Shown piece by piece: positions 1-64,000 of a DNA stretch of 64,000 nt. The stretch spans positions 61,628,001 to 61,692,000 of the forward strand of contig OX597821.1 of assembly GCA_951406725.2 (NCBI GenBank). The letters are read 5' to 3'. The notes under the pieces are model-generated. The model searched no databases and was not told the origin of the DNA. It worked only from the letters and a program-made list of their open reading frames with translations. The position numbers were made by a program, and so were the translations under genes. The first letter of the stretch is position 1. Each line of letters opens with the position of its first letter. The DNA is from Octopus vulgaris (lineage: Eukaryota).

Positions 1-418
1 TATAAGAGCACATTTAGTAAAATAGATCAGACATATATATTTTACTGGGAGATTAAATACAGGCATTTATTTTCAAGCTATTCTCCAGATATTATATTCT
101 ATGAACGCAGTGTTAAACTTTTGCGGAAGGATTGTGACCATCTTCATGTAACTAAAATTTGACTGACTCATTATTATAAAATGAAGAAATGCGAGCGATT
201 GGCAGTGCGTGTTGGTAGCAGATCTCTGGAAGCCTTTGATGCCGAGCGTTGAATTTCGTATGTAGAGCCTCGTGTATATATTTTTTTCCCCCTGCTTCAT
301 GATTTCATATATCCAATAAAAAGATATAAAAGTGAGAACGAGTTGTTCGAAGCTTGCGCTGGACGTTATTTTATTTATTTATTTTTTTTGGCACGAAGCA
401 AAAGAAAAGTAATTTAAC

Positions 419-2340
419 ATGGAAAACTTATTAGTCCCCGTAGTGCAGTTGTAACAGTAACAGCAACAACAATAGCAGCATCTATAGAAGCCGCAACAAC
501 AGCAACTGCAGAACGAAAACACCTAAATCTCTACGAGGCTCCGGCAAGGAGTGGTGGCAACCCATGTTGTACTCTTTCGCTCCAACCTTCTCTCACTCTT
601 TCTTTCTGTTTCTTGTCCCCGACTTCCTACGCAACCGCTGAGTCTGGATGCGCATTCATCCATCCGTCGATGCTCTCGGTGTCGGAGGTTGACCTGCTTT
701 CTCTCTTACGGGTCTTACGAATAGCAAAGGACCATGTTGCGGATTTCTCCCACTAGAACGAAGACCGCTTTGCTCAACAAACAAACAGCAACAGCAACAA
801 AATCCAGTAGCTGGTGGACTTAATGCTGAACAAGTCTGAAAATACATCAAGTTTACACTCACCAGAGAGCGTAGCAAATTCCATTAAAGAATTCAGCTAT
901 AATCCAGAAGATTCTTCTCTGCATATTTTCGTATATACGTAGACATCTAAAAGGAAGGATGTAAAAATTGAGCCGACGAAAAAAAATGCACGACTACTTT
1001 TAAGAAAGTTATCCCCTGCCGAACACGAAAAATATGGTAAATACATTCTGCCAGTTCAGATTTGTTTCGATGAAACAATTAATATTTTACCGAAAATTTT
1101 CTGTGAAAGAAGTTCCCTGTTCAAAATTCGCTGGTAATTTTTAAATTTGGTTTTAAAAAATGGGATTAACATGGAAAGTGAAAAATTCAAACTGAATGAG
1201 TTAACCCCGGACATGTGCAAGTTATTAATTTTGTTCAAGCAAAGATGCAGATATACTTCCCGGATATTAACAAAATTAAAACAGGACCCAGATCTAACCC
1301 TCCAGGCAGTAGCACAAGAATGCCAGAGGACATAAAGCAAATTGAAGAGAAAGATTGCTCTCAAATTCAAGCATGTCAACCGGTAACGAATAAGAAACAA
1401 GAGAAAAATATGAAGACCGAATCTATATTATTGGTGCAGTGAGCTACATTTTAAAAGTAAGCGTCCGTTTAAAAGTACATGCTTCAAGTTTAGTAAAATA
1501 GATTATAAAATGTCGCACTGTAGGACAGAAACTAAAAGGCGGTTCAACAGAAAAGATCGCGTAAACGGATTATCAGTGACAAAAAATACGAACGATCCTC
1601 AAAGAAAATTTGTGTATTTAAAAATAATTAACAAAATACATAAAGTTACAATTGGATACAGGCAGCGATATCTCAATGATTAATTTATATTTCGAAAATT
1701 TCCCGTAGTGTTTCAGGAATATAATTATATTTTAAGGGAGGATTGATAAGTAACAATACATTTCGCGAAAATAACCTTAAAAGCTAAAGTTTTTGCGTAT
1801 ACAACAAATTTATTCGGTACAGACTGGATGGAATTATCTAACTTATAAATCTTTTTCTGTAAAAAGGTGAATGGTGTTCCTCCACTACAAATAAGACGTC
1901 AGAGGAATTTGAAAAAAAAAAAAAACAGCAAAAAAGTAATTTTCCTGAAGTTCTGTTTGATAAATTAGGTATGTGTACCAAAACGATGGCACGGTTTCAA
2001 ATACAAGAAAACGCCATACCGATATTTAACCAAAAATGATCTGAACCTTTCGCAGCATTAAAACAGATGAACTTAGAGAGACTAGAAAAACTTAGAGTTA
2101 TACTAAAAGGGGAATATAGTCAATGGGCTGTATCAACTGTGTACATTAAGAAAAAGAATAATAAAATCAAAATGTGTGTTGATTTTTCCACTGGTTTAAA
2201 CGAATGTCTTCAAACGTGCCACTATCTGCTACTTTCTGCGAAGGATATTTTTGTGAAATTAAATGGTGGCAATATATTTTCTAAATCGGATCCCTCTGAC
2301 GCGTACCTACAAATTAGAGTAGTCAATAAATGCTATAAAG
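419..2340 (+). mobile_element. Decayed Ty3/Gypsy LTR-retrotransposon gag-protease-RT fragment
   Basis: Gln-rich gag start at 419; two degenerate CCHC knuckles at ~1425-1520; aspartic protease LQLDTGSDISMIN at 1646-1684; RT N-terminus (SQWAVSTVYIKKKNNKIKMCVDFSTGLN...IFSKSDPSDAYLQI) in ORF 2067-2402; many stops and frameshifts; similarity ends before YxDD. Confidence 0.85.
513..784 (+). mobile_element. 5'-truncated SINE inserted into the Gypsy gag poly-Gln tract
   Basis: First ~90 bp align by eye with the body of the SINE at 16763-17035 (GAAAACACCTAAATCTC...ACTCTTTCG...TTCTCTCAC); ends in an (AAAC)n tail; CAG/CAA codons resume at 785. Confidence 0.6.
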
Positions 2341-5300
2341 ACCCAAATAATTTGGAACTACAGAACACGGAAAAGAAAGGATACTCTGGAATTGACCCCT
2401 AAGTGTGAGAGATATTAAAACTCGGAGCGGAGTTCAATTTTCAAAAGGGAAGATGATAGAGGAGACTGATTCTAAAAATAGAAGATGTGGAAGGATTCCA
2501 ACCATATCCAAGCGACTAAAAGTGGACTGACTTTTAGGAATAAGCACACGTAAGGATTTCTGAACATATCATCATGTGATAATGAAACCAAATATATCTC
2601 CTAGTATACTAAAGAAATTCATTTCATTTTCTCTAATATGTGGTTAATGTAGAATGTTTTATTTCCTTTTGAGACAATAATTGTGGGTGTATGCTTAATA
2701 CTTTACAGATATGTCCAAATAGTATCCATCTACGTGAATAAAAAAAAAAGAATCTCTCCAAATGCCTTACATCGTAAATAGTCTGATGTAATGGCTGCTG
2801 TTTTTTAGTTTCGACTGTTTCACAGTTTTCATTGTTTACTTCATAAATTGAAGGATGAAGATTTATAGAAGTTACTGCAAAATGTATGTACGAGATCAGA
2901 AAAATAGTGTTATACATTAGCGTTTGGATAATGCTTAATACATTCGGTTTACTAAACAGTCAACAATGTTTTATAGAAAATCTAGCTAATCAAATTGAAT
3001 AGATTGATGAAGATATTAGATACAATTATATAAAGTTACAATGAAATTTATAACAAGGTAGAAAGTTTATTGAGAGCTGGAGAAGCTTGCTTGTTTTTTT
3101 AGGGGTGCATATGGGAGTGTATAGTAAAAGATTGAAATTTATTGCTAAATACTGAACTGAATGCGCACTCACACACAAACACTTATGTACATACAAAAAT
3201 GTAAGCTTTGATATAATCTACTAATCACCAACCAAAATGTGGTTAAATAAACACGCTTTATACATTCGATTCTAGATTTCGCAGTACAACGGTTTCATTC
3301 AACATTGCTACATTGAATTACCTTTCTTTTCGATTCCGTTGAACTTTAGTACATGTCTTGACTCCATTAAACTTCAAAAAGACGCAATAGGATTTCTTAC
3401 ATATTTTGGAGCAGGCTGTGAAGTAGTCTAATGCCTATCACAATAGCGAAATTTCAGTATGATTTCACAGATATAGCAGCAAGCTATACGGATTTTGTTA
3501 CATATGCCAAAGAGAATATAAATCATTGCCTTCAGAAAAGTTTCGGTTGACGTACCGTCTTCAAATGTCACTACCTGTTCAGGAAACATTATATAAATTC
3601 TGTAGATAATATCATTTCTAGTTACCAACTTACGTCAAATCACCGACAAAGCATGAATATAGGCAGCAGAGTATATTCTATACCTAAAAAAAAGGAATCG
3701 AATAAAGTAATTTCAAGTGATTTTCAAAGGATTTGTTTCCAATATACTTTTACCTATATTAATTTTTAGGATTGTAAAATGGCATACAGAGTAACTTGCG
3801 TCATTGAATACCTTGTAGCATTTGATATTGGTTATCCTTTTCTGAAATGATATAATACTAGAGTTAAAATATCAATCCTCTGAGATAAATGCAATCATTT
3901 CAGTAACATGCAAGGCTATGTTTAAGTAATAATATAACAACTATTACAAATATGCGTCTTCTCTTCAATAAGGTGAGTATGTATTTATCAAATCACTCTC
4001 TATAAAGAATCATATATTTTGGTGGTACACTTTAAGCATTATTAGCATCAAACTCGTGTGTGCTTTAGCACAGACCTTACTTTTACAAAAATGTGGACTG
4101 AGTCTCTGTTTCAAGTCAATTCTTATCTGTTTCCTGTTATCTCAACTCCAACGGTAACCTAACATCTAGGACTCTACCATTTACGTTATATTATATTAAA
4201 CATATAATTAACTCATATTTATAATTACAAGAGCGTTCATTTAATATGTGATCTTGAATTTTGCTCTTACTAATGTTTAACCTCTGTTAATAGTTATATT
4301 ACACCGAAAGCATATATATTTCTGACAAATCTTTGCACAGCTTTTACTAAATGGGGTATTGAATGCTCTCGGAATAATTTTCTTTCTGGATGATTTTTCA
4401 AACGCATCGCTCACGCATAGATACCATCCATCCTCTAATGCAATGAATGGTGTATAACACTGGGCATTGATATGGTTTAATAATGGTTTCTGAATTAAAA
4501 ATTTGCAACTTGAAGAATGTCATTAATCGCATTGGTCACTAGTGTTTGCATGAGACTCAATAACCATGGGCAGAGAACTTTCTATCATATCATATTATAC
4601 CAAAGCTTCATTGTATCATTTTGAACATGATCAAACGCAATTAAACGCATACTTAGTTTAACTTTCATTTACTGAACAGAAATGTCAGCATAAGATAAGA
4701 CGTAAGACCTGCCTGATAAGAACATAAAAAAATATACATGGAAATCAAATAAAAACGGGCAAGGAAATGATCAAACATCCGAAAGCAAAATGCATTTCCT
4801 CGGTACATTCGTATTCTTAACTAATACCACATAACGAATTTGTGAAACGTGAATAAATGAGTGCATTTATTAATAGAAGGGAATCTCCTCAGCAGAAATA
4901 AAAAGTAGAGAAGGAACAGTCAGTTTTATCAAGAATGTAGTAAAAAAGAATGTTAAATTTACTGTGATATTCAATAGAATGGAACAATGAAGATAAAGTT
5001 CAATGGCTCTATGTGTTCGCTGATAGAATAAACCTTGAATATTTCTACCCTCAAAGTAAAGGGGAAAAAAGTAAATTTACGTGAAGAATGCATGGCTGGT
5101 GGAACGATGCGTATTAAGAAATGAGGATACGATTTGTAGCTAGAAGTGGCAGATCATCAGCGTGGAAAGAAATACACATTGAGCTTTGTAGGTTTCGAAA
5201 TGTATTTGACTTTTTGGTGGAGACATTTCTGGATTGTTTGCAAGGAGGGAGAAATGATCTTCAATGTTGGACGACGATGGCGACTTAAACTGCTTGTCAC

Positions 5301-5928
5301 GTCATTCGACCAAAGAAGCAGATTAATGCAGAAATCCGTCGTTGATGACGCACAGGATTGAGCTGCGGTTGTGACATCTTCAGTGTTTCCCTGACGGTGA
5401 TCAGGTGTGGTCACTTGACACACTCGCTTTTCCACTGCTCATCTTAGGCACACTTGCCATCCTGGGTCAAGCAAAGACAAATAAAAGGAGAGTAGCTCTA
5501 GGAATGTCGTCAATTTGTTACAGACCTCTACAATGTTGTTTGTAGAAAATTCGCATGTCGTTCTACAGATCTTTCGATACCCAGTGGTCTGTAAATCTAG
5601 AGTGAACAGTGTTCAATCTTCAAAATCTCTTTAAAGTTGGATGCGAACGGTAGTAAAGGTCAAAGTGACATTTGCCTGCTCTGACATGTGGCTATATACT
5701 GTAAGCACACATGAGGAAGAAAGTTATTTTTAGCCGTGGTTTCGTAGTTCTCCATGATTTGGTCTTTAGTCAGCACCTCATAGAAAAATTTATTCGGTAC
5801 TATGGTTTCTTTGTAACTGTTATCCTCCCTTTTGCATGCTTATTTTTTTTTATCTAATCCTGCGTAGCATCGTCCTGTGCCATTGCCAATGTTTTCGTCG
5901 ACACTTGATATTTAATAAAAAAATCTAT

Positions 5929-6016
5929 CCTCCACCACCATCACCTCCTCCTCCTCCTCCTCCTCCTCCTCCTACTACTACTCCTCCACTACCACAACCA
6001 CAGCCACAACTACCAC
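5929..6016. repeat. (CCT)n/(CCA)n/(CTA)n compound microsatellite
   Basis: Direct reading; explains the poly-Pro ORF 5836-6087. Confidence 0.95.
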
Positions 6017-6450
6017 AGTGTGACCATGAGATAGAGAATGGGAAACCAGGCATAATGTTGATTGAGAAACAATGCAGACGATGCTAGATCATAGATATAG
6101 CAGGCCCAAATGACAACAAGGTATGCGAGAAGTAAGAAAGAAAAGTCGAGAGACATGACAGGTTAGACTGGGAGGTTAAGCAGTTGTGGTTGCTGAAAAA
6201 AGTGGTAGTAGTACCAATAATTGTCAGAGCCCTGAGAACAGTGAGCAAAAATTCTTGAGATGTACATAGAACAAATAGGGGCTATAAGGGTGGCACACTT
6301 GCAGAAAACATCATTGCTTAGAGCCGCTCGAATATTCCGGACGGTACTCAAAAAATAAGGGGTGTTACCTCAGTTCACTAGTTAGTGAACAGCTAACACC
6401 ATAGTACATCTCCAGCGTTAGAAGCTGTGCAAAGACAATAAATAATAATG

Positions 6451-6494
<44 letters not shown>
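6017..6494 (+). mobile_element. R4/Dong-type non-LTR retrotransposon 3' end (restriction-like endonuclease) followed by (AAT)n
   Basis: Translates as CDHEIENGKPGIMLIEK..C*IIDIAGPNDNKVCEK*ERKVERHDRLDWEVKQLW..VVVVPIIVRAL, matching the (R/K)PD..IIDIAxP..VVPIVVGALG REL pattern; short 3' UTR, then (AAT)n at 6441-6494. Confidence 0.8.
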
Positions 6495-6506
<12 letters not shown>

Positions 6507-6559
6507 TTATCCCAGTGTCACTTTGATGGCATGCACTGCTCTCTTACTCAATAATAATA

Positions 6560-6770
6560 ACCATCCTTTCTACCAAAGGTGCAAGGCCTGGCTTTGTCTC
6601 AGGAGGGGAACAATCGATCATATAGACAACAGTACTTAACTGGTACTTAATGTATCGATCCCGAAATGTTGAAGGGCAAAGTCGACCTCGGTAGAATTTG
6701 ACCTCAGACCGTAGCGGTAGACGAAATACGTCTAAGCGTTTCGCCCAGCGCACTAACGATTTGCCCGGTG
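6560..6770 (-). mobile_element. SINE family A
   Basis: Reverse complement of the CGTTAGCACGCCGGGCGAAATGCTT...GGTCGACTTTGCCTTTCATCCTTTCGGGGTCGAT...AAGTACCAGTT repeat seen at 30.2, 57.1-57.8 and 63.3 kb. Confidence 0.85.
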
Positions 6771-8789
6771 TTATTTTTGTTATTTCATATTATTGCTGTC
6801 TGCCACATTTTCTTTATCTTGTGACTTACCTTATCAACTGTTCTTTTCTTGAGTCTCGTATCTTTGCAAAATATTTTCATTTTCATGTTATAAAAAATGC
6901 ATGTTTATTTCTATATCTTACACTATCTACTTAAAATGATGACAGATTTCAATTTACTGCTTAGGTTTCTTCAGAAAAATAATACATTTATATTTGCTCA
7001 AAACGATTACGAGATATAAAGAGAACAAACTTTGATAGTAAAAAAAATTTTAAATGAACAAAACTACACAAAAACCAAAGCGAAGATTTTACAATAGGAT
7101 AAAACATTTCGAACGAAAACTGCTTTGACATTTTAAGAGACAATGTCACTTGCTTAAAAAATGCCAGTGACAGGTATGACAGCGCCAAGAAAAACAGGAA
7201 GCATATCCACACATACAAAGTTTGCTAAATGGAAACATTTTAACTGGTGTTAATAGTGTTTTCCTAACGATAGTGGCAATAGGAATGTCTTCAGCATAGA
7301 AGAAAGCAAGTCAGAAATGAAGGCCTGAGAACAGGGTGTCAGAATATTGTGTATCGGCAAGTTTGTGCGCCGCACTTTGTTACACAGTATTTTGCGGAAA
7401 TTTAGCGAAACAGAAGGTCGCAGTTTTGGGTAACGGAAGTTACTATCCTACTGGGAAATATTTGCTTTCACGAAACTTTTGTCGTGTAGCATCTAGTGTA
7501 AAATTTGATCACAAATTAAACGTGGTACATGGATGACAATGTGGGTATGCAACTCCTGTTACCTCTAAAATAAAGGTGCTAATCCGGAACTGTTCTTGGT
7601 AAGTAAAATCTGTCAGATGAGTGGTATAGTGTAAAACATTCAGTTCCATCACGTACATCAATTCCAGCCACCTCAAGGATACGTAATCTGTAAAACGGAA
7701 CTAGGAGATGACGTTATAGATTGGCGCATACAAACGGTATATTGATATTGGTGTTGACTAGAATATTTAAATTTGCTATTGGGAACGAATATGCAACCGG
7801 TATGGCCATTTTATCAATGAGAAACATAATTTGCTCTTTTGACGATATGAAGATAAGGTACACATACTAAGTCACAAAGAATTGAAAGGCATTTGATTGG
7901 CTCTGGTAGCAGAAATGCAATGGAACAACAAAGAGACAAATCAGTCGTTCGTGAATGGTGATAGTTAATTTATTCAATTCCGGTGAGATGAGAGCAGGTT
8001 TTCGACAGTGAGATACACTATTGTACTAACTCAGCAGCGTGCAGGAGACGGTGTTGAAAATTAACATCTACATCTGCTGCAGTTCTCGCTAGTCGATACA
8101 AAGTGGTGCAAAAAACCTGCGATTCAGATAGTATTGGCAGGTATTGTGATGCAGTTGACCAGGAATTAGTTGTTATCATTTATCCATTTTCTTTGTTATT
8201 CCCCAGCACATTTTGTAACATGTCTTTGTAATGGCTCTTCATTTATCGACCTGCTAATCAACGAACACATTGTTGTTGCTAGTTCTATAACTGAAAATAT
8301 AAATAATCTTCTACAAGTACAATGTATCATTCGATTTTGATAAAATCTTAATTAACATATTCGCAGTGGCACAGACAGATTTCACTGTTTGCCAGTAAAT
8401 AAATTATATAGATAAACTAATGGCCTGATTTATCATCTGTGTATACACATGCATTACCAAGCCTCGTATATAATCTGAAGACATGTTTGTGTATTGGCAG
8501 GGAATAATTTACTGCTTATTGCTTTAATACGTAATAGCCACTTAAGATAAGGAGAGCCGGGGTAAAGGCTAATGGCGATTATAATGAGTCTAATAATTAT
8601 TTTAATGGTAATGTGTTTCTATCTAAATACACTGAAGACAATATTAGTATGCCACTAATTATATAACTAAAAAGCTATTAAGTTAGCCGTGTGTAGTATC
8701 ATTCGGAAACAACTTTTATTATAATTTGTTAAATTGTTCACAGGACTCGAACAACAGCAGGAACGGAAACTAGAGCATTGGTAATAATT

Positions 8790-8944
8790 GTTAACAACAA
8801 CAACAGCAGCAGCAGAAGCAACAACAACAACAATCACAATGATACTAATAACAACAGAAACTAATATTAATGGTAGTAGTAGTAGTATTAGTAGTAGTAT
8901 ATGTAGTAGTAGTATATGTAGTAGTAGTAGTAGTAATAATAATA
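8790..8944. repeat. (ACA)/(GCA)/(GTA)/(AAT) compound microsatellite
   Basis: Direct reading; explains the low-complexity ORF 8667-9170. Confidence 0.9.
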
Positions 8945-9054
8945 AGTCCTTGTTGTGACTTGACAGACAGTGCAAATCCCCGGTAGGCAAAATATCTTCT
9001 ACCAACAACATCACGATATTTGATAATGTGCGACGTCTTAGATAATAAAGTGGG

Positions 9055-9480
9055 GCAGAAGACCTCACATTCTGTGGTGTTAGATGTTGACACAATTTTA
9101 AAAGAACTCGAGCAGGAACAAACTTACAAATACCTCGGAATAAATGAAGGTTCTGGCATTCAGCATGCAAGCATGAAAGAGATCAGGAAGAAAGTTACAG
9201 GAGAGTTCGAGCAGTGCTAATGTTCGTGTTAAATGCACGTAACAAAGTGTTAGCGACAAATTCCTTAGCAGTTCTAGTTGTTAGTTATAGTTGTAATGCG
9301 TTGAACTGGAATATGAGCGAAATAAGGAAGATTGACAGCAAAATCTGTAAGCTGCTGATTTGCAATAAGATGCACCACCCAAAGGCAGAGGTAAAGCATC
9401 TTTAACTTCCCAGAACTCAAGGAGGTCGAGGCTTGATCCAATATGCAGTTTCTTACAAAACCACCAGAATTGAAGTGGTA
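9055..9480 (+). mobile_element. R4/Dong-type reverse transcriptase C-terminal/thumb fragment
   Basis: KELEQEQTYKYLGINE...LNARNKVLATNSLAV...IDSKICKLL...MHHPKAEV..*LPRTQGGRGLIQ across frameshifted ORFs 9020-9220 and 9214-9405. Confidence 0.8.
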
Positions 9481-11689
9481 TATAGAACTTACCTGGTTTA
9501 AACATAAGTAAAGGGGGTAGATTCTTCAACTAAATCTATCAAGGTGGTATACCACCATGGGCACAACTCAACGACAGGAAATAATAAAAGGTAACTGATA
9601 AACTAGGCGAAAATTAATTTAAAAACTCTCTAAGGAATACGCAGAGAATTGCATTCGACACTTAAAAAACGTAGAGATCTGCATTTACGTTAAATCCCAT
9701 TCATAAATTTGAAACAAAATTGTAAATCACAATATAAATAAGAAAATAATAAATGAATATCACTAAAATGGTGTAATCGTATTAAGTAATTTGCCGTACC
9801 TCATACCCAACCCCAGATTAAAGTAACTCATCAAAGTCAGCTGACGTTGAAAAGAAAACTGTTTAATATTGGATTTGCTTGAGTAGTGGAATTCAGATAT
9901 ATTTGAAAAACAAGTTTCCGAGAAAACCAATGGTGTTTAATTTATTCTAGTCGGCTAAAATCCTAAGGTACGTATATTTTGTATTTGTTGCGTATATCAT
10001 TCAAATTGCAAAGCATTTCAAACTTTCTATGGTCAGTTAGAATTAGAGTGTAGAATTATTATACTTATCATATAACCCAGCCTTTGTAAAAATGTATGAC
10101 AATAGAACATAAAATGAGAAATGCAACGAAGAGATTACTTATCTATTTAATATACATATATTATTGAAAGTTTCTATCAAATAACCATTAGTATTAGTAT
10201 TAACGATAAAAAAAGAGGGTAAAAAGACCAGAAATGTATAGACGCTTAACGATCATATGTTATATGTAAACTTTAAACGAAAAATAAAACAAAACAAAAA
10301 GATTTTAAACATTCTGACCAAAGACTTAAAATGATATAGGAATAAAGAAGATGAAACACAAATAACGTCTTCTACGAACGAAGGTATAAATATCATATCT
10401 TTATTTGTAAAAACAGAATATTTACTGGAAACAATTAAGGTTCATACGATGAAATATAAGGAAAAAAGTTACATTACAGAAAATATACTGGGGAAAAACA
10501 GATATTTTGGTGAGAGCTATAACATAAAAAGATAAAATGCAAAAATTAATAATGATTGAGTAGACCTACGAATAGCTATAATGATAAAATAAGGAAAGAA
10601 ATCGAACGCAACGCATAATGTATAAAGATATTTTTCAGCAAAATAGAAAATAATATTATTGATTTAGCAGTTAGTAAAATTAAAACTTAAAAATAACCAA
10701 AGAGAAAATATATATTCACTTGCATTGAAAATAATATATAATAAATACACTCAACTTTAGAATGTTGAAGAGTGCTGTTGTAGCAATATTCCAATGGATT
10801 GTGTAATATAAAACATGTGAAAGCTTTTATGAACAAAATAAACAGTACAAAGCTAATAGCAAACAATTTTATTCAGGTAGATAAAAAGAAAAATTGAAGT
10901 TAGCAAATATATTTCATAGTTAGATATATAAACAATGAAATTCAATGCAAACAATAAAATATAGAAGTGAATGTTAAATGGCAGAATATATCAAGAAAGC
11001 AGAAAATCCATAAAGTAAACTAGCTACTTCAAAATACCATTAACTGGTCCTGAGTTTATTAACATTCCAGATTTCTGGCTAAAATATCCATCAAATAGTA
11101 ATAAAATTGACGGAGTATATTCTGTTACTTATTGAAATATTCTGATAGAGCGGAAAACGAACATACCCAAGGTGAAACGTTATAATACTGAAAGATGAAG
11201 CTATATTCAATCTCCGGATTTGCTGACGAAGTCACATGTTTCAAGTACGAAAGAAGAAAAGTGTTAATTTCAAGCGTGTAAAACTTAGAATCAAAAGCAA
11301 TAGGCTATTTTTAGGATGATAGTGTACCTCCGTTACAATAATATTTAAATGTAAATTTGAAGTTTAAATAAATTTACATGATAATTCAATAATATAGAAA
11401 TTCACTTACATCGGGAAAGGCAGACAAAACTAGAGTGCAACAGTTGTAGACAAGGTGATAAATTACAATAAGATCAAGAAGTCCAAACGCAACACTTCAT
11501 AACCAGAAAATAGTAATGTCATGTAAATTAAGATGAATGTATACACAGAACAACCAACATGTATTACCAAAATATATTATGATTGCAATTCTCATACTTA
11601 GAATCATACAAAAATCATTCGGAATTGTACGTTTTGCATCAAAAACAATAGGTCCATTTTATAGAATACCCATACAAATATTGGTTTTA

Positions 11690-11860
11690 AATTTTAGCCA
11701 GCAATTTAGGGGGAGGAGTAAGTCAAACCTATTGCTCGACTGGTACTTGTTATCAACCCTGAATAGATGAAAGCCAAATTTCAACTCAGGAAGTAAAGAC
11801 GGATAAAGTGCCGATAAGCATTTTGCCCAGTTTGCTAACGATACTACCATTTCAGCGCCT
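11690..11860 (-). mobile_element. SINE family A, diverged
   Basis: CTGGTACTT..TATC..GATGAAAG..AAGCATTTTGCCC..TGCTAACGAT matches the reverse complement of family A. Confidence 0.65.
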
Positions 11861-13254
11861 TTATATGCAAACACATTAACCTGAAGTAAACAAGTTTATT
11901 TTGTTTTTTTTAATTTGTCTAGAATATTCAGTCGCATGCGTTAAAGATCTCTGATTCACATCCATTAACTGTTTATTTCATGAATTCATTTAACTCCACA
12001 TCTGTTTATACTGTATTGGTATAAAATGGTATGTTCGATAGTCTTGAGTAAGCAAGCGTAGAGTAAATCGTTTAAGTCATCAATTTCAAAGGGAATTGAT
12101 GTTATTCTTGCAATGTTTTCTATCTAAGCTTATTCTTAGACTTCCTTAATATGTATCATTATTATGAATCTCAGGCTGGTTTAACCCATCACTGATGATA
12201 TAATCTACAGAAGCAACAACTAGACGGTAGATCAATCGAGAGAAGATTCTGAGCAGGAAATTTGTGTTGATGTTATTTTTGCCCAAGAAGATTTGATCGA
12301 TAGGTCCCATGTCAAAAAATATTCCAACCGTAGTCATCACACTTTTCAGGTATAATAAATCATGCTCTACATTCTCGTTCTTATTTAAAAGCATTTATGC
12401 ATGGGTTCAGGAAGATTTATCTGTTATTTCTTACAGATTGTACAACTGAGTAAAGTTTCTCTAGTTGGTTTGAAATTGCAATAATGAAAAATGAGTGTAC
12501 TTCAAGATTGAAGAAGAATAGTTTAGAAATGGAAGGAGTAGTTTTTAGTCTAAAACAGCTTCAATATACTTATCAGCGAATTTAATTATGAGAAAAGATG
12601 TTAAAGTTATTCCAATGAAATATCCCAAGTATAAAACATACATTTAATTCGAGAAAACAGGGTAGAACTAATCGAATCTTAAAACATGTGATTTAAAAAG
12701 AGGCAACAGAAACCTGTAAGGAAATATCAGGAGAAAATGGAAATGTTTGAGAAAATATGTAGCGAGATTAAAGGTTGCTGAATAATTCCAGTATAAGAAC
12801 GTCCTTCACATATTGAATACTTGATCGCTAAATGGTGCCAAAAACATTTAATATCTACATATGCCTATATTTATCACTCATATGTTCATATGTATATATT
12901 TAATATACTCATCATGTCAGGAATGCTTGAGAGGACAACTGCTTAGGATGCATTGTTCAAGAATGATATTACTCCTTAACATAGAGGCATCAGCTAAATT
13001 TTATATTTGGAAAGGAGGCATATATGTAATGCACGTGACATACAATGAAATGCTTGAAATGATATCAGCTTCCCAGAATTCTTTGTTTATGATAATATTG
13101 TTTCTCAAAACAGAGGCATCAGATGCATTTCAGCTTTGAAGAGGAATTATTTAGAAATGGTGAGATCACTCTACAGTAGGAATATTGAATAGTACTTGAA
13201 TATAAAAAGGAAATCGTGAAACAAAAGCTGCAGAGAATTACATAAATGAATAGC

Positions 13255-14600
13255 AATGTCATGGATGCTCCATGGATACATAACACCAAAGCTGCCTGCA
13301 TTAATATTCTCTAGAAATTTGCTAGATGTTTCCGATTCCGTTTTGAGGGATATTTCACTAACTTTTCAACCCTTCCTACCCCACCACGTTCCAATCAACA
13401 TATCACTGTCAATAATTCTTTCCCCATTCCCTTGTAGCTTTGTCTCAAATCATTTTACCTTCTTTGAATTATCTTCTTTTCATATCTTTTCATTATATCT
13501 ATGTCTATTTCCATTTTCCGAATACGCTACAGAGCTCTGCTTCCCCCAAAAGGCAATTCCGTGTCATCTATCGGTCTATTGTTCTCACTTTCAACATCTC
13601 AAAGAATGAGAAGGCTATTGTATATAATTAATCAACGTCTTTGCTCTCTCTCACTCTCTCTCTTTCCTTAATGACCACTTGGATATCACCTATAAAGCCA
13701 GTTCTACATCAGACTTACTCAAGGATGACATTCACTACTGATTTTCTCTTCTGGGAAATCTGATGAAATCTATAATGCTGGAAATGACATCAACAAAGCA
13801 TTTAACGATACTTAATAGCTAAAATGCTCGCCTAGTCTACAACAGTCTCACATTATTTACTATTGACAATTCCGTCACAACTATACCGTTTCAACGTTTG
13901 CAAATCGACAGTCCGCGATTGGTCCACCACCAACACAAGTGCACCCCGAAGTTTCTTAAATCATGCCGAAGCTTTTCTTCAGAAATGTACAATATGTTAT
14001 ATAAGTAAAATAACCTTACTGTCCTCTTTACAATTCTGCCCACTGATTCAACAAAATCCTTTGGAGATGAATCACGTCTATGGGTTGCGACCTATTGAAT
14101 ACTCAATACTTGTACAGGGCCATTAAAACATCAACATTTTCGATTAATGAGGAATAGAATAATAAGGTATAGGAAGAAAATTTACCTTTACATCATTCCA
14201 CAATACACAAAAACTTGAAGAACGCTAAAAAAAATCCTAAAATATTTGCGGATTTTCAGTGCTTCCATATACGAATAAAGCATCACCAACAACGCATTAC
14301 ACAGATTACAATTTTTTTTTAGGAATTCTTAATATTCCAGTCACTAAAATTTCCTGACACTTCACTTGGTCTGATTGAAACAAGCATTGGTGCCCTCCTC
14401 CCGATCCCTCATTGACTCATATATATTTTTCTACTAGTCGGCTCTTTTTCTACAAAACACTACAATAGAATATTGTCTTCTAAGTTACCTACTTGCATCT
14501 GCTCTGTATCAGTTCTACCTCTTGATGCATTACGTCACAATGGCATCTATAAAATTTCAGCCATTGAGGGCTTTGGAACTTTGTAAAAAGCACTTGCAAC
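13255..14600 (+). mobile_element. Highly decayed LINE RT remnant (CR1/L2/Jockey group)
   Basis: C/T-rich coding-like composition; DINKAFN (cf. DxSKAFD) at ~13786; no continuous frame. Confidence 0.35.
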
Positions 14601-14931
14601 TTATAATTTTCGAACCAATGTTGAGATACAAATCGTCAAACATATCCTTTTACAAAGACATATGTGGTTTTGTAGCGAAAAAAGGGTAACAAACAAAGAA
14701 TGGGAAAGTGAAAGAAAGAGAGAGAGAGACAGACAGAGACAGAGAGAGAGACAGAGAGAGAGAGACAGAGATACAGAAAGACAGAGACAGAGACAGATAG
14801 ATAGAAAGGGACAGAAATAGATCAATTCCTGATAAAACAGAGAATAAATTCTCAACACGGCGGAATGTGAACTGACGGCAAAATGTTCTTGAAGCGACGT
14901 ATCCGAGGCTCGAACGACGTTGCTAATTGTT

Positions 14932-14965
<34 letters not shown>

Positions 14966-15033
14966 CTATTACAGGCGTCAATTAGCGTTCCGAAAATTAT
15001 ACATATATTCTTATGCATACATACATGTGTTTG

Positions 15034-15067
<34 letters not shown>

Positions 15068-16762
15068 TGGGGGAGAGAGAGAGAACAAGAGAGAGAATGA
15101 CAGTGACCTACAGGAAGCGAAAGAAACAATCGACATAACAAAGAGCCACAAAAAGAAATATGATGAGAGATAAAGAATATTGATCAACAAAAGCCGAACA
15201 CTATTTATACCGGCAAAAACTGAATATGAGAACATGAGAACAATCAAAGACTACGAATTTCTAGTGAAGGGCATTTTGAATAGAATGTTATTCTAAAGGT
15301 GTTGAAAGAAGTGAGCATCAATATATTCAAAATATATAATTTAATCTATGTAGTATCTGCAATAGTTCACAAAAGGAAGTCTGTACAATATCAAAACATA
15401 TCATAAAGGGATAACTCAGTAAACAATGGAAAATAAATACACAGCGAGCGGCGGAAAAGAAAGTAAAAAGATCATTTAATGCTTAAATCACAAACGGAGC
15501 GACATCAATGGAAACAATAAGACGGCAAAGCACAACTGGAATAAAAGATAACAAATTAAGAAATAATACAACAAATTATAGTTAACTCACAAAGAATACG
15601 TCGTTTTGTATAGAGTTAGAACTCTTTTGAATAGAAATGAGTTTCCAAGCCAGTCCCAAAAGGCCACATCAAAAACGAAAATCAAAACAGGAAAATCAAA
15701 AGGAAAAGAAAGAGAATAAAATTATGATTTTAGGAGACTAATTGACATATATGGTTTTAACTTGTAAGAATGTCAAAATAACAAGAACCGATGAGGGGCG
15801 AATGTAGAAATGAAGAGATACGTACTAAATAATAGTTAAGAACTTCTAGCTAAATTACTTAACATGAATTCACAATACATTTGCTGAAATATTCAACAAT
15901 CTTGGAGGAAAATAAGCTCACTGATTCACATGGAACTCTATTTTTATAACTAAGAATGGTAAACGTCACTACCTATAAATTACACCTCCCAAAACTCATT
16001 TACCTACAGCATATAACATATTTATAATAATATTTTCATCAATAATGCATACATACGTCAATGAACGTCAACATAACATCAGAAGAACATTTGTTTTGTA
16101 AAACCGTAAATATGCAGAATGTTCAATTATTGGTCAATAAAGGTAGAACTGAGAAATTTATGCGGAAAGCAAAGCAATAGAGGATGGTATAGATAAATTA
16201 CCAAAAGTGTTAGATAGGGTTCATGAGTCTTAAGTTCAAGAAAACATAGCTATATGTAAAGAAGCCGCTAAAAAAGTAAGTGTATAAGGATGCTGAATTC
16301 TGTGGCTAGGTTTTAATGCGAAGTCGATGGAAAGTGAATTACACGCTGTTTAGAAACCGTGCTTCTGCTATGGTTAATTGCAAACAAAAACAACTACTTG
16401 GTCATAAAGAACCCCACCCCCACCCACACACACACACACACACACAAAATGGGCGGTCAAAATGATCTAATCAAGAAAAAATAAAGAGTTAAAAGAAAAA
16501 AGAAATTAAAACAACAGCAAACAAAATAAAAACTGAAATTCAAAATGATAGAGATCGTAGAATTCCACATGGTAACATTTAACGAAATACACAGGCCGAC
16601 AAAAGCTATATATGATTGACAATATATGCTTAGCAACGAACAAAGTCATACAGAATCAGTGAGGTTCGAGTTGAATCGAGTCTTATAAAAAGGATGAATT
16701 AAACAATAATCACGCAATTTGTTGCATTCTCGTACACATCGTATTTCGAAAGCAACATAATA

Positions 16763-17035
16763 TGTAGAGCAGTCGAGGAATCGCGGGTTCGAATCTCAAA
16801 CCGGGCGATGTGTCTGTTTATGAGCGAAAAACCTAAGCTCCACACAGCTCCAGCAGAAATTAATGGCGAACTTCTGCTGACTCTTTCGACACAACTTTCT
16901 CTCACACTTTCCTCCTGCATCTTGCAGCTCACATGCGACGGACTGGCGTTCCGTCCAGGCGGGGAACTTATACGCCACGGAAACCGGGAAACCGGCCCTC
17001 ATGAGCCAGGCATGGCTCGAGAAGGGACAAACATA
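16763..17035 (+). mobile_element. tRNA-derived SINE with a V-domain-like core
   Basis: Pol III B-box GGTTCGAATC at ~16786; GCGACGGACTGGCGTTCCGTCCAGG resembles the V-SINE core as I recall it; short AAAC tail. Confidence 0.7.
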
Positions 17036-18066
17036 CTTCTTCTAGACTACAGATATAGTCTGCCAGTACTAAAACGGAAGATGTGCTTGCTATTTTGTCA
17101 CAGTTCAGCAGAGACAGACGGAGTAGGTCTTGTGGGAAAGGCATTTCAAATTGGATTATCCTGTATTTTGGTATGTCCAATTATTCCAGGTGATGTTGTT
17201 CCAGTAAAATACGGCATGGTTTCATTAATGTTTGCTACAATGCCTACTTTGTTAAGAATGTCTGCTTTGTGGCTCTGTCGTTGCCTACGTTCAAAAGACA
17301 GTTGACTACATATGTGAACACAACAGCGTATCATTACGCGATTACACATTTACATAAAGCATAATTAACTACTGTGAATATGACATAAGGTAATTTAAGC
17401 ATTATTTTAAAGGACAGTTGTAGGAAACGGAATGGTTTTAATTTCGTGCAATGAAAATACCAATTTTTAGCGATGTAAGTAAGTTAAACTACATTCTCCG
17501 CATTCCCCAAACTTGTCATCTCGGAGAAATTGAAAATATGACGTTAAATTAACAATAAACTCAATAGCAATCGTCTTCAAATTACTAAAATATGTAATTT
17601 GAGATTTACTTTGAACATTATCGGAAACTGCATTGACAGATCAACGTAGAAAGCCTGTTTGCTACCGTTCATCCTGACAGAAATATTAGCTTATAAAATT
17701 ACTCTGAAATCACTCACAGAAGAACATACATAATATAGTTACAAATACACAATGTCTACAAAAAGTGGAGGGAATGATCAAGCATATCTTTGATCGTGGG
17801 TCTATTGGATTAGAGTTGATCTGAGTTGAAGAAGAGCTTTAACGATTACCTTTGTAAAATGTAGAACAAACAATACGTCGTTACTTATTAGAAAGTAAAA
17901 CTATAATTGTTTAACAGAATAGAGATTCAACTAATATCCTGTTGCAATGCTATTTGTAATTCAAAACTGGTTTTCCAAAATATTACTTAATACGACCACT
18001 AAAAGTTCACTAATTCACGATAAATGTTCTTACAGACTAAAAACACAGTATCTACGCTTTGTGCAA

Positions 18067-18121
<55 letters not shown>

Positions 18122-18683
18122 TTGGGTTGTCCGGAAAGTTCGTGCCGATTTATAGTAGCTTACCTTTTGACTTATTTTAGACCATGGTTGTGTCCGTAAA
18201 ATAGGATTTGACTACCCTTTAGAGCACAGTTTAATCGATCTTTTCGTGGAAGAAGGCTTATGTTCATATAACCTGTGTTAATTCTATAACCCTTTAAATT
18301 GGAAGATAAGAAAGTTCATTTTCGAAGCTTGATGCTTTGGGTACCAGACAAAAATTGCTGCAGCTCGGCTGGGATGTATTACCTCACCCTCCATATTCAC
18401 CAGATATTGCTCCTTCGGATTTCCACTTATTCAGGTGTCTGCAGAATAGTCTTAATGGTGAAAATTTCAATTCCTTGGATGACGTAAAAAGATACCTTGA
18501 TGAATTCTTTGCCATGAAACCACCTCAATTCTGGGAAGAGGATATTTTCAAGCTAAAGGAAAGACGGAGACGCATTGTGCAGCAAAATGGTTCGCATTTT
18601 GGTTGATTAAAAATGTAATGGCAAGTATTTATTGACCTTTTTCTTTCCTTTAAAAATCGGCACGAACTTTCCGGACAAACCAA
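18122..18683 (+). mobile_element. Internally deleted non-autonomous mariner inserted in (AAT)n
   Basis: 30-bp TIRs TTGGGTTGTCCGGAAAGTTCGTGCCGATTT; TA at the right end; transposase start MEDKKVHFR fused to the C-terminus WDVLPHPPYSPDIAPSDFHLF. Confidence 0.95.
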
Positions 18684-18693
18684 TAAAAATAAA

Positions 18694-18764
<71 letters not shown>

Positions 18765-19529
18765 TAATAATAATAATAATAATAATATTGCGAAAAATGT
18801 TCTCTGCGATACGAAACTATTATATCGTTTGATTGTACCCCCAAAGAGAAACATCTCGGGCTATTCAGCGTATCTACATCACTAAAAATGTGAATAATAG
18901 AAAATGAAAACGAAATTTACGACGCTGCATAAGAAAATGTATTTGCTGGATGTTCTTATTGTTGACTTTTTATGATATACAGAAGTTTCGTGAGTGCAGC
19001 CAATTGTGATTTTAAAAGAATTGCCATTGGCAATCGTAAATACGACAGTTGTAAGTAAAATCACGCATCATAATTACATTTGGGCAAAGGAAATATACTT
19101 TATGAAGAAAGTACAATTGCAAACGAGAATGAATTAATTTGAATATTAATTTCTAAAACTCATTCTCATAGCATAAAATCTAATGTTTTTATAATGAAAA
19201 TTAATGATCATATATAAAGTAATGTTTTCTGGCAATCATTGAAGTCAATGAATGCAGTACCCAGTACCTGAATTATGATATCTTTTAAAACGCCACCTTT
19301 TACGAAATAAATCTGATCTAACTTCTAATGTTTACAAATTCTACGGGTAAGAGCTTGAAGAATAAATCTAGTTTTTAGCGTTTCCCATTACGTTTCCTGG
19401 TCACAGAGAAAAACGGTTTGATACGCACCATTGTTGATTTAAGCCATAACTGCACAGTAAATAGATTATAATTGAACAATAGCATTCTCATAAACTGTCT
19501 TAATACTTAGCTGAAATAGTTTCTTTACA

Positions 19530-19590
<61 letters not shown>

Positions 19591-19957
19591 TACAAAAACA
19601 AAAAGACCTACTTTCACAATGCGAAAAGCAGATACATACACACAACCATATATGTAAAGGTGTATATATAATAGCTAGGATATATAATAGCTAGGATATA
19701 TAAATGACGGCCTAAAATATGCCACAAATAGGTGACACGGATGGCATCTCAGGTGTTTACAAGCTCAAATTGATCTAATTCATTGTTTACCTTGACACAC
19801 AAGTGTGGAAATAAACGCATATTAGGTAACTTACTATATTCGGATTTCCAGTAAAAGGTAAATCGGTAAAATGATTAAGCGGAAGCGTATACATTGTTAC
19901 ATCTATGCACGCAGATACACACACAACTTATATGTGTGTGTGAGCGTGTGTGCGCGC

Positions 19958-20040
<83 letters not shown>

Positions 20041-20059
20041 TATGTTTGTATAAATTATA

Positions 20060-20430
20060 TATAAACTCTTCAAATACATTCAACAAAACTGGAAAAAGCA
20101 TCGTAATGATGCAATCATACAAAAGCTAATAAAATTCGAAGCATTTCTCAATGGAATTAATGAAAATATTCAATTCACCATGGAATATACTCTCAATTTT
20201 GGACATCCTTCTGGCGAAAGTCAAAATACTAATATAAACGGAGACTTATAATATTTCGAAATACAAGCATTATTTTCATTCAGTTCGTGCAATCGGAGGT
20301 ATAACCCAGCAACATGGTTTTGTACAATAGTATCTGATATAAACATCTGTGACATAAGGCCCCAAAAACTGGAAGACACACTGTTTTTCCAGGAGTTACA
20401 CATCATCCTTGGGTAATTACATGGAAATTA
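20060..20430 (+). mobile_element. Old Penelope-like RT remnant
   Basis: KYIQQNWKK...FLNGINENIQFTMEY parallels YIKENWKR...LLNSINPNIQFTMEY of the PLE at 26.1-26.4 kb. Confidence 0.7.
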
Positions 20431-20614
20431 CACACTGGGGATTTATCATTATACATCTTTTATAAGCTCCCTCATTTCTACAGTTTTGTACGTTTGCCTA
20501 CTAAGAACCTCCTATCGAGTGTTTCATACTTTACTCCCTATATATACGCAAACACACACACACACACACGCATACATATACATACACACATGCATGCATA
20601 CATACATACATACA

Positions 20615-20643
<29 letters not shown>
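20408..20643 (+). repeat. Left copy of a ~235-bp long-range inverted duplication
   Basis: Reverse complement of 29381-29615; three mismatches seen in ~145 bp of unique sequence, followed by the same CA/CATG/CATA microsatellite order. Confidence 0.95.
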
Positions 20644-20645
<2 letters not shown>

Positions 20646-20943
20646 GAGCGCAAAAATTTAGTATTCAGGAAATACTGGAATACAGAAAAATAGGAGCCAA
20701 TAATCATTTTCTTCACCTTGGTAGGTTTGGTGGCAACTCAACACACTAACAAAGAAACATTTTTCACTATCAATCCCCAGCCACGTGTGCTTTTCTCCGG
20801 CAGAGGAAGGGAGACAACAACAAATAACGCCGATAGTTCTGCTACACATGATGGGGACAACATTACAATTACTTACTTGTGTTGTAGATTGGAATCTACT
20901 ATAAGATTACTGGTAGGTCGTAGATTTTACAAACTACAATGTA

Positions 20944-22103
20944 TTGGGCTGAGGAATAATTCATGAGCGTTTTTCTTAAATTTATTTCAAATCAATCAAT
21001 AATATACTCTCCGTTGTTGATTACGACTTCTAAGTTCATTAAGTTTTCCGATGTCTCGACGACGAAAATCTCCCGGTCTTGACTGAAAGCATTCGTGCAA
21101 ACAAGCTCTAAATTCCACGTAGCTGAAGAATATGGACGATGAGGCAATACTTCCCATTCGACTAGAATTGCGGATTTAGTCGTAATGGCGATGTGAGAAC
21201 GCGCGATGTCTTGTTACAGAAGAACGCCAATTCGCCTATTCGGTCTTTTTTGCTGAATTACTTCGTTGAGTCGATGCAGTTTTTGAACGTAGAGCTCCGC
21301 ATTTTATGCTTGGTTGCGCTCAAGCAGTTCATAATGAATTATGCTTTCCCAGTCCCACCGTACACACAACATGAACTTTCGAGTATAAAGGTCTTGTTTT
21401 GCTCGTGGTGTCGCTTGTTTGTCGGGGCTGAGCCATTTTTTTCGCTGCCTCATATTGACGTAAAGGTACAATTTTTCCTCTCAGTGATAATGCGCTAAGG
21501 AAAACGTTGTTTATGACAATGTGTTGTGCGATGTCGCGCGAGCAAATTGGCGGCGATTGTGGAGCGTCGATTTTTGTTGTTTGTGCTCAAAGTGCGTGGA
21601 ACCCAAGCGCCGAGTTTCTGAGCCTTGCCCATTAGATGATGGTGGTTCACCACAGATTTTTTTAAATCAAAATCCATCTACTTCACCAATTCTCTTGTCA
21701 TTTGACGTGGATTTTCGAACTCACTTTGTCTACCGCTCTTCATCGAACTCAAATGTGATCTGTCTTTGAGGTAAAAATTCCCATTTTTGATGCGCGAAAA
21801 CAAATGGTGGGTGGTACTTTGAGGCATTGCTTCTTTTCGATACATAGCACAGAACTCACGAGCAGCTTCGGCGGCCTTAATATCTCGATTAAGTGCAAAA
21901 AGCAAATGCTGTCGAAAATGCTCAGTTTTGCCCACTTGACATTCCATTTTAATCATCTGAAAATATACAAAAATCTACCTTATAGAACAAAAAATGATCT
22001 TTTAAATAGCATAAAACATTTCGCCAATGTGTTTTATTTCTACGTGTATTTTTAAATTTGAAAACAAAAAAAAAAAAACGCTCATGAATTATTCCTGAAG
22101 GAA
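20944..22103 (-). mobile_element. Mariner transposon with disrupted transposase
   Basis: TIR core AGGAATAATTCATGAGCGTTTT at both ends with TA flanks; HTH region EHFRQHLLF..AAEAAREFCAMY; GAWVPRTLS (WVPHEL motif); frameshifted. Confidence 0.9.
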
Positions 22104-22691
22104 TACATGGAAAACAGCTACAAGACATCACCACTGGTACTAGAAGCAAGGAGCACTAAGTGTTACTGCTGCTGCTACTGCTACTACTACTACTAGCCTT
22201 CTTTTACCACAACTACCAGCAAAACCAACTGCTACTACTTTCATCAACCGAGGGAGGGCAACAATCATCACAAAACTATGCTACTGCTACTATTTTTCCT
22301 CCTACCACTAATAGAAGTGGCTACCGTCGCCTTTAGAAACCGGCTGCCTCTACGAACTAGCATTGATTGGGAGGAAACAAGATACAGCACAGTGTAATTT
22401 GTATGCGAAGAAATGTGACTTGCAAAAATAATATTGTGAAAGTTTAACTTGATATGTTTAAGTTGTTTTCTCATTTTACTGAAGCATGAAGTCATTGGCT
22501 TAAACAACCGAAATCAGTAGCTGCCAAGTTAAAAATCATACTGATTGTCTTTCTGTTTTCCATGATAAAGTTCTCTAAACATATTTTTATTCTTATTTTT
22601 CATTGCATACACACATACATACATACGCGCGCGCATTACACACGTACACATGACACACACAGACACACAGACACACACATACACACACACA

Positions 22692-22744
<53 letters not shown>

Positions 22745-22767
22745 CACATATATGGAAAAATATAAGC

Positions 22768-23131
22768 GAGTTCGCTCAGGGTAGCAGATCCAGAAGACTA
22801 CCAAACCTGAGATTTGAGGACACATGCAAGAGCAGCCTTACCACGTACCACATGAGAGTAAAGACTTGGGAAAGTTTAGCTGAGACGAGAACGGCATGGA
22901 AAACCTCAGTGAATAAGGGAGTTGAACAGCTTGAGGAAGAAAAGATCGTGGCCGTAGAAGCAGAAAGCCTAAGAGAGAAAGTCAACCTACCGCAGTCTTA
23001 CAGTAACTTACATGCTTGCAGATTTTATAGCAGAACTTGTTTAGTAAACATAAGAAGCTGCAGGAAAAAGAATATGAGTACTGAAGGCATTCCCTGTTGC
23101 TTAGACCGTCTGGCAAGACCTAAGGAGCCAA
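22768..23131 (+). mobile_element. RTE-clade LINE 3' fragment
   Basis: EFAQGSRSRRLPNLRFEDTCKSSL..KTWESLAETRTAWKTSVNKG aligns with the C-terminus of the 897-aa RTE ORF. Confidence 0.8.
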
Positions 23132-23137
23132 TATATT

Positions 23138-24394
23138 CAGGGGTTGGGCAAAATAATGGAAACACCTTAAATTTTCAAACAAATTTATTTTAATGTGGGA
23201 TAGGAACGCCTTTGTCTGTAATTAAAGCTTGAATTATACCAGGTAAGGACTCGTACAAAGTTTGAATTGTTTCCAAAGAAATGTTTGTCCATTCTTCAGC
23301 TAAAACCGTCTCCAGTTCTTGTAGTGATGATGGTGGAGGATATCAACTCATTGCTTGTTTTTTTTTTAAATGCACCATAAATGTTCAATAATATTGAGAT
23401 CTGTGAACGGTGGTGGCCAGATAAGATGTTCAACTTCACTAGAAATTTCCTCATGCCATTCAGTACCAACTTTAGCTGTGTGAATCGGTGCATTATCATC
23501 CTGAGAGATTGCGTTTCCCTCCGGAAACAGTCCCGCAACCATAGGATGAATTTGCTCAGATAAAATGCTTAAATAGTCTTGACTGTTACTTCTGTCATGA
23601 GGAGGGGGCATTGGGCCGGAGGATTTCCAAGATATAGTCCCCCAGATCATCACAGATCCTCCTCCATATTTAACAGTTGGGAGAAGGCAGTCTAAGTCAA
23701 ATGCTTCTTTTGATTGTCTCCACACGTATACTCGGCCGGTGGTCGGAAATAAGGCAAAGAATGATTCGTCTGAGAACATAACATTCTTCCACTGCCCTAG
23801 GGACTAATTTTGTAGGTTTTTACTTCACTCTAAACGCTTTGCAATGTTTGTTTTTGAAAGTAGTAGTTTTCTGATTGCAGCCCTTTCGTAGAATCCGGCT
23901 TTGTGCAGCTCCCGGTGAACAGTTTTTGTGGAAGCTGGGTTCTCGAGGTGGTCATTAAGCTCTGCAGTAATTTGCGGTGCTGTACTTTTTTATCCTTTCT
24001 AACAAATCGTGAAGTGTCTGACGGTCCCTATCTAAAAGTTTTGGTTTTCTTCCGGAGATTTCTTCCCTCTTTCTCAAATGCTGTCATTACATTCGAAACA
24101 TTAGTTCTTGATACACCAAACACTTCGGCTATTTTCGTTACGCTAGCGCCTGCCATACCAGCACCAACAATTTGACCTCTTTGAAAGTCTGATAGATTTG
24201 TCATTTTAATGAATTTCAATTACGTTTTCTGATGATATCTGAAAAGAAATAGCAATTTTAGCAAAACATATTATGCAACACTAATAATAAATCAAAGAAA
24301 ATAAAAAAATTAACAAACATTTGACGGTTTTATAGATATCTCAAAATAATGATGCTATGATGCTAGGTGTTTCCATTATTTTGTCCAACCCCCG
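23138..24394 (-). mobile_element. Tc1-like DD34E transposon with disrupted transposase
   Basis: TIRs CAGGGGTTGGGCAAAATAATGGAAACACCT / AGGTGTTTCCATTATTTTGTCCAACCCCCG-TA; motifs LSDFQRGQIVGA, FSDES, QDDNAPIH, DLNIIEHLW. Confidence 0.93.
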
Positions 24395-24681
24395 TACACA
24401 CATACACATATATTATGTTTGTGTGTGTATATATATATATATATGTGTGTGTGTAATAGTATTATGTAATAGTATTATGTAATAGTATTATGTAATAGTA
24501 TTATAAATATACCAGGTGATTTGTAGTACTTATTATATTAGTTTATTTTAGTTATTTAGGTTCTGTTTTTAATTATTGTTAGATTATATATAGTTGTTCA
24601 TTTTATTACTAAATATTTTATTACTAAATATATTTTTAATAAATATTTAATGGTTTATTGAATATAGAGTCTGATATTTCA

Positions 24682-24748
24682 ATCACCTGAAGAATGACTG
24701 TAACTCGAATTTTTACGAATTGGACAGCCATGAAACGATCGTAGTGTT
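24682..24748 (+). ncRNA. Type I hammerhead ribozyme motif in a PLE-type terminal repeat
   Basis: cac-CTGAAGA-atgactgt..acagccat-GAAAC-gatc-GTA-gtg: intact core, stem II, palindromic stem III ACGATCGT, GUA cleavage triplet. Confidence 0.75.
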
Positions 24749-24873
24749 ATACTAATTATCTTTTTTTAATAATTTTGATATATATTTAAAATAATATAAA
24801 TTAATTAATCTTATGTATTGGCTTAAGTTTTTGATTGTATGTCTTGCCTAATAATGGTTTTATCTCTAATTTA

Positions 24874-24940
<67 letters not shown>

Positions 24941-25039
24941 AATAGTAAAAAGTGAAAAAACTACAGAAGGCTTAAATGTTAAAAAATATATATTTGCGTC
25001 AATATGTCTGAAGAATATTAAAAAATTTTTTTTCCTCTT

Positions 25040-27310
25040 ATAATGACATAATTTTGAAGAAAGACCGGTTTCGCATTTAGCTTTTCAAATTTCTTACGAC
25101 GTTATGTTTATGTTGAATAGAGTTATTGTTATGTTTATGTTCAAAAGAGTTCTAAATAAGGGGAGGCAATGAGTGATTTCTTCCGGTGTAAGGGAGATAA
25201 TCGCTTAAAAATTTTTCCTTTCCCTTGGTGTGAATTTCTCTGTATCAGTATGTTGGGATGGTTAAGTCTGGGCTTGTACTTTTCAATGAAGAATGTTTCC
25301 TTGTTTAGTCTAATTTGTGTTGATGATCCGAGAGCACATTGGTAAAATGGAAAGATTAAAAATTGTGGTAGTAGTTGCTTTGCGCATTTCTCAATGTGCT
25401 CACTAAAAGGTATCATTCTGTATTCTGGGAATGCAATCTGTTGTCGATGCAGTGTGCATCTACGTCTGAGTGATAGTCCCGTGGATCCCACGTAGTCTTG
25501 GTGGCAGCCCGAGCATTTTATGACATAAATTATGTTTTCAGAGGCACAAGTAAAGTTAGATTTGATCTTGAATTCTGTCCCTCTTTAAAGAGGAATTCTG
25601 ATCCTTCTAGCAGGTTTGGACATGTTGCACAGTTCGATCTACCACATTTTTTTACTTTTGCATCCGTAATTTCAGAAGACAATTTTGCCTTTGTGAGAAT
25701 CTTTTTAAGTGATTTGGGTTGTTTGTAGCTTTTAATGATTTGGTGTATGTTTAGAATTTCCTTTAATTTGGGGTCCTTATGAAGTATTGGTAAATTCTGG
25801 GTGATGATGGTGAAGGCTTCTTTGTTTCTGGGGTTGTATGTAGATATGTAAGGTAGTATTTTCGGGGAAGGTGTGTTGTTGTGTTGAACTTTTCTTAAAG
25901 TTTCTATGTTGATTTCTGTTGCACGTCTGATCCCATCCTCTATGAGTTGAGTTGGGTAATGTCTGTCAATTAGGGTGTTTTTGAGTTCTTGCAGTCTAAA
26001 GTTCCTGGTATTTTGTTCTGACACTATTGTGCATATCCTTCTTGCAAGGTTGAAGGGGATGTTTGTTTTAGTGTGTCTTGGGTGGCATGAATTAAAAAGA
26101 AGGTATTGTTTGGCGTCTGTGGCTTTGTAAAAAATGTCTGTTTCTATTTTAAGGTTAATTTTTTAATTAGTATATCCAAGAACGGGAGCTCCTTTTGGTT
26201 GTATTCCATTGTGAACTGTATATTTGGGTTTATGCTGTTCAATAGGTTTTTACATTTTAGGAGTTTATCTGTGTTTTCATTCCAGAGCATAAAACAATCG
26301 TCTAGGAATCGTTTCCAATTCTCTTTTATGTATTGAGAAAGGGAGTTTCCAAAGATTGATAAAGATTCCTGGTAAATGATTATTTCCATGTAGCCCATTG
26401 TTAGGTTCGCAATGACTGGTGCTGCCCTTGTACCCATAGCAATTCCGGATTTTTGACGGTAAAATGTATTGTCAAACATGAAGTGGTTATTGTGTAGGAT
26501 GAGTTCAATTGATTTAGTAATGAATTCTTTACTGATCCTTTTTGGTATTTCTTCCGGAAATTGGTCCAGCCAGAACTATATTGCCTCTAGTCCATAATTA
26601 TGAGGTATACTGGTATATAAGTTAACTACATCAAATGAAACCAGGATTGTTTCTTCCTTGGCTTTTTTTTTTGGAAGGTGGTTTAACATATCTAAGTCAT
26701 CTCTGATATGGCTATCGATATGTTTAAGGAAGGGTTTCAGGAGGATGTCCTTAAATAGACTTAGTCTGTGTGTTTCACAGGTTGGGCCAGCTACAATGGG
26801 TCGTAGTTTTAGGTCCCCGGGTTAGGTGTGTGTATGTATGTCTTTGGTGATTTTTTAATGGTTTCATTTATAATTTGACTTTTATGAATTTTTGGCAGAC
26901 CATAGAAAAGGCTAGGTTTGCATTTAAAGTTTGTTAGAAAGTCAATCTCTTTGGTTGTTAGTTCCTTTTCATGGGTTTTAATTAGTGAAGATAGAGTTTT
27001 CATTATTTTTTGTGGGGTGTAGTTGGTAATTTTTTCATAATGTAGGTCGTCATCAAGCAAGGAAATTACAAGATTTCTGTAGTATGACGTATCCATTATT
27101 ACAACTGCATTTCCCTTGTCTGCTTCCTTAATGGTTATATCCTCATCATTTTGAAGTTCTATCAGTTCTTTCCATTGTGTAGTGTTAAAATTTGAGTTAA
27201 CTTTCTGTTTATGTATAGTATGGTAGGGAAAGTTCTCAATGTGGTTACAGAATTCGTCAAGATCTTTATTTCCTCCTCTGTGAGGGATGTGTTCACTTTT
27301 CTTCTTGACT
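25040..27310 (-). mobile_element. Penelope-like element (RT + GIY-YIG), frameshifted, 5'-truncated
   Basis: IKEADKGNAVVIMD, FYGLPKIHK, GIAMGTRAAPVIANL, WKRFLDDCF, IQFTME..LPFLDI, KKCGRSNCATC, YVGSTGLSLRRR...ETFFIEKYKPRLN; degenerate hammerhead at ~25057-25095 on the minus strand. Confidence 0.95.
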
Positions 27311-27346
27311 AGTGATATTGTATTTCGAGACGGTCATTTTTTGGTT

Positions 27347-27567
27347 AAATAAACACACGCACTATATATTAGTTCTTCACTCGTTTGTAACGGTTTTTAA
27401 TTTAACTCATGTCCATTGTCCAGGATTCTTTCATCACACACCTGTGACCTCTTCAGCAACACTTTTCCTGCTCGTTTGTGCTCTCGCATTTCCGGACAAT
27501 GGACATGGGTTAGGATAAGGATAGTAATACACGAGTAAAGAAAAATATATAGTGCGTGTGTTTATTT
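27347..27567. repeat. Imperfect fold-back with a hammerhead-like core
   Basis: Outer arms AAATAAACACACGCACTATATATT / AATATATAGTGCGTGTGTTTATTT; inner arms 27404-27425 and 27491-27511; minus-strand CTGAAGA-g-gtcac..gtgat-GAAA. Confidence 0.8.
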
Positions 27568-27599
27568 GGATTTTATTTGTTGTCTTTTTAGGAATATGA

Positions 27600-29035
27600 A
27601 GTAACTAGGAGGAATGGATTCCCAATCCTTTCGCTCCGAAGGGTATGTGCCTCTGAGGTATGTGGCACAGCAATGGTTGGAATGGTAGTGAGTGGTGTAA
27701 TGAGCAGGTAAGTGATCCGTTGGCAGAGAAGAAAAGGGCCTTTGAAGAGTTGTTGCAGAAAAGAGATGGGGAGGTTTATGATCGCTACAGAGAAGGGAAG
27801 ATGAGTGCAAAGAGAGTGTTGATGGTGGCGAAATGGGAGGCGAGTAAAAGATTCGGAGAAAAGTTGAGTGAAAATATTGTAAGAAATAAAAATGATGTTT
27901 AGAAAAGAGGTACAAAGGGTAAGAAAGGTGGTTGGAAGATGGGAAGAATGGGTGAAAGTTGTAAATAGAGATTTGTTTCAAGGAAGTAAGGATGTTCAAA
28001 GGAAATATGCAGAGTATTTTAATGAGCTGTTAAATGTGGAGGTTGTTAGGTATGCAAGTGTAGAAGGCGCCAAGTAGAGATGAGTGTACACTGGAATGCC
28101 TAAAGAAATGAGCAGTTACAGTGATTGAATGTTTGATGAGGTTTATGGATGTTTGCTATATGATTGGAAGAGGACTGGTGCAGTGCGTGTATAGTGCCAC
28201 TGTACAAGGGAATAACTGTGAGTGTGGAAATTTTAGGAGTATATGTCTGTTGTGAGTGGTTGGTAAATTGTATAGGAGGATTCTGATTGTAAGTGTAAGG
28301 AACCGGACAGAGAGTGTACTTGAGGAGGAGCAGTGCGGTCTTAGGAGTGGAAGGGAGTATGCAGATCAAATATTTGTAGTAAGGTAGATATGTAGAAAGT
28401 TTTTGGCAAAAGGAGGGAGGTGTATTGGACCTTTATGGACCTAGAGAATGTATATGACCGTGTAGATAGAGATGCAATGTGGCAGGTATTGCGGTTGTAT
28501 GGAGTAGATGGTAGATTGTTGAGAGCTGTAGAGAGTTTTTGATATAGAAAGTAGGGCGTGCGATAGGGTGGGTGGTGAAGTAAGTGAGTGGTTTGATGTG
28601 AAGGTAAGGTTTAAACAGTGTTGTGTGATGTCTCCATGGCTGTTTAATTTATGTATGTACGGTGTTTTGAGAGAGGTAAATGCTAGAACCTTCGATAGGT
28701 GGATAGTGGGAGAAAATGGAGAGAAATGGCAGGTGATTCAGTTGTTGTTTGCTGATGATATGCAGCACTGGTGGTGGATTCAGAAGAGCAACTGAGGAGA
28801 TGGTGGTAGGGTGTGGAAGAGTGTATGAAAGGAGGAAACTGAAAGTGAATGTAACTAAGAGTAATGTGATGAGATGGAATGGCTGGTAGGATGTATAAAT
28901 GGTGAAATGTTAGAGGAATTGAGTGTTCTTAAGTATCTGGTATCACATGTGACGGCGGATAGGGGCTTTGGCTGAGGAAATAGGATATAAAGTGAAGGAG
29001 GTGAGTAAGATACTTAGAGTTGTGAAAGATATGCT
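27600..29035 (+). mobile_element. Decayed RTE-clade LINE RT region (different family from 31.4 kb)
   Basis: EDWCSACIVPLYKG, EEQCGLRSGR, FMDLENVYDRVDR, KQCCVMSPWLFN, QLLFADD in broken frames; G-rich plus strand. Confidence 0.9.
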
Positions 29036-29039
29036 GAGA

Positions 29040-29275
29040 GATACCCTTATATGTATACAATTCTGCCTAAATTATGGAACTGAAGATACAATATCCCTGC
29101 ATATCTCCCGTCTATTTTCATTCCTCCACTTCACTCTGTATTCCATATCTTATCTAGAATAACTATTGCTTAACCATCTTCTAACACCGTCTCCGATGAA
29201 GGGATATATAAAATATTCTGGAAACAGCTGGAAGATCTTTTATTTATAAATGTTCTGAAATCTTTCACAGCTAAT
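29040..29275 (+). mobile_element. PLE-type terminal fragment with degenerate hammerhead (29189-29236)
   Basis: tct-CCGATGA-agggatat..atattct-g-GAAAC-agct-GGA-aga; core and cleavage triplet each carry one substitution. Confidence 0.55.
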
Positions 29276-29284
29276 TTATATATT

Positions 29285-29615
<331 letters not shown>

Positions 29616-30194
29616 TTATTTACTTTGTCATGAAGCAAATACACCATTTGCCGCTACTATTCTAATGAATCATATAAGATTCAAGGTAAAATATATGTTG
29701 AATTAGATGTAATGGCCGCCGCTCGCTCCTTTACAGCTAGAGATATGATCAACACTATCTCTGGAGTCTTTATATATTAATATAAAGAGTATCATAAGTA
29801 TCTTGAAAGGCTCGTTCAAACTGCAGCCATATTATTCATAATGGCTGAAATAGATAGCGCCTCTGCTTGTCACAGAAGTATAAATTGTAAACTAAGCGAT
29901 TTATTACAACTCAATGCCTTAAGCTCCTATTGTCATATGAATAATTTCCACAGGAAAAAAGTAATTGATCACATAGTAATTGCCGACTACGCATCCAGAT
30001 GGTGTTGTAATTGGCAATTAAGGCATGCTAAAATTAATTAATTATTGACTAAACTCTAATCACTTGATAAATCCCAATCACAACTTAACATGAACAATTA
30101 CTACAAAACTTAACTGTAAATCGGAAGATTATTATTCAATCTATATTTTCTTTATGTATCAACAACCTCCCAAATCCACAATATAAATCCAGAC

Positions 30195-30556
30195 AAAGTC
30201 GGCGAGCTGGCAGAAACGTTAGCACGCCGGGCGAAATGCTTTGCGGTATTTCGTCTCTGGTTACATTCTGAGTTCAAATGCCGCCGAGGTCGACTTTGCC
30301 TTTCATCCTTTCGGGGTCCATAAATTAAGTACCAGTTACGCGCTGGGGTCGATGTAATCGACTTAATACTTATGTCTGTCCTTGTTTATCTCCTCTATGT
30401 TTGGCCCCTTGTGGATAGTAAAGAAATAGGTATTTGGCCCGTCGCTACATTCTACCGAGGTCGACTTTGTCTTTCAACCTTTCTGGGTCGAAAAATTAAG
30501 TACCAGTTTCGTACCCACCTCCCCCAAAATTTCGGGCCTTGTGCCTAGAGTAGAAA
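30195..30556 (+). mobile_element. SINE family A with internal duplication and 17-bp TSD
   Basis: A-box-like GAGCTGGCAGAAACG and B-box GAGTTCAAAT; core repeated twice; flanked by ACAATATAAATCCAGAC (30178-30194) and ACAATATAAATCTAGAC (30557-30573). Confidence 0.9.
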
Positions 30557-31139
30557 ACAATATAAATCTAGACGCTTGTCTTCTCCTATCTACCCTATAC
30601 TAATACATTATATTGTGTAAAAATACACGGCGGAGAGCAATTGGTTGTAAACGAGAAAAGTGGTGAATAATAATAAAGCTCCTGTTACTGAGGGAAATAA
30701 TTTACAATATCACTATAAGAGGCAAATTCACCGAAAGGCATCTTCACACAGGCATCTGCGAATCTCATTTCACTAAATGCATCCGTCTGATGAATGTATT
30801 TGCCGGCCCAATATATTCACTTATTTTTGGCTACTGAATCCTCGTAAAATAAAACTGCGCTTGCGCGGTGGATTTGGAAAATATAATGTATAAGCAAGAG
30901 GCACATGCTTGATTTGCGTCGTACTTATGTGTTTAATCTGGGCGTACCTGTTGATGAAAACTTCGCCTAGCAAATTATTTTATTTCTAAAAAAAGTCAGA
31001 AACCATGGTCCAGAAAATAGATGGTAAATGTTTTAATGTTTCATTCCATTCATGTTTTTAACCCTAATAATGGTTTGGACTTTAGCTGTTCCTTCTATCG
31101 TGAGAGGAATCCTTTGAAGGATACCACTTATGTGTTTAA

Positions 31140-31175
<36 letters not shown>

Positions 31176-31424
31176 CAAAGGAATTCCAACTCTGTTTTTT
31201 GTGTGTTTTATTTATATTCTTTATAATATTAATGTAGAATATAGAATATATAGTATAAATAATATATATATAGTAAAATGAAATGAAGTATTAATTGTCT
31301 TATTGAATAGATGAAATATTGAATATCAAATATTAAGGTAGTAGTATACTTTCTTTCATTTAAGCAGTCTTCGAAGTCCCAGGTTCTGACAGTAATGTTT
31401 ATATATATATATATATATATATAT

Positions 31425-34223
31425 ATTTTAACGCTCGCGTGGGATCTGACCATGATTCGTGGCCCATTTGTGTTGGACACTTTGGTATTGGCAACATGAA
31501 TGACAATGGTCAGAGACTACTCGAATTCTGCACATACCACAACCTGTGCATCACAAACACATTCTTTACCAGCAAGCCATCCCACAAGGCATCCTGGAGA
31601 CATCCAAGATCTCACCACTGGCATCAGCTGGATCTCATCATTACACGGAGATCCTTTCTGAGTTCCACTCTATTGACCCGCAGTTACCACAGTGCGGATT
31701 GTGACACAGACCACTCACTAATTAGAAGCAGGGTGAGGATTCTCCCTAAAAAAGTCCATCGCTCCAAGAAAGTGGGCCGACCACGCATCAACACCGCCAG
31801 AACCTCGGACCCTACACTGCGAAAATGTTTTGCTGCTTCTATCAAGGTTGCCCTCAGTAGCTGCCCAACCTCCTCTGCTGAAAGTAGGTGGGACTATATC
31901 AGGGAAGCCTTGTATACGACATCATTGGATACTTTCGGCATGAGAGAAAGGCAAAACCCAGATTGGTTCAATGCTGGGCTCTCAGAGCTGGAGCCAGTTA
32001 TCGAAGCAAAGCGTGCAGCTCTGGTGCAATACAAGAGTGACTCTTCTACAAAGTCACTCGAAGAACTCAGAAAGGCACGAAATAAAACCCAACTGACAGC
32101 CAGATGCTGTGCAAATAGGTATTGGCAGGAAATCTGTCAGAGTATCCAGTCAGCTGCTGACAGGGGCGACACCCGTGGGATGTATGCTGGTTTGAAGAAG
32201 GCCCTCGGTCCATCCGCAACCAAGTCAGCCCCTCTGAAATCAACTACTGGAGATCTCATCAGGGATCAAGGCAAGCAAATGGATAGATGGGTGGAGCACT
32301 ACCAGGATCTCTACTCACGGGAGACCACAGTGGCTGAGGCTGCAGTCGAGAGTGTCAAGATCTTGCCAGTCATGTGCGAACTTGACAGTCCGCCATCTAT
32401 AGCAGAGCTCACCAAGGCTGTTGACTCCCTAGCAAGAAATAAGGCTCCGGGAAAAGACGGCATCCCCTCAGAGATCATCAAAGCCGGCAAAAACACCATC
32501 CTGCTTCGGCACCTTCATGAGCTTCTGTGTCAGTGCTGGGAAGAGGGTACAGTCCCTCAGGATATGCGGGATGCCAACATCATTACGCTCTACAAAAACA
32601 AAGGTGACCGTGGTGATTGTAACAATTACCGTGGTATATCCCTTCTAAGCACTGTTGGAAAGACCTTTGCCCGCGTTATCCTGGCCAGGCTACAACTACT
32701 TGCTTCTCGAATCTATCCGGAATCGCAGTGTGGCTTTAGAAGAAGCAGATCAACTATCGATATGATATTCTCCATACGCCAACTTCAGGAGAAGTCCAGA
32801 GAGCAGAAAATGCCATTATATATGGCCTTCATTGATCTAACAAAGGCTTTTGACTCAGTAAGCAGAACAGGCCTCTTCCTCATGCTCCAAAAAATCCGAT
32901 GTCCACCAAAGCTGCTGAGGATCATCAAGTCTTTCCATGATGACATGCAAGGCACCCTACAGCACAACGGTTCAACATCAGCCGCCTTCCAAATAAAAAA
33001 CGGGGTAAAGCAAGGCTGTGTCCTCGCTCCTACATTGTTTGGCATCTTCTTCTCAATCTTGCTGTCACATGCCTTTCAGACATCAGATGATGGAGTGTTT
33101 CTGCACAGTAGAAGTGACGGGAAACTGTTCAATCTCTCGCGCCTGCGTGCCAAGACCAAAATCAGAAACGTCCTGATCAAGGAGATGTTATTTGCTGATG
33201 ATGCCGCTCTGGTAACACACACAGAAGAAGCCCTCCAAAGGCTCATTAACTGTTTTGAGCAAGCATGTAACGACTTTGGCTTAGCTATCAGCCTTAAGAA
33301 GACCAACATCATGGGCCAGGCTACATCGGACATCCCAAACATACTAATTGGAGACCACAGAATACAAGAGGTGGAGAAGTTTACCTATCTGGGCTCTACC
33401 GTCACCTACAACCTATCCCTTGACGCTGAGCTCAATATACGCATTGGCAAGGCAGCTGCTGCGATGGCCCAACTCTCCAAACGGGCTTGGGACAACAATA
33501 AGCTGACCAAGACCACAAAAATGAAGATCTACCAGGCATGTGTACTCAGCACTCTACTGTATGGAAGCGAGACCTGGACGCTATACACACGCCAAGAGCG
33601 TCGCCTAAACATCTTTCACCTGCGCTGCCTCCGAAAAATCCTCCACATCAAATGGCAGAATCATATCCCCAACAAAGATGTCCTCAGGCAAGCAGGAATA
33701 CCAAGCATGTTTGCACTCCTCACACAAAGACGTATGAGATGGCTTGGGCATGTTAGCCGTATGAAAGATGGCAGAATCCCCAAGGACATACTCTACGGAG
33801 AGCTTGCTAGGGGTACTAGGTCTGTGGGTAGACCGATCTTACGTTACAAGGATGTCTGCAAAAGGGATATGAAGGCCTGCAACATCAACATTAGCGGTTG
33901 GGAATCAGTCGCCGGCAACCGTGGAGAATGGCGACGTACAGTAAAAGAGGGTATACAGAGGAGTGACAGAAAGAGAGAGGAGAAATGGAAAGAAAGGAAG
34001 AGACGTAAACAAGAGACCATGGCACTACAACCAGCCAGGAACAGTCTTCGCTACATTTGTAGTACCTGCCAGAGGGAGTGTTTGTCCAGGATAGGACTAC
34101 ACAGCCACAGCAAGAAATGTAACAGGAAATAAAATATAACAGCCGGACTAGACCTAGAAAAAAAAAAAAAGCGCAACTCCATTGTCTCCCGAGACAGAAA
34201 GGATGCCAAACTCCAAACTCCAA
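31425..34223 (+). mobile_element. Young 5'-truncated RTE-clade LINE inserted in (TA)n
   Basis: Starts abruptly at FNARVG; short 3' UTR with hairpin TGTCTC-cc-GAGACA and a tandem CCAAACT tail; (TA)n on both sides. Confidence 0.97.
31427..34132 (+). CDS. RTE LINE ORF: partial AP endonuclease, reverse transcriptase and C-terminal Cys/His motif (no true start codon)
   Basis: About 900 open codons: FNARVG, LCITNTFF, DCDTDHSL, KAPGKDGIP, NYRGISLL, QCGFR, FIDLTKAFD, GVKQGCVLAP, LFADD, FTYLGS, CSTCQRECLSRIGLHSH. Confidence 0.95.
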   Translation, partial: FNARVGSDHDSWPICVGHFGIGNMNDNGQRLLEFCTYHNLCITNTFFTSKPSHKASWRHPRSHHWHQLDLIITRRSFLSSTLLTRSYHSADCDTDHSLIRSRVRILPKKVHRSKKVGRPRINTARTSDPTLRKCFAASIKVALSSCPTSSAESRWDYIREALYTTSLDTFGMRERQNPDWFNAGLSELEPVIEAKRAALVQYKSDSSTKSLEELRKARNKTQLTARCCANRYWQEICQSIQSAADRGDTRGMYAGLKKALGPSATKSAPLKSTTGDLIRDQGKQMDRWVEHYQDLYSRETTVAEAAVESVKILPVMCELDSPPSIAELTKAVDSLARNKAPGKDGIPSEIIKAGKNTILLRHLHELLCQCWEEGTVPQDMRDANIITLYKNKGDRGDCNNYRGISLLSTVGKTFARVILARLQLLASRIYPESQCGFRRSRSTIDMIFSIRQLQEKSREQKMPLYMAFIDLTKAFDSVSRTGLFLMLQKIRCPPKLLRIIKSFHDDMQGTLQHNGSTSAAFQIKNGVKQGCVLAPTLFGIFFSILLSHAFQTSDDGVFLHSRSDGKLFNLSRLRAKTKIRNVLIKEMLFADDAALVTHTEEALQRLINCFEQACNDFGLAISLKKTNIMGQATSDIPNILIGDHRIQEVEKFTYLGSTVTYNLSLDAELNIRIGKAAAAMAQLSKRAWDNNKLTKTTKMKIYQACVLSTLLYGSETWTLYTRQERRLNIFHLRCLRKILHIKWQNHIPNKDVLRQAGIPSMFALLTQRRMRWLGHVSRMKDGRIPKDILYGELARGTRSVGRPILRYKDVCKRDMKACNINISGWESVAGNRGEWRRTVKEGIQRSDRKREEKWKERKRRKQETMALQPARNSLRYICSTCQRECLSRIGLHSHSKKCNRK

Positions 34224-34585
34224 TATATATATGCAAATACGTAACACAGATGTCCAGGTATCAATGCATTTGTTATTTATTTGCATGTTGTTCACCTAAC
34301 TTCGAATTGCACGGGTTATACCGAACTGGCTTGGTGCCTCACTTTAAGTACCTAATTCCACCGAATCTTAATTATATAGCAGAGCGAGTAGCCACGTCAA
34401 ATTGACAGGAGAATGTTACTACTAGTTTAACCCCAGGCAGTTTCTCCGCCGGCTGGTTTCCGATGCAACGTTCTGCATCCGTCAGGAATCTAGCTGGCGG
34501 AGAATCTAGCTGGCGGAGAATCTTTTTAGTAAACGTTACTACTCTATCACGTCTTGAGATTTTAGGAGTAGCTACTTTGCTTAAT

Positions 34586-34634
<49 letters not shown>

Positions 34635-35241
34635 GTGTGTGTGTGTCTGCGAATCTCTCTTTCTCTCTGTATATATTCTTTTGTTCCTTTACTTTTTTCA
34701 GTCATATATATATAAATTTGTAAGCTAAGCTGAAGGCGGTAAATTACGGAGAAGAGCGACATACATAGGTCCTTTGTAATAACTAGAATTATATATTTAT
34801 ATTAATTAGATATGTTCCAGTTAAAGCGACTAAACCTAAATAATTTGCTGAAAAAAGATGGCACAAACCACTAGAAATTGAACATGACATCAATGCTTAC
34901 ACGGCTCCGTACGCATGCAATACAGCAACATTGCCCACCCATTTATTTCACCCAATTTTAATATATATATTTATAAATTTGTAAATAAACCCGAAGGCTG
35001 TAAATTACGGAGAGGTGCGACACTCATAAGTCTTTTTCACTCTTCTGCGTAAGTTACCGCCTACAGGTTTGCTTACAAAATTGTTAATATATATACAAGA
35101 CTAAAATTATCTATACATTAAAATTGGCTGCAAGTGATGAGTGGGCAATTGGCTAACTCAGGTTCGCATGTTAATATTGATGTCGTGTTTATTTCCCAGT
35201 GGTTCGGCCCATCTTTTGTCACTGAATTGTTTAGGGTTAGT

Positions 35242-35657
35242 GGATCTTTTCGGTTTGAACGGCAGTTTTTCTAGCGGTGTCATGAAATTGTCACCCATAA
35301 TTATGACCCTAGTATCGATCTATTGCATTTCAGTCTGTTTTAGGGTTAGGGTTAGGGGTGGGGGGAAGGGTATCTTTTTTTTCTTCACAAATGTAAATAA
35401 ACCCAATCTGTTTCTTAAACGAGGGACATATTCACACGGCACAGAATGTTTTCACCTCAATTTCACGTCATTGATTGATTGAAAATGCAGAAATTGAAGA
35501 AAAGAAAACAACAAATATCTTACAAACTATAGAATGTTCTCAATAAAGCCAAGAGAAAAAGATGTTTTATAAACACATTCTACCAGTATACAAAGTTTAA
35601 AATTTTTTAGTTACCTAGAAATTATGTTAAAAACTGCCGTTCAAACCGAAAAGATCC
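35242..35657. mobile_element. MITE with 29-bp perfect TIRs and 8-bp TSD (Merlin-like)
   Basis: GGATCTTTTCGGTTTGAACGGCAGTTTTT and its reverse complement; flanks GGGTTAGT / GGTTTAGT. GG termini plus 8-bp TSD fit Merlin/IS1016 (inference). Confidence 0.85.
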
Positions 35658-36932
35658 GGTTTAGTTGCTATAGATGAAGCATGTATTATATATATATAAT
35701 ATATAATTAACGGTATTACATTCAGTGGACTGAACCCCGAACCACTCCTGCGCTTATTCACACACACACGCACACATATTTGCAAACACAGACTGACAAA
35801 GAGAACGAGGTGGACAGACACCCGCACGTAAACACACATACACACATATAAGCGTACTCATTGTTACATTTATACCTATTAATGTAGAACAACCTTAACA
35901 AATGACTGAACCCATAGATTCTGAGTAAGCAGAGCGACTCCATTTTTGTTTAGAGTCTATGAGTGCTACGCACTAACGTGTTTCTGTCAACGTTTACAAC
36001 TTGGGAGTAGTCGATTCTGAGCAATGACTAACAGACAATTGCTAGTAATTCTCATTCTCCCCGCCGCAAACCTCCACAGTATCACAATACTAACAGCTGT
36101 TTGGATATTGTTACCATTACAGTAAACAATACCATCCGCATCCCTGGTGTTTACATCAAACTGTTAACTTTCAGCGATGGAATTTAAACAATAATAGCAC
36201 TAATTTATCTCAGTTATCTCTAATTACTAGCCTTGGAGAGATTATAATCTGTGACTAACATGACAATCCCCCGTAGACTAAAGTACTGCAGCAAAACAAT
36301 CACATACTTCTGACTCAGATCCGATGAAAATGATGCTGGCAACATCTCTTTCATGTTATGTGTTGCATTTTCCCAGTAATCTTTCTTCATTCTCCTTGAT
36401 TCTCTGCTCATTTTTCAATGTCTTATTTACCTAATCCTCTATCATGTTTTCCGCGTTCTTCTTAGTGATTATACAATTAGCGAAGAAAGGGAAGAAACGA
36501 TCAAACATTTATTCATTTATTAATGTAAATTGATAGTTGTCTCTGCACCAAAATGCATTTAATATGTTTCAGACTTCACTGTTTTTGGTTTTATTACAGC
36601 TGTTCTTTATAAATGTTCTTGATGAAATATTATGCTTGTTTTCCATTTGAGAATTTTGCTTGAAAACATAAATTTCAAAAGATTTCTAATTAAATAATTA
36701 CTTTGAGATATCAGTGCAATATTTCACGGTATAAACGGCTTAAAATACAAAGAAATAAGCATCAACACACGGGATACATCAATAACAGTACTAGAAAATC
36801 AGTAGATGGATAATTATACCCAATAAAAACAGTTGCTTTTTTATACTTTTGTTTACTTATTTTCTGCGTCATTTAGGGTTAGGGTTTGAAATAGATATCT
36901 AAAATATTTAAAAGCGGATTTGTTAGCGCACT

Positions 36933-37059
36933 TTTCTTCTTCTTCTTCTTCTTCTTCTTCTTCTTCTTCTTCTTCTTCTTCTTCTTCTTCTTCTTCTTCT
37001 TCTTCTTCTTCTTCTTCTTCTTCTTCTTCTTCTTCTTCTTCTTCTTCTTCTTCTTCTTC
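36933..37059. repeat. Perfect (TTC)n, about 42 units
   Basis: Direct reading; explains the poly-K/S/R ORFs. Confidence 0.98.
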
Positions 37060-37832
37060 TCCGAAGCCATGTGTTTACGGGTTCAAAGCAAACCAGGAAT
37101 TGTCTTCTAGTTTCGTGTCGGTTTAATAAAATATAATGCATAAAATTTGGTAAACGACAACTATTAAGGAAATTAAAAAATTGTATTTCAGTACAGCAGA
37201 AGTTTGTTTTGTAAAGAGATTTGTTTTGTTGTTTCAAGTTCTATTTCTGAAATTCTTTTGATTTGTTTTGTGATAGTTTGTCTTCAACAGAATGTAATCA
37301 TTAGTTGGCAGTCCGAAGAATGTGGTAATTCTTCGGATTGTGTATAACGCTTACAGCGTAGTTATGGTTTGCGGAATATTTCATTAATTACCTGATTGGT
37401 TCCGAACGTATATGAAACAGTTAGAGTTGAAGTTGTGCTACATGATGAGAAAGAGATAGTTACTATATACAGAAGATAGCTAAGCATCACGGTGGTGGTG
37501 AACCTCACATAACCAATTTAACATGAGGCAGAAGCATTAAGAACACGATGGCAGCTCTGTAGGACGTGAGGAGGAACGTTAACAATATATACGGGTGCTT
37601 TTGCGTGTATCGATTTCGCAAGGGGCAATGCTGGAAATACTGAAAAGAAGCCAAAGATTTGCGCAGAATCCAATTCTCTGCACATTAGGCAGAAAATTAC
37701 AGTTCTTTGAACAAAAACGAGGATGAATCTTGAAATATCTCCATGAAATATTTTGGCCAATGCAAAAAGACGCCTCTGATATCGTAGAGGGAGCGAAATA
37801 TTAAGATTCAATCAAACCTCAACAATATATAT

Positions 37833-38382
37833 AGGCATGTCTGTGTAGTAAGAAGCCTGGTTCCCAACTACATGGTTCTATGTTCAGTTCCACTCCATGG
37901 CGCCTTGGACAAGTGTTTTCTACTATAGCCTAGGGCCTACCAAAGCAATGTGATTAGATTTGACATACGTAAACTGAAAGAAGACCGTTGTGTATGTATA
38001 TACATATTTATGTGTGTGCGTGTGTCTTTGTAGCTATGCTTGTCATATTTTTTCTCTCCTTGTTTCTGTCCTTGTTTTTTCTGTGTCCCTTTCTGTAGAA
38101 GAGCGTAGGCTCGAAACGTAAAAGACTTTTTCTATTCCTGAGCGTTATACTAATACATCTGTTTGTTTTGTACACCACCTGTCTTCGTCCTTTTTTCTTT
38201 TTTTCGTAAACTCCTACTACTACCATCCCTTCATAAACAATAGTTTCTGTCCCTGGAAAGTAGCCGATAGAATAATTAACACGCTTACAAAGAATGAGTC
38301 CTGGGGTAGAAGTTTTGGACTAAAACACTTTAAGGCGGTGCTTCAGCATGGCCGCAGTCAAGTAACTGAAGCGTATGAAAGA
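37833..38382 (+). mobile_element. Diverged SINE family B interrupted by a PLE-type terminus
   Basis: Head TGTCTGTGTAGTAAG..GTTCAGTTCC..CCTTGGACAAGTG at 37833-37990; 3' half AAGGCGGTGCTTCAGCATGGCCGCAGTC at 38225-38382. Confidence 0.75.
38040..38215 (+). mobile_element. PLE-type terminal repeat with minimal hammerhead variant (38089-38124)
   Basis: cttt-CTGTAGA-a-GAGC-gtag-GCTC-GAAAC-GTA-aaag; same layout as at 48883 and 62150. Confidence 0.6.
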
Positions 38383-38391
38383 CATACGTAT

Positions 38392-38560
38392 ATAGGTGAG
38401 GGCATTAAAAAGTTCCTGGCCTTGGGTAAAAAAAATATCGAGGGATCAGTTAATTACGATTTTATTTAACGTATTCCCCACTCAGATTCACACACTTATT
38501 GCAGCGGTACTAGGACTTTTGTAAGCCCCATAAAAGAACTCAGAAAGTTGGGCCTCCAAG
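38392..38560. mobile_element. Probable mariner terminal fragment
   Basis: GAGGGCATTAAAAAGTTCCTGG TIR-like start followed by CACACACTTATTGCAGCGG; no partner TIR found. Confidence 0.4.
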
Positions 38561-38631
38561 CCTTTAATGTTAACCATAAAACTTGAGAATACCCCATCGT
38601 ATATTTCTTTATATTTATGAAGTTTCAAATG

Positions 38632-38707
<76 letters not shown>

Positions 38708-38709
38708 CC

Positions 38710-38740
<31 letters not shown>

Positions 38741-38742
38741 CT

Positions 38743-39975
38743 CAGCTCGTCTCCATGACCGACCTGCAGTCGTGGATCAAAAAGAGGCCGACGAAGGGCG
38801 AATGGCACCGCGAGTGTCGCGTTGCTCTCAAGCAACTCTGCCGTCCTGGGTTGACCTTGAGTGACTTCATCACAACCAAAGCATTCTATAGGGGATTAGT
38901 GGAGGGGAGGTACGACGACGAGCTCGGGGCGAGCCTGGACGTCAACGAGGAGTACCTGACCCGCCTGTTCGGGACGACTTTCGGGCCAGGGCCCATGGAC
39001 AACTTCCAGAGATCTCTGGCCTGGCAGTGCTACCGAGAAGCGCTACCCGTTCGGGATAAGCTCTACAGACACGGCTCGAGAAACACGGGGCCGACCTGCC
39101 CGAGATGCGGTCAGAGCGACGAAACCGTTCTGCACGCACTCGTGCAGTGTCCAACAATTTCCGACCTGTGGGCTTATGTCGAACAACTGCTGTCACGTGT
39201 AGGACGAGTCGGTTTATCAGCTGAGTCTATCGTCAATATTGTCACGCCTCCTTCCTTCAAACGGGAAGGAAGAGCTATTTTCATCATCCTTGTGGCTATG
39301 GCGAAAGAATGTATCTGGTGGACGCGTCTGAAAGGATTGGAGACAAACACTTTCCTCTCTGGTCAATCTCTCATCAACTTCTTCAAGTACCACTTGAAAA
39401 GGAAAGTGAGAGTAGAGAGACAAGTTTTGTCTAGCGAATGTTTAAAAAAAAGATGGGTGAATGTAGCAAGGATGGCACGTATGAATGACGAAGCCACCTT
39501 GAGCATAATCCTATGAACCCAGAAATTGAACCCAGAACAGAGGGTTACCCACTTGCAAACAAATGTGGTAACATATAACAATATTGACCAAGGTTACCGT
39601 GGTCTTTTTCGTAGGCTTTTCTTCCCACGGATAAACCTTATTTGCTTTCCCCTTTACACCATATATCATAACACTGTGATACACGATCCCTATTGATCGT
39701 TTTTTTTCCTCTTCCCCTTTTTTCCCCATTTTTCTTCTTTTTTCATTTCTCTTTTCTTTTGTTCCTTTTCCTTTTCTTCTTTTTATTTATTTATTTATTT
39801 ATTCATTTTTTTTGTTCTTCTTTTTCCCTTTTACGATCCCTTTTGATCGAAAACCTACGCCACCTTTTTTTTTGTTTCTTTTGTTTTTTGTTTTTTTTTC
39901 ATCCCCCAAAAGAAAAGCTCTACCTTGTAACTTGTCCCATCTGTGTGCAGCCCTGTGTGGCCAATAAAGAAACTC
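38743..39975 (+). mobile_element. 5'-truncated Tx1/L1-like LINE 3' end inserted in (ATCT)n
   Basis: Open frame to 39516 with zf-RVT-type LAWQCYREALPVRDKL..CPRCGQSDETVLHALVQCP; T-rich 3' UTR; AATAAA at 39963; (ATCT)n at 38632-38742 and 39976-40045. Confidence 0.88.
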
Positions 39976-40024
<49 letters not shown>

Positions 40025-40559
40025 CCTACCTATCTATCTATTTATCACTTCATGTTTATACATATGTGCTTATATTTTTGCGTTCTATTGTGTGTAGACA
40101 TGCTTTTACAATGAGTTTGAGTAAACTCAGTCATAGTATGCAGCGAGACTGTGTGTGTGGTTTTCACTTTCACTTTTAGATCATGTGGACATTTCTTGTC
40201 ATTTTGGCCAGTGTGACTATTGCCACACTAGCTATGATATCTAGCAACATTTTTTTCCAATTCACTGTTTCATGTTACATCAATTCTACACCTGTCCGAT
40301 CACTATGAGAGAAGATACAACATACAGCGGCAGACACACATATGTACATATATACACATATACATATACGCATACATGTATACAGTAGCATATAGGCACA
40401 CAGACCCAGAGACATACGCGCACAAACACGCACACATACACACAAACACACTCACATACACACACACACACACATGTATATATTGTTCACTTCCGTTATA
40501 ATGTAATGACACTACCATGTTTGAAATTGTGTATATTCTCAAATTTCTCGTCTTTATTT

Positions 40560-41560
40560 CTCAAAACTTTTGTCTCAGCAATATTTGGTATTGCAATATC
40601 ATTAATTTTCTATTGTTATCCATTCCCCGTAATACTACAATATCCCGTTCGCCTTTCATATAAAGAGATCGTATGTTGGAATTCCAAGAGTTGTCTGGTA
40701 TCTTTAGATTGCATTAGTAGGCTAGTGTTTATGTTATTTTCCGATATTTCTAAATTATACCTTCTATGAAATAACCAGAGACCTTTCTAATGCTATAGTC
40801 TTCTATTTTTCAAAACTTTTATTCCATATAATCATATATACATTTTTCGCTTAAAATGCCGTACACGTTCTTCCATTTATTGATAGAGCATTCTGTAATT
40901 CGTTATAAGAGCTTTCTCCTTGGCTACGGAAACCAGTACTTACGCCAAATTACTGATCTAAGCTAAACACCATAAACGAATAATTATTTTCTTCAAATTT
41001 CGGCCATATATTTCCTGTCGTTTCCACATTCCCTCTGTAATTCGAAGGTATCTCTTTTGAAGTTTTTAAATGCTAACAAACCCATCAGTTTGACCAAATG
41101 CCTGTTTATTGGCATTTCCGACCATAACCATACAATTTCATTCGTATCACAATACATAAACTTCAATGATATCTAAACGTCAAATGCAACAATTTATTGC
41201 TTGTCCTATTTTGAAACCGAGTATACGAGTCATATATATTATATTCTATAAAGGAATTAATATTTTGTCTAAAACGTCATATAGGTTAATCATCACTAAG
41301 TGGGAGGACGGACTAACAATCAAAAATTTTGCCATTCGTATTGGATAAATTTTAATAGAAATTTTTTTAAAGTTAAAATCATGTGCTCTGAGTCATGAAT
41401 AACCCGACGCTTGTTTCACATTTCGTGTGATGGTTATGCCCCAAACACTGTGATGTTCTTTGCAAGAAGTGGTGGTCAACTGGAAATAGTGACTGCAATC
41501 TTCGGAATTTGGAAGTCTCTATTTTCAAAACAGGTAATCGATGATATCTCGGCGTTTACA
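40560..41560 (-). mobile_element. Very decayed LINE (RTE-like) remnant
   Basis: Minus-strand IDYLF..DHHFL (AP endonuclease end-like) near 41.5 kb and TNYR near 40.9 kb; no continuous frame. Confidence 0.35.
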
Positions 41561-43105
41561 ATATCTTAGAATGAACTCAGCACACTAAGTAAGTTGCAGA
41601 TCTTGTTTTGTCAAAGACTGCAATTAAAAGACAGAATTTTCGCAAAAGGTTTTATTGATTATTATTGGAAGTTTATATATTTTCAGATAACATTTCTCAC
41701 GCATGATGTCACAATATTATTTCCTAATCAATCGAATATAATGCGAGCCTTGTGCAAAGTATCTGCGATAAATTTATTAATTAAAGTTACTCTGTCGTAG
41801 CCGTAGTGAATATGGCTTTTTAAAGTCTACCTAAATGTATTTTAAAAAACAAACAAGAGAGAAAAAACAGCAGATTGTTCTGAATATTTTATAATGAAAT
41901 GAGTAAGCAATATTCCAAGACCATTAATCAATTACATCCAGATAAACTGTCACGTTCCATAATCAGAATAGAATCTGGCGTTGATGAGAAATGATGTATT
42001 TGCACAAAGTTTTATATACTTAATGACTGATGTCTTGAAGTAAATTTGGAAGTCGTCAAATGTTCAAACTATACCATAAACGAAATGGAAATAGCCTACT
42101 ATCTGGTTGTGTCATATAGTGATAGTATAAATAATCAGAAATTGAAATAAATGCTAAAAAAACAATGACATATAACGAAAGAGCAAATACCATTTAAAAC
42201 GAACACTATTAGAATAATCCATACAAACATAATGAAAATATAGCAGATACATGCAAAACAAAGCAAATAACAAACCAAAAGAGAGAAACCACATGCAGAC
42301 ATATATACAATGCTAATTAATTAGTTGTTAAATAAAATGTTTAGGGAACTATGTAAATCTTAGTATAGGAATTTAATGTTCATCCTAGAGAGGTACGATT
42401 TTTGCGCTCTTCATCCAATTGCCAATGGAGAGCTATTTAAGAATTAACTAAGCTCATTATCGGTTAAGCTCATTATCATTTTAAAAGTAACGTAGCAGCA
42501 AGGAGATCTCTACGTAGTTGTTACCCTGTTGAAACTAACAATCACATTGTATTCCTCAAAAGGAAAGGCATTTCGAATTATGTAATAGATATTCGCTGTC
42601 AGAAATTGGCAACGGTATCGCCATGGACTGAACAGCTTTAATCCTAGATCTGTTAAGACTCGGTCCAAATAGGCTAATTATCAAGAAAAGGAAAAAAAAA
42701 AGAGTAAAGTGTAATCGAAAATCGTATCACGAAGTAGGAAAATGGAAATGAATCCACCTTTCAGTTGTGCTCTATAATTGGCTAGCAATTGTGGCTATTA
42801 TATAGTTGAGCAAAACCAAAGTATCAAATGGAAATACTACTTTGTAAATATGCGAAGATATTTGTTACTGTAAGAAGAGTTTTACAATTAAAAGATGTGT
42901 TAAAAGATAACGTAAGTAACATCTACTTTTCCTTTGTTGTGTGAGAAATAACTTTTCAAGTGTTGAAGTGTCATTAACAATTCCGAACGTTGATCCCATC
43001 GATATATATTATAATTTCGAAGCTTGGTGTACTTTTTCCGTTCATATTAAATATGTTCATGTAAATATGTGACCGAAACACTTTCAAGATCAAATCAGTA
43101 AATAA

Positions 43106-43267
<162 letters not shown>

Positions 43268-43302
43268 ACATATATATATTTACACATATGTGTATATATG
43301 TG

Positions 43303-43336
<34 letters not shown>

Positions 43337-43877
43337 ACGGATATATACATGTAGATATATACATAAATATATATATATATATATATATGATATATGTATG
43401 TGTGTGTGTGGGGGGTTGTATGTAGGTATGTATTATTAACATATATGTAATTATAAATGTGAAAGGAAGTTTCTTTGAATGAACATTGAAAAGTAAATTC
43501 AAATAGATATTGCTACGTCTGTGTAGATAAAACGCCGAATGTAGAAATACCGATTGTAACACTGATAGTAGAGGCAAAAAAATAGTAGGTTCAGTTTGTA
43601 ATGTTTTCCACCATGTTTTCATTGGAAAGAATCATTCACAGAAAGACACGCATAACATCAACACATGCAAAAGCAATACACACGCCACCACATACACACT
43701 CGCACGTTCAAAACATACACATAGCATCCTTTCTTACCTCTTTCTCTCACTATATGTATTACGCATTTCACAGGTGCCCGAGTTTACGTAAGCATGTGTG
43801 TGTAAGAGTACATGGATTTCTGAGTTTAATTGTGTGAGTATAGTAATATGCTTACATGTATGAATGCATATATCCAC

Positions 43878-43994
<117 letters not shown>

Positions 43995-44015
43995 CATAAA
44001 TATAAGAGTGTGACC

Positions 44016-44540
44016 ACTATATGGTCGACTCTAGCGCTAAAAATAGATCCGCTATGGTATTAGCCACTAAAAATTCTTTCCAGAGAGAATTAACACAACA
44101 TTTAACGTAAACGAGGCAAGTGAAAAGCAACGAAAATATAGTTCATCAGCAGAATTTGTCTAAAATACAATTTACTGCAGTAAATCTTTTATGCAGTATT
44201 CGTTTCCGGAAGTCTTATCGCAGTTCTGGTGGAGGAATTTGAATTATAACTGCTAGTACAATCGATTAAACCGCACGTGTGTTTGACGTTGTCTTGAAAT
44301 TTAGCGTGCGATTTAATAAATTGTATTTTAGACAAATTCTGCTGATGAACTATAGATGTTGTGTAAGTAAAATTGCATATTACATTAATAGCGAAACAAT
44401 TGTCCAGAGTTAATCTATATTTTCGTTGCTTTTCACTTGCCTTGTTTACGTTAAATGTTGTGTTAATTCTCATTGGAAACAATTCTTAGTGGCTAATACC
44501 ATAGCGGATCTATTTTTAGCGCTAGAGTCGACCATATAGT
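44016..44540. repeat. Fold-back of PLE-type termini (arms 44016-44174 and 44317-44540)
   Basis: Arms are near-identical reverse complements except for ~60 bp present only in the right arm. Confidence 0.93.
44338..44408 (+). ncRNA. Type I hammerhead ribozyme motif
   Basis: tctg-CTGATGA-a-ctat..atag-c-GAAAC-aatt-GTC-caga: intact core, long stem II, palindromic stem III ACAATTGT, GUC triplet, 4-bp stem I. Confidence 0.8.
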
Positions 44541-44638
44541 ATAAATTTTTATTGTATCCCTGGTTTTTATGCGCTAAGCCACTTGGTGTTAAATTGATTG
44601 TATTATTAAATTAATATCCAATTTTTCACCCTTATTTG

Positions 44639-44679
<41 letters not shown>

Positions 44680-44845
44680 CCAATTATATGAGTTTTTATT
44701 ATTTTTTTGCAATTTACTGAATCATTGACATTTTATTGTTATTTTAATTTTAATATTTCAATTATATCTAATTTTCTAGATGGTGTAATTTAATTGTTCA
44801 TTTTGAATTGATAATAGGTGGTGTTTTTCTAATTTTATATATATA

Positions 44846-45358
44846 TCTATATATATAAAACTGTAGTTGTGTGAGTGTCTGTCCCATTCGAATTAGATTC
44901 CTAACTACTCCCACATTTTGCGGTGCAGTTTAACCAAATTCGGGTATCTTATAGCCGTGATTCATATCGAGCCCGTCTGAGTATTAGCGCGCGTCTACGA
45001 TGAGTTTACGATTTAAAAAATAATTTAACATCATTTTTTATTCCATTTTAATGCATAATTTTTCGTGTGTCGATGGCGGCGGAGTTGGCGTCCATGGTCA
45101 CACCTACACCTGTTTGCTTCTCCCCCTTCTTCCCTCCCTCGTGAAGCTGTGGGGAAGGGAGTGTAAGGAAATCAACGTCGTAAAGCGTTGTCAAGGAGAC
45201 AAGCGTTCTTTTAGAACAACGGCTTCATGGCTTGAAGACACCAAAACAGAAATGGCTAAGAAAGCCCGAATTGGCATCTATAAGGGAAGTAACTCTCTAA
45301 AAATGCTTATATAGTTATTTCCCTTACAAATCCGAGCAACGCCGGGCGATACTGCTAG
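44846..45358 (+). mobile_element. Non-autonomous Helitron
   Basis: 5' TCTATATATATAAAA; 3' GC-rich hairpin CCGAGCAACGCCGGG shortly before the terminal CTAG; no TIR or TSD. Confidence 0.7.
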
Positions 45359-45826
45359 CATATATATATATACATATATATATTTGCTTCAAATGTTGCA
45401 CTGTGTGCTAAAAACTTTGCCTGAGAGTTTTTGACGAGTGGACAATTCTCACGAATTGAACAGTTGCATGGTCTTTGTCAAGGAGAAGTTGGCACCTCTC
45501 TTCCATTCAGCTGCGTGCTATTAAACCTCTGATATAGCACCAGACATTTTTGCAAGCTGTATCAGTAGCCTTAACACACATCTTATTCAGTATTTTCTGT
45601 ACAATATTTTCTATGCCCTACGGGGATCTATTAAATTACAATATTCCCTAGCTATATCAATTTGTACTGCTAGATTAAATACTGGGTTTGACCATAAAAT
45701 ATTCCTTTTCCTTTTCTTACTATCTGTAAGCACGATGCTTTTATGTAAGACACTTTATTTCACGTTTGTCCAGTCCACTCAGCTGGCAAAAATGCGTAGT
45801 ACCTGTATTCCAAAGGGCCAGCCTTG

Positions 45827-47681
45827 TCAATCTCTGTGTTGGCTAATGTAAGAGGCGAAATTTCTGCAACAAGAATAGCTAACCTTCAGGGTTCTTCTAT
45901 TAAATATCCTATAGAATTTATGACCCTGCTTAAAATACTTGGAGACTAATCTCAAAAATTCCTTACCTATATTAGTCTTTACGGCCAAATTGAAAGCCGG
46001 GTTGAACCACAAAACTTTCCTGGTCCTAGTTCTTCGTGCAGTATTATTATCAGCATTAAGCTGGTTGTACTGGATCTTCTCAGAGAATCCAAGTGGAAGG
46101 CTCATCGGGATACAAGACATACACAGGGGCTTCAGAAAATTCATTTAAAACAAGATTTTATTCTCATAAAAATTCATTTAAATACCCAGAGAATAGGAAG
46201 AGGACCAGCCTAGCAAAATATGTCTGGGAACTAAAAGAAAAGGAAACCCCACCTTTCAACGTGACATGGAGCATTCTGGACAGGGCGGCACCATACAGGC
46301 ATGGAGCATACAAAAATAATTTCAAGTGCAAACTTTGCCTATTAGAGAAGATGTACATCTTATTCAAAGACAATAATTCTTTGAATCAAAGAAGTGAGCT
46401 AATGAACTTATGTAGGCACGCGGCTAAATTTAAAATGTCAAATATAAATATACCATATGGATAGAGTATATATTTTGTATTTTTGATTTTTGAACTTTTG
46501 ATTTTGACTCTTGAACTGTGAGCGCTACGATGGATTTTGTTTTTGTTTCAAACTATACGGATTTTAATCCGTATAGCAAAGTCTTATGTTTCTACATATG
46601 CATTAGGAAAAACCTTCGGCTTTGTTTATTTCATGTTATTGTATTGTATAGGATTACCTTGATTATTTATAAATGATCAAAATAGGGTGTTATATTTTAT
46701 TTTATATGTCTTTCGTATATATTTTTATTAGTGCACCCATTTTTTTTTTTAAAGCAATGTTTTTTTAAAAAAAGCAATGTTGTCAAAAATTAGAATTTTT
46801 TTATATAAGTATGTGTATAGCCATGGATATATATTTGTAAGCATGCGTATCTGTGTATGTGTAAGTGAACGTATGTTTGTGCTTAAGCACACATATACAC
46901 GACTGTATATATATGTATCCATTCGAACTTGTGTATCTGTATACTTGTCTCCATATATGTCAATAATGCCATTACACAGCTTGTATACATAATTTTTTCT
47001 TATTTCGTTTTTTCCCCACCCCTCCTTCGTTCCTTTTTCTCTCCCTTCCTTTCTTTCGTCCCCCCTTACTCAGTATGTGAGAATCGCTACATAGATGTTT
47101 TTAACTTGCGTGCGAGATGGTTTGCGTGAATATATGTACGCATGCATTTATGTATATATTTAGATTTATATTTATACGTCTGTATATGTATGGCGTTTGC
47201 ACGCATCCTTCTGTGTATGTTGATATATATATGTACATTTTAATATAAATATGTATTGCAGTGTAATATTTATAACAGGTTTAATTTCTATGCATTAATT
47301 TATACTTTCTTCACTAACGTCAATATGTATTTTATTCAATGTAAGGTTTTTTCCTCGGATTTTATAATTTTTATAAGTTTTTATATATATATATACATAT
47401 ATTTTTGACCTTTTTGTTTATCGCTCGAAGATTGACCGTTTTTTTCTAAAGGGCCAATCAAACAAGTCCATTTCTTTTTAAAGGTGTAGCGTTTGTAAGA
47501 GTCTAGATTGAATTGATATATCGGTTCCATTCTAGCAAAAACTGTCTGATGAACGGCAACGAGAAACTCAGAGTAACAGATTTTGTTGAATTTTCTGCTG
47601 CTTAAAATAAAGCATATTACTCTACCACTGGTATTTGAGTACTCTTTTTTCCACCTTGTTTCACATTTATGTGTTTACTCC

Positions 47682-47683
<2 letters not shown>
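45827..47683 (+). mobile_element. Penelope-like element (Neptune-type) 3' part with an inverted 5' segment
   Basis: Minus 45827-46100: RKVLWFNPAFNLAVKTNIGKEFL..IFNRRTLKVSYSC. Plus 46105-46464: GIY-YIG KTYTGASENSFKTRFYSHKNSF..CKLCLLEK..LNQRSEL..CRH. Long AT-rich 3' region ends in a hammerhead-containing terminus; linkage of that terminus to this ORF is inferred. Confidence 0.85.
47542..47579 (+). ncRNA. Minimal type I hammerhead ribozyme motif
   Basis: ctgt-CTGATGA-a-cg-gcaa-cg-a-GAAAC-tcaga-GTA-acag; stem III ACTC-A-GAGT is quasi-palindromic. Confidence 0.8.
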
Positions 47684-47755
<72 letters not shown>

Positions 47756-47759
47756 CATG

Positions 47760-48070
47760 TAGTGGTAGTCACCCCCTTCGGTCAGACACTGACCATGGGT
47801 TTGCACCTAGAGAGTTACTCTCTGAGGCACAAGTCTGGGCAAGGTTGTTTCATGGAAGACCAGCAGTCGCCCTCGCATACCGGCCTCCCCTCTCCACGTC
47901 ACCGATGTTGTCCAAGGGAAAGGCAAGGGCCGATACAGCTTGGCACCTGTGACGTCGCAACTCATTTCTACAGCTGAGTGAACTGGAGCAACGTGAAATA
48001 AAGTGTCTTGCTCAAGACCACAACACGCAGCCCGGTCCGGGATTCGAGCTCACAACCTCACGATCGTAGC
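47760..48070 (-). mobile_element. tRNA-derived SINE family C with RTE-like tail
   Basis: Minus strand: B-box-like GCTCGAATCCC, CTTGAGCAAGACACTT body, tail CCATGGTCAG..CTGACCGAAGG; a related fragment lies at ~45730-45830. Confidence 0.8.
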
Positions 48071-48809
48071 CTATCTCCATCTATGTATACATATATATAT
48101 GCATACATACATGCTTACAGAAATATACGTATGTGATTGTGTGCGTGCCTGTGTGTCTATATGTACAACCTTTTCCTTATTGACACTTTTTTCATATTGT
48201 CTACTTCAACGAAAAATAGTGTCACGTAAGCAAGTTTGTCGCTGATACGGCAGAATATTACCTACTAATACATTGTGTGACGCCTCGTCAAAACACACAG
48301 TAATCAGTTAGGAATTAATTTTTCTAATAATATTTTAATAAAGAAAACTTAACTAGTTTGTAATTGAAAAGCAAATAAGTAGAATCTCAGACTCGGTGTC
48401 TCAGCAGTTCAGGCAGAGAGACTTGCAAACTAATTGCGTTCATGAAATTTTAATAATATAGAAAAGTTAGAGGGCCTCTTATATAATTTGTATATATTTA
48501 TATTTAAAAAAGAGAAAAGCCTCTACGAAATTGTGAAATGTGAGGCGAGGATAATTACTAAGGAAGACTATCAAATAAATGACATATTATTTATTTGGCT
48601 TGAAAACTTCTTGTTGGGAAATCTTGCGTCGACAGAAATACTGTATCTTCGGATTGTCATTATGCTGATAATAAGAGGCACATTCACTGGTTCAAATTCA
48701 CTTTTTTTCGCTAGTTTAAACAATTAAACTAATTGATTGCTTGGTTAGCTGTTTGATCAATGAATCTTTCTCTCTCCCTCCTCCCTGACTCCCTCTGTAA
48801 ATATATATA

Positions 48810-49030
48810 TATGTGACCACGTGTGTACCGTTGGCGACTTTTTTCCTCTGTTTTCCCTTCTCTGGATTTTTCCTTCTCCTATGTTTCCGCCGAAGAGCTC
48901 CGCTCGAAAGTTAAACCTTCCTTCTTTCCTTCTTTCCTGAGCGTCCAATAATACTATATTTGTTCCATTTAAGAAAAGAAGCGAAAGCAGGGAGGAAAAG
49001 AAACAGAAAGAGATAGGACGCGTCGCAACG
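48810..49030 (+). mobile_element. PLE-type terminal repeat with degenerate hammerhead (48883-48916)
   Basis: gttt-CCGCCGA-a-GAGC-tcc-GCTC-GAAA-GTT-aaac; homologous to 62040-62282. Confidence 0.55.
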
Positions 49031-49472
49031 GAACTATTAAGATAGAACTTACTTGGAAATGGATGCGTGACGTTCAATCATACAATAATATAAATAATAT
49101 ATAAATTTATATGCATACATCCACATATATATGTACATACACTTATTTTTATATACATCCATATATGGGTACAGGACACCCAGGAACGTATACACACTTG
49201 TACATACACACACGCACACACACACGCGCATATATATATGTGTGTGTGTGTGTATGTGTGTATGTGTGCGTGTGTGTGTGTTGTGTGTGTGTATTCTATG
49301 TATTGTTTTTACGTGACGTGATATTTAGTTATTGTATTTTTTATCAAGCTTACTTTGCCGGTCTGTTCATGCGTTCCTCTCTCTACTTGATTTATATCGA
49401 GACATTTATAGCCACAATGGGGAACTACTTCTTGTAGCCTTAGTCTTACAATTTAATTATATATATATATAT

Positions 49473-49520
<48 letters not shown>

Positions 49521-49544
49521 GTACATATGTGTGTGTATGTGTGT

Positions 49545-49576
<32 letters not shown>

Positions 49577-51020
49577 TTACTGAATCTTTAGTGTCACAGT
49601 CGTCCTTATACTGGACTATTACATACGTTTTTGTTCGTGACTGCTGCTTTGTTCGTCGTGGTTTAAACGTATCGAAGTATCATTTTCAGTGTTATCCAGT
49701 CCTATTTAGTTTATTACACCACTGCTTAGTTTGGGCTCTAATTTTCGTTATAAACTGTTATGTTTAGCATCGGTAATTTGTGAATCGATTCTTTTTCCTC
49801 TTGTGTCGTACAGAATATTCCATAACGAAAGAAACAATGTTTGTGAGCGTGATGCATATTCTTCACTAAACATGTGATAGAATATGTAATAACGATAGCA
49901 TTTATAGCAGTACGTTTTTGAGCAATTTTTCGCAATGTACATTGGTATTTCGTAAAATTAATAATTGATGTAGATGTCGGTATGTTATTTGCAAGAAAAT
50001 ATGTAATTTATGTACGTATTTATTCATTCTAAAGAGAATATGGTTTATAATTGGTTGGAATGTGTGTTATTGCTATTTCGAACTAAGGTGCATTCATACA
50101 GCGTATAATAATAGTATTAATAATAATTGTTAGGTGCCTTCCTTTTTGAAAGTGTTTATCTTTTGATGTTTATATTATTTCGCCAGTTACAGCCGCTATA
50201 TGCATAAGGCAGTTTTTCCCTAATACACTACACATTTATCAATGAATACTATTAAACAATAAAGTTTAATTATTCACGTTCCTGTCGCTGTAATGGTGGT
50301 TAGAATTGTGTTGTTGTGAATCGATATCATTTGATTAGAAGGTAGATTTTGGCTTTGTGTTGCAGTTTGTACGTGAAATTATGCATTCTGAGCAATTATT
50401 TTGCTTTAATGTACGTTTTGGAATGTTGGTGAAATCATGGACATTTTTGGGAAGATGCATTTCGTGTATGTTTGTGAGTGTTAAACCTGTATGTGATACG
50501 TTGGGTTAACATTACAATGTTAGCATGGTCACTTCCCATCGGCACTCAGTCTGAAAATTATATAATCACAAGTCTATTTGTGCGACCATGAGCTATTTCA
50601 CAAGCTATTTCATGAGCTATTTCTGTAGTCTTTTGAGCAGATTAAGTATCTCAATTCATTTTTTAAAAAAAAGCTCTTTCATGTTTGCAATGTCCTCCCC
50701 TAACGAAGATGCTGAAGCTTGTGAAAATGGTGACATATCCTTTCCAAAGATGGAATATTGTCTATTTTCTTTTACGACATGTCTACTCGATTTATTATAT
50801 ATGCATTAGTAATATTCGTGGCTGTCCGTTCGAACGGACTCTACTGCGATTTTTTAACCCGAAGAGGACATCACTAGCTGGTTAGCGATGCACAGCTACA
50901 TCCCATAAATTATGAGCAGGAGAGGGAACCCTTACCACCTTCGAGCAACGGGACCAGTAGACTAGTTTTGGTTTCGCGTTGGTTGTTACAGAAACATTTG
51001 TTTTATTAATATATATATAT

Positions 51021-51444
51021 CTTTTACTCTTTTTTCTATTTTACTTGTTTCAGTCATTTGACTGCGGCCATGCTGGAGCACCGCCTTTAGTCGAGCAAAT
51101 CGACCCCGGGACTTATTCTTTGTAAGCCCAGTACTTATTCTATCGATCTCTTTTGCCGAACCGCTAAGTGACGGGGACGTAAACACACCAGCATCGGTTG
51201 TCAAGCAATGCTAGGGAGACAAACACAGACACACAAACACATACACACAAACACATACACACACATACATGTATATATGTATACATATATACGACAGGCT
51301 TCTTTCAGTTTGCGTCTACCAAATCCACTCACAAGGCATTGGTCGGCCCGGGGCTATAGCAGAAGACACTTGCCCAAGATGCCACGCAGTGGGACTGAAC
51401 CCGGAACCATGAGGTTGGTTAGCAAGCTACTTACCACACAGCCA
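51021..51444 (-). mobile_element. SINE family B (tRNA head, CORE-like body, internal microsatellite)
   Basis: Minus strand TGGCTGTGTGGTAAG (A-box) and GGGTTCAGTCCC (B-box), CTTGGGCAAGTG; (TAAAAGAG)-type tail. Confidence 0.9.
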
Positions 51445-51549
51445 AGATCTTATTTGTATATATATATATTATTAATTTGCCTGTACGGATGATAAACTCG
51501 TTTGCCACACGTGATGGCATTTTAATAATACCATCCCTTTATATATTTT

Positions 51550-51597
<48 letters not shown>

Positions 51598-51598
<1 letters not shown>

Positions 51599-51942
51599 GG
51601 TGCAGGAGTGGGTTTGTGATAAGTAGCTTGCTAACAAAGCACATGGTCCTGTGTTCAGTCCTAATGCGTGACACCTTGGGCAAGTGTCTTCTACTATAGC
51701 CCCGGGCCGACCAAAGCCTTGTGAGTGGATTTGGTTGACGGAATCTGAAAGAAGCCCGTCGTATATATATATGTACATGTTTGTGTGTCTGTGTTTGTCC
51801 CACCATCATCTCTTGACAACCGATGTTGGTGTGTTTACGTCCCCGCAACTCGGCAAAATAAACCGATAGAATAAGTCCTGCGGTCGATTTGTTCGATTAA
51901 AGGCGGTGCTCCAGTATGGCCGCAATCAAATGATTGAAACAA
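51598..51942 (+). mobile_element. SINE family B
   Basis: Same head, body and 3' half as 51021-51444 in the opposite orientation. Confidence 0.9.
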
Positions 51943-52427
51943 TTTAATGAATATATATAGCCGTGCATCGTCGTGACAAGGCATACCTTTCACAATCATA
52001 CCGCAAATCAGAGATATCTAACGTACAGTGTATAGCATTGTTCAATCCACTGAATATGGCTAATAATATTCTAAAACGCCACCGGGTAGAAAACGAAATT
52101 AGTGCACTGATAAAGACTTGGTACGCTCATCATAACGATAGTTTAAAAACTAATGCGTTCGTTAAATCGCCATAAAATCGTTCGGTAAATTTAGCATCAT
52201 AGTCCTTTTACAGATCGGTAAAACAAATCGAGAACAAAATAAAAGGAATTACAAGACTATTTCATGTCGTACACACGCACATGGTAATAGAGGCTATACT
52301 GTCAATGGATGTTGTGCACCAACTGACCCAATGCAAACAGGTCAGGGGTCACCTCGCCGACCCGTTAGGTAGCAGCAAACAACATTCCTTGTGGTATCGC
52401 CATCTGACCTAATTCCACCTAATACTA

Positions 52428-52741
52428 CTCTGGCCTGCCAGGATTCACTAACGCAGCAGCAACAGACGGCTACTGCTACTGAATTGGAATCATCATCTTT
52501 GGTATCACCATCTGAAATAATTCTACCCAGCTCTGCCGTTGCAAGCAAGGATTCACTACCGCTTTAACAATAACAATAGTCTTCTCTGGCCCGCCAGGAT
52601 TCACTAACGCAGCAGCAACAGACGGCTACTGCTACTGAATTGGAATCATTATCTTTGGTATCACCATCTGAAATAATTCTACCCAGCTCTGCTGTTGCAA
52701 GCAAGGATTCACTACCGCTTTAACAATAACAATAGTCTTCT
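52428..52741 (+). repeat. 156-bp direct tandem duplication
   Basis: Units start at 52428 and 52584; three mismatches seen. Confidence 0.95.
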
Positions 52742-52782
52742 ACTGCTACTACAATATGAGCTTGCCAATATAGAAAAACTTT

Positions 52783-53915
52783 GGATCTTTTCCTTTTGAT
52801 GGACGGGATTTTCTAGTTAACTAAAAAATTTGAAACTTCGTATACTGGTAGAATGTGTCAAAAGAAAACATTATTGTAAACAAAATTGAAAACAAAATTG
52901 TAATTTGTAAGTTTAACGTAGTTTAATTCTTGATAAAGAAACATAGCAGACGCACGCCGCATACACACACACACACATATATTGAGATACATACACACGT
53001 ACACTTGCACACACACACACCCCCCCACACACACACACTCTCTCTGTCACTATCTCTCTCTCTCTCTCTTTCAAACACATGCATATACATTTGCACAAGC
53101 ACATAGTAATTAATATATAAGCGTACACACACATACAAACGGAGATATACATACACATACATACGCACGCAAGCATACATACACGTTCGTGTGTTCGCAC
53201 TGGTGTCGATAGAATCGACTTAATACTTTTGTCTCTCATGCTTTGTCCCCTCTGTGTTTTGCCCTTGCTGCAACAAATTTACACAAAAGGTAAATAAACC
53301 AGAAGGCGGGGGGTCAATGTTTCATCGTTTCGGGGTCGATAAATTAAGTACCAATTACGCACTGGTGTCGAGGATTTTTTTCCCAATTTATATCACAGCC
53401 TCCGACAAGCTGGGGTATCCTTTTATGAAAAAATATTTCGCAAATTTTTACAATACGACCCACACTCCACGCGTACCCTCATATCCTACCCTAGACCGAT
53501 TTAGGCATATTATTGTTTCTGGCCCTTGAAAACCATGGGCGAAGCCTTTTCGGTAAAAAAAAAAATAAAGTAAATATTGAAAAAATATCGTTAATATTTT
53601 TATTGGGCGACGAAATTCATCGATTTAAGAGATATAACTGTTATTTCTAGCACATGCAGAAGACAGAAGACAGAAGACAGAAGAGAGAAGGATGAATAAG
53701 ACGTGTGTGTGTGAGTTTTTAGACGCAGCAAATGATTTGAGCTCAAATGCTGTATTTCATTGGTTAAAATTCAAAGAATTAAACTACGTTAAACTTACAA
53801 ATTTGTTTTCAATTTTGTTTACAATAATGTTTTCTTTTGGCACATTCTACCAGTATACGAAGTTTCAAATTGTTTAGTTAACTAGAAAATTCCGTCCATC
53901 AAAATGAAAAGATCC
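52783..53915. mobile_element. Long-TIR non-autonomous DNA transposon with 8-bp TSD (Merlin-like)
   Basis: ~150-bp TIRs starting GGATCTTTTC; perfect TSD AAAACTTT at 52775-52782 and 53916-53923; interior holds microsatellites and a SINE A fragment. Confidence 0.92.
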
Positions 53916-56330
53916 AAAACTTTTTCTATGCCCACGTCAAAAATCCTGTCGTTACCATTCTCAAGGTAACTGTAGATTTGGCCGCAGCAAGTAACGCTGC
54001 CCTTTCTTCCATCATACCTTATGCCGTAGACTTGTTAAGGCAGCTGTCCATATGGTATAACAGGAAAAACTGTCCTCACCATCACTCGTAATACTGACCT
54101 AAATATAAAGTCCGTAGCCCTGATCCACAAAATGGATGCACAACGGGTGAACCTTCTTCCATAATAAACTGTGCTAAAATTCTCTGTCACTCAGGATGTG
54201 CCTGAACCTAGAATGCAATTTCCACTATGTGAAGGGCACAAAACAAATGAAAACTAAAAATAAACAGCCACAGATGAGTGCAATAAAAACAACAAAAACA
54301 AAAATACAACCACAGTCCACCTCCTAAAACCAAACAATGAAGACAGAACTGTGGTAAAACCATAACACCAAATATCATAAACATGAACAATGCATCATCT
54401 ATCCAAGTGGCAAACCAAATAGGTGGCTCTTTTTACTAACCTAGCGAGAAAATATGAAGACAGACCTAAGTCGAGAGATCCAAAGAGCTATCAGCAGCCA
54501 TATATGGAAAACACAAGAAACACACACCCACCATCAACTAGAACATCACTCCACACACAGAGCTCCATACACAACCTACCCTCACTGCTACGTCTGAGTA
54601 ACATAACGCATAAGACTAGGCACTCAGAAAAATACAAGCAACAAACTGCTCTTGCATCGACATTCCTGCTAAATGTACGTGGCATGAACTCATCACTGAC
54701 TGACTTGAAATAGAAGATCCCGTACACAGAGAATTGACTTACCGAAACGGTACACTGATCCCTTTCTTTATCCATACAGAATCCACACATAAACAGTACT
54801 CACATGAATGCCGGGGTGAAAAAAAAAAAATTCACTATCATCCGTGAAGATCGCACAGACCGAATTAAAGAAGGAAAGGCTTTGGCTGTTAATATCGATT
54901 CCAATCTGTGACTAATACTTCATAATATCTTCGATGTCAGTAGGGTTTGAACTCTGAACATATACTGCTGGAAAATATACTGCGAGGCATTTTCGCTGAT
55001 GCCCTGCCGAGTATTCCAATCCATTGTCGTTATTAGTTTGCCTAAAACGCATGCGCAAAAATATTTGTTGATATGGATATCGCGGCTAAATCCATCCTCA
55101 AATATTTGAATTGCTGAAACAATTAATCACTAACAAACAAAATAATAACGAGAAATAGTTAATATTTTATCTGAGCTGTGCAGTTTCTTGCGTTCTCTTG
55201 TCATTCTATGTAATTATAGATTCGCATTTGAGCGGATTCAAGCGAAAGTAGGACGAAAACAAACAGATTTTCGTTGGTCATTTGTCTGTAACATATCAAC
55301 TAGAATTATATATGGATATCGATGACGCGGCTAAATGCCTGACATCAATCTTCATGGGAGAATTTGACAACAATGTATTAATTATCGACATAAAGATATT
55401 AAATGCCTATAATGATGTGGAGAAGATAACTGAAAACCTTAGAAATTACAGCGGCCGTGCTATTGAATTAATTACCCTATGGAACTTAAGTACTGTGTTT
55501 ATCAATGGGAACAACTGCAGTGACAGGCAACTGTTTTTATAATGCCATTGATAAATTACTTGTCATGATGCAGTTAGGAATACTTCACTAAATAGTGTTA
55601 CTACGATCTCTAAATATGGTTACAATATTTTCATATAACATCTAATCACTCTGTACTTTACCTTGATTGTAAACTTATTTGTTAAAGCTGAACGTTCATG
55701 TTACCCTGAGTGTAGATATTCTATTGAACATTTTCTTTTCTTTACTCTTGGATATTAACATTCGAGGTTATCCTACTTGTTGATTTTGAGCACTTATTTA
55801 TATGCATATTCACGAGGAGATTTCTAATCCCGCTTCAAAATAGGGAGCATTCAATGTATTCCTCAAACAATGAGAAAATAATAATAATAATGATATTATT
55901 ATCAGCAATTATCAACAATTTCCCAACTTATTTCTGAAAATATTATGACTTTATTTTAGCTTTTTGTTTTAACCCTGGAGATTTCATTGCATTTATTTCT
56001 ACTTTCCTGCAATATCAATATAATATTTTTAAAAAATTGCTCTAACCGATTGGAATCCTTAAGTCTTACATACAGTAGCCTACAGAAGTCAGAACAGACT
56101 AAAACTGGTCCCTGTTTTGCTAGGTAGGTGCAAGACCATTCATTCATTTTGTTTTAAATAATCTCTGATATATTCAAATTTATATTTAAAAAAAGATTCT
56201 ATTTAAATGTACACAGATGGTTTCCATTTGGTTCCACACACAAATACATTTCCGTTTATTCCAATGAAGGCCAGTCACTAGTTCGATAGCTATATATGCA
56301 TATATCAGATATATCAAAATCTACACTCTA

Positions 56331-56893
56331 TTGGGTTGTCCGGAAAGTTCATGCCGATTTTTAAAGGAAAGAAAAAGGTCAATAAATACTTGCCATTGCA
56401 TGTTTAATCAACCAAATATGAACCATTTTGTTGCACAATGCGTCTCCATCTTTCCTTTAACTTGAAAATACCATCTTCCCAGAACTGAGGTGGGTTCATA
56501 GCAAAGAATTCATCAAGGTATCTTTTTACGTCATCCAAGGAATTGAACTTTTTACCATTAAGACTATTCTGCAGAGACCTGAATAAGTGGAAATCCGAAG
56601 AAGCAATATCTGGTGAAGATGGAGGGTGAAGTAATACATCCCAGCCGAGCAGCAGCAATTTTTGTCAGGTTCCCAAAGCATCAAGTGCCGAAAATGAACT
56701 TTCTTATCTTCCATTTTAAAAGGTTACAGAATTAACACAGGTTATAAGAACATAAACCTCTTTCCACAAATAGATAGCTTAAACTGTGCTCTAAATGGAG
56801 TAGTCAAATCCTATTTTATGGACTCAACCATGTTCTAAAATATGTCGAAAGGTAAGCTACTATAAATCGGTACGAACTTTCCGGACAACCCAG
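56331..56893 (-). mobile_element. Second copy of the internally deleted mariner
   Basis: Same TIRs and same deletion junction as 18122-18683; TA on both sides. Confidence 0.95.
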
Positions 56894-57100
56894 TACAAGA
56901 ACACCTTGCATAGAAAGTCATGCAATTTCCGTACAAACACTCGGACTACTTCCTTGATATCCCCAATTAAAGTTCATTGAACAGCACAATTGCAATTACA
57001 GCTTATCAATTAATTTAGTACGCACATCTTTTGATTTTTAAAAAATGTTTCACTTGTTAGACATGTATCACAAACGCTTTTCTTAAACAAAACCGATATT

Positions 57101-57790
57101 AATATTTTGTCGACAAACTGGCAGAATCATAAGCATGCCGAGAAAAAAGATTAGCGGCATTTCGTCCGTCCTTACATTCTGAGTTCAAATTCTGCTGAGG
57201 TTGACTTTGCATTTCATCCTTTCGGAGTCGATAAAATAAGTACCAGTTGAACTCTGTGGTTGATGTAATCGATTAGTCCCTTCCGCGAAATTGCTGGCTT
57301 TGTGCCAAAATTTGAAACGAATATTTTGTTGAATATAAGGCGGTGAGCTGGGAGAGTCGTTAGCACGTCGGGCAAAATGATTAGCGACTTTTCGTCCGTC
57401 TTTACGTTCTGAGTTCAAATTCTCCCGCGGTTAACTTTACTTTTCATTCTTTCGGGATCGTTAAAATAAGTACAAGTTGAACACTGCTGTTGATATATTT
57501 AATTTACCCCTCCCTCAAAATTGCGGTCCTTGCGCCAGAATTTGAGACTAATATTTTGTGGAATCTAAGGCAGAATCGTTATCACGCCGAGAGAAATGCT
57601 TAGCGGCATTTCATCCATCTTTACGTTCTGAGATCAAATTTTGCCGAGGTCAACATTGTCTTTCATCGTTTCGCGGTGGATTATAAAAGTATCACACTTT
57701 AAAACTGGGGTGGATGAAGTTAAATTCCCCTCCCCTAAAAAGTTGTTGGCCATTCGGCAAAATTCGAAAAACAATATTTTGTCGAATCTA
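57101..57790 (+). mobile_element. Three tandem diverged SINE family A copies
   Basis: ~225-bp units separated by AATATTTTGTNGA(ATCTA) at 57101, 57320, 57550 and 57773. Confidence 0.88.
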
Positions 57791-58702
57791 CACAGTAATT
57801 CAAAATTCTCGGCAACTTTCCCGATTATAAAGAAGGGAACGTTGAATCTACTTCTCAACAGTATTGACCCCCACTTGGTTTGGAAGTACTTGAATAACTT
57901 GAAGTACCCATCCTCATAAGTCGGCTAAAAATTTTGAAAAGAAAATGATAATGCATTATACCGTACATGCTAAACTTCTATTCTTAGGCGCGTATTTTCC
58001 TGTACCCCACCCCCGCAGCGTAGTGCTGTTCTACAAAAAAGTTATGACTCATTAATTTTTTCAATGCAGTAGAATGTTTATCAATATTGATTATTATTAG
58101 CACTATGAGCTCATTAAGACCTGTTTTGTATTCGATTCTGTCATATTTCTGGCCATTAATTCTATTAATTCTCTCTAGCATTTCCATTAAATTGCCTATT
58201 AGCTAAAACACAATTGTTTTTTCTTTAATATGAAAAAGACTTCTAACAGAACTGACAGAAGTGTTTTTTTTTATTATATATATACATGCATACATTTATA
58301 AATACACGAATAGACACACACACATACACACACACACATACACACATACACATATATGTATTTATATATACATATCTATACACACATACATATATATTTA
58401 TATGTGTGTGAGTGTGTATGTATAATGTATGGATATTTGCATATTATTTATACCTTAAATAGTTATATATGTCTACACATATAATATTACATATATGTGT
58501 ATATGTGTTTGTGTGTATGTATAATATATTCATGTTTGGGTAAAGACACTCACTAGGATTTTAAAGATTGTTAATAAGTTTAATGTTGCTTCTTTAACTA
58601 TTTCACATTAATCTAGAATTTTCAAACTAGTCTGAAGATTCTCATACTTTCATATAACAGTTAATTGAATTAAAGGAATCTAATTTCTTTGAAAAAGTAA
58701 AG

Positions 58703-58783
<81 letters not shown>

Positions 58784-58808
58784 AATCTCTCTCTCTCTCT
58801 CTCTCTCT

Positions 58809-58867
<59 letters not shown>

Positions 58868-59040
58868 TTGTGCGTGTGTTTGTGTGTGTATCTTACATTT
58901 TTGCATGTCAAGTTGTTACTGGAAATCACAGGCGTAACGGCTGTTTCATTTTCCAATGAAAATCTTAAGTACATTTGTCCTTGCCTATAATGTGATTTTT
59001 GATAATTTTTCATATTTATATGCATACATATATTTTATGC

Positions 59041-59087
<47 letters not shown>

Positions 59088-59161
59088 CTTACATACATGA
59101 ACATATGCATATACACACACATATATATATATATACATATGCATATGTTCATGTATGTAAG

Positions 59162-59221
<60 letters not shown>

Positions 59222-59908
59222 CATATGTATACATATATTTCTATTTCTATCTATCTATCTATCTATCTATGTTTTGCCATATTTCTCCTTCGCTCTATCT
59301 CTCTCAATTTTTCTCCCTCTCTGTCTTTCTCTGCTTTTCTATCTCTATGTCTCTATGCCTATAGTATATGCATACACACCGACAGACTATGATTAAGGTA
59401 TAAATTTATAGCCAGACACACGTAGTAAAACTGTTAGCCATGAAGGTAAGTTCGAAACTATTTCACCACATATATCATTCTTGGAAATATATCAAAGTAC
59501 TTTATTCCCCCAATTAGATTTTGTTCTTTATAATGTAATAAACGAAGTCAATATCTGCAGAATTGCCTACCCATATTTTCGTTAATATAACTATTGTACA
59601 TAATTGTCTAACATTAAATTTGACTTCTAACTTATAATTCATCTCCCCTGGCGAACTTGCTAACGAGACAAGCTTTTGATCTGTGAGTATTCTGGAGCTG
59701 GACTGAAGCATAACGCATTAGCGTTATTGCATGCTTAGTACATTACGATGTCTTCCTCCGGCCTTTAATACGAAAGTTTTATCACATTCAATTGAGAAAA
59801 TCATTTCACTAACTTCACTAATCAAATATCACGCGACTTTCAATTCATCTTTTGATAGCTATAAATCCTTTAAATGAGAATATTGCTGACGATCGTGAGA
59901 ATAATGAT

Positions 59909-59998
<90 letters not shown>

Positions 59999-60354
59999 GC
60001 ACTTCCTTACATAAAATATCAATTGTTGACGAACAGGTGCGCATTCTATTGTTTCCACTTCATTATGTTTCGCCAATAAGTTGTTAATCTATAACTTGCA
60101 AGAAATTTGATGATGGAGATTTACAAATATTAAATCTTATTTCACCTTTGCTATTGAACGACTTGCATTATATAAAATGTATTACTGTTGTATTACTGTT
60201 TCAGAACACGTTGAACATCATTTGTTCTTGAAAGTTCACGAAATCTCTTTGTTAAAATATTCGCGGAGAGAAAGGCGTCGGTTATGCGATTTACGAATTG
60301 AAAAGTGTAGAGGTATTGAAAGTAGGATATATTTTTTTTAAATAGGTATACTCA

Positions 60355-60515
60355 AAGGTGAATGGTTAAGAAGCTTGCTTTTCAGCAGCATAGGTTGTGT
60401 TCAGTACCACTGCACAGCATCTTTAGTAACTTTTACTATAACCCAAGCAATGACCACTAATACGGTTGGGAGTAGATTTTAGTAGACAAAAACTGTTGGA
60501 AAAGCCAGTCGTATA
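60355..60515 (+). mobile_element. Diverged SINE family B 5' half
   Basis: TGGTTAAGAAGCTTGC..GTTCAGTACCACTGC..TACTATA..GTAGAC..AAACTG. Confidence 0.6.
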
Positions 60516-60517
60516 TA

Positions 60518-60910
60518 CTCTTTTACTCTTTTACTCTTTTACTTGTTTCAGTCATTTGACTGCGGCCATGCTGGAGCACCGCCTTTAATCGAGCAACTCG
60601 ACCCCGGGACTTATTCTTTTGTAAGCCCAGTACTTATTTTATCGGTCTCTTTTGCCGAACCGCTAAGTAACGGGGACATAAACACACCAGTATCGGTTGT
60701 CAAGCAATGCTAGGGGGACAAACACATACACGCATATATATATACATATATACGACAGGCTTCTTTCAGTTTCCGTCTACCAAATCCACTCACAAGGCTT
60801 TGGTCGGCCCGAGGCTATAGTAGAAGACACCTGCCCAAGGTGCCACGCAGTGGGACTGAACCCAGAACCATGTGGTTGGTAAACAAGCTACTTACCACAC
60901 AGCCACTCCT
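60518..60910 (-). mobile_element. SINE family B, near full length
   Basis: Closely similar to 51021-51444; (TACTCTTT)n tail at the left end. Confidence 0.92.
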
Positions 60911-60967
60911 ATGAATAAAGCATATTACGAACTTCCGGTATTTGAGTACTATTTTTCCACATTGTTT

Positions 60968-61013
<46 letters not shown>

Positions 61014-61528
61014 TATGTGTATGTATATTTGTATATGTATACATGTATGCATGTGTGTATCGTTGTATTTGTCATTGACAGCACCATTACTTGGCAACAA
61101 TATCGGTTCGTTTACGTCCCCGTTATTTAGAATGAACACCAGAAGTAAAGCATGAATATTGGTATTGATTTCTTCAACTAAATCTTTCTTAAACAGTGTC
61201 CCTGAATGACCGTCGTCTAATGACTGATACAAGTAAAAGATAGAAGTTTTGGATTTGTCAGCAAGATTTATAAACATGTTAGTTTTATGAATTGGCTGAT
61301 TGTCTGAAATGAACAAGTCGTGCCGTTGGTGATAATAAACACTTACAAACACAAACACACAAACAACAATTTCCAAACCACATATCTCTTCCGAGATTAT
61401 AAGCGTATGTATGTAAGGAGATCATTCAGCTGATTTAGTAACGTGTTACTCTGGGTTTGTCATTGTGTCGCCAACGCTCAGAAAAGTACGACTAGGCCCC
61501 CAATATGATATATATATATATATATAAC

Positions 61529-61643
61529 AATTGTAGCGTGGAAGGTGTTTATAAGCCATTTAAGAAACACACACTGTTGAAGTGAATCTAACAGTTTTTG
61601 TGTGTTTCTTAAATAGCTTATAAACACCTTCCACGCTTCAGTT
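61529..61643. repeat. Hairpin with ~45-bp arms
   Basis: AGCGTGGAAGGTGTTTATAAGCCATTTAAGAAACACACA versus TGTGTGTTTCTTAAATAGCTTATAAACACCTTCCACGCT; ~25-nt spacer. Confidence 0.93.
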
Positions 61644-61729
61644 GCTTACGTTCCAGCACATGATCTCAGATCAGGTCACTTGCTATGCAAGTACATCTCC
61701 GTAATATATAAATATAAATATAAATATAA

Positions 61730-61806
<77 letters not shown>

Positions 61807-61834
61807 TGTATGTATATGTTTTTGTGCCTGTATC

Positions 61835-62012
61835 TGTCTCCCCGACCATCACTTGACAACCGATGCTGGTGTGATTACGCCCCCGTAACTTAGCGGTTCG
61901 GCAAAAGGCACTGATAAAATAAGTACTAGGCTTACAAAGAATAGGTCCTTGGGTCGATTTCTTCGACTAAAGGCGGTGCTCCCGCATGGCCTCAGTAAAA
62001 TGACTAAAAAAC
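61835..62012 (+). mobile_element. SINE family B 3' half
   Basis: CTTGACAACCGATGCTGGTGTG..AACTTAGCGGTTCGGCAAAA..AAGGCGGTGCTCC. Confidence 0.85.
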
Positions 62013-62039
62013 AGTATATATATGTTGGAACTTGGATTG

Positions 62040-62280
62040 CTACAGACTCTTTTATCGTTAAGTGAATGAAATATATATAAAAATGTAACCAGATGTGAAT
62101 CGTTGGCAATTTTCCTCCTCTGTCTTCCATTCTTTTGGACTTTACTCTATTTCTGAAGAAGAGCTTTGCTCGAAACGTTAAACCGTCTTTCTTTCCTTTC
62201 CTGGACGTCTGCTAATACATTACATGTACCATGTCCTCGCGTTGTTGATTTTTTTATGTTTGTTCTTCTTTTTTAGGATT

Positions 62281-62282
<2 letters not shown>
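62040..62282 (+). mobile_element. PLE-type terminal repeat with minimal hammerhead (62150-62182)
   Basis: ttt-CTGAAGA-a-GAGC-ttt-GCTC-GAAAC-GTT-aaa; palindromic AACGTT in place of a looped stem III. Confidence 0.65.
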
Positions 62283-62319
<37 letters not shown>

Positions 62320-62324
<5 letters not shown>

Positions 62325-63180
62325 AAGTCAAACCCAAAGGCCTTCTTTCATTAAGCGAAAGAATCGGCCTCAGTACGCTGAAAGATAGGACCCCTGTTCG
62401 AAAAGGATGGCTCCTTCACAGACAGTTCAACCAGGATCAGTGAGGTACTGAATGACCTGTTCAAAAGTGTCTTTACCACCCCATTGGAACACAGACAAAT
62501 GAACGAACCAGTGGACTTCTTTGCCGATTCGCCTACAACCAGTGAGGCAATTACGATGGAATACATTGACATTAGCGAAGAAGATACGCTACTAGCCATT
62601 GATGAGGTGGACGTAAACTCAACTGCTGGTCCTGATGGTTTCCCAGCAATCCTCCTCAAATCGTATAAGTGTGCCCTGGCAAAGCCTCTCCAGATTCTCT
62701 GTCAGAGCATTCTTTCAAATAGCAGACTGCCAAGCAAGCTGAAGGAAGGACTAATATGCCCAATCCTTAAAGGGGGAAGCAGAGCCGATTCCAAAAGTTA
62801 TAGGTCTATCTCTCTGACTTCACACATCAGTAAAGTCATGGAACGGGTAGTCAGAGGGAAACTAATAGCATTCCTTGAAGAAAATTACTTGCTGAGTGAT
62901 ACCCAGCATGGCTTCCGACTAGGTAGGTGCTGCAACATTATGACTGGGTGCTGAGGCAGTTACTCAACAACTCAAATATGGACGTAATATGCCTTGGTTT
63001 TGCGAAAGCGTTTTACAAATTGGACCGCTTACTGTCGAGAGTCCCATATGAACCTACCCCACGGCAGGAGGTGTACATGAGGGTAGCTACATCAAACACC
63101 ATTCTTCCCCAAGTTCCACACATCGGAGGAGGCTCTCAGTAATAACAGTGTAGCCGTAGCTCTGAGCTGAAACTACAGTA
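62320..63180 (+). mobile_element. CR1-group LINE ORF2 fragment with internal deletion
   Basis: LNDLFKSVFT, STAGPDGFPAILLK, SYRSISLTSHISKVMERVV, QHGFR, LGFAKAF joined directly to the C-terminal KLDRLLSRVPYEP. Confidence 0.88.
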
Positions 63181-63294
63181 ATTGAATTTTAAAAAAATAT
63201 ATATATATGTCTTCGCATGTAACACAAGTTAACGCTGCAATGCTATTTTGGGCGATGTGCCCTTTGTGTAAAGCATTTAATTATTACATTTGGG

Positions 63295-63840
63295 AAGGCG
63301 GCGAGCTCATAGAAATGTTAGCACGCCGGGCGAAATGCTTAGCGGAATTTCGTTTGCCGCTAAGTTCTGAGTTCAAATTCCGCTGAGGTCTACTTTGCCT
63401 CTCATCCTTTCGGGGTCGATTAAATAAGTACCAGTTACGCACTGGAGTCGATATAATCGACTTAATCCGTTTGTCTGTCCTTGATTGTCTTCCCTGTGTT
63501 TAGCCCCTTGTGGGTAGTAAAGAAATAGGTATTTCGTCTGCCGCTACGTTCTGAGTTCAAATTCTGCCGAGGTCGACTTTGCCTTTCATCCTTTCGGGGT
63601 CGATTAAATAAGTACCAGTTATGCACTGGAGTCGATGTAATCGACTTAATCCGTTTGTCTATCCTTGTTCGTCCCCGCTGTGTTTAGCCCCTTGTGGGTA
63701 GTAAAGAAATAGGTATTTCTACCATCTTCCCTATCTGAGTTCAAAGTATGGTGAGGTTGACTTTGCCTTTCAGGGTCGATAAAATAAGTATCGATCTAAC
63801 ACTTTCTGAAGTTGCTGAATTGTGCCAAAAGTCTAAATTT
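63295..63840 (+). mobile_element. SINE family A with ~185-bp internal tandem units
   Basis: One head, two near-identical body units ending GTAAAGAAATAGGTATTTC, and a diverged third unit with the terminal tail. Confidence 0.9.
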
Positions 63841-64000
63841 ATTATTGTATATGCATCAATATATCTTTTGTTCGTATGTAACATTCGGAATAGTTATCCG
63901 GGTTGGTGCTTCCTAATAAGTGATGCTAATTATGTATATAGCTTCTGTAATTGAAATTTTTCTTGATTAATAGATAGCATGGCATATAATCGATGAAATA

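Follow-up and report, generated by a model that had tools for sequence, protein, structure and literature searches.

Background

Insertions of Penelope-like elements have a recognizable shape. In the accessible text of two studies, an inverted 5'-truncated copy, a tail on one side, and TA targets are standard features (PMC8557442, PMC3846280). The origin of tandem and inverted insertions is called undefined in the first of these, as far as its available sections go, and inverted Penelope structures were earlier read as the result of self-priming in those of the second. A purified Penelope enzyme extends both strands of the target and initiates at two internal positions, which delimit the tail; it is predicted to be a dimer, and hammerhead cleavage is not needed for insertion (PMC11167929). 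Expression of metazoan non-LTR retrozymes as circles is described for coral, mussel, and axolotl in the accessible part of Cervera and de la Pena 2020 (PMC7229834), in whose main text, to that same extent, the word "inverted" is absent. The animal retrozymes were proposed to be non-autonomous derivatives of Penelope (Li, Clavereau and Pollet 2026, 10.64898/2026.07.22.740005, in the sections available).

Here, we analyze a fold-back with a hammerhead ribozyme in a window of 64,000 nucleotides of Octopus vulgaris (the window being the whole stretch of DNA under study), located on contig C8 of a 2.8-Gb assembly on which all genome-wide counts were made. We read the element, with a probability of about 0.85, as an old and decaying non-coding retrozyme-type copy, for whose insertion a Penelope-like retrotransposon enzyme is the likely agent, and in which the 65-nt gap of one arm is likely functionless. 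As a locus, it is an unremarkable dead repeat that has suffered two small deletions; the rule that governs the ends of its family matters more.

Genomic setting

The window consists mostly of repeats, including a LINE reading frame, Penelope-like fragments, and DDE fragments. No host gene was found among its 27 long reading frames, 11 of which were scanned with Pfam. An open frame of 922 aa from a non-LTR retrotransposon occupies 31364-34132 on the forward strand (RVT_1, E 1e-34). On the reverse strand, at 25141-27333, a broken Penelope-like element is spread over several frames with weak matches to RVT_1 and GIY-YIG, and has a C-x4-C-x2-C linker that we take to be Neptune-like. A frame fragment at 46060-46464 was called GIY-YIG-like by eye and had no match in the Pfam scan. 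It is followed 1.1 kb downstream by an unrelated minimal type I hammerhead (47542-47579, forward strand) and then by a TA tract; fragment and hammerhead together are probably the 3' end of a Penelope-like element. Neither of these Penelope-like fragments (25141-27333 and 46060-46464) has DNA likeness to the repeat unit described below. The window has two other repeats associated with TA tracts: a hammerhead of a further family at 24687-24750 (forward strand), close to listed matches of the hammerhead pattern used below and near the tract at ~24880 in which it ends, and a copy of another young repeat at 44840-45360, whose 40 scored relatives (of 1,383 candidates) are 94-98% identical.

Anatomy of the fold-back

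The original prediction described two near-identical inverted arms between 44016 and 44540, and the arms were borne out. The segments 44016-44141 and 44415-44540 are complementary at 96% across 126 nt, and further inward the pairing is perfect over 38 nt (44137-44174 with 44317-44354). The reported extent was too short: by alignment to intact relatives, the element runs from ~43991 to ~44641, and the edges at 44016 and 44540 are the mark of another deletion, by which the right arm lost 22 nt. Both outer ends merge into TA tracts, a TA/CA microsatellite on the left (43881-43990) and a TA microsatellite on the right (44642-44679), which are the two parts of the insertion target. A target-site duplication is unreadable in such tracts.

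The left arm (43991-44174, reverse strand) is a 5'-truncated inverted copy of the repeat unit that maps to unit positions 144-406, with its extent taken from an alignment to the intact relative L004, and that held about 250 nt of the unit prior to its deletion. Its outer end is one of the two end sites of the family, called A; this end (43991-44015, reverse strand) lies outside the coordinates first reported, its partner in the right arm having been mostly lost with the 22-nt deletion. The right arm (44173-44641, forward strand) is nearly one whole unit of ~500 nt, as aligned to the relative L007, and its outer end is the other site, B. The arms meet head to head at 44173-44174, where two bases (TA) are claimed by both alignments. 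The hairpin loop (44175-44316, forward strand) is not a separate spacer; it is the 5' part of the right arm's own unit, contiguous with the arm in relatives and without a partner in the shorter left arm. Comparison with relatives also delimits the tail, the ~100 nt between A and B, which is present in the right arm only (44541-44641, forward strand).

The element has no ORF of 120 aa, and a reading frame with RT and GIY-YIG is absent from it; it is therefore non-autonomous. Its GC content is 0.31 in the hammerhead, and that of the surrounding 2-kb bin is 0.35.

The hammerhead ribozyme

The right arm carries a type I hammerhead at 44335-44411 (forward strand), recognized from its core and stems, a match to Rfam, and covariation among relatives. 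Stem I has 7 bp (44335-44341 with 44405-44411), stem II has 4 bp and a long loop (44350-44353 with 44388-44391), and stem III has 2 bp closed by the palindromic ACAATTGT at 44396-44403. The core is made of CUGAUGA (44342-44348) and GAAAC (44393-44397), with a GUC triplet at 44402-44404 and a cut predicted after C44404, so that the type I arrangement (CUGANGA ... GAAA ... UH with stems I, II, and III) is present. The Rfam model Hammerhead_1 (RF00163) matched 44336-44410 with 22.9 bits (E 0.0013 in a scan of 161 bases), under the gathering score of 34; the long loop of stem II is scored as an insertion. A young relative scores 25.3 bits against the Rfam hammerhead model, also under this score. 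The Rfam scan of the whole window gave only matches of microsatellites to miRNA models, and the hammerhead was not listed.

The complete type I hammerhead with GUC and palindromic stem III that had been announced for this arm is indeed there, but it is not fully canonical: position 10.1-11.1 (44349 and 44392) is an A.C mismatch instead of G-C. The accessible text of PMC4209133 describes the G10.1-C11.1 pair as highly conserved, and hammerheads with such a short stem III as requiring a dimer partner. The element has one intact hammerhead, and two consecutive complete ones were not found at the locus. Given this single ribozyme with no tandem partner, the 2-bp stem III, and the missing G10.1-C11.1 pair, good self-cleavage would probably not be expected from this copy. 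The other arm keeps the complement of CTGATGA and the 5' strand of stem I, as anticipated, in a remnant at 44143-44156 (reverse strand).

Among the relatives, G10.1-C11.1 occurs in none of the 48 complete copies of the nearer subfamilies and in 24 of 71 copies of the wider set. In the 48 copies (loci L001-L102), the position is C.C in 21, A.C in 10, A-U in 10, and C.U in 5. The nearer subfamilies are present at dozens of loci without this pair, which suggests that a weak ribozyme is no bar to mobilization. The fold itself is well preserved: 96% of the cells of stems I and II are paired across 71 distinct copies with four main versions of stem I. Slid pairings reach 18-44%, and none of 1,000 shuffles, which ignore the kinship of the copies, reaches 96% (maximum 84%). 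Position N7 varies freely, with all four bases occurring. Hence, the stems were kept by compensatory change while N7 was left free, which implies that the ribozyme was selected in the source elements.

A superfamily of non-coding hammerhead repeats

Searching the assembly with the right arm gave 53 matches from the best 40 of 1,852 candidates. A 17-nt hammerhead word had 41 exact matches (control 0), one of which, L055, is a non-family copy. A motif common to the subfamilies had 325 matches (control 1); this count was made with a looser pattern, a 27-nt pattern combining two variants having retrieved one locus only. A hammerhead pattern, which also catches other families, had 2,121 matches (control 26). 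Judged by sequence comparison, the element is a copy of a non-coding hammerhead repeat superfamily with a unit of 500-535 nt that inserts in TA microsatellites. The original prediction had suggested a non-coding retroelement related to Penelope, and the comparison of the family supports this part of it.

The unit has ~500 nt in the nearer subfamilies, where partial tandems of 500-505 nt occur. It has 532-535 nt in a young subfamily, 66-75% identical, whose arms can be arrays of as many as 13 units, each carrying a hammerhead. The tandem arrangement of units that each have a hammerhead, which characterizes retrozymes, is thus found at the level of the family. The young subfamily includes L154 (G000:C1:40931796-40938491) and L155-L158, with canonical G10.1-C11.1 hammerheads in two-armed arrays; the arms hold 13 plus 1, 8 plus 4, and 7 plus 2 hammerheads. 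Units in opposite arms of the young arrays differ by 0.14% (L155) and 0.19% (L157), relative to 0.7-3.4% between loci, and a third young locus (L158) is uninformative on this point, its unit having a deletion. In older loci, the arms resemble each other more closely than their best match at any other locus in just 6 of 25 cases. This is expected from a best-of-many comparison, but it does not as yet speak for a single template common to both arms of old copies.

We mapped 93 non-redundant loci, among which 50 are head-to-head fold-backs, 42 have a single orientation, and 1 is complex. The inverted 5'-truncated copy next to the 5' end, typical of Penelope-like insertions, is therefore present at the study locus and at 50 of the 93 loci. 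Two whole hammerheads were found in 8 fold-backs, one in 25, and none in 17; the study locus, with one full and one partial hammerhead, is counted among the 25. The inner joints differ at nearly every locus. The sole shared joint is that of L127 and L129 (G000:C1:205.72 Mb and 206.35 Mb), which have equal arm lengths in opposite orientation and are probably a segmental duplication. On C2, two motifs at a distance of 3.8 kb (L134) were considered as a single element, which was rejected, as they correspond to two separate short inserts.

Outer ends pair one A with one B

The outer ends of the family fall at two fixed sites ~100 nt apart, A at unit position ~390-400 and B at ~490. Both ends are at one of these sites in 41 of the 50 fold-backs, and all 41 have one A and one B; the 9 others have one end elsewhere. 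Copies in a single orientation split evenly (21 A and 21 B). When the 12 loci chosen through the B motif are set aside, together with a probable duplicate (two loci share breakpoints), 28 A+B pairs out of 28 remain. An additional 20 loci were selected only by their hammerhead; both ends were called in 8 of them, and again all 8 are A+B. The pairing is then 36 out of 36 in unbiased loci (p 1.5e-11 relative to a coin toss). Accordingly, the tail of ~100 nt is on exactly one arm in 41/41 and 8/8 scorable two-armed loci. Tracts of (TA)3 or more flank both ends in 40 of the 41 A/B fold-backs. Within the literature listings and papers covered, we found none that states the one-A-one-B rule or describes this repeat family; what was listed on twin priming together with Penelope concerns other elements.

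The most likely course of insertion would begin with an enzyme that nicks a TA tract on both strands. Each of the two DNA ends would then prime reverse transcription on the RNA, one from site B and the other from site A. After random termination, the resulting cDNAs would be joined head to head by a short microhomology (here the TA at 44173-44174), giving a fold-back because both copy sequence upstream of A. The template was probably a circular or multimeric RNA produced by hammerhead cleavage, since young relatives hold up to 13 near-identical units per arm, and such a template would let either arm run over many units. At the study locus, the B arm would have run ~500 nt and the A arm ~250 nt. 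Decay would have followed, with the loss of 65 nt between CTATA repeats in one arm and 22 nt in the other, and 5 substitutions.

The main competitor to priming from both target strands is that the same decayed insertion became a fold-back by self-priming, or by a template switch onto the new cDNA, along the model found in the available sections of PMC3846280. The study locus would fit, as its left arm is contained within its right arm (its arm lengths were set by hand in this comparison), and so would the 18 of 41 arm pairs that are nested and the perfect palindromic joint of L133. However, 23 of the 41 pairs are not nested (with a tolerance of 10 nt, two being borderline), and 6 share almost no sequence. 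An arm that is not nested in the other cannot be a copy of it, and copying from the cDNA gives no reason for the second arm to stop always at the other fixed site. The strict A+B ends and the non-nested arms thus favor priming from both target strands, and we regard self-priming as unlikely.

We consider it a little better than an even bet that retrozyme RNA is inserted by Penelope-type enzymes through double priming that is coupled and asymmetric. A dimer would prime both nicked strands on a single circular RNA, strictly once at A and once at B, and each subunit could roll round the circle. If this is true, a single mechanism would account for three features of Penelope-like elements and retrozymes: the inverted copy, the tail on one side, and the tandem arrays.

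Search for an adjoining autonomous element

The arms could instead be pLTRs that belong to an autonomous Penelope-like element and were truncated ahead of the reading frame, and not a stand-alone repeat. Such stubs are common for Penelope-like elements in the text available from PMC8557442, and the accessible part of 10.64898/2026.07.22.740005 relates retrozymes to pLTRs. However, what lies upstream of the unit in relatives is another unit and not a reading frame, no ORF is present in arrays of as many as 13 units, and the loci tested have no contiguous match to Penelope proteins. With five protein fragments from the window as queries, no autonomous partner was found in the 1.5-4.5-kb flanks of the loci tested, nor did any adjoin 20 loci with the B-end motif or 9 loci with diverged hammerheads. 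Penelope-like protein pieces are found near L065, L074, and L131, set apart from the repeat by TA tracts. We thus hold a truncated pLTR to be very unlikely and retain the non-coding repeat as the unit that was inserted.

Two private deletions

The original prediction placed a gap of ~60 bp in the left arm. The gap is real; its length is 65 nt, and it lies between two CTATA repeats that are both present in the right arm (44350-44354 and 44415-44419). A single CTATA remains at the joint in the left arm (44137-44141, reverse strand), a microhomology of 5 nt. The 65 nt left without a partner (44355-44419, forward strand) comprise the loop and 3' strand of stem II, GAAAC, stem III, the cut site, and the 3' strand of stem I. 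The genome search for other copies with the same asymmetric deletion, which had been proposed as a check, showed that the junction is unique to this locus: it has one exact match in 2.8 Gb, the study locus itself (control 1), and the sole match with one mismatch is unrelated DNA without family sequence. Among the 173 loci compared, it is in no other copy. Uniqueness of the deletion was the first half of the outcome that the original prediction had named as refuting it. The joint of the 22-nt deletion in the right arm (44538-44541, forward strand), with a GT microhomology, is likewise private, with one exact match in the assembly and two with one mismatch (control 3).

The arms of the study locus differ at 5 of 157-159 nt (3%), 4 of the 5 differences being rare alleles, and the divergence between arms over 32 family loci is 206 of 5,291 nt (3.9%). 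The 65-nt gap is likely a later or one-time microhomology deletion without function. Microhomology deletions are a described way for Penelope copies to die (PMC3846280, accessible text). The original prediction also offered a one-off rearrangement as an explanation. This is true of the deletion, given its unique joint, but not of the fold-back, which is the commonest form in the family (50 of 93 mapped loci).

Contigs from four public DNA runs (three organism labels) show the family to be present over 43996-44318, and loose contig ends at 44137 continue into an intact hammerhead. None of the contigs listed from these runs bridges the deletion joint or the arm joint, and holes at these places carry no weight. 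Of the public records listed as containing the sequence, none is labelled as RNA, which says nothing for or against expression. In the same runs, the summed contig depth over 44018-44061, which is not a copy number, is tens to a thousand times that of neighboring parts. This segment is just upstream of site A, is common to the subfamilies, and is a candidate enzyme-binding structure.

Hairpin and ribozyme as predicted alternative folds

The asymmetry of the two arms had led to the proposal that the hairpin of a read-through transcript excludes the ribozyme fold, and that the element could be switchable. The first part agrees with our folding predictions: in the read-through RNA, the probability of stem I is 0.00, and the hammerhead can be imposed only at a cost of 24 kcal/mol. 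Even for the right arm by itself, the predicted probability of stem I is just 0.003, and stem III stays under 0.08 in every context folded. The circular fold of one unit has a z of -2.1 relative to 60 shuffles, too weak for use.

The second part is not supported. Selection for an alternation of hairpin and ribozyme in the read-through RNA would accord with the predicted mutual exclusion of the two folds and with the 3' half of the ribozyme being left unpaired in a 65-nt bulge by the deletion. Yet the joint of this deletion is unique and has a 5-nt microhomology, and the stem has a second private deletion and mismatches. The hairpin is favored by the full 24 kcal/mol, the forward strand transcribes the blocking arm first, and stem I is disfavored even when the right arm stands alone. 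In a relative with two intact arms, the predicted cost of the hammerhead is 115 kcal/mol; relative to the 24 kcal/mol found here, the deletion weakens the block of the hairpin and does not create it. Moreover, a hammerhead in one arm only is the most frequent state of the family's fold-backs (25 of 50), a partial or missing second hammerhead being a routine product of truncation. We find a switch extremely unlikely. A related idea, that the 65-nt bulge acts in trans as half a ribozyme completed by another RNA, was dropped, as only 7 plus 4 bp would be available and there is no sign of selection.

Finally, half of the mapped copies have inverted arms, as would a MITE or fold-back DNA transposon moving as a hairpin with terminal inverted repeats, but we see next to no chance of this, since the inner joints vary, the outer ends always fall at two different sites where identical termini would be needed, 42 of 93 copies have a single orientation, and relatives form tandem arrays.

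Comparison with known systems

At the DNA level, the superfamily has the features of a Penelope-mobilized non-LTR retrozyme. It resembles the metazoan non-LTR retrozymes, as presented in the accessible parts of their descriptions, in its non-coding AT-rich unit with one type I hammerhead and a short palindromic stem III, and in the range from monomers to long tandem arrays within the superfamily. Its unit has 500-535 nt, relative to ~300 (PMC7229834) and 51-972 (10.64898/2026.07.22.740005) in the available text of these works. With one intact hammerhead, the study locus fails the test for active copies given in the portion of 10.64898/2026.07.22.740005 at hand.

The likeness to insertions of EN+ Penelope-like elements is close as far as the available descriptions go: a head-to-head inverted copy, a tail at one end, partial tandems, TA-microsatellite targets, and microhomology deletions in dead copies. 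In contrast to them, the repeat family has no reading frame, and its tail has ~100 nt where theirs usually has 30-40. Furthermore, every two-armed copy scored here has the tail on one arm and one only, whereas the accessible text of the papers on Penelope-like insertions has "often" or "optionally".

The L1 twin priming credited to Ostertag and Kazazian in 2001 is another system to be compared. There, both nicked strands reportedly prime on the RNA and the arms are joined by microhomology, resulting in an inversion; the second primer is said to act at variable internal sites, with arms that normally do not duplicate each other. The repeat family differs in having two fixed sites and arms whose sequences overlap.

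A further comparison is with the PAc Poseidon enzyme in vitro (Frangieh et al. 2024, PMC11167929), where both strands are extended, two start sites bound the tail, and targets are AT-rich, as in the repeat family. It differs in showing no difference in start site between strands, with end pairs unscored, whereas the two ends of the repeat family are always of different kinds. Since there is no strand difference in vitro, the strict pairing of A and B is not yet explained by experiment. The one-A-one-B rule and the non-nested arms make a sharp prediction that is open to the existing in vitro system (PMC11167929), and they tie retrozyme arrays to Penelope enzymes by the footprint of insertion, beyond the likeness of their sequences.
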